64,000 nt of DNA from Trypethelium eluteriae. Its lineage: Eukaryota. The stretch's first letter is position 1, and every line of letters starts with the position of its first letter. The notes beneath the pieces are model-generated. The model was not told the origin of the DNA and did not search any database. It was given only the letters and a program-made list of their open reading frames with translations. The DNA lies in NCBI GenBank assembly GCA_051942245.1, contig JAVECL010000021.1:1-64000 (forward strand). Direction: 5' to 3'. Positions 1 to 64,000 of this stretch are shown piece by piece. Position numbers and translations under genes: made by a program.

Positions 1-485
1 GGGGAAGAGGAAGGGGTAGAGGAAATTGGAGATCTGGACCAATGGATAAGGATCGAGCGTCACAGGCAGGAACTGTGTAACGATCACCGACCCTTTCTGG
101 ACTAGGTATCCACGTTTTCTTAGGCCAAAAGCGATAGCGTGTAGTATGTAAGTCTTTCAGCAGCCTTAGCGTCAGATCCCAATAGTTCGTGCACTACGAG
201 GCTTCCCACGGATCAGTCTCTTTAAAGAGCTCTGGGTATGATCGACAGGATGCTGGTTTGATGTATCAATTGCAATGTTTATTAGTAGGTTGAAGGTTGA
301 TTGCTACTTCGTGTAGTGTTTCCTCAGACTTCAATGGACGTCATTTTCTACATGGTCCAAGCTTCTACTCTAGGTCATTGCAACATCTTCTTCCTCCCAC
401 CTGCGACTTAACTCCCAAACACGCTCAAAACTTTACCCACTAAACCCTCCTGCCCCTAAAACAACCCGGCACAAAGCATATCAGC

Positions 486-1385
486 ATGCCCAAAGCTGAG
501 CGCACTCTCAATCCGGCTGCCGCTCAGCGTAAAGCGGACAAAGCTAAAGCCCTCAAGAAATCCCGCGCTCAGCTCCAAACCCAACGAACCGAGAAGCTTG
601 CCCGTCGAAATCCTGATCGACTTCAACGCCAGATTGATGAGCTACAAGACGTTGAGAAAAGCGGGGGGAACCTGAGACCGAAGGATCGTCAGACCTTGGA
701 GCAGTTGGAACGGGATGTGAAGGCGGTACGGAAGGCTAGGGAGGTACTCGGTGAGAAAGCGCCTGCGTTCCAGCGGAGGCGTGAGGGCGATAGCGAAAGA
801 AATGGGCGGCAAGGCGGAAGGGAAGGCGGAGTGCTGGGAAAAAGGAGACGGGATGGAAGGCCTGGTGGAGGGCAAGACGATGCGAGTGAAGATGTGGAGA
901 TGGACGAAGATGTAAGAAGGATACCGATGCCGAGGGATACCCCTCCACCTATTCCACGACCGAGGAGGGAGCGCAATAGAGGAGAGAATGCGAATGAGAC
1001 GCCGCTCGGGAAGCAGAGAGGACCACACCCCATACCCGAGAAACCGCAGGTGGCAGCGCAGACAACGTACAGCGCGGCGCCACAGATTCGTGACTTACAA
1101 AAGGAGGCGATCAATAAATTCATGCCAGCGGCGGTGCGGCGCAAAGTCACGCAGAAGAAGGGAGATGGAGGGAGATTATTGGAGCCGGAGGAGGTGGATC
1201 GGTTGGAGAAGGAGGGCTACGGGGATGCGGAGAACGTAGCACAGGCGGCGATTGAGGAGGCGGAGCATAAGATGATGGACGCAGTGGCCAAAGAGGGAGG
1301 CATGGATTTCTCAAAGGAGGAAGCAGAGTTTGAGAGGCAGTTGCGGAATGTGGAAATGGAAGAAGTGGAGGATGAAGATTTATGA
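486..1385 (+). CDS. WW domain-binding protein 11 (Wbp11)-like splicing-associated protein
   Basis: Single 299-aa ORF. N-terminus ERTLNPAAAQRKADKAKALKK...RNPDRLQRQI matches the Wbp11 N-terminal domain as I recall it; later IPMPRDTPPP and YSAAPQIRDLQKEA..FMP motifs. Confidence 0.8.
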   Translation: MPKAERTLNPAAAQRKADKAKALKKSRAQLQTQRTEKLARRNPDRLQRQIDELQDVEKSGGNLRPKDRQTLEQLERDVKAVRKAREVLGEKAPAFQRRREGDSERNGRQGGREGGVLGKRRRDGRPGGGQDDASEDVEMDEDVRRIPMPRDTPPPIPRPRRERNRGENANETPLGKQRGPHPIPEKPQVAAQTTYSAAPQIRDLQKEAINKFMPAAVRRKVTQKKGDGGRLLEPEEVDRLEKEGYGDAENVAQAAIEEAEHKMMDAVAKEGGMDFSKEEAEFERQLRNVEMEEVEDEDL

Positions 1386-2606
1386 AGAAAATCATTCGAT
1401 TCGAACGCGTCTTGAGATCCAAGTTCTCTAACTCATACAGACAAACACAGTAGAAAGTAGATCAATAACCAAAGGCTCATTGAAGCTCCGCGCTTGCCAT
1501 GCTTCGTTCGTTTTATATGTTGTACCTCAGGTCGAATTTCAAATTACGAGCGCAAATTCTCCATGAATGAATCGACTGGTTGTATAGTCACGCCGTTATT
1601 TGGAAACAAGCTTCATTTAGAAGGGCCGTACACCTTATAGAATGTCCGAAAAGCTGTCAATGCTTGTAGCCAAAGCTGACTAGGATAATCCAGATCTACT
1701 CTGTGAGGAAGTGGATGAAATATGAAAGGTTCGAACTTTTGGAGTTACAGACAGTCTGCTGTTTGCATATCCTCGCTGTAAATCGTTAGGAGACAAGAAT
1801 TCTGAAGATTCAGACGAAATCGGTAGCCGGGCGCGACTAGTATCTAGTCACCAGAGATTAGCATCAGCGTAGGATTTTCAAAGTTGTTCTCGATAACGCG
1901 AAAAATTGAGCCTCAGTGATCTTGGTGTAAAGATAGATCATCTTCCAGAGGAATCTCCTACTATCTAGTGTCGTGTTTTAATCATGGGCAAAGCGCAGAC
2001 TATCGGTTAGGAAATATGTCACTCACCGCGTGGAACTCTTGTTAGCTTTAGGAGAGATTCGAGACTAGAAGACTTCAAACGGTCAGATAAAGTTATATTA
2101 CAGACGAGAGTAAGCAGGGTTGAGTGAATGCTGTCGAATCAGAATATGTAAGAATGGAATATCATTTTCTTCAGCCCCGTTATTGACGCCCAGGCGTGAG
2201 CATCCGGGAACTGAAGTCAAGCGCAAATTATAACATCATAGTAACAAAGCGTTTGGAGCGAAGATGCGGCGTTGACTTACATTACTTTGTCACATCATGG
2301 CAGAGCTGCCGCACAAATGCCTTCGAAGTAGACGGTCAAGTGAAGAGTGCATGGAATTTCTTGGAGAGTTTGCAGCAGACGCTAGCCGCGGCTGGCCTAG
2401 CTGATCAAACTTAGCGCGCACATTTGCAAGCGACCGGCATTTAGATTCGCCGAAGACCTTCCAGCACTACCAATTTCGCGACTGGCAGAACTCTTGACGA
2501 CGTCGTCGAGGTATATTGTTGTGCTCATACCCTACAGTATGTTCCCGGCTAAGCAATATAAATGTGTCCGCTCTGTTGCTTACACTAGTCTACAGCAAAA
2601 CGCACA

Positions 2607-3109
2607 ATGGGTGACGCGGAAATCACAACCAGCCAATGGCGCCTCGTTGAGGTTGGCCGAATTGTGCTCTTCAGTTACGGGCCGTACTCAGGCAGGCTTG
2701 CTGCTATTGTCGAAATCATCGATCACAAGCGCGTACGTCCGAATGTCCAAGGGAGTAATCCAAGACTGGTGAATTAAGCTAATTATGTTCACAGGTTCTC
2801 GTCGATGGTCCCTCCGATAGTCCCGACCAGGCGGTCCCTAGACACTCAGCTCCTCTCGCAAATGTCTCCCTAACGCCTTTGATCATACCGAAAACTCCAC
2901 GAGCAATCGGAAATGGGCCCCTAAGGACCGCATGGCAGAAAGAGGAAGTCGAGAAAAAGTGGGCGGAAAGTAACTGGGCCCAAAGTCGAGAGAGGAGCAA
3001 GAAGAGGAGAGCTCTGACGGATTTTGAAAGATTCAAGGTTATGAGGATGAGGAAACAAGCGCGCTTTGAGGAGAAGAAGGCGCTTGCGAAGGTCAAGGCT
3101 TCGGCGTAA
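2607..3109 (+). CDS. RPL14: 60S ribosomal protein L14 (eL14); exons 2607-2732 and 2795-3109; probable 5'-UTR intron 2511-2595
   Basis: Spliced product [22 protein letters not shown]...[15 protein letters not shown]...[19 protein letters not shown]. The GTACGT...CAG intron has a GCTAAT branch site. Confidence 0.96.
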
Positions 3110-3710
3110 TCTGGTTTTAGCATTGCGAAAGGGTATTGGGGAATTCACAACGAGGGCAGGAGCAGTCGGCTTTTCATGTATACCGTCTACCAGCTACTCC
3201 TTTTACAATCCATCTTCATGAGATTCTACGACGAACATTTCCTACATGACTCTGGCATCTGTCAGTGAAGTTGATGATTGTGGCATTGTAAACGACATGC
3301 ATTATCAAAGCTATATATGGCGTAGATACCAACAGTTATTTTGTGCTATAATAGCAATATCCAAGAGAATTCAAAATTCACAGTATTGATCGTCGTGCTT
3401 GCTTGTGTTGAATAATTTGCGAATTCGATGTGATAGCCACTTAGTCATCCATGTGCGCTCGCTACTACTTTCAACCTCGAGTGTTCCGGCCGCACAAAAC
3501 TGCCATCACTTTGGAGCTTGTGTCTGGCAACGCCTGAACACCCCAACACACTGACAACCTTTCTCCAGGTAAGTCACTAAGTCCTTGAGCTCAGAATGCG
3601 TCTCAGGCACATTCCGCAGCAGCATCACTTCGCAACTCCACCTTTTTAGCGGCAGTAAATCTTGCAAGATGCTTAACTTTTTCTTTTTCAGGGAGCCAGA
3701 ACCCCGTGCA

Positions 3711-4483
3711 ATGTCGAATCCACGCATCGAGGAGCTCCCTGATGAGCCGGAGAAAAAGAATGCTGAGGTTGAGGAAGCAGAGGACAGCTCGGATGATGAC
3801 GAGAACGAAGAGGCTGGCGATGCTTCCATTCCCGAAGGCTCAACCGTTACGGTCCACTCTCGTAATGAAAAGAAGGCTCGCAAGCTCATAACCAAGCTTG
3901 GATTGAAGCACATCGAGGGAATTACTAGAGTCACTCTAAGGAGGCCAAAGAATGTACGGTTCACTTATTGAATCCGGCTTACAGCTTAGGCTTCTTACTT
4001 TCAGGGCGACACTCTCGACTTCGCAGTCGGTGCTGACGATGCATTAATAGGTCCTCTTTGTCATCAACAAGCCTGATGTATACAAGTCCCCATCCAGCAA
4101 CACCTATATGTGAGTGATATGCTCGTCAACTAATCCGCCAATGAATTCTGCTAACGCCCAAGGATAGCATCTTCGGTGAAGCCAAGATCGAAGATCTTAA
4201 CTCTCAAGCTCAGGCTTCTGCGGCTCAGCAAATTGCGAACGCTGCTAGCAGCGAGGATGCGCACGCCGGCCATGACCACGGCGACAAGGGCAAGGCCATC
4301 GAATCCGCAGACAAGAAGGAAGAAGAAGAAGATGATGGCGAAGAGGTCGACGAGTCAGGTCTAGAAGACAAGGATATTGAATTGGTCATGACTCAGGCAA
4401 GTGTGTCGCGCAAAAAAGCTGTCAAGGCTTTGAGAGAGAATGACAATGATATTGTGAACTCAATCATGGCGTTGAGTATATAG
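3711..4483 (+). CDS. EGD2: Nascent polypeptide-associated complex alpha subunit (3 coding exons; 5'-UTR intron 3569-3691)
   Basis: [11 protein letters not shown]...[10 protein letters not shown]...[33 protein letters not shown]...[10 protein letters not shown]...[36 protein letters not shown] (NAC plus UBA domains). Confidence 0.96.
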
Positions 4484-4857
4484 CGCCGCACTCTCGGTGA
4501 TGAGGACTAGCACGGGCTAAGTGCGACACTGTAGAGAAGTTTCTCGGGCTATCAATGCTCCTGTTACTCGTCTCACTGCATAGCCACTGCTTCATACTCA
4601 GGTATTTATTCTATACTGGCAGCAAAACATCCCGCTTGCATATCTGTTGTGTGGACGGATGGCGTGGAAGATACAATAATCAAAACTATATTCCCTGTCT
4701 AAACCCGAAACCGAAGTGATGCCCGAGCTGCCTGAATTCCTTGTAATGTGCCCGGATCTGTAGATGAATTAAGAAATAGATCAGTCTGAACAATTTAGTG
4801 CAGTGTTGAACAGCTTGTGATGATCCTGTTTTGGAAGGGCACCTCAGTTATGCAGAG

Positions 4858-4863
4858 CACGTG
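4858..4863. promoter_or_regulatory. E-box CACGTG (Cbf1/bHLH-type) upstream of ATP7
   Basis: GAGCACGTGATG about 110 bp before the ATP7 ATG. The same 12-mer occurs in the SUB2/RPR2 promoter. Confidence 0.35.
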
Positions 4864-4975
4864 ATGCGACTCCGAGCTTCGTCCAACATCTCAGCAACCA
4901 GGACCTGACGAAGGCTCAACCTCAATCTTAACCAGTCTCCCCATTCTCCTCCCAATTGCGTCCACGACTGTCACA

Positions 4976-5698
4976 ATGGCCGCCGGAGTAAGTGTTATGG
5001 TCCTGTCATACCCTTGCAGCGCCATTAAATCATCAAATAACCCTACTAATTACCGTCTCTTTCCCATCACAGCGCAGCGCCGCTCTCAAAATCGACTGGA
5101 CCAAGATTGGCACTCAACTCAGACTCCGCGGACAAACTGCCACGTCGCTTGCCACTTTCAAGAAGCGTAATGACGATGCACGCCGTCGGGTGCAGCAGCT
5201 GCAGGAGCAGCCGCAAACCGTCGACTTCGCTCACTACCGCAGCATTCTCAAGAATCAGGATGTCATTAATGAAGTGGAACGGGAGATGAAGAGCTTCAAG
5301 GTGAAAGGGTACGATGTGGAGAGACAGATCAAGGCGATTGAGGCATTCGAGGTGCAGGCGGTGAAGAGCGCCGAGGAGACGAAAGGAATGGTGGAGATGG
5401 AATTGAGGGATTTGGAGAAGACATTGAAGAACATTGAGGAAGCAAGACCGTTCGAAGATCTGACTGTGGTATGTATCAGTACACTGTGGCTGGACGAGGT
5501 TCTGCTAATGAAATTGGACAGGATGAGGTTGCTGCTGCAAGGCCTGATATTGATGAAAAGACAGCCAAGCTGGTGTCGAAGGGGCGCTGGGATGTCCCAG
5601 GCTACAAGGTTAGTAGATATTACCTGTACATCTCGCCTTTGGGGAAGCAGCTAACATTCTTATCCTAGGAAAAATTTGGCGATCTTTCCATTATCTAA
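4976..5698 (+). CDS. ATP7: Mitochondrial ATP synthase subunit d (4 exons; first exon 12 nt)
   Basis: [13 protein letters not shown]...[10 protein letters not shown]...[14 protein letters not shown]...[26 protein letters not shown]...[18 protein letters not shown]. Confidence 0.95.
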
Positions 5699-8500
5699 AC
5701 TACTGGCTAGAGGTACATTGTACACTTGTAGATAACACAGCATTGCGAAGATTCTGTTTTTTTTTTCTGATTCACAATACCTAACAGAACCCGGTGCAAC
5801 TCTCCTTGCTAGTTGGCTCTCATGCTCGTCGAATTCAGACGTTCGATGTGAAGAGGCTGCAAGGCGCGTTAAGCAATATTTTCCAAAATTGTACTCACAT
5901 CATCAAGCCATTTCGCTCACAGCTGGCATCTGCCTTTGAAGACACTAACATACTTCCAGTTTCTGGTCTCCATGACAAGGTTAAAAAGTCATAAGATTCG
6001 AAAGTTAAGATTTTTCGCCATTGCATCAACATGCACCCGCTTGCAAGATTGGCGCCAGGGTTCTCAGGACATCGGATCAAAATGCCTGTACGCTTCACGT
6101 TTTCAAAAGGGGGGGAACGGAGCTAGTGTTCTCTGTCATACTGGAACGGTTTATCGATGCTAGAGGCAACTGTCACGATGCGAGCCACCTTTTGGCGTTG
6201 TGCGCCATTCAGGTACATGACCCGAAGCGCTAGAAGGAGACGAATCGGAGATTTTGGATGTTGTAGAACATGGTACGCGACTCGGGAAGCCGTGTAACAA
6301 GCGTTTAGCACTGCCTGTATGGCAAAGCTATAAAGTCAATCATCACCTTATGGCATGCGTCTTCCGGACTCGGCCAGTGACATTAAGAATCTCATCGGTC
6401 AGATAGCCACCAGAACCAATGCGGTCTGTTCCATATGATGCTTCAGATAAACAAAACTGGCTTGTGGACACAAAATTTGCGGCAAGGGCAAGAAAGATGG
6501 GAGCCTCGGCTAAGCTCGGTGTGCCAATCTGACCTAAGGTGTGGTTGATGTTTTTGCGTTGAACGCGTTACGTTGCGCAGCAGCTGAACGCACGAGTAAA
6601 AGCATGCCATAATATGACATCTGAAACCCTTCACACAACGTCTCGACTGGTCTGGTGCAAAGTGGCACGTGTGGGGTTGTACATTATTTGGCCACGGCAG
6701 TCTGCTTGAGAGGCTCAATGCAAACACATTTCTCATCTTGCAGGAATGAGCAGTGGCTAGACCCCAGACAACCTGCATCCAAGAGAAATATTGGTTCCAG
6801 ATTTTCATGTGCTGCTCTTGCCGTAGCTCAGGGCTGAGCAGACTAGGACACCACTTCTTTATCCCTCACTGCTAATGATAGAGCGCAGCGATAGGAAAGT
6901 ATGCCGCTTCCATCGTCCGGCGTATGGCATGGCTTGCCGCCCGCGCACGTAACCTATCTACGTTAGCGAGATTAGCCAGGGACCCTGCACAAATTGCTTC
7001 TGGAACCTCATGCATTGGGCCTCAGACATATTCATCGACGTTCGGTGAGGAATGCAGTGATGGCAGTAATGAGATCGCAGATAGTGGCGGGCACGCTTCA
7101 TTCCGCGTGTCAGCACATGCTTTCACATCAAGGTTTACCCAACCCAGCGGACGGTGGTAACCCCGTAGATCCAGCACCACGAGCCTGACCTGCTTCTCCA
7201 AGGCGAAACCAGATCGTTGCCCGAGACACAAAGATACGCGCGGTTTCCTCGGATTTTTCATGGCAGGCACATAGCATACCCTCCATCTTGCAAGAACAGA
7301 GTCCAGGTATCCCCTTGCTTGCCCATTGATTTAGATGCTTACTCGTGCATCGCACGCGGTTCACAGTAGCCAATCCCATCTCACTTGTTAAAAGAGCCAT
7401 GCTGGCTAGAATCTACGCCGCAATTGCAAGAAGAAGGTTTAACCAGAGCCAACCCCACCAGGCGGCACGCTCCCCACTCTTTCTATCCGAGGCGCGGTTG
7501 AATACGATTGCAGATGGGGACGCCGAGGGCGCGCAGGATCATATCAATCATCATATCTGGGCACCAAATAAAGTTGACTATCAGTTGCATCAAATGCAGG
7601 TCTATCCGTTTGAGACGGCTTGACCTGGTTGGTGTGACCTGGCTGGCCCTTGGTACGGTTGCTGATCTGAGCATCATCCGCCGGTCTAGTGGCCTAAATG
7701 CTACGCGTCACCCCTGTACTGCATATCAAGACACGGGCGACTACGTACAGAGTACATACTCCGTAGTCAAACTCCATTTAGTGAGCCATCGATCAAACGA
7801 TGCTCCGAAGCGATTGAGTCGAGGAGCGAATTTGTTGGATGCATCGAGCCTCAAGGCCCAAATTGCAGTTCCTCCACAGTGCTGCGCACTATGCTTGTCA
7901 ACATGATTCGCTCGCCGCTGGTGCAAGCTTCAAATTGCAAGTGGCTCGATATTTCTGTCCAAAAAGGAATTCAGCATCTCCATCGGTATGGTTCTGGCCG
8001 TCGAACGGCGTCCAAATCTACCACATTTGACAGGGGTGCCGCCAATCGCCGACCCAAGGGAGCCGTTTGCGCGTCCTGGGAGATATTCTGCTCTGAGCCT
8101 AGAGTTTCCTGTGATGACTTAGAGATCTTGTCACATTCCGAAACACTCTAGTGCCATGGCTGACATACATGAGCGCTGTGAGCAACGCCGTTTATGCATG
8201 AGGTGCTTCAGTTGGTGGTGACCGAAATCTTGGTACTATAAAGTGCTCCACCGATCACTGACAACGCCTCACCCGGATATTTTTTCCTTAACGAATCAAA
8301 ATCTGAATCAGCCGGGCTTTTTCCGTTTGGCTCATCCGTTGATCAAAAGAAATTCCTGATTGATTTTGCCGTCAACAAAGCGCTCTCTCTTTCAAACACG
8401 CCCGCCATTCACTTAAATATTTTATCCTGGCTCTCTTTGGAATCTAGATACCCACATTGAAGTCTCATTCTCAAATCTTCTGAGCTATCCATTATATGTG

Positions 8501-10007
8501 ATGGCTTCTGCCGATGTTGAAGCGCCGCCAGCAAGCCCTGCACCAAGTCTACCGGACTATGTTCTCAACCCAAATGCCGTACTCCAGGACAGTGAAGCTG
8601 CATGGCGTTATGGGCGAGCTCCAGACTACTCAAAGACCAGGCAATTCTACTTAGAGAGTCAGTATTCTGTTCCTCTTCTGCATCATTGCATTATTACAGC
8701 AGCATAGCTGTTGTGTTTACCCACCCAACGCAGCCCCTTGCTTGTTGACGTACTTACGGAGACTTCCCACGTGGATTCCTCGTGTTGGAACCATGTCATG
8801 CACAAGCTTATCCAGTAAAATCTGTGCAAGAACCTTGTAATCCCCCATGACTCTCCAAGGGGTGAAGTCCACGGTGATACAAGATGTATCAATCCCTGCT
8901 CGCATGTACAATGACAAGGATTGTGTACCACGCCACTGACCTTTCTTCAAGACCGCCCTCGGCCACAGAAGTATTTGAAACAATTCAAGCGACTTAGCTA
9001 ATTCTCTTCGCAGCAAAGAAACACAGCCACGCAGCCGGAAGTCTTCCCGACCTTGTAGAGAATCTGGTGAAGAACTGGGAAATAGAGGCTTCATTCAAGA
9101 CTCATCTGCAGGATTGGCGGACTGTAGACAAGAGCCAATACACTTTCGCCATTAATGGGGGACCACCCCAGTCTGCCGAGCATATGCTTCAGGTTGGCAC
9201 TTACAACGCTATCATCGCTCCGAACGAATTCTACAGCCCAAAGAACTCGGACTTCTCATCAAGTCACAAGACTTTCAAGCGAATGATGCCCACATTTGCA
9301 TGGGAGGTCATTGAGGTGTATAGCGGGCCCCCTGTGGTGTCTTTCAAATGGCGCCACTGGGGAGTGATGAAGAATGACTATGTCGGCTTCAACGAGTGAG
9401 TCCCGTGTGTCGTACAAAGTGCTTGACGGTAACACTGACTTAATCTACGTATAGCAAGGGAGAAAAGATTACAGCCAAGGCCCACGGTGGGCAAATCGAC
9501 ATTGAGGGAGTTACAGTTGCCGAAGTTAATGACAAGTTGCAAGTGGTGAAGTTGGAAACATGGTTCGACCCTCTTGAGATGTTCCGCCAAATCACACCAA
9601 ACGGCGTCATCAACAAGGAGATCGTCATGAAGAGGGTCGAGCCTAATGGAACAGCCTCTCTCGGACAAGAGGATCTATCAAGCCAGACAGAAGAAGAAAA
9701 GGCAGCGCTTGGTGCAATTGCCTCTTCGGCGGTGAACGGGGAAGAGGCCATACGGACGAACCCCTCCACACTCTCAGATCCAACCATCGGGATGACGCCT
9801 AGTGCAGGGCCTGATGCCATCGACCATCACTTAGCAAAGGAGTCTGATGAGGTCCACCCGCACCTCAAAGAGATCGAGACGGCCGTCCATCCGGGTCCTG
9901 GTGAGGCTGTTGCCGCTTCGCCAGACAGCGAAGAAACGAAGGCGACACATGAGGAGATGAGCAAAGTCACGCCGACAGAATGTCCGTTTCTCTTGAACCG
10001 CGAATAG
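8501..10007 (+). CDS. Pathogen-related protein homolog (SnoaL/NTF2-like fold); introns 8658-9013 and 9396-9454
   Basis: WRYGRAPDYSKT, GSLPDLVENLVKNWEIEASFK, FAWEVIEVYSGPPVVSFKWRHWG and ETWFDP motifs typical of the plant/fungal pathogen-related protein family. Both splices restore frame. Confidence 0.82.
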
Positions 10008-12911
10008 CCGGTGGTTGTTTTGCATGCCATTGCCTTCAACCGCTCCTTCTCGTGTGGACACTCTGACGTGATGGTTGTAAGCTTGCAGGCAGCAGAGGAG
10101 CTCTTGGTCGAAATTCTTGATACGACTCGTGACGGCTGAAGACATCATGATAGACATCCCCACGGCCCAGCTGACACTGTGCGCCAGCATTTTGGTCCAG
10201 ATCCTATGTTCTTTGGTGTTCAGCAGTGGCGATATCCGCGTCGCTCATGACTTGTACACTTTGCCCATTCTGTGATGCGTCTGATGACCTTCGATGTGTG
10301 ATGCTACTCATGTATCCGAATACAATCCCAAAATGTTCTGAGGATTCGATCCAAATCAACCCCTATGCTAAGTATTTCTGCTCATTTTCAGCTTGTGTGA
10401 CTCATGTTCACGGTCACCTGGCTAAATGCTGGAAGCTATACACGTGGTGGATCCATCGTCCACGGCTCAGCATACGGCCATCCCGAGATTCATTCTCCCC
10501 AGTCAACGTAGCCTACGACTAAGATGCGCAAAAGTATTGATGTCACGGATCTGGCTTTTCTGCTTAACAGTCTTAGGCGCCTGCAGCCACCATAAATGCA
10601 CAGGCCTGGATTGCCACTGCGCAGGTCAATCAAGCTGAACGAACTTCATGCGCCACAGCATGCGCCACAATATTTCGTAGACAGCTTGACAGTAGGCACA
10701 CTAGTTCCAAAACTTCGAGGCTAGTGTAACACTGATTGGGCCACTTTTCTCGGACATGAAGTCGTTGGCCAAGGACGAAGGCAGGCATCCGTAAAATGGT
10801 GGCTAAGAGGTGCTCGCCTCAGCTTCCATGGTCATCACTAGTGGATACGGAGTACGGCGTACGGAGTACCACGAGGACCCACGAGTGCAACAGAGTACCA
10901 GACGATGGTAGGACCGGTGGGAGTAGATACGGAGCACCTGGTAGGCACATATCACAACCGCGGAGAAGACCGGAAATTCAAAGCCGCCGAGCGAAGTCAG
11001 AACCGGCCACGACCGGTTGCCCACTCTCTTGCACTTCTCTCGAATGGTTTATGACTAACAGAAGATTCAATTGCCATCTACGGAAAACGTTGCCACTTTG
11101 CAAGTTTTTGGGGACCGGCAATTACGCCGACAAGAATACTCCGTACTCTGCAGGTTGTTGAATGCGAAAAGAACAGCAAGAAATGCCCCGTTCACGTGCA
11201 GTAGGGTATCCACCTGCAGCCGTTCGTTCTGCACCGAGACATGGCTAGACACAGGAGAAAGTGGGCAAGCTCTCTCTACTGCAAATCATCGAGCAAAGTC
11301 GCCGACGAGAGCCGCCCACGTAATTTCCAAGTTCTCGAATGTCACGACATGATTAGCATGACGAGATTGACCGTCAGAGAGGAGGAAATGGGAGTGGGAA
11401 GGATGCTGTCCAACAGCGAGGGCGAAGAGAAGAGTCATGTCGGTCATCAGCGTCACGCCGTCAGCGGCAAATTAGGCTGCAACCGGCGATCCGTGCGCCA
11501 CCATGCCCATCTCAAACCACAATCCCCCTTAAACATGGCGAACTAAGTAATTATCCTACTTTTTCTCTTTCAGATGGCTTGACTGCTTGGGGTCTGGCGT
11601 GAAAACGCAGCTGGGGCCCCCAGTCACGACGGGTCATCACGACGATGGTGATTCGCTGGACGGGAGGCTCCCGCATGGGATCGTTGTCCTCATCGATCGC
11701 ATCGAAGCTCGCTCCTTGGTCCCCAACTCGCCAGCATCAGCTCACCGCAGCTGGAGAAATTGGGCGAGTTGGATGGGGTGCGGCTCTAAGCAGGAGCTGC
11801 TCGGGGTTTGATTTCTGACAGATGCTATTTTCGCTATTTTCCAGACACTGAAAAGAAATTTCACGCGGTCGCAGGAGGCGACGAGGTTGGGGTGAAACTA
11901 AATTGGCAAAGGGAGAGTTTCCTAGCATAGCTCCCGATGCGTGGATCCATGCAGCAAGCAGGCCACGCTGGCGGCCTTGAGGAAGTGCCCACAACGGGAC
12001 GGAAGCACAGCACTCTCAGATAATACTTAAGTAGCCGCAGAGGATAGCCCAGCTCAGAAATCCGGCCGGGTCGTACGCAACTCGTAGTAAGGTGGGAGCC
12101 GCCGTGTCGCAGGCGGAGTCGGAAAGGGTTGGGGTTGCCACTGGTTCGATGGGTTGATGAAAATCTGGCGGCGGGCGTTTCCTCGGGAATTGGGGAAGGG
12201 CAGGCGCGGAAAGGTCATACGGAGCAGAAGTGTAGAATAATGGGCATGTCCGAAGAAGGGGGAGGGCTGATCCAGACAGGCAGAGGCTCTCTCAACGATC
12301 GCAGTGTGGGTGATGATGGGCTGGAATCGCTGGAATCTAGGCAACGCGCACGTCTTTTCCCGACTTACCCTTGGTCGGCCTTGCTCGACCCTTGGTGGTG
12401 GTGGTGGCCAAGGTGTGACTCTGCATCGGCGCACGGGCCAGCACAGCGAGAGCAGTAGAAAGGACTTCGCCCCTCTGGCTGTGCCCGCCTTGACGCTGCT
12501 CCCCATGAGCGCGAGCACCCACGGCAACGATGCTTAACTACACCTCCACCACCATCTCTCACTCTTCTGTCCGCCGCCCCAAGCAGTCTCGCACTGCTGT
12601 CTGAATCCTTTGCGTTTGCCTGTGCATCCGCATCCGCGACCGCAACCGCATCCGGGCCTCACTTGCCTCGACTCGTCTCATCAAACACGTTTGCTGCCTC
12701 CTCTTTGTCACACTGGGCACTTGACCAACCGATCGAGTCATACCCTCGCCACTCTTCCCTGTGAATACTCACCTCGTCTGCTGCTTATTATTAATATTTT
12801 CCCTTTGTTATTGATACCCCCTTCCGCGCGCTCTCTCTCGTGCCTTGCAGCGAGTCACCAACTCTGACCCGCCAAATCTCCACTCCTCCGACCACCCCTT
12901 CAAAATAATTT

Positions 12912-12928
12912 CCGCCGCCGCCGCCGCC
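12912..12928. repeat. (CCG)5+ microsatellite in the cyclin 5' region
   Basis: ccgccgccgccgccgcc. Confidence 0.8.
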
Positions 12929-13714
12929 ATATACTACGACGACAAAGAAATCATCTCTTGATCTTTAAACCAACAAAACCCTTACTCCGACTACGAACCC
13001 GATAGCCTGCTTCTCTGATCAGGAAATATCGTCTCTTGTGGCTGTGGCGAACCTGCACAGGTAACCGCTATCCCCCACAGCAGTCACCTTTTCATCTCCA
13101 AAAAAATTCACCATGGTCATCTACATAAACGAATGCTCTCCGGTCCACCGTCTGCCTGCTGTCGCCACTATATCTGAGTCAAACATGTCTTTCACCGAGG
13201 GCTCGTCCCTCTGCTAAGCCTCGCGTACTTTGACGAACTCGGTTTATTTATCGCGACTCCCCCTCGCCGTGAATAAGCTCTGCTTTTTCGAAGGACAAGT
13301 GCGCAGAAGGCTTGAAACAACAAGGCACACGTTTTTGCAGTACTGTGCAGCACGGTGACCGGAGAGGAAGGCTTTGGCAAGGAATCGTTGTTACGAACTG
13401 CTTCTGGATCTTCGGCATCGATACCTTCAACTCACTAAAGCTTGACCAATCCCCCTCCACTGACGGAGCAACACGTTGGAAGTTCGATTGCTCGTGTTAC
13501 TGACGAGCAAAGAATTGGCGTTTGTCTCCTTTTGCACCTCTACGGATCTGTCTACCGGTCAATATCTACGGGCGTTCCATATACCTTGGAGCACTACAGC
13601 TTTCTTTGCGGACTTCCTTTCGGACAATCTGCACGTCTGATTGTTCCCAGCACTCTTTATAATTCTCCTAATCCTCTCCATTTAGTCATTTACTCCTGCA
13701 GTCTTCACATCAAT

Positions 13715-16357
13715 ATGAGCATGCCATGGGAGCCCTTCCAATTACCTCCCAAGGTTGCACATGAGTCCCAGCTATCGGACATGGTCCTCAGCTGCGAAAA
13801 ATCATATCAACAACGTCAACAACCTTTCGTCACCGATGCAAGGATCGGGACCCTACAGAAACAGAGTGTTTCCTATCCGACCGCTCTAGCCGAAACATAT
13901 CCTTATGAACCATCGATAGCATCATCGGCGTCGTCCTCGGTCTCCTCTGTTTTCTCAGATACCGCTTCTCAGACGTCTTCAGCATCGTCGAACTCTCAAG
14001 CTGAAGTCGATGAGTTATCTTCGGATCATTCGAATGCTCCTTCACTCAATGAATTCAACCTCACCACTTTCTACCCCGGTGTATACCATGGGCAACAGCC
14101 ATTCTTGGCGGCGAAGAATCCTGCCATCAGCATCCAGGTTCCTGCGCAGGCTCCGCTGGAGCTCCGCCGGAACCCTCGACGATGCTCTCTGGTTGGTGAC
14201 CAACGGCCTCCTCCATTAGTACGACAAAGTGAGCGTAAAGTGAACTTCGTCGATAATCTTGTCGGTGAGCTAACATTCCCTCCTTCTTTTTTTCCCTACA
14301 CTTCAACAGCTGAGACCTACGTTTGAGATTCTGCTACACAAATGGTTGAGGTAATTTGGCCGCTTTCCGTTGTTCCCTGCCGTTCTGAGAGTGGGAGTGG
14401 GAGAGGGGTTTTACCTCTTCGTACTTTCATCCAGGAAACCCTTCGAAGATCCAGGACGAGCTACTCGACACTGCAAGTTGCTCTTTATTATTTGATCTTG
14501 ATCAAACCATATGTGCCAAAATGTGATTTCACCATGGAACAACCTGGAGATAACGAATCATTTCGTGCTCTTCAATGTGGTCGACGCATGTTCTTGGCAT
14601 CACTCATCTTGGCCTCGAAATATCTGCAGGATCGAAACTTCTCTGCAAGAGCTTGGAGTAAAATTTCTGGGCTGAAAACGCACGAAATCAATACCAACGA
14701 AATGACATTTCTCACGGCCATCAGTTGGAGCCTCCACATTCCGGACGGCATATTTGAGCGATGGACTGAAATCGTACTAAAGTACACCCCATTATCTCAA
14801 TCTCAACAGTCTCCATGTGCGCCTGCAGCGCGTACGTGCTCAAGTTGGAAATCAATTGTCCTCCGACTGACTCCAAAACTCGATACTATCGACATGCCTA
14901 CGTCAAGTCCCACGAGCCCAAGTTACTCCTGGGTCAACAGCGGCATGCGGAATTTGCATCTGCCTTCGACTCCGACGCCTACTTCTGAGGTATTCAAATC
15001 GACTTCGCAAGAAGGTACTCCTACACCATGCGGGAGCAAGGCCCTGCCTGAAGATCGCTTGAAAAAACAACCCAGCATCTCTAATCTTACCCCAGCTCGC
15101 TTCCTCGAACCAAAGCCAGACATGCCCCCGCCAACCCCATGTCTGGCTCGTATGGGTCCATTGCCTACGCCACAGATGACGCCGTCTTCTGCAGCCTCTA
15201 ACACTCCGGCTGTGAGTGTTAGCAGCTGCCCAGCATCCCGTCGTCCTTCAATGGTATCTGCCATGGCCCAAGTTCAAAATGCATGTCTGGCGAGGACGAC
15301 AGTCGATCAATGGATTGCCCCTGCTCCGCAGCCAATGAAGAACAGCAGCTGCGGTCTCGAGCAATACAGCCTTTCTAGAAGGTCATCCGTCGCCAGATCG
15401 ACTTCTTCTGGCTCAAGCCCCGAGTCCATGATATCTGACGTGACCTCACGTTCCTCTCGTGCTTCATCCATCTCTTCAGTCTCCTCCGTTCCGAACTGGG
15501 CGCCTACCTGCAAGCTTGCACGGCTGGCGACGTGTCGGAACGCGAAACTGCCGATCCCAGGACAAGCACATGGTTCAAATGTCAAGGACTCGTGCAACAA
15601 TGTTAGCATCATAGATACAGATCTTGCACGGCCAGAAGCCATTATCAGTGAGGAAGCCCTGGCCCAAAGCCCCGACTCACTAGACTGTCTATCACTCAGT
15701 CAACCAGCCACAGCGATCAAGATGCCTCTGAGGAAAAAGCCGTCAACTGTCTTCGCCACGCCGGCCACACCCCAGAAACAAAACAAGAACAATCCGCGTG
15801 ATACCACCATTCTCGCCAAGTCAGAGACCAAGCATAGCCGCAAACGCGGCCGCTCCTCAACCGAGTTTACTCTCCAGCAAAACGTGCGCGACTTGCTCTC
15901 AGCCACACCTAGTATGTACGCGGCCCAGAATTCTGAGCCTGTAGTTCGTCCGGACATGCTTCGCGCCGACAGCTCGTCTTCGGTGCGTTCCTGCTCTACC
16001 ATTCTCAGCTCCAGCAGCAGCGTTTCGTACGGGCATAGCCGCAGCACCTCTGCCTTCTCCACTGCCTCCGTCTCGAACCTGAACTCGGAAGCTGCAACTC
16101 CCTGTCTACTCCAAGCAGACGAGGACTCGTCGTTTGTCGCGAACGAGAACGGACAGGTCAGAGGTACGAGCAGGGCCGTTCAGAGCCCGCATGCCAATCG
16201 GAGGCCTCGCTTGCCCGTCGAAAAGGATGGTGCGGGAAAGAAGAGGGCTTGTTGCTGCGCTGAGCAGGAAAGAAGGGGCCGGAGTGGCAGTCGAGGGAGA
16301 ACGACTGCGGGGTTGCCGGTGGTCGAAGGACCGGGGATGTGGGAAGGGGTTTTATAG
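13715..16357 (+). CDS. Pho85-type cyclin (PCL5/CLG1-like); exons 13715-14264 and 14328-16357
   Basis: PPPLVRQSERKVNFVDNLV|DSATQMVEVIWP, then the cyclin box VLPLRTFIQETLRRSRTSYSTLQVALYYL...CGRRMFLASLILASKYLQDRNFSARAWSKISGL, then a long Ser/Pro-rich tail. Start codon uncertain. Confidence 0.88.
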
Positions 16358-18298
16358 GCGGTGGGAGATGTGCAGGGGATGATATCGAGGTGATACTTGC
16401 AGAAAGCTCGGGAGTTGCTGTTGCTACTATATTTGGTGGAGATTGCAGAGAAATATTGATGAAGAAACTACCCCACCTACCTACATCACTACTCATCCAA
16501 AAGCCTCTTAGGAACCAAAAGGGCTTGGAAGAACATATCATTATCGAAGCTCAATTGCTTACCTTTGACCCTTTCGGGAGTTTCTATCGATACCACTGAA
16601 GAGGTGCAAAATGGGATGACACCTCTGGGGACAAAATGGCAAAGAGATAGGTGCGATGGAGCAGCCTGCTGATGACGGTGTGTTTGTGTTATGTCACCCG
16701 GGGGCTTGCAAAATTGCAACTCGTGCGGTTGCGCTGTACTGTAATGATAGGAAGCAAGCTCATCATTCATGCACAACATTGCTTTATTGGGGGGTTCGGC
16801 TTTGAAAACGGCTTCTGGGCTTTGACGGTGCAACGGCGATGCAGGCCGGGCGGGGTTATGATGGAACAGAGGAGAAGCTGTTGAACTAAGTAGTTGAATT
16901 CATGAACTTCAAAATTCATGGTTGGGCGTTGGTGAGTGGACGTCGTGATGTGATTGATTGAGTGCATAGCTGGCTGCCGGCTTGAAGCAATGTGTTGTGG
17001 TATAGTTCACCATCCATGATACGGTGAGACATCGCAGAAGTATCCCAATCATAGTAGGTTCTTTGTGCTTCATACGAATTGTTATCGTGTCCAAGTCAAC
17101 TTCTCGTAGATATATTAGCAGGTTGATTTCACTTTGCATGCAACAATCTGGATTTTACTTTCAAGGTACCGAAGCAAGTTTACTATTCTATTCTCAGATA
17201 CTCCGATTTAAATTTTGTACTGACGTGATCTTCTCCCCGATTTTTGTCCATTACGTTATGTTAAAAAAAGATATCTGCCGGGCCGTCCACAGCAGTGGAT
17301 CCCCTGCCAACCTCAGCTTCTCTCTTTTCCTTAAAGTCCTTCTTGCTTTGATTCTGTGTATGCTTTTTTTTTTTTTTTCATTCAACTTTACCCCGTCGTT
17401 ACCGACGCCCTCAGGAAGGGAACAAAGGAGTCCGTGCTTGAGACCGAAGGATTGTCGAGCTCGAGCGACGAGGTAGTTCTTGCATAGCCGTAAAGACCGG
17501 GAGACCCCTGTGATAATGTAAGTGAACATTGCGGTTGGACTCCAAGCCTTGGCATAGCCTCGAAAATGAAGTTCTAGAAGAGACTATTGAGCCTACGATG
17601 CCTGGTACTCCATGCAAGTCACAGGGAGTGTCTCTATCGCGAAGGAGAATAGATCGCTTTATTTCTCCTCCTTTGAAAGTTACTCGAACAACTCTTGTAT
17701 ATTTGATACTTTAGATTTCCGTCCCACCCTAGCCGAGGCTGCTGGCTCAGTTCTATTACAAGTGCGCCTGTTATCAGGACGAGTTCATCTTGGCATCCAC
17801 ATCTCGGCTCTTTTTTGCACTTAGGGGAGGTGCTGCCTTTCCTTCGGGGAGGGCGCCACTTCGTGTCCCAAAATTGATACTCTATTTTATTTTTGCATAT
17901 GGATAGCAGAAGGAGAAAAGTGAAGATCGTGCTTGCTCTTCAAATGACATGTGAGATACTATATGCACGGTAGAGGAAGATAGAGCACCTAGATTCGTCT
18001 TCGAAGCTCATTTGCTACAGTGCATGAAAGCGGACCTGAATGAAGTTCTCAGAACATATCTCATGAAAAAGCAGCGAGTATAGTTTACATAATTTCTTCC
18101 CCTGGGTATAGGTTAAGAAGTCGGGAAGTCGATGTAATTATTTCATTTACAACTGGTATAGTACAGACCCTCCAGAACCTCCAAGTAGGGTGTAACTTTT
18201 TCAGGAAGCTCAAATCTGATACAACGCCTTCTTGCTCCTACCATGACCATCTATCTTCCCCAGTTAGCTCACGAGAATCCTTTGTCTTCAATGATTAC

Positions 18299-19491
18299 CT
18301 AGCCGGCAGCTTTCTGAGCGACCTTTGTGGCCCCCTCTTGACGACTCAGTATCCACATGAGCGCCAATTGAACAACATAGCTGTAGCCTGCCAAAAACCA
18401 AGTCCTTCGACTCCGTTGAGCTCGAGCGACTGTTTGAGTTGGAGCACTGGATTGATCTGGTCGCGATTCAGGAAGGAGGACGTAACGAAGAGAACGAAGC
18501 TGCCGTGATGCATTGTCAGATTGAAGCATATCTCTCAAGGATGGGCAGATGATGCTGAAAGAGGCTTACCAAGAAAAATGCATCTGCGAAGTAACAGTAC
18601 AAAAAGACACCCCAGCCTACCCAGCCTCCTGTACCCTTTCCACCGTTGACGATCTCAGCAACGACAAGCGTGACAATAATGCCAACAAATTTGTATCCAG
18701 AGTAAGCTACCAAATCTAAAAGTTGACTTTCGTTAGAGATGCTCAGGATGTAGCACCCCAGCTTCAACCCCAATATCTCAAATATTACTACACCAAAGGC
18801 AGTCGTGGCTGTCAAGCCTAAAAGCTCTGGGTGGAACGCTCCTCTTAAACCAGCAAGTAGAGTAGAAAGGAGGATATAGGTCACGAAGGCCATGACGGGT
18901 ATGTACATGTCGGGGCTATTGATGTCGTCGCGAGGGGGAAGGAAGACAGAGGGAGAATCTTGAGCGCCATTGGGATTGAAGGCCTGTTTGCGAGACCATG
19001 GTCTGTGTCTCCAGGGAAAGAGGACTAGGAAGAGTTTGTGGACAACGTAGGAGTTGGAGACGTTAAAATAATGTTTTAGTGCCGAGACATTGATGTAGCG
19101 ATTGAACTGGCAGGCATGTGAGCGAAATGAATGTCTATGGCAACTTATCCTCGACAGTAGACAGCTTCTAGTCTGTTCTTTACAAGTGACGAGTGTGACA
19201 TACATTTTGCTCCATGTACTCCTGCCCAGCCATTACAGCACTCTTCCCAACCTGGAACCCCATTTGCGCCGTTGAATCGTTCATGAAGCCGCCGAATGCC
19301 GGATTCATGTAGCCACCACCGTGCTGCTGTGGTTGCTGTCCGCCGTAGCCTCCATATCCTTGTGATTGCGGCGTCCCCTGTGGAGGAGGAGGTGAGCGAA
19401 GCTGAGGGACCGTCGAGACATGCTGAGGGACAGGATGGTGGAGAGGAGGCGAATGCGCAGGAGGAATATTCGAATATGGTGGTCTTTGCAT
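18299..19491 (-). CDS. YIF1: ER-Golgi transport protein Yif1 (Hrf1 domain), 3 exons
   Basis: SPPLHHPVPQH, TAQMGFQVG, LKHYFNVSNSYVVHKLFLVLFPWRH, PPRDDINSPDMYIPVMA, LLDLVAYSGYKFVG, LRSLRYVLLP. Confidence 0.94.
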
Positions 19492-19696
19492 CGTGAAAAA
19501 CTTCAATAGGTAGTCAAGCAAGTGTGTGCTATTGCGAGCAGAAAGACAGTTTGCGGACAAACGCAGGCACCAAAATTATAATACACGCGAAGCGGTGAAC
19601 TCCGGCAGAATAGTTGTCTACGCCAATCTTGCGGGCAATTACGTAGCCGAGCAGCTCTTCCGCAGATCCGACTTGTCTCGACAGAGCGTCGACGAT

Positions 19697-21809
19697 ATGC
19701 TCGACTCATTTGAGATCCTTACGACCTCTGGAGTTGTACTCTGGTCTAAGACATATGTGCCGGTCAGCTCAAGGATCGTGAACAGTCTCATCAACGATGT
19801 CTTCATCGAGGAGCGAATATCGCCAACAGCTGGCGGGGAAGATGCAGCCGCTGCGAGGAATCCACCGTACAAGAAGGAGAAGTACACTTTGAAATGGACG
19901 ACAGCAAAAGACTTTGGTCTCATCTTCGTGGTAAGACTCTACCCTGCGAATCATTTAGCATTCATCATTAAAGCATTAGCTAGGCAGTATACCAGTCACT
20001 GCTACAATTGTCGTGGATAGACAAACTACTCGACAATGTCCGAACGCTTTTCACGAACCTATACGGGGAGCAACTGAATAAGTCAAACACGACTAAGGTG
20101 GATTGCCCATTTGAGAATTACTTCGATCGACAGGTAGAAGAACTGGAAAAGTCCTCGGGCGGCGCAACAGGTAGACCATCTGGTATCACAGCACACGAGG
20201 AGCCAGGTCATACTACCGTAGCGCATTCGACAGCAAATGAGGAGCCACCACCAATACCAGGACTACGAAAAGGCATGGCGAAGGACTCAATCTATGCTGC
20301 CCGCCTAGCTAACTTATGACTATCACAGCACCCGCGAAGCCACTAAATGGCAATACCACTTCAACCGACGCATCACCTACAACTACACCCGAAAACTCAC
20401 GCCCCGCAACTCCTCAGAATAGCCATCTCCTCACAGCAAAGGGCGGCCCCGCAGGCCGCGGTTCTCGTCGAGCACGTAAGGCCGCTAACACTGGACGCGA
20501 GACTTCGCCTGCGAGTGGTAATTTAAGCTCTACCGTCAAAGGGTCACTTAAGAAGCCGCGAAAATGGGACGCCGACGGTCTCGCTGAAGAAGACGGGGAC
20601 GTCAATCTCGACTACTCGGCGTCCGCCGGCTCATCCGTAGATGCTCATCCAGGAGGGACCATTGAAGAAGTGTCGCAAGAGTCTTGGGGTCGACGGACCA
20701 AGCGTGGAGAATTTGTCCTTCGCGACATCGATGACGAGATGGACTCGATCCTCTCCTCCGCCCAAGCCGAAAAAGTTGCGAACGCTCAAAAATCCGCTTC
20801 TGCCTCCACCGGGCTGTTCGGCTCCGCCACAGCCTCCCTCAGCACCCTCTTCCACAATGTCGTCGGCGGACACACACTCTCGCCCTCCGATCTGCAGAAG
20901 CCGCTGCAGCAGATGGAAGCGCACCTCCTGCGCAAGAACGTCGCGCGCGAAGCCGCGGTGCGCCTCTGCGAGAGCGTCTCGCGCGACCTCGTCGGCGCCC
21001 AAACGCGCACCTTCGAGTCCGTCGACGCCCGCCTGCACACCGCGATGGAGTCGGCGCTGCGCAAGATGCTCACGCCCACCAGCTCGCTCGACCTCCTACG
21101 CGAGATCCAAGCCGTGCGAAACCCCAGCGCGGGCGCCGCACCCCGCCCCTACGTCCTTAGCATCGTCGGCGTCAACGGCGTCGGCAAGTCTACGAATCTC
21201 AGCAAGATCGCTTTCTTCTTGCTGCAGAACCGATATCGCATTTTGATCGCGGCGGCGGACACTTTTCGCTCGGGCGCGGTGGAGCAGTTGCGTGTGCACG
21301 CGGCGAACTTGCGCGAGCTCTCGCGCCGTGAGGGGGGTGAGATCGAGCTCTATGAGAGGGGATACGGCAAGGATGCTGCTGATGTGGCTCGCGATGCCGT
21401 GGCGTATGCGGCGCGAGGCGCGTGGGACGTTGTACTTGTGGATACGGCAGGGCGGCGACACAACGATGCGCGGTTGATGGGCGGTTTGGAGAAATTTGCA
21501 AGGTTAGCCCGCCCGGATAAGTGCTTGATGGTCGGGGAGGCTTTGGTGGGCGGTGATGCGGTGCAGCAGGCGCGGCATTTCAATGAGAGTCTGATTGGGA
21601 ATCCGAGTGGCGGAGGAGCAAGGGGTGGAGGCAGGGGATTGGATGGGTTCATCGTGAGTAAATGCGATACGGTGGGGGACATGGTGGGAACATTGGTTAG
21701 TATGGTACATGCGACGGGGATTCCGGTAGTGTTTTTGGGTACAGGGCAGCACTACAGCGATTTGAGGACGTTGAACGTTGGGAGCGTGGTGAGGTTGCTT
21801 ATGGAGTAG
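19697..21809 (+). CDS. SRP101: Signal recognition particle receptor alpha subunit (3 exons)
   Basis: MLDSFEILTTSGVVLWS N-terminal SRX/longin region; SRP-type GTPase motifs GVNGVGKSTNLSK, DTFRSGAVEQL, DTAGR, SKCDTVGDMVG, GTGQHYSDL. Confidence 0.95.
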
Positions 21810-23529
21810 GAATGAGGATGTAAAATTCGAGGCTTGAGGGTCTTGAGGCTTGGAACGGCATTTTTGGATATGATTTTATTCTATTCCAAGGTCATGGGGA
21901 TCTAAGGAGGCTGTCTAGGTAGCGTGGGAGTTTTGCTGAGGTTATTAGACGCCTAAGTTGAGGCTTCGGTGTCTGCTCGGTTTATTTCATGCATGTATGA
22001 CAGGACTGTAGATCAAGGCATATATGTAGTAACACACAAGATTTTGGCAGTCGTTTATCTCAATATTTGATATCTACTAGGCGTCCATTTAGGCCTCGTG
22101 CACAATTCAGCATTCATCCCGGTTTCATTCTGCAATATGCGAATTGGCGCATAGTACCTGAATCCGAGTAGGGCATTCCGTGTCATTGTCGTATCGGAAC
22201 ACAGCCGTTTCCACTTCGGCTATGCAAAGATCAGGGCACCCTCAGGAACAATTTCGGATCCGCATGGAGACCCTGTAATCCGCCATAAGCATTATTTTCA
22301 CTTCATGATTTTGGCTCGTGAGAATGAAAGAGCAGAAAAGACAGGGTCTTTAGCATTATTGCACCTCCGAGGGTTGAGGAAGTGAGTGTGGCATTTGCGC
22401 TGACGTGTTTATGAAATTGTTGTGGCAAGTACGGAGTACCACGGCAGCACGGAGTTGTCCGTATAACGGAACGGAGACTCGGTCCGCCGCGCCTTGGTTG
22501 TTCCTACCTTACCTGTACTGGACGATGTTGGGCATGTGCCATCTGGCCTCACGTTGCAATGGCGGTGTGTTAGAGCTCTCGTCCGAGGGCTCCTTCCATC
22601 CTGAACACTTGGGTATTGGAAGGTGGGAAGATGACTGCAAAGGTGTTTCAGAACACCGGGGAAAGTACATGGATTTAGTGGCCTTGTAAAATAGCCGTTG
22701 AGGAGTGGTCAACGGTCAGACCCCAGCGGACGCTTACTGGGTCGAAGTAGAATCTGAGAGAAGGGTCTAGGGCCAGGCCTAGACTGGAAGAGGCTTGGAA
22801 GAGGATCGGGAGCAGGTCGGTGCGAAGCGGTGAAGCAGACACGCAAAGCATCGCAAAGCGTGGGCAAGTCATCTGGGCCTCGACGTCATCCGGCATCGAT
22901 CCAGACATCATCGGCGCCTCCTCTGATTTGTCTGGTCTGCTATTTACAACGAATGCTCTTTGTGCGAAGGATTCCCCTTCTCCACAACGCTGGTGCTGAC
23001 CTGTTCGTGGCCACTGAAAATGCTGCCCTCTCTCGGCTGCTCGCGTGTCAGGCCCATCAATGCTGGACAATTGCCACTATCAAGGGTGATCAAGGGTACA
23101 TTTCGTAATGCTGCTCCCTCCTGCCTCTGGCAGTGTCATCAGCCCACGCCTTGTAATTAAACGCTCCTTCCCGTAACATTTGCCTCACCTCGATTCTTTC
23201 CCTCTGCTGCTGCTCCACACTGTCTTCGAACACTCTGTCCCTAGAGCCTAACTTACCCTCCCCTTTCTCATTTTCAATTCACCTTTCTCTTGTGTCGTAT
23301 CACGTATTCACTTGAGATTGTCTTCTCCACGTAGTCTCGGACTGGTGAATTGCCGAACTTAATTTACTCCACCGTTATTTCCTTCACCCCCACTTTCCTC
23401 CCGCACAGTCACCAGAACGTTTTTATTTACACCATTCACCAGCCGAGCCACGGTTCACTTCTACCCTCCTACCAGCAAATTGTCAAAGAGCAGAGATCGG
23501 TTCCACGCTTCTAGCGTGTAATAGGCGAG

Positions 23530-25267
23530 ATGGCACAACTGGCTCTGCGGGCGTTTGCCTACGGTAAGTCTACCATACTTTCCTCTCGACGCAGGACACT
23601 AGACAAGGGACATGCTTACCTTGATACCTACTTTTGCGTTGAATGATGCATTTGCTTGTGGGTGAAGGCTGACAGATGTGTGCCCTTCTGCAGGAGTCGA
23701 TAAGATGCCCGATAGTGCGTGGGACAGGATTCCTGGAGGCTACTTCCGAGACAAGGAAAAGAAGCGCCAAAAGGAGGAGGAGAAGCGACGTCAGCAACGC
23801 CAAGGTCGTCGGGCTCGCAGTGACTCTCGGGGCCCAAAACGAAGCTCTTCTCACGACAGGCGTCACCACGATGACGACTACTATTCTGACGGTGGAGAAA
23901 ATGCCCATTCCTATGGCAAACGTCGTGAAGGATATTCGGCCCCGCGTGATTCGCGCGCTCTCGACCGTAATTCAGGACCAAGCCCGCCGCCACCTACCGA
24001 TCCAACGCCGGGTATTCCTCAACATGAAGCTGGGCACTATCCAGAACCTCCCAGCCACCCCCATGGGGCACAGCATTTCCAAAACCGTGGGAGTTATAAC
24101 CAGAACAAGAATGTGAATCCTTCAGTGGCCCCAAATCAACATTACTTTCCACCGCCACCTATCCAGCCCATTCAAGAGCCCAGGCCACAGGTCCAGCCTC
24201 AATTCCAAAGCCCGGAGTACCCTCAGACTAGTCAGAGTATGGAATATCATGCCCGCCCTAGCCAACCTCCTAAATCTGGTACGCCAGGGTACTCTTCAGG
24301 CTCCAGCAACACTCAATACGCGACCCAGTATCCTTCGGTTCATCCCTCTCCAAATCCGTACGCCCAATATTCCGCTTCCCCTGCGAGCTTCGCTGCCAGG
24401 GGAACTTTTTCTCCAACTCCTCCGTCATCGGCTTCTTCCGCCGGCCAGCGCTACCGTCCCCCGCATGTTCTTAACAGCGCTGCAACCGCTGGGCCCCATG
24501 ATCGCGTCAATATGAACGGCAGCCCCAACCAGCCCGCAGCACCTCCTCCCAGCTCCGCACCGCCTCGGGAACCATACATCCCCTATAACGACGCCGTGTA
24601 TTACAACCAACCCGCTCAACAAGCCGCCGCCTACCGTAGCGCCTCCGTCAGCAGCGCCTCCGGCGGCTACACAAGCCGAGGCTCCCCACGCGGCTCCATC
24701 ATCGGCGGTGTCAACGGTTCCAGACCGGGAAGTCTCGGTGCGCACAGCTACAGTTCATTGCCCCCTACTTCTCCTCATCGAGATGATGCTAACACGCGCG
24801 ATGGCAGATATGCCGCGCACTCACTCGCAGTCCCCGCCCTCGCGTCCCGGAACGGGCAGCGCGGGCGTTCCGCCTCCTCCGCCGTCCGCGGACGCGATCC
24901 CCAGCGCCGTGCCCACAGTGCCGCGGATCCAGTCCTTCGGTCATCAGCCGCCGCCGAGCCCTCACGGTCGCGGCTCGCGGGGCTGAGCCAGAGGCTGGGC
25001 ACTGATGAGAAGGCGTTGGGCGCGGGAGCGCTGGGGGCGGTGGTTGGCGGTGTGATTGGGCATGAGGCTGGCACTGGCGGGTTTTCAACACTCGCGGGAT
25101 TGTTGATTGGAGGGGTGGGCGCCCATGCGTTGGAGCGGGGGCGGAGACGACGGAAGGGCGAGAGGGAGAGCAGGAGGGTGGTGGAGGATACTGAGCAGCA
25201 GCGGAATCTCGACGATGAAAAGGCAGTAGGTGAGACAAGGGGAGGTGCAGAACCTCCTTCTGGTTAA
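23530..25267 (+). CDS. Pro/Ser-rich hypothetical protein with C-terminal glycine-zipper-like segment; intron 23564-23693
   Basis: Exon 1 MAQLALRAFAY-G splices in frame to VDKMPDSAWDRIPGGYFR. C-terminal ALGAGALGAVVGGVIGHEAG...LAGLLIGGVGAHALE. Confidence 0.75.
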
Positions 25268-27610
25268 GCCTGCTTCTTCTGTTGTACTCCATTCCCTTCT
25301 GTGTTTCATCTCCCCTTGTCTTTTTCTTGTACCAATATATTTTCTCAACAGCTTGGTTGGGCTCTGCGGTGTTCTCCAGTTTCTACTATGGCCTTGCTTT
25401 TTGCTGTTGGCGACATCATGAGCGTTCCGTTTCACTGCACCCTCAGGTTCGATTTACTCGTTCCTTCCTCTCCACTTTCTGACTTTCAACACTTGACCCC
25501 GATACGGCACAGCACGACATCTGCACGAACTTTACGAATTAAGGTCACGACATCATATGGCTAAGATAGGGCATGGCTTTCTCCCTCTTTTGGGGGAACT
25601 GCAAGTTTCCCGAAATCGGCATCGGCATGTATCATTATCTTGCACGGCGGTGGAAAGTACTCTCTACGGGTTTCCCAGGGATGAATATACTTTCACGAGT
25701 CTCCTTCCCCACTATTGTATATAGCTAGATTATGAGGTCAAATTGCATTTTGGTGGAATCTACAGTGACTCGAGTGACTCATCCATATCAATGCCATTCT
25801 AATAGCCTACTGACCCACGTAGCCGAAATTTGTTGAGTGCTTATTAGTTTTACGCAGCTGGAAGTGAGACAATCGACTTTCTGCGAAGAAAGAGCGATGA
25901 CATATGAAGCTCATATATGGATGCCGCTTAAAAACGTGACCTTGATTGTACATAGTAGTGGAGAAGACATCGATGGAAACATATACATACGAGGCTGATG
26001 GAGATCTTTGAGCAAGGTCGGTGGAGGGTTACCACGTGAAATTTTCTGCACAGAATCAAATGCTTGATTCTCTTCAATCATGATAGTCATATTGGACAGA
26101 CATGCATGCACCCATGGTTGATATTATTTTTAGCAAGATAGACAGTATTGATAGCGGTGAGAGCGAAGCATGACACAGGGATTAATGCGTATCATGGTTG
26201 CCTATCGTATCAACAAGAGGAGTTAATACTTACGTAGATGCAGCAGCGAAGACCTCTATTTTCCGCGCGTCCACCATAACAGCGAACATCAACGAGCATG
26301 CCGTCGGTAAGATGGCAATACTCCAATTCAGAGGAAGCTGCTCTGGACGACGTCGGGGACAACTACTCTACAAAGCAAAGTGGCAGCATTGACGCTACCA
26401 TTACCGTCGTAATAAAGAGTACAGCCATCGGAGTGAATTCGTTGTATTTAATCAATCCAGCCCCTAGATTATGGGAGACATTTCGCTGACAAAACTTGGG
26501 GCAAGGCTCTGTACCATCTCTTGCAGAATCTGATCGTAGCTTAGGCTTCTCGCCTATAATCTCATGTAATTTTGGAACTGCGGTGTCGCAAACCATCTTA
26601 AGAGATAATCAGGAGCTTGAAGTGTCCTCACATCACTTCGAAGCAACTTCCAGGGAATATAGGGTCATGCTGAAACGGAGCCTCCAGTCGTGACAGGGAC
26701 GCCTGCATTAGGAGAGCGTACTCCTTTGCTCCGAGTCTTGGTCAACAAGTCGGTTTGTCAGCGAAACCCAGTCGTAGGGATAGTACTCCCACTCGGTATG
26801 CATCCCATTCCTTCTTACACTTTCACGAAGATTTGACTCCATATGGACGGTCTTAGCCTACATGTACAGGAGGCTCCGCATGTTGAGAGTCTGGAAGCGA
26901 CAAAGACGACAAGCTCGTTCTGCGCTCCTATCAACTGAGCAACATTGGAAAGCCTTCCAAAATGACCGCAAATTATTTCAACACCTAACTCAAATCCTCC
27001 TGCATATATTTTTAACATGGTAAGCATATGTCTAACATTCTTCTTGACTTGAGTGGATGTACTGGTCGGTTGGCCGCAATCCTGGAGGGTTAAGCGCCGG
27101 GCGAACTTGCATACAAGTTGCAGCTAGGCTACAACATGTGGCCGATTCCTCTGATGTGCTGGCTAGGGATATCGGCAAAAGCATGGGGTTCTCCTATACG
27201 GTGAAGAAGACGCAATGCGCGTGCCATGTTGCTGCGCCCTACTGCTGTCTGCAAAGCATGCCGCAAATAAATGGCATTTGAGGTGTCTTGCAGCTGTCGT
27301 TCCTCTTGTGTGGGGAATGCAGCAATCGTAGCCAGTCGTAAATAGCCTTTCCAGTCTCACTCAGCTCAGGAACGCTGGATAAACTTCAAGAGGTAGACAT
27401 TATTTGTGCGGGAGGTGGAATAAGTACCAATTCGGTGCGGGGGAGATAAAACAATGGGGTATATATGGTGCGGTTGATCATTCTCTCGCTGGTACTGACC
27501 GTTGCAGTTCGCAGTCTGCTCTCGACTTCAGCAGCCCCCATCGGTCTGAATCTTCTCGCCATTCTTCTTTTCGATCCATTTCAGCAGGCCGATTTGCCTG
27601 TCGCAATCCA

Positions 27611-28653
27611 ATGGGGACGAACGTCAATATGACGCCAAGCTCTTCTTCTGCTCAGCAGAGCTTGCGGCAGCGCATGCCGGAATTCACAGCTAGCGAGCTT
27701 GAAGCAGCCATGCAAGATCGCAAACGATATTTGCTGAATAGCTTCATTACTTCGGGAATAGCCCCGACTACAATGTACGAGGTTGACCCTCAGAAGATTG
27801 CTGCAGGAACGAGTTCTACGGCAGCAACTTCTCAATCATCCGTCGAAGCGGAGGAAAGCACTTTTACCGCATCCCGAACCGTGCAATGTAACCCTAATTC
27901 AGCAGACGGCACGCGATCTGAGGTAAGGTGTTGGTCCCGATTGAGGCGAAGAATGGACAATTCACACATTGACAGTGCTGCGTGACTTACCAAGGACAGG
28001 GCTGCAAGGTCAACCACGGGGCAACGCGATATGCCAAAGTAATGAACCAACGCACCGGCAATGCCCAGTGTATCGAAGTGAAAGAGGATACTGGAACTGA
28101 TGTCAGCTGGGTATCTCCGCAGCTCGTGAGCTACTGTAATTTCTCCGCATTCGACGTCGTCGAGGAGAACCATTTCTTGGACTTTGGGGGAACCGTGTTT
28201 AAGGCAGAAAAGCGGGTCGAAATATCCTTCACGGGAAGATTGGAAAAGACTGGGAATACCGAATTCTTTGTGGCGCCCGACTTCTTTCCTTTCCACGGTC
28301 TCCTCGTCGGCAATCGATTTATCAACTCCTTTGGACATCCTCACAACGTTTTCCTACCAGAGCCAGATAAGACGCTTATTATGATGCAAAAGAAGGCAAC
28401 GGTAAGCGAAAGGAGCTTTGAAAGCATGACGAGAAAGCAACTGACAGAATCCTGTTGCATCTAGGAAGCAGAGCACCAATTGGGTGAAGCAGGCCGAGCA
28501 GAAGCCGATAAGAAGGCCTCTGAATTGGAACAAGAATTGTTAGGGAAAACGCAGCAGCAAACTTCGAGCATCCATTCCTACCAAAGGGAGCAGAGTCAAT
28601 TGACATCCACGCCATCCAGATCTGAAACACGGAGTAGCCGAGAACAGCATTGA
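27611..28653 (+). CDS. Hypothetical protein with retropepsin-like (single-lobe aspartic protease) domain; exons 27611-27922, 27976-28401, 28465-28653 (308 aa)
   Basis: Two phase-0 GT-AG introns join three exons in frame. DTG motif (KEDTGTDVSWVS, 28087-28095), then FLDFGG flap-like segment, VEISF, EFFV and LLVGNRF, then a charged helical tail. Confidence 0.65.
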
Positions 28654-29936
28654 TGGCTACACGGTTGATACGAGTCTATGGACGAATTGCTATAGAGCAC
28701 ATTGCAGTGATCAATATGTTTCCATAAGCGTGCTCTCTGTAATATATGTCCAGGTATGCATTTTGTATCCCGTGGAATGAGGGCGAATGGAAGATTTTTC
28801 ATCTCAAGTAAAATTTTAGAAGACGGCAACTCAGTGGTTCTTGGATGGACGATATGGTAGACCTGAATGTAAGCAAAGGCGTACATAAGAATGCAAAACT
28901 TAAAAGAGATCAAGGCCGAGTGATAGGATTGCTGCACATGCTCGAAGATGTGTCACTCGTGTCTGGCTGTGGTCAGTCTGGATTCCGGGAAAGTGTGGGC
29001 ATGCGTGGCATGGTCCAGCTCTCGGCGCTCATCTCTCCAAGTTCAGAGGACTTCGTGTGCGATCATTCGTGGCTGTTCAGGTAAACAGGTGCATAATTAC
29101 TTGCTATTTCTTACCATCTAAATCCTAAATACCCAGGTGGACTATTTTCGCTTCCAGTGGCGGACTGATCGGTGACTGGGACCTGCAGAACTAATTAGTG
29201 GTAAAAAAAAAAGTGGTCGGAAGCGTTCGCACGATCTGGCAACTCAACACGGATCAGCCGTGTCTCCCCGTAAGCTTCCCAGTCCAGTCCCCACCTGGGG
29301 TGCTGGGGTGCTTGGGTCAGTGGCTTACGGTCCAGTTTCAAGGTGGCCAGAGCACCAGAGGCTGTTCCCCCAGACCAGCCCTCTGGAGCTTTCTACTGTG
29401 GGACCAGGGTGCAATCCTTCGCGCGCTACGCAGTACTCTAGTGCCAATCGTCGTGTGGTGGTGTGTTGGATCTCTATGTGCCTCTATATCGTATCGTGTC
29501 CCTGCTCTTTCGTTCCGTCATCCCGCCTCCATTTGGTGTTTAGGGCCGACTGCGAATCGCTGTGCTTATAAGTGCCATCAACACCGTGTGGGCTCCCAAT
29601 GCTGCGAGGAAAATAAATTAGCTCGCTCGACCTCACAATACCTTACAACGATTACACATAGCAGTCAATTTCTTGCGCTGCGGGGGACCAGCCTTTGAGA
29701 CAGCCTTATCTACCTCAATTAGGAAATGTATGCATAGGGTCTTGTCCATTCCCTCGCGGTGTCAACATTGTATCAACGTTCTGACAGTGGCCTCAGTCTT
29801 CACAGGTGTCGCAAGTCATCGCAGAGAGCAAAGAGCCACGGCAAGAATCCATCGGCGGGCGAGCATGCTCAGGCGACGCCGAGCATGCACTTAGTGGCGT
29901 CGCGATACCCTCCTCAAGCATGATGAATCCGTAGGG

Positions 29937-30901
29937 ATGCCAACACCGCCGCAGAAAGTATTGGATAGCCGGAAGAACATGGCGGAGGATGCGCTACGAA
30001 GGGCATTGGAAAAAGGAACCACCTTTCAAGACCTTTACGATATAAGACGGTGTCTTCAGGACTCCGCGCAAGAATCTGGTCTTCCGAATGAATTTTTTGA
30101 GGTCCTTCAGGACAAAGACTACGCCAACCTGTACATCAAGCTCACCTCTCGTCGTGGCTTCACTCCACCTACCGGTCCATCTTTAGGCACAGGCGCAATC
30201 ACCCCACCACGTAGCGCTTCCGGCTTAGACCAGTTCGAGCTGCCGCACGCAAGCTTGTCCAAAGGGGAAGAATTCCACAAGAGAGGTAAAGAGGGGTTCA
30301 TACCCCCGACTTATGACGAAAGTGTAGGTTACCACGAGATTCAACTCACTGGAGGGACTTACTGATGGTTGTGTTTCACCCAGGCCAATCCATACAATGT
30401 CAAGGTCCACCATCCAAGCAGGGACCACATTGAAATGGTGACAGCAAGCCGCTGCAAAGAAGAGGAAAGTTTCATTTCTGATAAGGTTCTGGCGCGCAAC
30501 AACCTCTCACTGCATCTGGATCGTGACAACACAATTAAATTGACCTGGAAGGAGCTCTCCGAGACCTCTGCTAAGACGCGTCGCACAAAGTTCAGACGAA
30601 TTTCCGATAAAGACATCCGAAATGACATTGCGATCGGACAGAATCTTGATAACTGTGGTGATGACGAGAGCAGTATATCCGATTCAATGCAGCAGCTTGC
30701 ATTAGGTGTGTCCCCTTCGTTTTGCTCAACGGAATGGAAGCTGATGCGAGCGAAGTCTACGACGGAAGACCAACTCAGTCGGAGGAGGCCATGCCTCCAG
30801 AAATGATTCACAACGCCACGGACTTTTTTCTGAGCCTGCAATCAAAGTATACCCTCACGCGTAGGCGACAGTCGCAATCCGTCAACGATATGGTCCCCTG
30901 A
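29937..30901 (+). CDS. Hypothetical protein with a degenerate retropepsin-like domain lacking DTG; exons 29937-30323, 30384-30705, 30756-30901 (last exon tentative)
   Basis: A phase-0 intron 30324-30383 (GTAGGT...TACTGAT...CAG) joins the two ORFs. Exon 2 has SFIS..VLA...L, IKLTW, TKF and DIAIGQ in retropepsin order. If the last intron is not used the stop is at 30806. Confidence 0.5.
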
Positions 30902-32403
30902 GACAAGGACCAATGATCAGCCTTCAATGCATTTAGGAGCCGAATTAACCAGCCCAACTGTATTCAGCCATGGAGCTCAGACGGCCAAAAAATGAACGTC
31001 GTTGAAAAGGCGTCTACAGTCTCAGGTACTGCGGACGACTGGGCAGACATTTTGCGTCGGAGACTTGGGGCCAGAAAACACCATAAGCCTTGCGACTTGA
31101 AGTTGCTTTCAGTCATTGTACCTGTGACCGCTGAAAGCACGACACGAACTTGGCTTTAGTCCCCGGCGCCAAATAGCATGTCGCTCGACGAACATCTTTC
31201 AGGTGGCCGACCGATCGGAGCCTGTATGCTCTGTCGCGGAGCATCCTGAAGATGCAGGTTGTAGGTGGGAATGATCTGCGGTTCGCGGTGTGCGATGCTG
31301 GATCTCGTCCTGCCGAATGCTTTGCGATCCGTTGAGCACATAGCTAAGTCTCGCTATGTCGGAGGAAACGAAGCTGAGATTCTGCAAAGTCTCATGCTCA
31401 TCAATAAATCGTGGGATATGTAAGTTGGTTGTAAACTCGAAAATGAAACTTGGGCTGACGGACTGTCATATATAGAGCGGTCCCTGCGTTACACGGAAGG
31501 TCTTAGACCTCGGTGTAACATGACCTGCAAATTGCCGCTTCGAATGATAGGACAGACTACTTTATGTGTGAGACTTCGTTAGTGTGAACTGTACAGCTAC
31601 CGAAAAATTGAGTTTACTAAGCCTGTGCGCTTGAATCATCGTGAGAAGTCATGGGCGCCATGAGTTTGCCACGTTGGAGGTCCGTGGCCCGTAATTACTA
31701 AAGGCAGTATCCTTTCCTCGGGTAAGCCTTTCATGTCATACTGCAACGATACCTAATTATTAGCTTCTACTTGCCCCATCCTGAGTTCGTAATCGTGTAG
31801 CTTACCCCCGGTGTGAGGTTCATTCTGCGATCCTCTATACTTTGGCCGTTCCTTGACTTGCCGAAATTAAGGTGGGAAGTATCCACGACACCGGACTCTT
31901 GCAGGAAATCTAACTACAAGAATATCCCTCAGTCAGCATTAGATGCAAGAGGCTTGTGAATTCGTTGCTTCTCCGAGTGATGACCGCTGTGATAGTTTCT
32001 TCCTAATCTGCGTCTGAAGGATCTAGAGTAAGCGATGAACACAAGACTCTGCCTTTCCCAGCAGACAATGTTATGATGCAATTTCGATATCGCATACGTA
32101 ACCCCTGTCTCCGTCTAACCGTAGGTGAATCCCCGATGTACTATCTAGCCTCTCAAAGAAGCAGATTCCCCCACGTCTGAAAGTGTCCTTCCCTCTCTAC
32201 CGGTTCCGAAACAATACTCTGCCCGCGCAGCTGCCGAACAATACCACGTCAAAGCATCATACTCTTTAATCTGTGTGGCGAAGTAGGAATACATGTCCTA
32301 GAAGGATGACGAGCTGGAGGCTACGGAAGCGCTTGTTCGAGGCCACGTTGATTTGCACTGCAGATCGTCGATCGTCCCACTGTAGGACGATGCGATAGTA
32401 GTT

Positions 32404-33795
32404 CTACTCTATGCCCAGGACTGACGCCGATCGAGGAAGGGGGTCGAGAGGCGGTAGCAGAAAATCGAGAGCAAAGGAGTCGCCAAGAGAGGGACGACGG
32501 AGGCGTTGTGGTGATACTTGGCGCTGGTCTTCGTCTAATTCTTGGTCCCGCGCCTCTTCTCGTTTGGGTGGAGACGAAGACAGTACTTGCGCTGGTTTAT
32601 GTTCCTGCGCCGATGTTTCAAACTGACTCACATATTCCGTCTCCAGGGGAGGAAGAGCTTTCAGCGTTGGCCCTGGACTCACGCGATTACTCAAGCTATC
32701 TTCGGGCTTGATCTCCTCCTCTGATTCCCCTCGATCTTTCCGCATAGGGCCGGCGACCCCCGAGTCATCGAACAGAGTGGTGCCGTTGATCGTATCTTCG
32801 TGGTCATCATCAGTGATACTCTTGCGGTTTGGAGCTTTGTCAAGACCCGCGCTCGCCGGTCTCGAAGCCACGGTCATGTCGTCCTCGTTGCCACAAGGCT
32901 GCACCATCTTCCCTGCCTTCTTCTTTATTTCATCGACCACTACAGGATCAGAAGCCATTCCTTGATCGCTATTCGCTAATGACTTGTGGGAGTCCAGTGC
33001 CGATTCTCCAGTCCGCGCCATCAAGGCCATGTCTGTTGCACTCCTTTGCCCCCTCGGTCTCAAGCCAAAACCCCTCGAGCAAACCTTGTTATCGTACGAT
33101 TTTCTGGCATATCTGGGGTCTGGAGAGCAAATTTGGAAACCTGAGTAGGAGTACCCTGAGTATGGACGGGACAGTGCCCGCAACGTGGTTGAGGCAGGAT
33201 CACCTCCTGCTTCGAGGTACTCGCGACTACTCCACGTCGGTCGAACGACACGAGCTGTGCGAGGAAGAGATGTCAATCTCACACTCTGAGAGACGCTGAG
33301 GAAGCTGCCCGAGTAAGCTCGCCTATTCTGTTTCTGTGTAGAAGGTAGTGGGACGATGCTGGGTAAGTCCGGTCTGCTCGCATTTGGATTGGTGACATCG
33401 AGACAAGATGAGGCGAATGAGCCATCGTTAGGAACTCCGAGGCTTAACGAAAAGGTAGAGGAGGTGAAAAGATTATCCGGATCTTCGTCTTCAATTTTCG
33501 CTACTCGACGGACATTGCCGACCTTGAAGCAGGGCACTGTTTGTTGCTCGGATTTTGATCCAGTGACGGTTCTAGAGAACTTTGAGATACCAGTCCCAGG
33601 CCTGACCGTCGGCTTGCAAGGCTGAAGCAGCTCTGTGGCTTTAGTATCTAACAAGCAGAGCCAAGTGCACATTTTACGCAATGGAATGAACCCAGCGATT
33701 GTGAAATGAAGGTCGAAATTAAGACACATGCGAGAAACGAGAAGGAGTAGGCCTGGTAGCATTGATGATGTCTCCCACAGTTCAGGTGATTGCAC
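32404..33795 (-). CDS. Hypothetical low-complexity Ser/Pro/charged protein; true 5' end uncertain (likely acceptor near 33633, donor near 33958)
   Basis: 463-codon open frame with no recognised domain. TACTAAAGCCACAG branch/acceptor suggests the first ~54 codons of the ORF are intronic. Confidence 0.5.
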   Translation of the reverse strand: MQSPELWETSSMLPGLLLLVSRMCLNFDLHFTIAGFIPLRKMCTWLCLLDTKATELLQPCKPTVRPGTGISKFSRTVTGSKSEQQTVPCFKVGNVRRVAKIEDEDPDNLFTSSTFSLSLGVPNDGSFASSCLDVTNPNASRPDLPSIVPLPSTQKQNRRAYSGSFLSVSQSVRLTSLPRTARVVRPTWSSREYLEAGGDPASTTLRALSRPYSGYSYSGFQICSPDPRYARKSYDNKVCSRGFGLRPRGQRSATDMALMARTGESALDSHKSLANSDQGMASDPVVVDEIKKKAGKMVQPCGNEDDMTVASRPASAGLDKAPNRKSITDDDHEDTINGTTLFDDSGVAGPMRKDRGESEEEIKPEDSLSNRVSPGPTLKALPPLETEYVSQFETSAQEHKPAQVLSSSPPKREEARDQELDEDQRQVSPQRLRRPSLGDSFALDFLLPPLDPLPRSASVLGIE

Positions 33796-35038
33796 CTACG
33801 CTTGGAGCAGTGCCTATTCATGGTACGTGCTGGCAAGAGCGGTATCGCACCTGCCATTATTGATGGTGAAGATTATTACTGGTAGGTAGATCTACCTTCC
33901 TCCCAAAATGGCACTCTGCTCGCGGCCTATGAGCCCACTTTGGTAGGCTACAACTTACCAGACTCTCCGAGGCGTATGATATGTCTTCGAGGAACGTTTG
34001 TCGAGCTTACGCAAAATTGATTCTCTGCTTCATTGGCAGTGATGCAAGCTGTACAAATCGATCGCTAGCCATTGGGGAAGAGCGCGAGGCAACCGTCGGC
34101 CGCTAAAGGTGTATCACTGGCAACTCATGCTGCGCGCGGTCGTACTACTTCACAAGGTGAAGATTTTAGTGCGGTGCCCAAGATACTGAGAGGAATTAGA
34201 AAACAACTCCTGAATGGGGAGGAAGTTTGAAATCTCCAAATGCGCAGGAAGCCTGCCGTTCGGGTTGGAAGTAGAGTACCTATCAGTTTGCGCGCCGTCT
34301 GTGATGATGCCTCATGCCTATCTCGGACTTCAACGCAGTACGAAACTAGCTATAATCAAGCTCCTTATTTGAATGAGTGTTATTACAATATCCAACGCCC
34401 CCGAGGGTCTATCTGATTCTCCATGCAGACGTTATGCCTGTCGGGTTGTTCATAAATATCTTGTATTCGCTGTACATTACTGATATTGCACTACATGTAA
34501 AGCATAAGGTTAAAGTCCGAACTTTTTCGAGCGCATTACCAATTAATTAGCTAGTACCAATGATAGAATCTTACGTCAGACAATCTGTATATCCAATGGC
34601 CATGGCCGACATGAACACTACCTGAGTGAAAACGCCTTACTCTGGGATTGTCAGCTTCGAAGTCCAATGCAGATTATTGATGCGAAGTGCAATTGAATTA
34701 GAGACCGAAGCAGAACTTCAGCGCTGCAGTTGGGACAAGTTAGTCCTTTAGCATCATCCTAGAGGGAGATGCAGTCAGGTTCTGTTTGAAAAAGCTCATC
34801 CTAGGCAAGCATCCTATATGGATGTTGCTGTCGGTGAAATTGTTTTCGCATCTTGATTCAACTAAAGTACATGGGATCGAAGAGACCTGTGTAAAGAACC
34901 CACTCGTCTGAAGTCTCTCATTCTCATTCTGTGCTCATTCTCATTCTTTCTACATCGAAAGGAACCCCCACGCGACACGCTCGCAACACGAAGTCAAGAG
35001 CAGCTCGCAAGGGGCAGTCGGTGTGAATCAGTACCCAC

Positions 35039-36956
35039 CTAGTCCTGATTTGTGTATGTCTCCTCAGACACGCCATCTTCGGGATATTCTGGGATGCGGA
35101 CAGTGAAGCGCTTTTCGACGGCACTGAGAATTTCCTGGTCTTGCTCACTGGAAATGAAGGAGATGGCGAGACCCTTGGTACCAAAGCGACCAGCACGTCC
35201 AACGCGATGGAAATACGAGTCCGCATCACTAGGAAGATCGTAGTTGATGGCAACGTTGATTTCGGCAAAGTCGATTCCGCGACCGAAGACGTCGGTGGCC
35301 ACGCAGATACGGGTCTTATTTTGCTTGAAGCCATTGTAGCGTGCAATACTGATGTATGTTAGAGCCTGTTCGTTTCTTTTTTCCCCCCTTTGAAAATGAA
35401 GCATGGACATACCGTTCTTCCTGACTGATACCCGAGTGCACGGCGATGGATGGGAAGTTGCAGGAGTTGAGAAGCTTGCTGAGTTCATTGGCGCGAGCGG
35501 TGCTCTTCACAAAGATGATAACCTGCTTAAAGGCCAAAGTGTCGAGGAACCAATTCAACTTGCGATTCTTCTCCTTCTCAGCTAGCTTGACCGTGTATTG
35601 CTGAAGTCCGTGGAGTGTGATCTTGCTGTCATCATCGGCATCACCAACAGTAATTTCGGTCGGATTCTTCATGAATTTCTTCGCGATGGGACGGATCTCG
35701 GGAGAGAGTGTAGCACTGAACATCATGACTTGTTTCTGTGGAGGGGTTTGGCGGAAGATGTCTTGCACATCACGGCGCATGTCTGAATGTGTGTCAGGTT
35801 CAGCCGTGACAGCCAACAGTTTCAATGTACATACCAATCTGCTCCAGCATCTTGTCGCACTCGTCGAGGACGAACATGGTAACGTTGCGAAGGTTGAGGT
35901 GTTTCTCACGGACCAGAGCTCCAAGGCGGCCCGGGGTGCCGACGATGATATTGGGCACTGATTCCTTACTCTTGAGAGAGTCGATGTCCTTCTGCAACGG
36001 GGTTCCACCATAGAAGACACCGGTCTTCACATTTGGCATCCACTTTTGGAAACGAGCATATTCGTTGCGGATTTGATGTGCCAGCTCACGGGTGTGACAC
36101 ATGACCAAGACACCCACCTCACCCTCAACAGGATCAAGGTTCTGAAGGGTTGCGAGGACGAAGATTGCCGTCTTGCCGAGACCAGACTTGGCCGAGACGA
36201 GAATGTCGGTGCCGAGGATAGCCTGAGGAATGGCACGTTGTTGGACTAGAGGCGGCGGAGGAGTTAGAGAAATGTTCGCGAAAATGGTACGGTAGTGGGG
36301 ACGATCCGTGCGATCGTCCGTCCATCTCTCATAATCCTCTTGAAGCAATGGTAAACGTCTGGCCACCTTTTTCTGCATCGAGAGAAGTGATACGATACGG
36401 GAACACGCCTCCCCCAAATCCTGGAGCATTCTCAATTCCTTGTGCTTGCGCTCAGTATTCCACCCAGTGATCTGTTCGCTTTCGCAATGTGATCGAGGTA
36501 AGGAAACGATAAGCCAAACATAGCCCGTTTGCTTCCGGTGGTTTCCCCACCGGGAGTCATCCGTTGATGACAAACTCGACACCACCAGCCAAGCCGTATG
36601 ATGGTTTCAGGACGTCAAAATTATTGTAACCCTTCTCATCGATGAATTCATTGCTTTATTCTTCCAAAGATGGACGGACGATCGGCGATTTGGGTAAAGG
36701 GAAGAAGTTTTTTTTGGAGTAACTAACCATCCGATGGATGCTCAAAACCGCTGTCGGCGATGGCCTTGGTAAGCTCGCCCTTGAGAAGAAAGTCGCGAAA
36801 CCCGCTCGAATGGATACCAGCGTAAGAACCCTTCTGGTCGGCATCTCCACCACCGGCGCCGTCTGCTTTCTTGGCGTCTCCATTGGCAGCAGTGGCGACG
36901 GGCTCCGTCTGGAGCTCCTCGTCAGAGTAGTCGATGAGATCTTCTTCGGCAGACAT
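35039..36956 (-). CDS. SUB2: DECD-box RNA helicase Sub2/UAP56 (4 exons; intron 1 = 36246-36727)
   Basis: [85 protein letters not shown]. Confidence 0.96.
36311..36684 (-). ncRNA. Candidate structured intronic RNA element in SUB2 intron 1
   Basis: Perfect 17-bp inverted repeat (36311-36327 / 36668-36684) enclosing nested helices and several hairpins; see findings. Confidence 0.6.
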
Positions 36957-37247
36957 GTTGACAGCTGACGAAGTGAGGCAAGATAAATAAAAGGTCCAAG
37001 TGAAGTGGTGAATAAAGGATCAACGGAGTCGCGTCGGACAGAAGGTTGCTGCCACAGATGGCTGTAGCTTCCGCAGCTAGAGTGCAGACGCTGGCAAAGC
37101 GCGCAGCCTACGGAGTCCGGACGTAGGGGAGTGGAAGGTAAGAGGAAGGATGGTGAAAAGTTGTGGAGAGATGGAGGTTAAAGGTGTCGAGAGGCTGAGA
37201 ACAAGGCAGGGCCGTGGGGCGACTAGAGGTCCAAATTCAAGCTTGAG

Positions 37248-37253
37248 CACGTG
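37248..37253. promoter_or_regulatory. E-box CACGTG in the SUB2/RPR2 bidirectional promoter
   Basis: GAGCACGTGATG at 37245-37256, between the divergent start codons. Confidence 0.35.
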
Positions 37254-37382
37254 ATGAAAGGGTTACCACTTCAGTATAGGGCTAAACCGCATACGGGCAT
37301 GTGACTCATCTTTCAGGCACTTAGCGCTGCATGCAGCAAACAGTGAATGCAGTCCCAAACAAAGACGAAGTGAAGAGTCGCA

Positions 37383-37985
37383 ATGGCCAAAAAAAAGACT
37401 ATCAAGCGAGTGTCTAATCCGCACTTACACGCCCGCGTCTCCTATCTCTACCAGGCTGTAAATTATTTGTTTCCTCGGCAATCCAATGTACCTCAGGTTG
37501 CTATTACCACTGGAGATGGACATCCACTACACCCAAGAAACCATGACAAAGTCGGAGAACAGGATGGCTGTTCAGCTCAGATTAAACAACTGCCGAAAGC
37601 AGACGACCAAACTTCGCAAGGTATCTTAGACAAAGGAAGGGATGGATCAGGTCTGTCCCGCCATCTCATCACTCACATACGAGCCACAGCCCTCAAGGCC
37701 CAAGTCCGTCTCTCTCATCAAATGAAGCACTCTTTGTGTAAGCACTGTGATACACTCCTGGTTCCCGAAACCACGTCTTGTTGCTTCCAAGAGAACAGGA
37801 GCAAGGGCAAGAAGAAACCATGGGCCGACGTACACGTCATTGAGTGCTTGAATTGCGGAACACAGAAGCGCTTTCCCGTTGGAAGCAAACGACAAGCCAA
37901 AGGACGTCCGAAGAAGACGGGGATAGCCGAGCACCATGAACCGAACGGTCCGATTTTGGAAGCAATAGTCCAAGGCCCAGTCTGA
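37383..37985 (+). CDS. RPR2: RNase P subunit Rpr2/Rpp21/Snm1 family
   Basis: HLHARVSYLYQA, QVRLSHQMKHSLCKHCDTLLVP and CLNCGTQKRFP: two CxxC zinc-ribbon pairs. Confidence 0.88.
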   Translation: MAKKKTIKRVSNPHLHARVSYLYQAVNYLFPRQSNVPQVAITTGDGHPLHPRNHDKVGEQDGCSAQIKQLPKADDQTSQGILDKGRDGSGLSRHLITHIRATALKAQVRLSHQMKHSLCKHCDTLLVPETTSCCFQENRSKGKKKPWADVHVIECLNCGTQKRFPVGSKRQAKGRPKKTGIAEHHEPNGPILEAIVQGPV

Positions 37986-38587
37986 GGAGAGTAGGACGCT
38001 GCAGGAATTTCCCATCTTGATTTGGCCCTTTCAGTTCAGCAAGATTCAACGGCAGGGCAAGTGGATGCATAACTGGCACAGAACGATCGGATGAGCAATG
38101 ACTCTGCCAGCTTTTTCTGTCACAGCACAACACGCAGGTCTCTGGGTACAGGCTCATCTCCCTTAGCTGCTCTTACCATTGCTATGATTATGTTCGTGGG
38201 CTGAGAAGCTAGTGCCCAGGACGACCTACTCTGTGGGTGACAGTGCAACAGGACAAAAGAATTCACTAAGCAAGCTTCCAGTAGAGCCAAGATCTACTTG
38301 AGCTTGTCGATCATCCCACTTTGGTCAACTCTTACTCAGCGGATGCACTCCGCGACTAGTCTCCCTTAGGGCCGGTAAAGAGGCAATTGCAGGTTGCCGA
38401 AAGTCGCGCGGTTTGCCTGAACCTCCAGTGCCTCCTACTTGACTGGCACTTGAGCCCTCTTTTGGGGACTGCTCTATCTCTCTCAAGCTCAGATGTATGA
38501 TACACGCGTAGATTTCTGTTGCGTCGCACCAATCGACTCACAGTAGTTAGTACTCAAATCTTGCATTACTATTACACCCTTTTCGAC

Positions 38588-40457
38588 ATGACACCCGTGG
38601 CAGTTTTAAGCGCCGTAGCCCTGTTCCTAATACCAATTATTATCCATCTTTCCACCCGGGGTTCACGATGTCCAAAGGGCACGAGACTACCACCCGGCCC
38701 TAAAGGTATCTCATCTCTTTCCCAGTATTGAGGATCAAAAATTATCCAGTCTGTTACATGCGTTTCCACCCTGATCAAACATGATTTCCTCCACACCTAC
38801 ATTCCCACTATTTCTACCCCAGAAACTCGCGCGATAGTGCATTGCCCTCCTAAGCCTCCACTGATGCTCTCCACCCCAGGCTACCCCCTCATTGGCAATC
38901 TCCCCCAAATCCCTCTGTCCCATTCTTGGCTCCAATTCCACACCTGGTCCCAAACCTACGGCCCCATCTTCCGCCTCACTCTCGCCGGCGCGCCCCACGT
39001 CGTGCTCTCCACCGAAAAGGCGGCCAACGACCTCCTCCGCGAACGCGGCACGCTGTACTCCTCGCGGCCGCAACTCCCCGCGGCCACCGTGCTGCTCGGG
39101 GACCGACTCCGCCCGCTCTTCCTCCCCTACAACGACCTCTGGCGACGCGGCCGCAAGCTGATGCACCACCTCTGCATGCCGAGCGCGGCGGCCAGCTACG
39201 AGGGCACGCAGCGGCTAGAGTCGACGGTGCTGCTCGCGGCGCTGCTGCGGGATCCCGCCGGCTACGAAACCCACTTCGAGCGGTTCTCCAGCGGGCTGAT
39301 CTTCCGGCTGGGGTTTGGGAAGACGCTCGAGGAGGCGGAGAGCGCGGGGAAGGGCGGGGCGAGTCGCAGTCTGACGCATAGGATTTTGGAGGTCGGGCAT
39401 ACGCTCGAGCGGGTCGCGAGTCCGGGGGCGTATCTGGTGGACACGTTTCCTGTGTTGATGAGAGTACCAGATTGGGCGGCTGGGTGGAAGCGGGAGCTGA
39501 AGTGGATGCACGCGAGGGAATTGGCGTTGTTTAGGGAGTTGTTGTATGATGTCAAGAAGGAAATGGAGGAGAGGAAGGATCAAGCCGTGGAGTGCTGGGA
39601 AAGGGCGTTTCTAGAGAAGCAAGACGAGTATGGATTGAGTGATGACGAGGGCGCGTACGTAGTTGGTACCCTCTTTGAGGCCGGGAGTGGGACGACGAGT
39701 GCGGCGATGATGAGTTGGACGCTAGCGATGTTGTTACACCCCCAAGAGTATCGGAGAGTCCAGCAAGAGGTCGATCGCGTGGTAGGTGAGGATAGGATGC
39801 CAGACTTTGGGGATATGGAATCACTAAGTACTGTAAGAGCGGTGATAAAAGAGACTTTACGGTGGAGACCGGTCACAGCTGGTGGCGTACCCCATCAACT
39901 CGTAAAGGATGATATTTACCAGGGATATTTCCTGCAAGCGGGGACTGTTGTTCACTTCAATCAATGGTGGGTATCTCCTTGTCTTCATTTTCTCCACTTT
40001 GATGATGCTTCATTCAAAAATTTCCGAAATGGGCCGGCTGAAAATCCACAGGGCGATCCATCGGGATCCAGACCTATATCCTGACCCAGAAACTTTCAAT
40101 CCGTCTCGCTGGCTAGACCCTAAATATCCGACATATCGCGAGCCTCTTGCGGAGTATCCCAATCTCAAAAACTTTTCGGCTTTCGGATTTGGGAGGCGAT
40201 TTTGCCCGGGACATAGTATTGCCGAACGCAGTCTTAATCTCCTCGTTGCAAGAATCGCATGGGCTTGTGACATCAGCAAAAGCCGAGATGAGTTTGAAAA
40301 TGAAATCCCAGTCCCTGATTATGACTATATCTCGGGCTTCAATACGCAGCCGAAATGGTTTCCCTTCAACCTAAGGCCCAGAAGTGCACGGAGGCAGAAG
40401 ATGGTCGATGAGGCCGCAGTCGAGGCGAGGAGGAAAGACACACTGAAGGTGGCTTGA
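38588..40457 (+). CDS. Cytochrome P450 (3 exons; intron 1 = 38706-38879)
   Basis: N-terminal TM anchor, LPPGPKG|YPLIGNL, I-helix EAGSGTT, KETLRWRP (ExxR), PETFNPSRW, heme motif FGFGRRFCPG. Confidence 0.93.
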
Positions 40458-40741
40458 GTATGACCGTTACAGTCCGCGTGGGATCTTCGCGAGCAATCCT
40501 GTGTTTCATATAATGACCGCAGGTAGATAGTCCCATGCTGTCTTGGGATAGCGTCGGCCGAATGCCTCACCAATGACAATGAGAGATGACAGTCAGAGCG
40601 GCATTGTGCAGTTGACCCGCTCCAGCCGCTTCCGAGTGGGATGTAACCCATAGGTAGGAACATGGTCTTCTCTCAGGAGGTTATAACCTGCCAAGGTCGA
40701 ACAGTTTTCGTCGTCGATTGACACATCTTGATTTTTATTTC

Positions 40742-42063
40742 TCAGAGCGGTTTCCGCCCGTAGACTACAGACCTGCATCAGTGTTAGTCGTAGGCAATAT
40801 GTTACCAGTGATGATATGCAATCTTACCCATCCAAATAGAAAGCATGCCCTCCTTGAAAGCCCTGGTTCTTCGGATTCCTCAGTTCATCTTTCATACGCC
40901 CCAGGAATGCTTGTGCGGTTTGCACTGACATCTGTCCTCAACAGTCAGTAAGCCTCCCCCTCCCCTTGTGACTAAAGCCAAGCAAGACTCACCCCACCAG
41001 GACCCGTCAGTATCCTCAACATGAAGCCCTCGACTCCATCCATCATCCGCAATTGATTCCACATGCCCAGCTCCCTCATTTTCGGGTCGGCTGACCAGCC
41101 TCCAATGGGCCACTTGAACCTTCTCTCCACCACGTCCGTAAAACCGGCCGCAATTACCTTCTCCCGGCTCTGTCTCCAAATGCAAAACGTCTTTCCCCAT
41201 CTTTCGCCCAGTCCTTCCACCGTCCTGCCCCACGTGTTATAGAAGTGGTTCGCCGGCACATCCCCATCCTCCGAAACAGGCCAGACGCTGTGTTCCACAA
41301 TCTCCACCCACCCGCCGGGCTTCAAGCAGCGCCATGCCTGCTGCAGAAAGAAGTCCCAGTCCGGTATGCACCCAAACAACTCCCGAATGTGTATGAAGTC
41401 GAAGCGATCGTCAGGGAAGGTCCACTCGAGCGTCACGTCGTCTATCTCGAAGCTGCAGTTCGGCGGCACGAAGTCTGGCTGGATGGGACTAAGGTCCGTC
41501 CCCGTGACGCGCGCGCACGGGTACTCGTCCGCCATGTCGATGGCCCAGATGCCCGTGCCGGTACCGATGTCGAGGATCTCGTGAACGTTGCCCTTGACAC
41601 CGTCTGCGATGGGCGCCAGGTGTAGGTTGCCGTCGAGTGTGATGAGGTACATGTGGTGAGCGAGGTCGACGAGCTCGTTTTGCCGGTCGTCGTTGGGACC
41701 CCAGTAGGCTCCGTCACGGAAGGAGTGGTATCGTCGGCCGTTTTCATAGCGGTAGTCTGTAATGAAGGAGGCAAGGGTGTCGGTGTCGTCGCCAAGGAGG
41801 GAGGCACTGTCGTAGGCAGAGTCGTGGTCGTCGGCGTAGAATAAGGCGTGAGGGTCCTGATTGTCGTGGGGTTGGAAGGCGAGAAGAGGATGTGCTGCAC
41901 TTAGTGGTTCAGAATGCGAGGAGGTTCCGAAGATGACGGGTGGAAAGACAGGCGGTGCCGTAGGATCGATGTCCATTTCATCCTGCGTCGTCGGGTCTAT
42001 GGTGTTGCTGAAGATGGGCAGATTTCCAGCGTCATCGCGGTCCTCGTCGGCCCCGCTGCTCAT
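40742..42063 (-). CDS. SAM-dependent methyltransferase, LaeA-like/TAM-type family (3 exons)
   Basis: YRYENGRRYH, YWGPNDD, ILDIGTGTGIWAIDMADEYP, GTDLSPIQP, FEIDD, FDFIHIR, LKPGGWVE and final exon VVYGRKP. Confidence 0.92.
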
Positions 42064-42294
42064 GGTGGCAGCACCCAAGCAAGACGCGAGATCGAGACCT
42101 AGATTAAGATGTACCTGTACCTATGCCTGGCCCGCACTTTGCTTCTTCTCTCGTCTTTTGTCCTCCCACGTCCAATTGTCAGAGTCTGTGCCTACATGTA
42201 AACAACAAACGTCCAGACCGCCAAATCGGTGATGTGATGCCCCGCGTGATCTACGATATTGCAACCACGGTTGCGCCTCTGATGCGAGATATCA

Positions 42295-42320
42295 ATATAT
42301 ATACACACACACACGCACAC
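42295..42320. repeat. (AT)n(AC)n microsatellite upstream of the methyltransferase
   Basis: atatatatacacacacacacgcacac. Confidence 0.75.
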
Positions 42321-43979
42321 GTCTGGCGGTCGTTTCTGAATGCTGGAGCAGCGGCAGGACCAGCCAGGCGCCAATGCCGCAATTCGGGAGGGAGAAGGTG
42401 CGAAACAAGAACCGTGAGGCTCAAAAAATTGCAAGAGGTGCAGAACAGTTCGGAAGGTGGAATAAGCGCAAAGATCCCTCCCTTCGCCTGCCTGCTGACT
42501 TCCTTCCCGCGGTCCCTGGTCCAGTCACCAGCTAGGCAAGGTCCCGGCCAGAAGCAGCAATATGCGCTCCTTCTGCGATGCACGCAACGCTAGCGGCACG
42601 GTCGTAATGACGGTGTGAGTCGTTGTGCGGTCGGCCGAGGGGCTTTCGCGAGCGCGATGTGCGTGGGAGCCCAGCAGATAGGTGGTGTTGGCCTTGGGAC
42701 CGGAGAGAGGGGGGGGGGAGAGGGCAATGATGGCGGATGCGTCAGACATGGCTTGCTAGGCTCTGGTGCCTATTACCGGCAAACCCATCTTTGAAGAAAT
42801 GAGATATCTCTCCTGTCTCCTTTCTGCGCGGCTAGCGATAAATCCAGCGTGGGACCCGGCTCAAGCCGTGCCAGCGTAGCCGACATGGGCAAGTCTCTGT
42901 GACGCTGGTGGTTGCGGCCCGTTCCTCACTCCTGTTGGTGGCAGGGACCCGCTGGAAGGAAGATCAAGCAGTAAACCTTAAGAGGCGCTGCTGGCGTCTA
43001 ACCTGAGTCCGCCTGTGGCGGTTTGGGGGAAGCGTTTCAGCCAGACTCGCCATTTGGTCTAGTCATTGGCCTTTGGTCTCTATAGTCTCCCGCGCGCCAA
43101 AAACCTCATGGCTTGCAGAAACGTCATGGGAACATTGCCTAAGGTATTGGGCTGGTGGACGTGCGCAGGTTGGTCTCGCCTCAATGCGCTGTCCGATGAC
43201 CGAAATGGACGATGCTCCTCATGACTCGCATCTCGTGTCCTGACGGATCGAAGTGGAGCCGAAGGAATTGACAAAACCCGGTACACCATGAGTCCAGTTC
43301 GAGAAGGTCAATATAGTACTCCGTATTTAGCTCCTTCTTAATCTTCCGAGCCAATGCCCCGGGGTCGAGTTGGACTCGGTGTGGGGGGCTCCATAATGAG
43401 TGCTGGGATGTCTGGGAATGTACTGTATGCATGGCTTATCGTAGTAATTGTTTTGCTAGTCCAGCTACATCAAACACAGTGCTTCAAGCAAAGCGAAAAG
43501 ACCCATTAACTCGTCATGCGACCAGTTTCCCTAAGCAGGTCGCTTATAAAAATTTCCCGAATACCCACATAAACGCCAGCCAACAAAGCTCAATATCGAG
43601 TATCGGAAGTGCTGTTATTAGTACACTCCGTCGCTCTTGCGATTATTCGCCGCCTTAGTCATCGCGCGCAGGATCTATCATCAAGTCGCCTTTGCCACCC
43701 TGTCTATCGACTCCTGCATACCAGTATGACGGGCAGTAAAAGAAAAGGGGAAGTAGGAGAAGCTTGACGAGTCCAGGGATTAGCGAGCCTCAGATCTGTG
43801 AAAGGAACAAAGACTATCTGTGCACGGATGGAGCATTATGCGCAGCACCCAGGTACGTAAGCCACATCCAGCCTTATGCATGATGATCCCTGAAGCGGAA
43901 CAAATCTACAGATGGGTATATCGCCCGTGGCAACTTGCGATGCAATATTGCAAATCTTTGCTCGCATGCCTCGGGTTGC

Positions 43980-46237
43980 TCAAAAGATTGTGCCGAATGC
44001 TCCCTCCTCGTTCATGGTCGGCAATGGTTTACGAGGGCTGGTCGGTTTACCATCTTCATCAGTAGCAGGCTTGCGGTGTCTGACAAGAAGCAAAGGGCCA
44101 AAATGTCAGCCATATCTCTTCAGCCAAACCTGGCAACGATCATTGCGGGAACAATATTTCCCGTCGGATACGGGGCTTGGAGCAGGAAAAAGGAAAAACA
44201 TACCTGAACGTGAAGCCCACAAATAGACTTTTACCCATCTTCTCATCCCTCTCGGCCATGTTCTCCAGCGCCACCTGCTTCTCATGCACCTCTTTGTACT
44301 TGGCCATATCAGCCTCGTTACCGAAGTCATCGAAATAGCCAGCGTCGGTCTCGCTATCCAGCTCAGGCACGAATGGCGGCCGCTGTTCTCTTAGCTGGGG
44401 CCACTCGACCTCCATAAAGTAAGCGTGCGCCTTTACCTCCTGCAAAGTCTTAATCCTGTCCTTGGGTACGCAGATCAAGCGGGTGATGAGATCCCAGGTC
44501 CTTCTAGAGAGGAAGTAGTTCGGGTCATCGTACTCCGGTTTGCGCAGGACCTTTTTCCAGTGCTTCAAGTTCTGCCATGTCTCATCCACGGTGGCACCTG
44601 CGAAAGGTGGGTAACCTGCGAGCGCTTCGAACAGCATACAGCCAAGTGACCAGTAATCGACAGTGCCGTCGTATTCTTGGCCCTGCAGAACTTCTGGGGC
44701 CATATAGTCCGGCGAACCGACGATTGATTTGGCGTACGAAGCCCCTTCTCGAGTACGCATGCTGCGATAGTCATTCTGGCGTTGCTTCGTGGTCCGATCT
44801 TCGATGGGTGTAACGCCAAAGGGAGCCGGATTGGCACTATCGTTAACGGAAGCGAGTTTAACACGCATAGACTCAATCTTTGCTGGGGCGAGGAAGCCAG
44901 CTGCGAGACCAAAATCCGTAAGCTTGACATGGCCAGTGGCGTCAATAAGGAAGTTCTCGGGCTTGAGATCCCGGTGGATGTAACCGAGTTGGTGGAGAGC
45001 GTCGACGCAGCAGAACATTTCTGCGATGTAGAAGCGCGCATGCCGGTTGTGAAGAACCCCGGTGTTGTTGAGAAGTGTGCGAAAGTCGCCCCCGGGCACG
45101 TATTCCTACAAGAATGTCAGCTTCCTCCCATGCTGGTAGAAGACGGCTCGCAAAAGGTGTACCATTGCCAGATATATGCTCCTGTCGTCCTGGAAAGCAT
45201 ACAGCAGCTTCACCAACCATTCGCTCGTTGCATTTGTCAGGATATCACGCTCTGTCAAGACATGCCTTACTTCATCCAACTTGAAGAGTAGCTTCTTGCT
45301 CATGACCTTCAAAGCGCAGACCTCCTTGGTATCCTTCTTCTGCGCCAGATAGACTTGGCCATAACCACCTTGTCCAACCTGAGTAAGAATTTGGAAGTCA
45401 CCGTGTCGTAATCGCGTTCTTCTCTTCCGAAGATTTGCCCGTTCTCGGCCAAGATACTTGGTCAGCTTCTCGTTATATTCATCTTCGTTGGTAGCAGGAG
45501 GGAGGGGATTCTCTTTGTTGAAGGCAGCAAGCCGGTTCTGCCGGTTATGAACGTAACTAAGCAGATCGAAATAATAGTCAAGGAAATCTACCGCGGTTAG
45601 TACACATGGAATGACAGAATGGGCAGTTCCTACAAAGTTGGGTGATGTTCGCTAAACGTTTGACGGATGGCTTCTGCAGTCTCTCCAGCTCCAGCGGAGA
45701 TGGTCCACGGGCGATGGTCTGTTGTTGCTGAGAGACCTCAAGCTGCTCTCGCTGCTTGTAAGGCGCCTGGCGGTTTGCCGCAGCTAAGTTATAGCTAGAG
45801 TCTTGCTTTTGCAGTGGCGACTTGGGTCCTGGCGATGCGTTCTCCTTGTTCGACTGTCGCGTCGGACTTCCCGGTCTGAACGCCGCATTGTCAATACCCG
45901 CCGAGTAATCATTGTAGTGGGACGACGGAAATTCTTCCGCCAGAGTTTTGTTTGGGGATTGAGGCTGCCGGTTCACTCTGCTTGGTGAGCCGTTCGCAGA
46001 TGGCATAAGCCTCATGGCATTTTCGAAAACATTGGGCAGGTCATTGGCACCAGGAGGTAGTCGATTCTTGCTTGGGCTACCTTGGGGGGTTTGTGGAGGA
46101 CTAGTGAAGCCTGGCTGCGTGGGAGTTCCGGGATTCTGATAGACTTCATTTCCAGAGCGAGTATGCAATAGAGGAGGCGGAATTGGCAACTTCAAATCAT
46201 GTCGCCCCTCCGCATTGAGAGGCGCGTTGGTTGCCAT
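43980..46237 (-). CDS. DBF2: NDR-family Ser/Thr kinase Dbf2/Sid2 (4 exons)
   Basis: YLGRERANLRKRRTRL, QVGQGGYGQVYLA, IHRDLKPENFL, LTDFGLA, SIVGSPDYMAPE, FVPELDSETDAGYFDDF and hydrophobic motif FVGFTFR|HRK. Confidence 0.95.
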
Positions 46238-47820
46238 TTCTTGAGCGGTCGCTGAAGCAGCGAAGCAGCCGGCTATGGGCAGCGATGCGCTAGGTGGGAG
46301 GCGATTTGGAGAATTGCAGAGGACTGATCATACAGTATCAAGCAGTACGGCTCATGAATGGAAGAAAGGAAACTGGAACGAGCGGAAGCCTGCCGTGGCA
46401 TGAACATGAGTTTGGTGGTTCAGGTGTTGTTTTCACCAAGCATCCGCGTTCTCGACGCCATAGCAACGGCAGGAGCACATGCAAGCTCATCCCGCCCCTG
46501 GCCACCCACTCGACGCACGTCACCGGCTTCATCCTTGCTGTCTCCCTCTTCCGTCTTGCCTCAGAGCAGCCGGATGACAGCATTGACCCAGTGGGATATG
46601 TGTTGTATTGGCTTGACCCGCCAGCTGATTTTGCCTTACGCGCGATGGAGATTACATGCATTATCCAACAATGCTTTCTCCCTCATCTCCATTACCAAAA
46701 ACTTACCAATATCGGGCCGCGAGCTGGTCATACTGCAACTGCAACAGGTTGTTCAAAAGATTGACCTGGTTCCGATGATCGGACAATCTTCTGTGGAACC
46801 GAGTGTTTCGCCTTCCTGCAGCTACGGAGTATAATATCATAGATCAAAGCAGGCCAGCTAGGCTTGTCTGAGTATTCTCCGCGGCTCTACCTCCTTCAGT
46901 TCAGTGAAAAGGAAAGAAGAGCCTTGCAGGTAATGTCACGTTTTTGGCTCACGTTCGACGGTTGGATTTCCTTACACTACGAAGTATCTCATTGTAGTTC
47001 GTCCGTAGCCTAGTAAAATAACAAGTAGACCGAAGACACGGGAAAGAAAGCAGGAACGCACCCGCCGGAAATTGGGCTGATTCAGACGCATCCTGTAAAC
47101 GCTCTTGTTCTGCGATTAAGGAAGGTCACCCATCTCGATCCGTCTAATTGACCGTATGGACCTTCGCATTCTTCGTCCCATCATTAGAAGGGCGTTAATC
47201 TTCGGCCATGGGGATTAAAGCAAGTCTGTAAAGTAGGTGGTTTCTTCCTTTATTGGCTTCATGGGACGAATAACAGGCGAAGCGAGGAAATTGCTTTCGT
47301 AATCGTGATTGGCACACCTCACTATTGTTAAAATCAACGTCGGCGAAATGTAAAACTTGTGGTCACTGCAGCAGGGTAGGCTTCCTTGTACTAGCCCCTA
47401 TTAGTCGAGCGAGGGAGTGCCTTAGGCTTATGTAGTTAGTGGCGCCTTTGCACCGGGGCTGCTTCGTTCCAAAGCTACTTGAGCCTCACTCCTTGCGATA
47501 AAGGCTCATGCCCTCAACATACTTCTGCGACACCAGACCCTGTCCATAATCTATTCATCGCATATTGAGAACGAATCTACTGGAAATAAAACAATTCACG
47601 GCGTTCTGACTCTCCGTCGAAAACGATTGTTCAATCTGTTATAGTGTCCGATAGGCGGCCCGAACAGTTGTATTGCTCTTTCGAACGCCTTCGTTCTGTT
47701 CATCGCCAACATATTCTCGTGAATAGTGGATAATTCAAATCACAGTGCAAGCAAATGAGCTACTTCTCGCCACCTGTTTTGACCCTGAATCACCGCAGTC
47801 TGTGAAGTTCGCGTCATGTC

Positions 47821-49511
47821 TCAGTTGACTCGGACCTTCAGGCCGCGCCCACCCTCATCTCGTGTCATTCCAGCAAAGTAGTCGGACACAATCTCCATAT
47901 CGTACGCTGTGGGACCATCGAGTCGGAGCTGTGGGAACCTACGAATGATGGTAGCCAGAACAGCGTAGAGCTCGGCATAGGCCAGATTGATACCTACACA
48001 CATCCGCGAACCGCGACCAAAGGTGACGAGATAACGCTCAAGTGCCCGGCAGTCATCCCTGAGCCAGCGTTCCGGAAGAAATGAATCCGGATTAGGGAAG
48101 ATCATAGGGTTGTGTTCGATGAAGAGTGCGGACATTCCAACCGCGGTGTTGGGCGGGATCACCCACTCTCGATAGGCGATGGATTCATGAGGACTCACAC
48201 GAGGCAAACGTGAATACGCCCCAACTGCGATGCGGAGCGTTTCCTTGATAATGGCAGAAAGATAAGGTAGCTTCTCGAGCACCTGGTGATTCGGAATCTT
48301 TGCCGAATCAGGTATGGCAAATTCAAGCTCCTGTTGCAAGCGTTGGTGGACATTCGGGTTGCTGAGGACGTGAAATGTGGCTACTGTTAACATTGCACCG
48401 GTAGTCTCGAATCCAGCGGCAAGGAGGTTGTTTGCTTCTACCGAGATACGATCTCTGGTCCTTTCATGAGCGGGTAGAACATCGCTGTACGCAATTTCCC
48501 ACACCATTGTGGGGTGACTTTTGGCCTTCACACTCTTGGGATCCGTCTGGAGGAGTTCCATAGTCAACTGGTCAACATCGCGGAACATTTTTGCGACCTC
48601 TGCCGTCTTCGGGTTGAGTAGCTCCTGCATCCACTGAGGTAATTTCATCATGAACGCGAACAGGGAAGGCCATTGCCTTGTCAAAGGGGACAATTGCCAC
48701 AGGCTCCGCCACGCCGAATAAAAGGAAGCCCCCCAGTCAGCCCTGTCGAGCATCTGAAGGGTGCTACCAAAGGCGTATTCCGAGATGATATCGACAGTGA
48801 GTGCGCGATAAGCATAAAAGAGTGGTACTGTCTCCTTCCTTAGCGCAGCGTTCTCCATGCGAGTCACCAAGCGATCGATCAAGAACAGCATAGTGGAACG
48901 GAGTCTACCGACTGCTTGGGCCGAGAAAAACGGATTCAATGCACCACGACGGATACGATGAACATCGGCATTTATGGTCGCAAAGGTAGCTTGAGGGTTA
49001 CCCATCATGCTATAGAACCAATCATATTTGTCCCATCGATTGGTTTTACTATAAAGGGTGTCGTAGTAGGTAGGGTCAAGAATATGGACCTCATTGGGAC
49101 CGACGCGGACGATTGGGCCTTGGATCTGTTTAGCATGTTCTTGAAAATGTATCGCTACAATAGGCTAGTAGCGTTGCTCAAAAGCCCATGCTAACCGGAA
49201 ATTATAGGGACACAAAGAACGGTTGGAAAGACAATTGGCACATCGTGCAGCACGAGTGCCCAGTGTTGCGGTACAAAACAGAAATGTAACGGGAGCTGCT
49301 CACCGTATTGGTCATGCATCTTCCCAATCTGGAAAATGTAGCTGCCGGCCTTGATCACGTCGTAATACCCTTCGTACAACGTTGTCAGAGCCGCCAGCTT
49401 GGGTCCTGGGAATCGAGAGAGAGGATGACAGAACAAGCGATAGATGGCGCCGGAGATCAGGTACGTGGCGAAGCCAATGAGCGTTACGAGTGCGAAGCCT
49501 CTCCCGTCCAT
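47821..49511 (-). CDS. Cytochrome P450 (CYP58/trichodiene oxygenase-like group), 2 exons
   Basis: YRLFCHPLSRFPGPKLAALT, YG|PIVRVGPNEVH, AAGFETT, KETLR, FLPERW, heme motif FGRGSRMCVG. Confidence 0.93.
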
Positions 49512-50233
49512 GATTTGCTCCAATCGTAGCGATAAAGTCGGGCCTGGATCTGGCAATGTGCGAATCGTGTTCGAGCGCAACCGACGGCGGGGGCTTAAAG
49601 GAGTGTAGAAATGCGAGGCTCTGAATGATGTGAGCTTTTTATCTTTGGCAAAGCACTGGTGAGCTACAGTACGCAATGCTTCTTGAGAGCTACCCACTAA
49701 CTCTGGCGCTGTTGCTGCGATCCGCTGGGGTGTACTCAGAGGTACAACAGCCACTGGACGAGGCGCTATCGGGATGCAGAAGCGATAATGCTTCTTTGCA
49801 GACCCGCCGGATCACAGTTGGAGTACTGGAAAAGTGCCTCACTCGCTCGTGCCCTTGTGATGTCTGTCATACCCCGGCATCTCGATGCCAATATTCCGGT
49901 TAGCCGTACTCCAAGGCAAATGATCTAACAAACTTGCGTTTACCCAGGCCTATCTCCAAATATCCCATTTTTCACACCTAGGCCTAGTAACCTCTTTGTG
50001 GCAACACCTCAATTCACTAGGGATTAGGAAGCTGTGACCACGCTCCTGCCAGTTTCTAGAGATGCACCCTACCCTCCTTCGGCAAAGCGGCCAAGTGCGC
50101 TGGATGCACCGCACGAGCTTTTCCCAGTGATTCTGCTCATCCCGGTTTTTGTGCTACGTCGCGGGAATTAGACGCACTCAAACTTCGGTACCGCATGCAC
50201 GTCGTCCTTCTGTCATATTTGATCCCAGCCATG

Positions 50234-50281
50234 GTCCTGGTCACGGTCCTGGTCACTGTCCTGGTCACTGTCCTGGTCACT
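50234..50281. repeat. 12-bp tandem repeat (GTCCTGGTCACT) x4
   Basis: gtcctggtcacg gtcctggtcact gtcctggtcact gtcctggtcact, between the divergent P450 and methyltransferase genes. Confidence 0.9.
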
Positions 50282-52105
50282 GCCTCTAACCGAGCCATAT
50301 AGACTCTGGTCAACCAATGGTAGTATAAAAGAAAAGTTGAATATCTTGCAGGAGTTCTTACACTCTCTTCTTCAGGAAGAGTACAGCAATAAGGTGCGTC
50401 ATTGAAAGATGCGCCTGTTGTCATCCACTTCACATGCAGAAGAGGAATGACCTAAAGAACTGGGCTTAGTGCTCTGCAATCGGAACACAGTGGTAATACA
50501 TTCTCGGCTCTATTTATTAACGGCTTGAGATTGAGTTTTCTGATGTCACAGCGTACTCTCAATGGTACCGCCGTTAAGTGGGAGCCGTACCAGCTCTACC
50601 ATCTTGCAAATGGTTGGAGAATCAGCTGCATGACAAGCCCCAGTCAGAGGCACATACAGCCTAAGATGAGAAGTACAATGCTATCGATCAAAGATCTGCC
50701 TCTTACCAGTCGAAAATTTTCACGGCATTTGCGCCCCATGAGACATTGGTATTCTCTGCCAGCAGACAAGTGGGTACCTGCTAGACTACTGGGTTGCATG
50801 TCCACGGAGCTTAGTGTTTTAATTCGCTCTTCTGTTCCCCCCTCTTTTCTCGATCTTTCTTGTGGATGATGTATGTCTGCCGCAGATACTGCAAGAGAAA
50901 TAAAGAGATTCGCGACCCATGAGACTATGCATGAAGTCCTTGGCTCAATACTGACCAATGGGTTGAAGTTTAGAGAGCTTGCAAGAATATTCTAGCCGCA
51001 CTTTTATCGATCTAAAGTAGGCGAGTAATAACGGTAATTAGGCTTCATCTCGGAATGCGCATCTTACCGAAAAAGAGGGAGAAAAAAACAAAGAAAAAGA
51101 AAAAATGGTGTGGAGACTGTGCTACCTCAAGATTGATCCATGTCATGAGCGAACGATGCCTTCGACTCTCACGTGGCAGTGATATTGTGCTGCCCGATGT
51201 CGAGTCAATTGGTGCTTTGTTGACGTTTCGCAAACCTGCAAAGGGAAGACGGGCCAGGAAGAAGGACCGGGAAGAAAGTGGATCCGTTTTCCCTCGACTA
51301 CCGCTATCCCTTCCTCTGCTTCTTCAACCGATGAACTTGGGGTGACGCATTCGCGGTCAACGGCGTGCTAGTTACAACTCAACTGCGAATATTATATGTC
51401 GTGTCACCAGCGAGCAGCCATGCAAGGAGGCGCAAACGCTTCCTTCTATTGCGCTATGCTTCATACAGTGCCCCAACCCGGTGGACCCAGCAGCGTTGTA
51501 TACAGCTTGTGTTACGCCCCTTCCAGCATGCTGTAAACCTTCGAATATCAGTATCTTTTCATGTCTGAGTGCACATTTCTTCCCTCGTTGCTCCTTTCAT
51601 CATTAATGTCTCCGGAATAAAGTTCGCCGAACAGCACGATGTCTTCGAAAGGGTCAGGACGGCTGCTACAGTGGCACATACAGGACAGTCCAATTGAGTC
51701 TGTGCAGGTCTTGCCGCGAGACGGGACGGATAAGGAATCGCTACCCGTACAACCTGTGGATGTGGCTGCTGTAGGTCTGAAAGATCATGGATTAGTCCAT
51801 GTGGAAGAGGTCCACATGCGTACAGTCCTGTCAGAGTCGCATAACGCGCCAAAGTGTCTGATCCGGTCTCCTACAGATGCCAACCGCAAGCCTGGTGGCT
51901 GAAATGATACAGAGTTCGGGGCTCAACGGATCAGCAGGCGTAGCCATCAGAAGAGCTGAAGAGGATCTCCAGCCTCTTATTCCGCTTCAGTCAGACGAGG
52001 TAGTCCTTATTTTCCATTTTTCGAGATTGTGTATACTATCTGAAAGATGTCAGTGATGGAAGCTGACCAGAAGTTGCCAAGCAATACCAAGCATTACCGG
52101 CAGGC

Positions 52106-54094
52106 TTGACTGCTGAGAATGCCGATCCGTCACCATTGCCGCCGCCGGATCCACAAATAAGTCTCGACCTCAATGGATTGCATCTGCCGCCAAGCTCAGC
52201 AACGAAAGATGATGGAATGTCGATACCTGCCAGCATACCCCTGTCAAATACGAAATCCGTCGACGGGTTAAGTCCAGACTCCCATAAAGTCAATCACACG
52301 ACGGATGACCTTGAAATCGACTGCAGCCGTGACTCCTCTTCAACCATATCCTCCAGTAAGATCAAAACAGCTGCTGAAATCTTTCGCGAAGGTCAATACA
52401 CATCGCAATCCAACGCAGATGAATGGGAACTATATCATGACAGGAACAATGATACTATGGCGGGTACTCCATCGAGAGACCAGCGACCGATTGCATCCTT
52501 TGAGAAGAGTTCGATTACAGCACCCAGTGCCATACAGGAACACGGATCCATGCCCACACCAGTCAACCACCAAATTTTTGGCAGCTCCAAAAATTTGAGA
52601 AAGGATGATGGAGCGAGAGCTACTGCGGTACTAGAACGAGCTCATCAGTCCGGAACCGGAATTTGTCCTAGCAATTCCGACGTAGCTGATGCCAAACGTA
52701 GCGATGCAGCTGGAGAAGCACCTGGAATTGTAAACAGTCTGTCCAAGTCAACACATATGGATGGATTGACACGATCCTCTGATGTTCATGTGCCTGGTGA
52801 GCACGTCGGCTCGGACGACGTAGACCAGCTATTACCAAAACACTCTTTGTTGGCGTATGAAGAGGATAGCTCACACTCAACCCCATCGAACGAGAGCCTG
52901 AATGAACACCAAGCATCTGCTCCGCTACTGGCTACATCATTGGAAGCCACGGCTCAGACTGAGTCTCCACGGCTCGATTTACCCGCACTCATCCAAGTAG
53001 AAGACAATTGGGATGATACAGACTCTGCCTATAACGATGAAACACAGAGCTATACCACGTCCCTGAAATCGAGTGTGACCAAATTCGAATACGAGAATGG
53101 GCGTAGGTATCATGCTGCGGACGGCCGTTCATGGCACTTTCTCCCAAATGACGATGCAGAAATGGACCGACTGGACCTGTTCCATCACATCATGCACTTG
53201 CGTTGCGACGAGCGTCTGCACCTCGCGCCAATCAACCCTTACTCCCAACGCATCCTAGATCTAGGTACGGGTACTGGAATCTGGGCAGTTATGATGGGCG
53301 AACTCTATGAATCGGCCTCTGTGCTTGGCAATGATCTATCGCCCATACAGCCTACACTAGTTCCACCAAATGTGAGCTTTGAAGTAGATGATATGGAGAA
53401 AGAATGGTGTTACAGCACGTCGTTCGACTATATCCACTGTCGTTACTTGGCTGGAGCGATTCGGGACTGGCCTAAGCTAATGCGGCAAGCCTATGAGTGT
53501 GCACATTCGTACCCATGTGAGAGGAAGACCCTACTAATAGATATCAGGTACACGAAGCCTGGCGGATGGGTTGAGTTCAAGGACTTTACGATGAAATTCT
53601 ATAGCACAGATGGTAGCTATGAAAGGAGCGCTTGTACTTTGGGGGATGAACGTCCCACCCCAACTCCTTCTCCAGACCGCTGGACCACGGAAATCATCAC
53701 TGGAATCAAAAGCCTTGGCTTGGAGCCAGAGCCGGGACCGAAACTTGAAGCCTGGGTCAGAGACACTGGCTTCATCAACGTTGTTCATCATCTCCTGCCC
53801 ATTCCGGTGGGGGACTGGCCAAAGGACAAGAAGCTCAAACGGATCGGCCGAGCGGACCGAACGCAATTTCTTGATGGCCTGGACGCAATTTCCCTCCGAG
53901 TATTTACGACCACTCGAGGCTGGAGACCTGAGGAAGTGCAGGTCTTGCTGGCAGACGTGAGGAGGACGCTTCAGGATCGCATGATCCATGCACAGCATGA
54001 TTTGTAAGAAAACACCATATCTTCGGAGAAAGGACTATCGCTGATCTTAGTCTATAGCCATGTTGTCTACGGGCAACGTCCCTGGAATACATGA
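52106..54094 (+). CDS. SAM-dependent methyltransferase, LaeA-like family, with long disordered N-terminal extension; true start uncertain (may extend to about 51639)
   Basis: TTSLKSSV..FEYENGRRYHA, LPNDDAEMDRLDL, ILDLGTGTGIWA, DLSPIQP, FEVDD, FDYIHCR, KPGGWVEF. Last intron 54004-54057, then HVVYGQRP. Confidence 0.9.
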
Positions 54095-56275
54095 TCCTCC
54101 GTCGTAATCTCATTAATCAAGCCTTTCAGTGTTTGTGGTCTGGGCGACAATAATGCAGATTTGCTTGCAATTGAAGACAGCTTTCCTCGCAGGATGAACC
54201 GCTCAAGAGCTGAATGCCACTGAGGAAGGCGACAGCAGGGCAGCGTCGGGGGAAATCGAAATGCAATCCATAAGTATTGGTTTCTTGGGTTGCTACCGCT
54301 ACGAGCCCTCTCATCCCATATTTGCACTAGATATGAGACACTGGCCGCGTTTTGTGTATGTAAACACCCTCTTAACGGCAGCTATTGTTTCTTGCAGGTT
54401 TGCAGCCACCACGTCCATCCCAGATTTGGCTGGGTATGGTTTCCCAATATCTCAAAATGACAATATACTAGGAACATTCTACAGTTCATCACTCATCCGT
54501 GCCATTTTTGATACCAAGCCTCCAGAGGCGCGCTCACTATTGTCGGACTTCTCTCGCTACTCTGTAAGAAACATCTGATCATCGAAGATAGCATAAAGAT
54601 ACGAAGCCCCGAGATAAAACAGGATGAAGTGATAGACATTCTTCTGGGGTAATGCTATTCCACTCTAACTTTCGTTGTTCCTTCAATTCAACAACTCATC
54701 CGTTCTCTTCTTTCCTTTCTGCGTTGCTTATCTTTCAGCAGTCGTCGCCTGTGCTTGGAGAGCTCGAGGGTCCTTGTCCTAGGTAACCAGGGCACTTAGA
54801 AGAGTATCCAGAACTCGCGACCAGGCTCAGGTCTTTTGCGCAGACTCTCAATGAGTCGTTTGGAAGCCAGCAGCTGCTGCGTCAGGACACACTTACTGTA
54901 CTGTCCGTACCATGGTAGGCAAGGCAGTCAGATGGAGGAGGAAGTCCCCACTAATGGGACTATCAGTGAGGTTTATTTTGATATTTTAGGGCATAATCGG
55001 GGGAAAGGAACGACTCGTCCAAAGTCACTGATTCTGACTCGAAATCTGGAAGCGCGAAAAGGAGACCCTTCCTGGCTGAGAGATATGCCAGAAAGTGTAT
55101 ATCGATTTCTCGAGGTCCTTTGAAGCCATAGATGTTTCAAGTGCCGTCTCTGCACGAAAAGGCCCGGCTTCGTCGGTACTGTCATACCACGAGCGGTTGC
55201 ATGACGTTGTTGGAGCTTGCAAAAGAACCGTGTTGGCTCTTGGTAGCTTGAGTATCTTGTCGCAAACCATCCGTCCCATCTCCCCTTCTAGCTCGGTCAA
55301 CTCCACAAGCAGATTCCGACATGCGGGTTGTAGGGTGCCGCGGTCATTAAACGGTCTGCCTCACTTGATCTTTCAAGATATTCCTTACCTACCAATAGTG
55401 TGCCAAGTATTTGCCTCTACCGGCCCTCCCACCACGTGAGCGATCCTGGCTCGGCTCCGTCTCCTGCTTGACAAGTCCGAATCTCCTTTTCAGGCTGTGA
55501 TTGTCTTTGGAGCACCAAGTGAGGAAAGGCTCTGCAAGCACTGTGTCACCTAGCGGAACGAGCCTAGGTTGACATGGATGTTTCCAAGTCGGAGGGAGAT
55601 GACTTTGGCGGCGGTCCCGACAAAGTATTTGCCTGACAGGGTCGATAATGCACCTGCATTTAAGCGAGTGAGCAAACACGGTACATATGCAAGGCTGATG
55701 GAGTCCCACCAGCATTATCATTAGGCGTCCTGCATTCCGCGCTCGAGCAGTGTGCTGATTGAGCCGATATTTCAAGGGACTACTGCTTTTCCAATCAGAA
55801 GTGGTCAATATCGTCGTATGAGTTGTTTTGATTGAAGCGAGGAAGTGTCGGCAATAAGAATGTAGAGCAGCTGAATCTCCAAGGTAACTTAGCATTTGTC
55901 ACAGAGGGGAAAAACCTTTTTAATTCAACTCGTCATGATATTTGTGGTAGGTATAGGCTACGGCAAGATTACACTATTGAAGACAAAAGAAAGCCGAGAG
56001 CAGAGTTATCGTCGATCCACCATTCATGTGCAAAGCAGGCTTGTACCGTTACCACCAATGCCGGGTATCTCTGTAAGACCGTCCATCATCTAATCCTTGT
56101 GTGCAAGCTCTTGTTCCGTTCAAAGATGCTGGAGACGATTCAAGGTGAAGGTGAAGAAGAGTAAAGAGAGGGCTGCCGGGCATTAAATAGGCTATGAAGT
56201 AGATTTTACTTCTGCTCGCTAGACTCTGCAACCAATATTCAGCACTGTTCCACGATGGGTTTCCATAATCAAGGG

Positions 56276-56707
56276 CTACTTACTGCCCGAGAGAGTGTCT
56301 GTGACGCTCTGAGCAGTGCTGGAAATGGTATCCTGAGCCTGCTGGAGGACAGACTTCGAGTTCTCAGAGGTAGAGTCGGCGGTGCCACGAGTAGAGTCGC
56401 TCAACTTCTGGGTGGTGCTCTTCTCGCCCTCTGGATGGTTGTTAGCTCATGTTTTGGGGTGACGATGTGTAAGTGTGGGAACAGGTTACTTACCAGGCTG
56501 AAGGCTACCAGCGACGCGATCAGCTGTGCCCGTTACACCTTCCTTGGCTTGGTCGAGCGTGGACTTTTGAGAGTCAGGAGTGACCTTCTCCTTGACCTGG
56601 TCGCTGGGGTCCTTGCGACTACAGAAGTCAGTACTTGGTCACAGCAAGTGTCTGGTTGGCTTGGTGACCATGGGAACGACGTTGTGGACGTACAGAGAGT
56701 CTGACAT
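56276..56707 (-). CDS. HSP12: Hsp12/Hsp9-family small stress protein (3 exons; not in the ORF track)
   Basis: Spliced product MSDSL|RKDPSDQVKEKVTPDSQKSTLDQAKEGVTGTADRVAGSLQP|EGEKSTTQKLSDSTRG...TLSGSK*, with canonical GTACGT and GTAAGT donors. Confidence 0.88.
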
Positions 56708-56825
56708 GGCGAATAGTTTGGTGAGATAGAGTCAAGTCTTTGAAATTGCGGTCGAAGGAATCTGGAATTCGGGCTTGTAGTAGAGAGCAGATGGTTGATG
56801 GGTAGGAAGAAGGCGGGGCTCAAGG

Positions 56826-56868
56826 AGGGGCTTTTTGAGGTTGGCTTTGTTGTGATGAGCCTACGTCA
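56826..56868. promoter_or_regulatory. STRE (AGGGG, 56826-56830) and CRE-like (TACGTCA, 56862-56868) sites upstream of the HSP12-like gene
   Basis: Motifs 120-160 bp before the ATG, consistent with known Msn2/Atf1-type control of Hsp12-family genes. A further CCCCT lies at 57144. Confidence 0.45.
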
Positions 56869-59800
56869 CACCTGCCTCAAGTGTCTGGTGACCCTCATCG
56901 CAGATTCACAGCAGCCACCGGTGCCACAGAATTGTCTAGCAGCCACCACTGGCACCGCAGGCATTGGCCTTTCGTGCGGTTCTCATTGGTCTTCTGTGGC
57001 AAAGCGATGGTGGAAGGCGTCGATTAGCCGCATCGCAGCCCCACTCGACGTCATTTTCCGCATCCTGCTCGAATGGCATTCTCGCTGCTTACCACGCTAT
57101 TTTGCAATTTGCCCATCTCTCCGTTTGGGGGTCCTCCGGTCCTCCCCTCTCCACGTAATCACCCAAACTCTGGCATACCTGGTCTGTTTTCACGTGGGGT
57201 GCAGGAGGCTGGGTGGCTGGAAAGATGGCGAAGCTTTGAGACTGTTACTGCCCCCCAGGATTTCACGCTGTGTTTCATTGCTCACCGATACTCACCTTCG
57301 ACTGCCGAACGCAGGTCCACGCCGGATAGAGAGATGTCATAAAACCCAGCCGCTGCCATGCCACACCTGAACTAAATTGTCGGTTTCATGAGACGAGTTT
57401 GAATTGTGGTCTTGTCGTCTGCCCTCTTGTCTCAACGTCTCAACGTCTCAACGAGGTGTGTAGGAAATCCAACCAAATGTTGGACGCGGTTACCCTGTAC
57501 GCTGTACACTCAAGAGAGAAGGAGTGGAGTTGTCTTCAGGCAAAATGGGTCTTTGATGATCAGCAACGGTGGGCAGACCGATTTGCTGGTTTTCAAAAGG
57601 TCATGCAAGTTTGTCTCCGTAAGGTTTGGGTAAAAATACCTTTTACTTTATTGATGTGAGGATTACCTTTCCGTCGATCATTTACTTGACTCAGCTTTTC
57701 CATCCTCCGAGTAAGTCTTCCCGAAGCGGGGCCAACCTTACTCTACATGTTGTTGGAAGCGACAACACTTCGCACCCTTCGGATCTTGCCATTCCAAGAA
57801 CCTTATCATCTGCACCATATGGGCAACTGCAAAGGTAAGCGCATGATTTCCTCTGATCAGCGTACGACACCGACTTCGAAGCCCCCCGAACCCCGATCGT
57901 CGAGACGTTCATTAGTATTGTGCCTAAAAACAAGGATGATCCACATCGAGCGAGGTGCTATGCCAAGCGGGCGTCATATTTCTTTTGTAACTAGGTTGAC
58001 TGCGAACTGAGTATACCTACCTAAAGATATGCAGTCAATGCAGGATCCCCGGGTGGGCTGCGTCCCGACACCGCCGGAGCGCGCTAAAGAATTTGCATGC
58101 ACCGTTTGAACTTGGTTTTCGTATTAATCACCCGATAATAGTAACCCAACTATTTAGCTCATTGATTCGATTTCATGTTGAGGCAGACCCCGAGTAACTG
58201 AAAGAAGGTTCCATGGGAAGAGCTGCCGGCGACCCAGCTCAGCGATTCCTCTGCTCCTGCTGTCCACAAGGCGCTGATAAGGCAGGACCGATCAGCTGCA
58301 CATACTCCACGGGCCGAGAGCCAGGAAAGGCCTACTGAGCAGGCCTTCTCCGAGTGGTTCCAACACTGCTGGGTAGTACATGAGATAATGAACACGTGAG
58401 CGGAAGAATGCATGCCATCGACCGGTTGGTAGACAACGACCGCTATTTTCCAGGATTCTTTGAGGGCCGAACCGCTAAGCACGGGGATGCAGAGGATCCA
58501 GAATCTGGGGTCCCGTGGCCGTGGACGGGGAAATATGGTCGGTCAGGCCACGGACAACTGCCCAAATCTAGGTAATTAGGTTCTTACGGCGCGAAGGCAA
58601 CATTCAACTCCCTTGCGGTCAATAGACACGCGTAAACCCAAAAATTTCCGTAAGCTGTTGGTCAACGGGGGAGGTGTTTCCGTAATATCGTCTAGAGTCC
58701 TGCAGGGTTCGGAGCGAGCGATTGCTTGGCCGATCAATTTCTTCAGCTGAAGTGCTTGCGCTTTCTGCGGTCATAATACAACATACCCCATGCAGAGGGA
58801 TGGATCGACGGCCATGACAGGACCAGGTCTTCGAGATATGTACCACACGACGTGCGCATGGGCGAACAGAGGCACGTTGCATGATGCAAAGCGATCTCTT
58901 CATGTATTGAAGGATCGCGGCTGTTGAGCAGGCGATGCTGGTAGATGCACGTTATGGAGGGGTAAATTCGTGCTAGGAGCACGGTAGTCTGGCATAGTGG
59001 GGACGACCGCCTTGAACATCAAGTTTGATGAAGGACCGAGGGACAATGATCGGCCGCTAAGTGGAGTTCTTTCGTCCACACACGTCAGAGAAAATGACCG
59101 CAAATATTATCGTGAGACTGGTGGCGCGCGCAAAAAGCGGACAAGCATGGAGAGTGGGTACATGGCTGAGAGGTCAATAAGGCCCAGCGATGAGCTGCTC
59201 CTCCATGACTCTACTGCAGGTACGGGTCCCTTCCTCGAAGTGGACGTGCATGCGGCATGAGGTGGCCGCGCGCCATCTTGGTGCACCCTGCTGTGTTACT
59301 GGTTGTGATATCTGTAGAGAAGCATCGCGTGGCCTCGCGAAGCAGCCATGAAGAAGCCATGGAGAAGCCACTGCAAGGTAGCGGTGGTAGTCTGACTCGT
59401 TTCCATCCTGACAAACAAAGGAAGTCGCTCTCGAAACTCGGGCGATCGGCATCATGCTGCGGTCTGTGCCGGCTGTCGAACGTTTCTCTCTTCGGTAGGT
59501 CCACCAGAGATACAGAAGAATCAATTCTGGCCCCGACATGGAAGCTTTCGCCATAACTTCAACACAAGCTTTTAACACGTCTCGGCTCCGCGGAACATTA
59601 ACGCCTTCTAGCGGGGAGAGAATGGTAAACTACGGAGTTCTGACGAAGCGAATGCAACGCTGCGAGCCATTCTGACCTACAGCATTTCCCCCTCTGCGAA
59701 TGGCTGTCTCGGATAATTATATGGGCTTACCTCCCACAGCAGGATTGAGTATAGTCGACAACGCATGATGAAGCAAGCAGCCAAGAGCCATGTGGAGAAC

Positions 59801-61752
59801 AGCACGCGCAACGCCGATCGTGACCCAACCGCCGTAAACTGTCTCGCTGCTAAGACGCTGGCGGCGGAAGCCGTCTCTGCTTAGTCTTCTCGCCGTCGAG
59901 ATCTGACGCGCAAGAGCCGCGCTCCGTAGCTCGCTCTGTAGTGCACATTAGGTAGGCGTTCTTGGAGCAGAGCTTCAAGGCCAGAACACTAAGAACGCCT
60001 TGCGACGCCTTGGAGTCCTTCCAACGTGCAAGAAAACCGAACCCATGGGCAATCTTCTCCTGCTCCAGCCATTCGATATCCAGGATGCAGGTCGTGAGAC
60101 CTCTTAGTGCTGGCCGGGAAAATTATGACCGACACGATCTCATCTCATCTCACCCCTCGTCCCTCATCACTCATCCCTATCATGCCCATTCCTTCCAGAC
60201 GCTAGATAGGTTTGGTGGAATGACACTCGATTGCTGCATCATGCGGGCAGGCGCTTGCTGCTGCAGCATTGACTATGCGCGGGGGCGACAGGACACCTGC
60301 TAGAGATGCTAAAGTTAAAGATAGTTACGGCACGCAGCACGCTCGATAATGCTCGATGAAGTCCCAACAGGCGCATGAGCGACCCAGAATCAGGCAAAAC
60401 CAACCGCGAGTGCCATTGGCTGCATGGTAGCCCTACAGCATCCACCAGGGTCCCCCTCGCTAGCGGGGACGATGGCATCATGGATCTTGACGTCCGGTCT
60501 TCTTCGTAGGGCCGGTGAGCGAAGGTTTGGCTGCTTTGCTTCCTCCACCTTGTGCTTCGCCAGCTCGCCTACGCTTGCGGCACGGCTAGATTGCATCCTC
60601 GCAATGCAAACAGGTGCAGCCCTGACGCGCAGTAGCCCCGAGGGAAGCGCTTGACACCTTCTCTGACCCAACAGGAAGCCAGACGTTGGTCCTGGTGCCC
60701 AAACGAGACAGAGTTTCCGGGTCTCCGGTATGGAACTTCTGGACGGAGATCTCTACCGAAAAGCAGCAAGATGCGAACCTGAGCTCTCATCTCTGTACCA
60801 GTCAAAAGCCACGCCACACCGTGCCAGATCCTTAGCGCTACCAACCTGACAAGGCGTTAGCCCAGCACTCGTCTCATTCCCCGATCAGCCTCTCAGCCAT
60901 CTGACAAGGGTCTAGCACCAATGTTCAAGGTCCGACAAGAGAGTGCTGACTGTAGGGGCGGCTTGGACATGCTGCTACCGTCTGCCCTGCCCACTGTCCC
61001 CCCAAGAGATGGGGGCTGGTTCAGGTGAAAATCTCTTGACTGTTCGCGTTTGCCACTTTTGTTTTGTTACATGGTTATGCATTCCTCCACCACCAGTTCT
61101 CTGTAGCGTAGTCCTGAGCCTGTAACCCCCCAACCTGATAGGCTGTTGGCGAGCTCGAAGCTGTTCTCCGACGTCACCCTGTCTTTCCACACTAAGGTGA
61201 ACCACTTTTTTTCTCGTAGCTGCGAGCCCTTTCCCTCACACCGCAAGCTCGAAGATTGATATTTTAAAGTGCGAGCTTGGACGACGCCGGTACAGCTCTC
61301 TTCCCTGCAGCGCACGAGGCCACCCAAGCGCGGATGATCGCCACTTAAGGTCAGCCCACACTGTCCGCGAAAGCGTCTATTCTTCTTACATTAGCTCTGG
61401 CGTGCTCACTCGCGAACTGGGGTAAAGAGATATCTCGGCCTCCTTCGAACAAAGTACACGGCAAAGCTTCCCCGCGTGTCCTATGTACCGACCTCAATTC
61501 ACTCGTTCCAAAGTCACATCTTTGAACGTTGAACCTCACCTCACCACGGTGAACGTTTCTCCCCAGTGAACCTCCTGACCATTCACCGAGTTCAGCTGGC
61601 CATTTCGAGTAACTGTACCCGGAACTCGTCACGTAACCAGCAAATCAGTTGATGGCAAGAAGGTTGAGCCCACGACTGCTTACCTTCCTCCCTCACTCCA
61701 GCATCTTTGTTTCATGAGACTACTGGATACTGGGCACTGGTGAACCCGCGGA

Positions 61753-63244
61753 ATGGCGTTTGAGTTATCCCACCAACCACCCACTTATGTACCGCCATCG
61801 GGTCCGGCCATTATCGGAGACGGGACGGCTCAGCCTCCAGACCACGACACTACGTCCCAGAATGCGACTTCCTTGAAGAGCAAGAAAAGACCCTCAAAAA
61901 CCAAGACACCTGCCGCTATCAAGCGTTCGGCCTCGACTCCCCATATGCGCAGTCTAGCACAATCCGAATCAGGCGCTGTATCCCCAACTTCTGGGAAAGA
62001 GAGAGCGCGCAATAAGCTAGGATATCAACGAACATCTGTTGCTTGTGGTATGTAGGCATTTCTTTGGTCATCTCTCATATCGCCTCCCCCAAATCTTCTT
62101 CCGCGATTGGACCTCCGATAACGGTTGGTGAGACTGACATGCATCAGGTCACTGCAGGAGAAGGAAAATCAGATGCCTACTGGCGCCTGATGATCCCCAA
62201 GGACGCTGCTCAAACTGTATACGCCTCAAAAAGGAATGTAATTTTTACCCGGTGGACCAACAAGTTCCGACAGGATCGGGCGCGCCGTCATCAAGTAAAG
62301 GTGACACTGGGTCCAGCGGTGCGAACACATCCACCCCTTCTCCCAAAACTCTTCAAACGGCCTCTATAGGCGATCATTCTGATGACTATAATCGCTACTC
62401 CCCTTTCACAACCAATCCACCGCAAGGATACGCCATAGCTCCAGGCATATCCCGTGCTCCTGAAGGTAAGCGGTGGTTTATCTGGTACCTCTATGATGAT
62501 GATCGTTGCTAATGGACTATTCCAGCGCCCCTTTCTGCCGGTGGGTACGCCTTTCATCACGGTGCGCCAGATCCACGGTATGGCTGGCACGAACCCGAGT
62601 ATGCACCACACTCTGCGGTTACAGAGTCGCCTCATGTAGATGGACCTGCTTCAAACTATTGGCGACTCAATGAACAGCCGATTGCTCCAAATACCCAATA
62701 TCCAAAGCGGCCCGAGGGTTCAAGTGAGCAAACTCCAATGCCCGGCTCGGCCCACCACCTGCCTTGGGGGCCACCTCCTACAGAGTCGGGGTATCCACCT
62801 CCTCAGAGATCTCTGTCGTTTCCAGCCATCGAAAACCTCAGTATCCCAGGCAATATGGCCCCATATCCTGTTCAGTCACCACAGGACCCGAGGCGGCCCT
62901 CAAATTATTCTTACACGTCAGTTGACCACGGGAGCACTGGTTCAAGCATTTCGATCCCAGGGTCCAACCCCAGCTCGATGGGCCCTCCAGCACCTGTCCA
63001 GACCCCTACACACTCAACACCCACACATTCACAGTTTCCGTACAAGCAGCAGTGGAGTCCATATCCTCCGCCACCACTTCGCCAAAGTTCACTACCAAGC
63101 CATTCCGAGGGATATGGACCTCAGTGGTACGGTGAGCCAGCACACCTTGGACATGTTGCTGAGGAACCGCCACACAGCGCGCCGCCATTCAACTTGGGCC
63201 CTCAGAACTACTTCACAGGCACCAACCACTCACACGGGCCCTAA
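61753..63244 (+). CDS. Zn(II)2Cys6 transcription factor (3 exons)
   Basis: RNKLGYQRTSVAC|GHCRRRKIRCLLAPDDPQGRCSNCIRLKKECNF; Pro/Ser-rich C-terminus. Confidence 0.92.
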
Positions 63245-64000
63245 TTTGTCATTTTGAGTGTGTAGCTGATTTCACTTGTCCTCAAAACTAGATGTGACGG
63301 TGGCTCTCTGTGAAGCTCTCTGAATCTGTTTCTCTTGAACGATTCTTTATACACTTCTCTAGTCACCAATCGAACTGGCTTTCGGTGGTACTGTGTTGGC
63401 GGAGTTTATCAATCTAGCATATGCTCGCTGTACTTTCTACGACTGACCACAATTTGTCACATAGAACAACTTTTGCATTAAGGTTTTACACGAAAAGCAC
63501 ATGACTAGGGTCACGGACATATGGGAAGTCGCCTGCTAGGGCTCAATATGCACATTTAGGGTATGACATCGGGCGTACGGGCGTGGCATGACGGCAAGCA
63601 GCGGCTTTCGGAAAGAATAGGGCATGGGATGGGACAGGTCCAATCGGGGGAGCACTGGGTTCATCAAACTACGATTCTCTTGTATGATACGGTTTACAGT
63701 TCCGCGTGAATCAGCGGAAAACTCTATATTTGTCTCCACCGCATGACCTCGAACTTGAAATGAGCTCTTGCAGGACCTTTTTGGAAAGTGTGGCGGATTG
63801 TTGACCAATGTCACTGTACAATCCCATTTCTTTTTTCCTGAGAAAACACTTTCAGAAGCCTCCTTGACATTGGTAACATGACTCGCATCGAATGCGATCA
63901 CCACACTCAGTCAATGAGGAAAGCGTGCTGACAAAAGTTAGATCCTACTTCATCTTCCAAACCCAATTGATTTCCTCATCATCGATCATGTGAGCATCGA

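Follow-up and report, generated by a model that had tools for sequence, protein, structure and literature searches.

Several described systems bear on how intron structure or intron retention shapes the output of a gene. In Saccharomyces cerevisiae, zipper stems are reported to improve splicing of the RPS17B (RP51B) intron (Rogic et al, 2008; PMC2536676). Yeast YRA1 is described as having an unusually long, inefficiently spliced intron, and decay of the unspliced RNA sets the dose; the reported mechanism depends on the size of exon 1, on a branch point that departs from consensus, and on decay through Edc3 (PMC11585973, PMC2864733). In Yarrowia lipolytica, the unspliced form of the SUB2 intron is reported to rise 47-fold in upf1 mutants (PMC6351623), which shows that SUB2 retention coupled to NMD exists in another ascomycete. 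A bulged local hairpin of ~60 bp has been described in 86 Aspergillus introns averaging 183 nt (McGuire and Galagan, 2008; PMC2467506).

Here we describe intron 1 of SUB2/UAP56 in a 64,000-nt stretch of Trypethelium eluteriae DNA (contig JAVECL010000021.1, positions 1 to 64,000; hereafter "the window"). Spliceosome assembly and mRNA export both require Sub2/UAP56. In yeast, both too little and too much Sub2 are harmful, and to our knowledge it is not known how the Sub2 level is set. The gene lies on the minus strand of the window, as do all features given below. Exon 1 (36728..36956, with the ATG at 36956) ends in ...GFEHPSD plus one G, and exon 2 (35835..36245) encodes the Q motif and motif I region. 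Between them lies a 482-nt phase 1 intron (GUUAGU...UAG; 36246..36727), as the earlier note on this DNA had proposed. A spliced 1748-nt contig from an RNA run of a close relative has exact joins at 36245/36728, 35782/35835 and 35348/35413, and HPSD|VQQ spans the exon 1/2 junction in the proteins of two annotated relatives (P0003, P0005). Introns 2 and 3 of the window gene are 52 nt and 64 nt long.

The 5' splice site, GUUAGU (36722..36727), carries a pyrimidine at +3, which is suboptimal at a donor. The 3' splice site UAG (36246..36248), like the intron itself, is supported by the sequence and by the relative's spliced contig, and a CUAAC branch-point motif (36263..36267) lies 18 nt from it. 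When the intron is retained, the reading frame meets a UAG stop at once (G|GU UAG; 36723-36725), again as claimed. SUB2 intron 1 resembles the intron of YRA1, which encodes Sub2's mRNA-export partner, in that it is long, has a suboptimal donor, and yields a premature stop when kept. The Yarrowia SUB2 intron belongs to the same gene; PMC6351623 does not discuss structure.

The most prominent feature of the intron is a perfect 17-bp inverted repeat, which the earlier note had singled out and which we confirm. The 5' arm is CGAUCGUCCGUCCAUCU (36668..36684) and the 3' arm is AGAUGGACGGACGAUCG (36311..36327); together they bound 374 nt, leaving flanks of 43 and 65 nt that hold all splice signals. 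Nested within this main stem are an 8-bp helix (5' strand 36649..36656, 3' strand 36343..36350) and a 12-bp helix with one bulged U (5' strand 36632..36644, 3' strand 36376..36387). The nesting is as the earlier note described it, and all 37 of 37 pairs are canonical. As in the RPS17B zipper, the arms sit downstream from the 5' splice site and are upstream from the branch point. Unlike in YRA1, for which no invariant long-range stem is known, and unlike the Aspergillus hairpin, which is local, the SUB2 stem is long-range and has an invariant core. The Aspergillus hairpins share the idea that structure shortens the effective length of long fungal introns, and the main text of PMC2467506 makes no mention of SUB2, helicase or AN8722.

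We searched metagenome contigs for the two 12-nt stem cores spaced 325-355 nt apart, and found 35 matches. All 35 carry the cores in SUB2 intron 1, between exons 1 and 2; the same pattern gave one unrelated chance match in 596 Gb of prokaryote genomes. After removal of duplicates, the window and 21 metagenome sequences make up 22 unique introns from about seven deep lineages. Across this set, intron 1 keeps its position and length, its type of donor, the early stop and the core of the stem. Its length is 464-496 nt, a range bounded for the interior by the 325-355 nt spacing used in the search, and the stem arms lie 38-52 nt (5') and 56-77 nt (3') from the splice sites in 22 of 22. By comparison, intron 2 of the same genes measures 47-60 nt (30/30 loci) and intron 3 measures 48-56 nt (23/24 loci). 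Every unique intron has a GUYAGU donor, and 21 of 22 contain a CUAAC branch-point motif. In 20 introns the early in-frame stop is codon 2 or 4; the remaining two meet theirs at codons 12 and 15. The main stem comprises 12-19 contiguous pairs; its core is identical in 22/22 on both the 5' side (36668-36679 plus C36680) and the 3' side (36316-36327), though the invariance of the 12-mers is partly a product of the search, because only exact matches could be found.

Next to the invariant core, the pairs of the stem covary. Seven flanking pairs have changed on both sides, 82.7% of cells pair compared with no more than 48.4% after sliding of the partner, and the covariation score exceeds all 500 of 500 shuffles. 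A second, inner helix, GUCUC/GAGAC, also covaries: compensatory changes are found in 6 of its 15 pairs, pairing holds in 89.2% of cells (at most 55.6% when slid), and none of 500 shuffles reached its score. We took support for this helix from the column-based pair count rather than from duplex energies, as a duplex energy test on windows of 90 and 110 nt was uninformative in several sequences. In the window, GUCCUG (36608..36613; AUCCUGG in other lineages) is a tentative remnant of the inner helix 5' strand, and UCCAGGAU (36418..36425), common to the 3' strand in nine other sequences, is a tentative remnant of its partner; GUCCUG plays no part in the predicted window folds. RNAalifold on the whole 22-sequence alignment recovered the main stem alone. 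An outer CCAAG/CUUGG helix is tentative, with duplex energies against shuffles unconvincing across 12 sequences (z from +1.2 to -2.65).

These patterns bear on whether the element acts as RNA or as DNA. Regulatory DNA is often found in first introns, and the invariant 12-mers could be protein sites on DNA, with the inverted repeat and interior forming an intronic SUB2 promoter, enhancer or chromatin element. We consider this very improbable. The compensatory changes preserve pairing rather than sequence, and the elements lie at fixed distances from the splice sites. The main and inner helices further contain 35 G-U cells, each of which the opposite strand or a DNA cruciform would turn into an A-C mismatch; these favor a sense-strand RNA. 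The RNA element that the earlier note put forward is real, sense-strand, and kept in orthologous SUB2 introns (35/35 contigs), and we find the covariation by which it proposed to judge the element both in pairs flanking the invariant core and in the inner helix. Few long-range intron structures in fungi would be conserved as deeply as this stem.

The same anatomy could be read as the trace of a mobile element: a MITE, or an introner-like element, that carried 17-bp terminal inverted repeats and landed in an ordinary ~108-nt intron. The perfect repeat bounding 374 nt and the self-sufficient flanks fit such an insertion, as do the palindromic CGATCG ends, where GATC or CGATCG can be read either way and a 4-6-bp target duplication is therefore possible. 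Introner-like elements fold stably. They are known in Dothideomycetes, and they too are long introns in this class (PMC4457414, from which the wording "secondary structure" is absent). As described there, they are multi-copy, inserted in unrelated genes, and fast-decaying, whereas the SUB2 intron is single-copy, confined to one gene, and old. In the likely source assembly (140,795 contigs), the region has a match at a level of at least 80% in only one contig, a genome-wide copy number that rests on the contigs of one run; the dispersed copies expected of a MITE, which the earlier note had named as a possible refutation, were not found there. The window holds no further copy of the element and no third copy of the 17-bp repeat at up to 3 mismatches. 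The same arms occupy the same intron place in all 35 contigs, from about seven deep lineages. We rejected an introner-like element on the grounds of its single copy and the location of all 35 metagenome matches within SUB2. The mobile-element reading is already contradicted, and we regard it as extremely improbable. Letter-identical in its core across distant fungi, the element has the look of an ancient and undescribed regulatory element, and not of junk or a transposon.

In bulk folding energy, the window intron is no better than chance: its MFE is -141.9 kcal/mol, whereas 100 shuffles give -135.1 +/- 6.1 (z = -1.12) and 17 of them fold as well. By the energy criterion that the earlier note had set, the intron thus falls short. 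The main stem, unlike the bulk energy, exceeds chance. We folded 12 of the 22 unique introns, the window included. In the 11 representatives other than the window, the main stem lies within the MFE structure with P >= 0.95. The window MFE lacks the 17-bp stem; the nested fold lies 0.7 kcal/mol higher and makes up ~0.20 of the ensemble, because the 3' arm is contested by a local hairpin found in the window only, GGACGAUC / GAUCGUCC (36299..36319). Pairing of the 12-bp core by itself reduces the distance from 5' splice site to branch point from 449-473 nt (linear) to 81-105 nt (structural) in all 12 folded sequences. This supports the claim that the outer stem shortens the effective intron, and parallels the RPS17B zipper, in which pairing likewise cuts the branch-point distance. 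Other differences from RPS17B are substantial. The SUB2 core is sequence-identical across deep fungal lineages, the stem is multi-tiered with a second conserved helix, and it comes together with a weak donor and an early stop. The SUB2 element also belongs to the gene for a core mRNP helicase in filamentous and lichen fungi, whose introns are normally about 50-60 nt. Both by eye and in the MFE structures, we observed that two GUC/GAC triplets allow the 3' arm to pair with the 5' splice-site region, and that the donor can pair with the branch point (GUUAG/CUAAC); neither pairing is kept in the GUCAGU lineages.

We propose, with somewhat more confidence than doubt, that SUB2 intron 1 is an ancient, structure-dependent, retention-prone intron that serves as a dosage valve for the helicase. 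In this model, a long-range stack of helices, made up of the invariant 12-13-bp core with variable extensions and the inner GUCUC/GAGAC helix, would loop out about 340 nt. Once formed, the stack would bring the 5' splice site and branch point, ~450-470 nt apart, to within ~100 nt of one another, the length that an ordinary fungal intron has. SUB2 intron 1 would be handicapped by its non-consensus GUYAGU donor and by a length roughly ninefold that of its neighbors, such that productive splicing would depend on the zipper forming. Unspliced transcripts would reach a stop within 2-4 codons and be expected to undergo degradation by NMD. Failed splicing would in this way produce a nonsense transcript and set the SUB2 dose. 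We infer that the stem is needed for splicing and that retention is used for regulation; the least certain step is that the level of Sub2/TREX would be the signal.

A simpler account of the stem is that the helices do no more than allow a long intron to be spliced, with no regulated retention or feedback, and that the interior is kept for an unrelated reason such as intron-mediated enhancement of expression. Several observations are in keeping with this: the shortened branch-point distance, the very stable stem in 11/11 non-window representatives, the dominance of the spliced form in the relative's run (27.7 versus 6.5), and the precedents of long Aspergillus introns (PMC2467506) and the yeast RPS17B zipper (PMC2536676), as those papers describe them. 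It leaves unexplained why the weak GUYAGU donor (22/22) and a stop within 4 codons (20/22) are conserved jointly, why ~340 nt persist beside the 47-60-nt introns of the same gene, and why the sequence of both arms is fixed. The Yarrowia SUB2 intron is also reported to be strongly NMD-sensitive (PMC6351623). On balance we judge a pure splicing aid to be unlikely. Separately from these alternatives, we note that the fixed letters of both arms are not explained by a zipper as such, which needs pairing only.

A more specific form of the dosage-valve proposal, which we put forward tentatively and hold to be rather unlikely, is that the 12-13-bp duplex and the GUCUC/GAGAC helix form a sensor of TREX (Sub2, perhaps Yra1) that holds Sub2 steady Pezizomycotina-wide. 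Excess Sub2 would clamp or open the nascent arms while the 340-nt loop is transcribed, the zipper would fail, the weak donor would go unused, and the transcript would be exported and destroyed. Such a sensor would be one RNA switch dating to the common ancestor of Pezizomycotina. For the study of Sub2, intron 1 offers a sequence-defined handle on the protein's level, consisting of two 12-mers, a second helix, a weak donor and an early stop. Since distant fungi carry this element too, standard laboratory molds would probably allow it to be tested.

We did not find the element in the fungal RNA-structure and splicing literature searched. In Rfam 15, the window intron has no match at E <= 10 and the introns of eight loci have none at E <= 1. 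These searches agree with the novelty claimed in the earlier note; the intron-stem zipper as a type is known already, and the SUB2 intron element itself looks undescribed. The same note had suggested roles for particular interior motifs, and these fared less well. CUUACCU (36496-36502) is present as described, but the proposed U1-pairing role is unsupported, and we rejected a U1 mimic, as CUUACC is confined to the window among the 22 introns. We also rejected a hosted box C/D snoRNA, and with it the suggested snoRNA-like guest: a UGAUGA C box occurs in none of the 22 introns, and no snoRNA model matches within the intron. The window intron contains no tRNA-like gene or SINE, and neither the intron ORFs nor an AUG within the 3' arm show a conserved frame when read by eye.

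The interior of the intron is best viewed at two evolutionary distances. Between lineages it is unalignable: at 1e-3, blastn matched the window intron to none of the 35 loci, and an nhmmer profile of the 21 other introns matches only the two arms in the window, so that the window interior is not demonstrably homologous in sequence. The particular inner hairpins of the earlier note, CCGGUGG-GGAAA-CCACCGG (36535-36553), GUCAUC-AACG-GAUGAC (36556-36571) and a GAAA hairpin, are present in the window at the coordinates it gave and are not supported by this comparison. Between close relatives, the picture is one of constraint. A 319-nt contig from the relative's run (RNA type guessed) matches 36362..36680 at 283 of 319 positions (88.7%; 36 mismatches, 0 gaps). 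Over 1354 exon sites the relative shows 112 differences; 34 of 38 exon differences among those listed fall at third codon positions, where divergence is roughly 22%, and the UTR alignment ends within 11-23 nt.

The presence of the interior in the relative's RNA raises a further explanation, that exonuclease trimming of the flanks to the stem, once the intron is spliced out and debranched, leaves a stable ~370-nt RNA acting in trans or as a protein sponge. The 319-nt contig lies wholly within the stretch bounded by the stem, begins 4 nt into the 5' arm, is unlinked to exons, and has about a quarter of the mRNA depth (6.5 versus 27.7); the invariant duplex might serve as a signal that binds a protein or protects an end. 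At a depth of 6.5, the contig ends are uninformative, and one falls 35 nt short of the 3' arm. Together with the unalignable interior and the lack of a C box, Rfam family or tRNA-like gene noted above, this makes a hosted RNA quite improbable in our estimation. The contig itself may represent pre-mRNA, a stable product, or another related organism in the run. Across the 22 introns, interior length persists while interior sequence turns over, a pattern that needs explanation. One short interior element of the window does recur: GCGAAAGCG, a GNRA-loop hairpin at 36477..36485, is found as the same 9-mer in seven sequences of the largest clade.

SUB2/UAP56 lies on the minus strand of the window in four exons, with its start ATG at 36956, exon 1 at 36956-36728, a 482-nt intron 1 at 36727-36246 (GUUAGU...CUAAC...UAG), introns 2 and 3 of 52 and 64 nt, and its stop codon at 35041-35039. 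The peptide encoded by exon 2 shares 99% identity with an annotated protein of a Trypethelium subeluteriae metagenome-assembled genome, 80% with a Bathelium mastoideum protein, and 70-76% with the SUB2 of other Pezizomycotina; because of these identities, we consider the gene an ordinary SUB2, carried by a lichen-fungus lineage that evolves fast. At the exon 1/2 junction, both of the close proteins read HPSD|VQQ. All three introns are confirmed by a 1748-nt spliced contig in a sequencing run of a relative, which has joints exactly at each intron and joins 36245 to 36728, leaving out 482 nt. The SUB2 protein of the window lineage (35039-36956) is unusually diverged, other Pezizomycotina being ~85-95% identical among themselves, and the stem core of intron 1 is unchanged despite this divergence.

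The earlier note proposed that intron 1 folds into a nested RNA structure, and the helices it described are real: a perfect 17-bp inverted repeat (5′ arm 36668-36684, 3′ arm 36311-36327) encloses an 8-bp helix and a 12-bp helix with one bulge, with 37 of 37 pairs canonical. Constraining the 17-bp stem alone causes the two inner helices to form unforced. This nested fold lies 0.7 kcal/mol above the minimum free energy (MFE) structure, with an ensemble probability of ~0.20; in the window MFE, the 3′ arm instead pairs with a nearby copy of the first bases of the 5′ arm (36299-36319). Within 36299-36327, the 3′ arm can thus pair with either the 5′ arm (17 bp) or the partial copy GGACGAUC/GAUCGUCC (8 bp). 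Folding energy does not distinguish the window intron from shuffled sequence (z = -1.12; 17 of 100 shuffles are at least as stable).

We scanned a metagenome collection for the 12-nt core of each arm, GTCCGTCCATCT and its complement, at a spacing of 325-355 nt. The scan returned 35 contigs, and tblastn placed SUB2 exon 1 and exon 2 on opposite sides of the pattern in all 35. Across 596 Gb of prokaryote genomes the pattern occurred a single time, by chance, in a MAG contig of Bacteroidales type that has no SUB2 around the match; chance therefore gives roughly one match per 596 Gb. The 35 contigs are genomic DNA; 30/30 measurable loci retain intron 2 (47-60 nt), and 23/24 retain intron 3 (48-56 nt). 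The exception, locus L023, has contiguous exons 3 and 4 (L023:1463-3004) and keeps the long intron 1, with the shortest flanks of any (38 and 56 nt). Best named protein matches suggest sources in Pezizomycetes, Lecanoromycetes, Eurotiales-like fungi and Dothideomycetes, labels that are weak because the SUB2 protein is so conserved. The contigs hold 21 different introns, whose interiors between the arms fall into about seven mutually unalignable groups (57-62% identity when global alignment was forced, no higher than for unrelated sequences), including one larger clade at 64-88% identity. In folds of 12 of the 22 unique introns (window included), the main stem was in the MFE with 12/12 core pairs and P ≥ 0.95 in all 11 non-window representatives, and the window has bridging 8-bp and 12-bp helices of its own. 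The two-state appearance of the window 3′ arm is not seen in these other lineages.

Across the 22 unique sequences, intron 1 sits in phase 1 after HPS(D/E), is 464-496 nt long, and places the 5′ core 38-52 nt from the donor and the 3′ core 56-77 nt from the acceptor. The donor is GUYAGU in 22/22 (GUUAGU 7, GUCAGU 15), and a CUAAC branch motif lies 18-25 nt from the acceptor in 21, L023 having CUGAC at 14 nt. Retention would bring an in-frame stop at codon 2 in seven sequences, codon 4 in 13, and codons 12 and 15 in the remaining two. No sequence departs from the 12-nt 3′ core or from the 13 nt formed by the 5′ core and one additional C; the search itself imposed twelve positions per arm, but not the thirteenth, the additional C. 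In 18 of the 22, GUCUC lies 53-62 nt and GAGAC 181-200 nt into the interior; both are missing in the window, L019, L016 and L033. Homology of the window to the other introns is recognisable in the arms only. Possible remnants of the inner GUCUC/GAGAC helix in the window are GUCCUG at 36608-36613 and UCCAGGAU at 36418-36425, the latter shared with nine other sequences; a GNRA hairpin, GCGAAAGCG at 36477-36485, recurs in seven sequences, with the order along the intron preserved. The inner hairpins described in the earlier note are otherwise not conserved.

Pairing is maintained as sequence changes. Counted together with eight flanking pairs (five outer, three inner), the main stem has 12 invariant pairs and seven altered on both sides (for instance CG in 12 sequences versus UA in four; or GU 10, GC 4, AU 1, CG 1, UA 1). 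Its cells are paired in 82.7% of cases, versus 34-48% with the partner slid 1-3 columns, and its covariation score (0.117 versus 0.065 shuffled) was reached by 0/500 shuffles. The inner helix was counted on a separate 19-sequence alignment, from which the window, L016 and L033 were omitted because they lack the anchors; compensatory change is seen in 6 of the 15 helix pairs (e.g. AU 12/GC 5 and UA 11/CG 6), 89.2% of cells are paired versus 29-56% slid, and the score of 0.234 (0.170 shuffled) was again reached by 0/500 shuffles. Since relatedness is ignored in the shuffles, the slid values are the safer benchmark. The two helices contain 35 G-U wobble cells. Read from the opposite strand, these would become A-C, which points to the sense RNA rather than to DNA or to an antisense transcript. 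Several lineages show an outer helix, CCAAG/CUUGG and variants, that receives no support from energy tests. Its CCAAG word is lost in the window, where eight A (sense strand, 36708-36715) stand between donor and 5′ arm; other lineages have UUUCAUCCCCAAG there.

Intron 1 had no Rfam match at E ≤ 10 (Rfam 15 holds no such family) and contains no tRNA-like gene. A hosted snoRNA and a U1 mimic, both raised earlier from short words, are not supported: UGAUGA occurs in 0/22 sequences, and CUUACCU in the window only. The main texts of two fungal structured-RNA surveys (PMC5640933, PMC8216456) mention none of SUB2, UAP56, helicase or DEAD, and sub2, helicase, splicing factor, mRNA export, long intron and AN8722 had no match in an Aspergillus structure survey (PMC2467506); supplements to these surveys could list the element. 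We found no published description of it in literature on SUB2 introns, autoregulation, retention, upf1 or the motif strings. No second copy of an arm or any intron part exists elsewhere in the window, and a 2.3-kb stretch is matched at ≥ 80% by one of 140,795 contigs of the run probably behind this assembly, which extends straight through intron 1. The single matching contig and the lack of a further copy in the window rule out a mobile element. We conclude that the element is genuine and old, exists in single copy, and is selected as RNA.

The spliced contig shows that the relative's run holds RNA, though its RNA label was guessed. The contig differs from the window at 112 of 1354 aligned exon sites, and its alignment ends 11-23 nt beyond the coding region in both UTRs. 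Third codon positions hold 34 of the 38 exon differences listed, which gives roughly 22% third-position divergence. A 319-nt contig spans 36362-36680 ungapped at 88.7% identity (36 mismatches). The rate of change in the interior is therefore about half that of silent sites, and no indels are present. Word depth is 6.5 for this interior contig, at which its ends mean little, versus 27.7 for the mRNA, and no contig in the run covers intron 2 or 3. Judging from other partial contigs, the run probably draws on more than one related source. Two additional short contigs share only ~40-50 nt with exon 1 (36910-36979), and their sequence on either side is unrelated; these contigs may come from other related organisms, from alleles or from alternative 5′ ends.

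With just the 12-bp core paired, donor and branch point lie 81-105 nt apart along the structure instead of 449-473 nt in all 12 folded sequences, which follows the logic of yeast zipper stems (PMC2536676); for long Aspergillus introns, such shortening by structure has been proposed in a general way (PMC2467506). The weak GUYAGU donor (22/22), a length about ninefold that of SUB2's other introns, and a stop within four codons (20/22) point beyond mere tolerance of length. Because these are kept together, we suggest that intron 1 may be meant to fail splicing part of the time, and that unspliced transcripts would be cleared by NMD. Such clearance matches the behaviour measured for Yarrowia SUB2, whose retention rises 47-fold in upf1 mutants (PMC6351623), and a failing-intron control of SUB2 would resemble that of Yra1, Sub2's partner, in yeast (PMC11585973). 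The autoregulatory reading in the earlier note is plausible and partly supported; that Sub2 or TREX is the signal, we only infer. The fixed letters of both arms are the main unexplained point, since a plain zipper would not need them, and a protein may read the arm sequence.

The donor GUUAG of GUUAGU lineages complements the branch motif CUAAC at all five positions (window 36722-36727/36263-36267; L004, L015, L016), and the two pair in several MFEs at a structural distance of 2. This pairing is not general, as the donor of GUCAGU lineages pairs the branch motif at 4/5 positions only. In L002 and L005 (L002:1430-1903), the arm motif recurs as a second, partial copy (GUCCAUC/GAUGGAU) just outside the core on both arms, which extends the stem past an internal loop (flank duplex energy -21.1 kcal/mol, p = 0.013).
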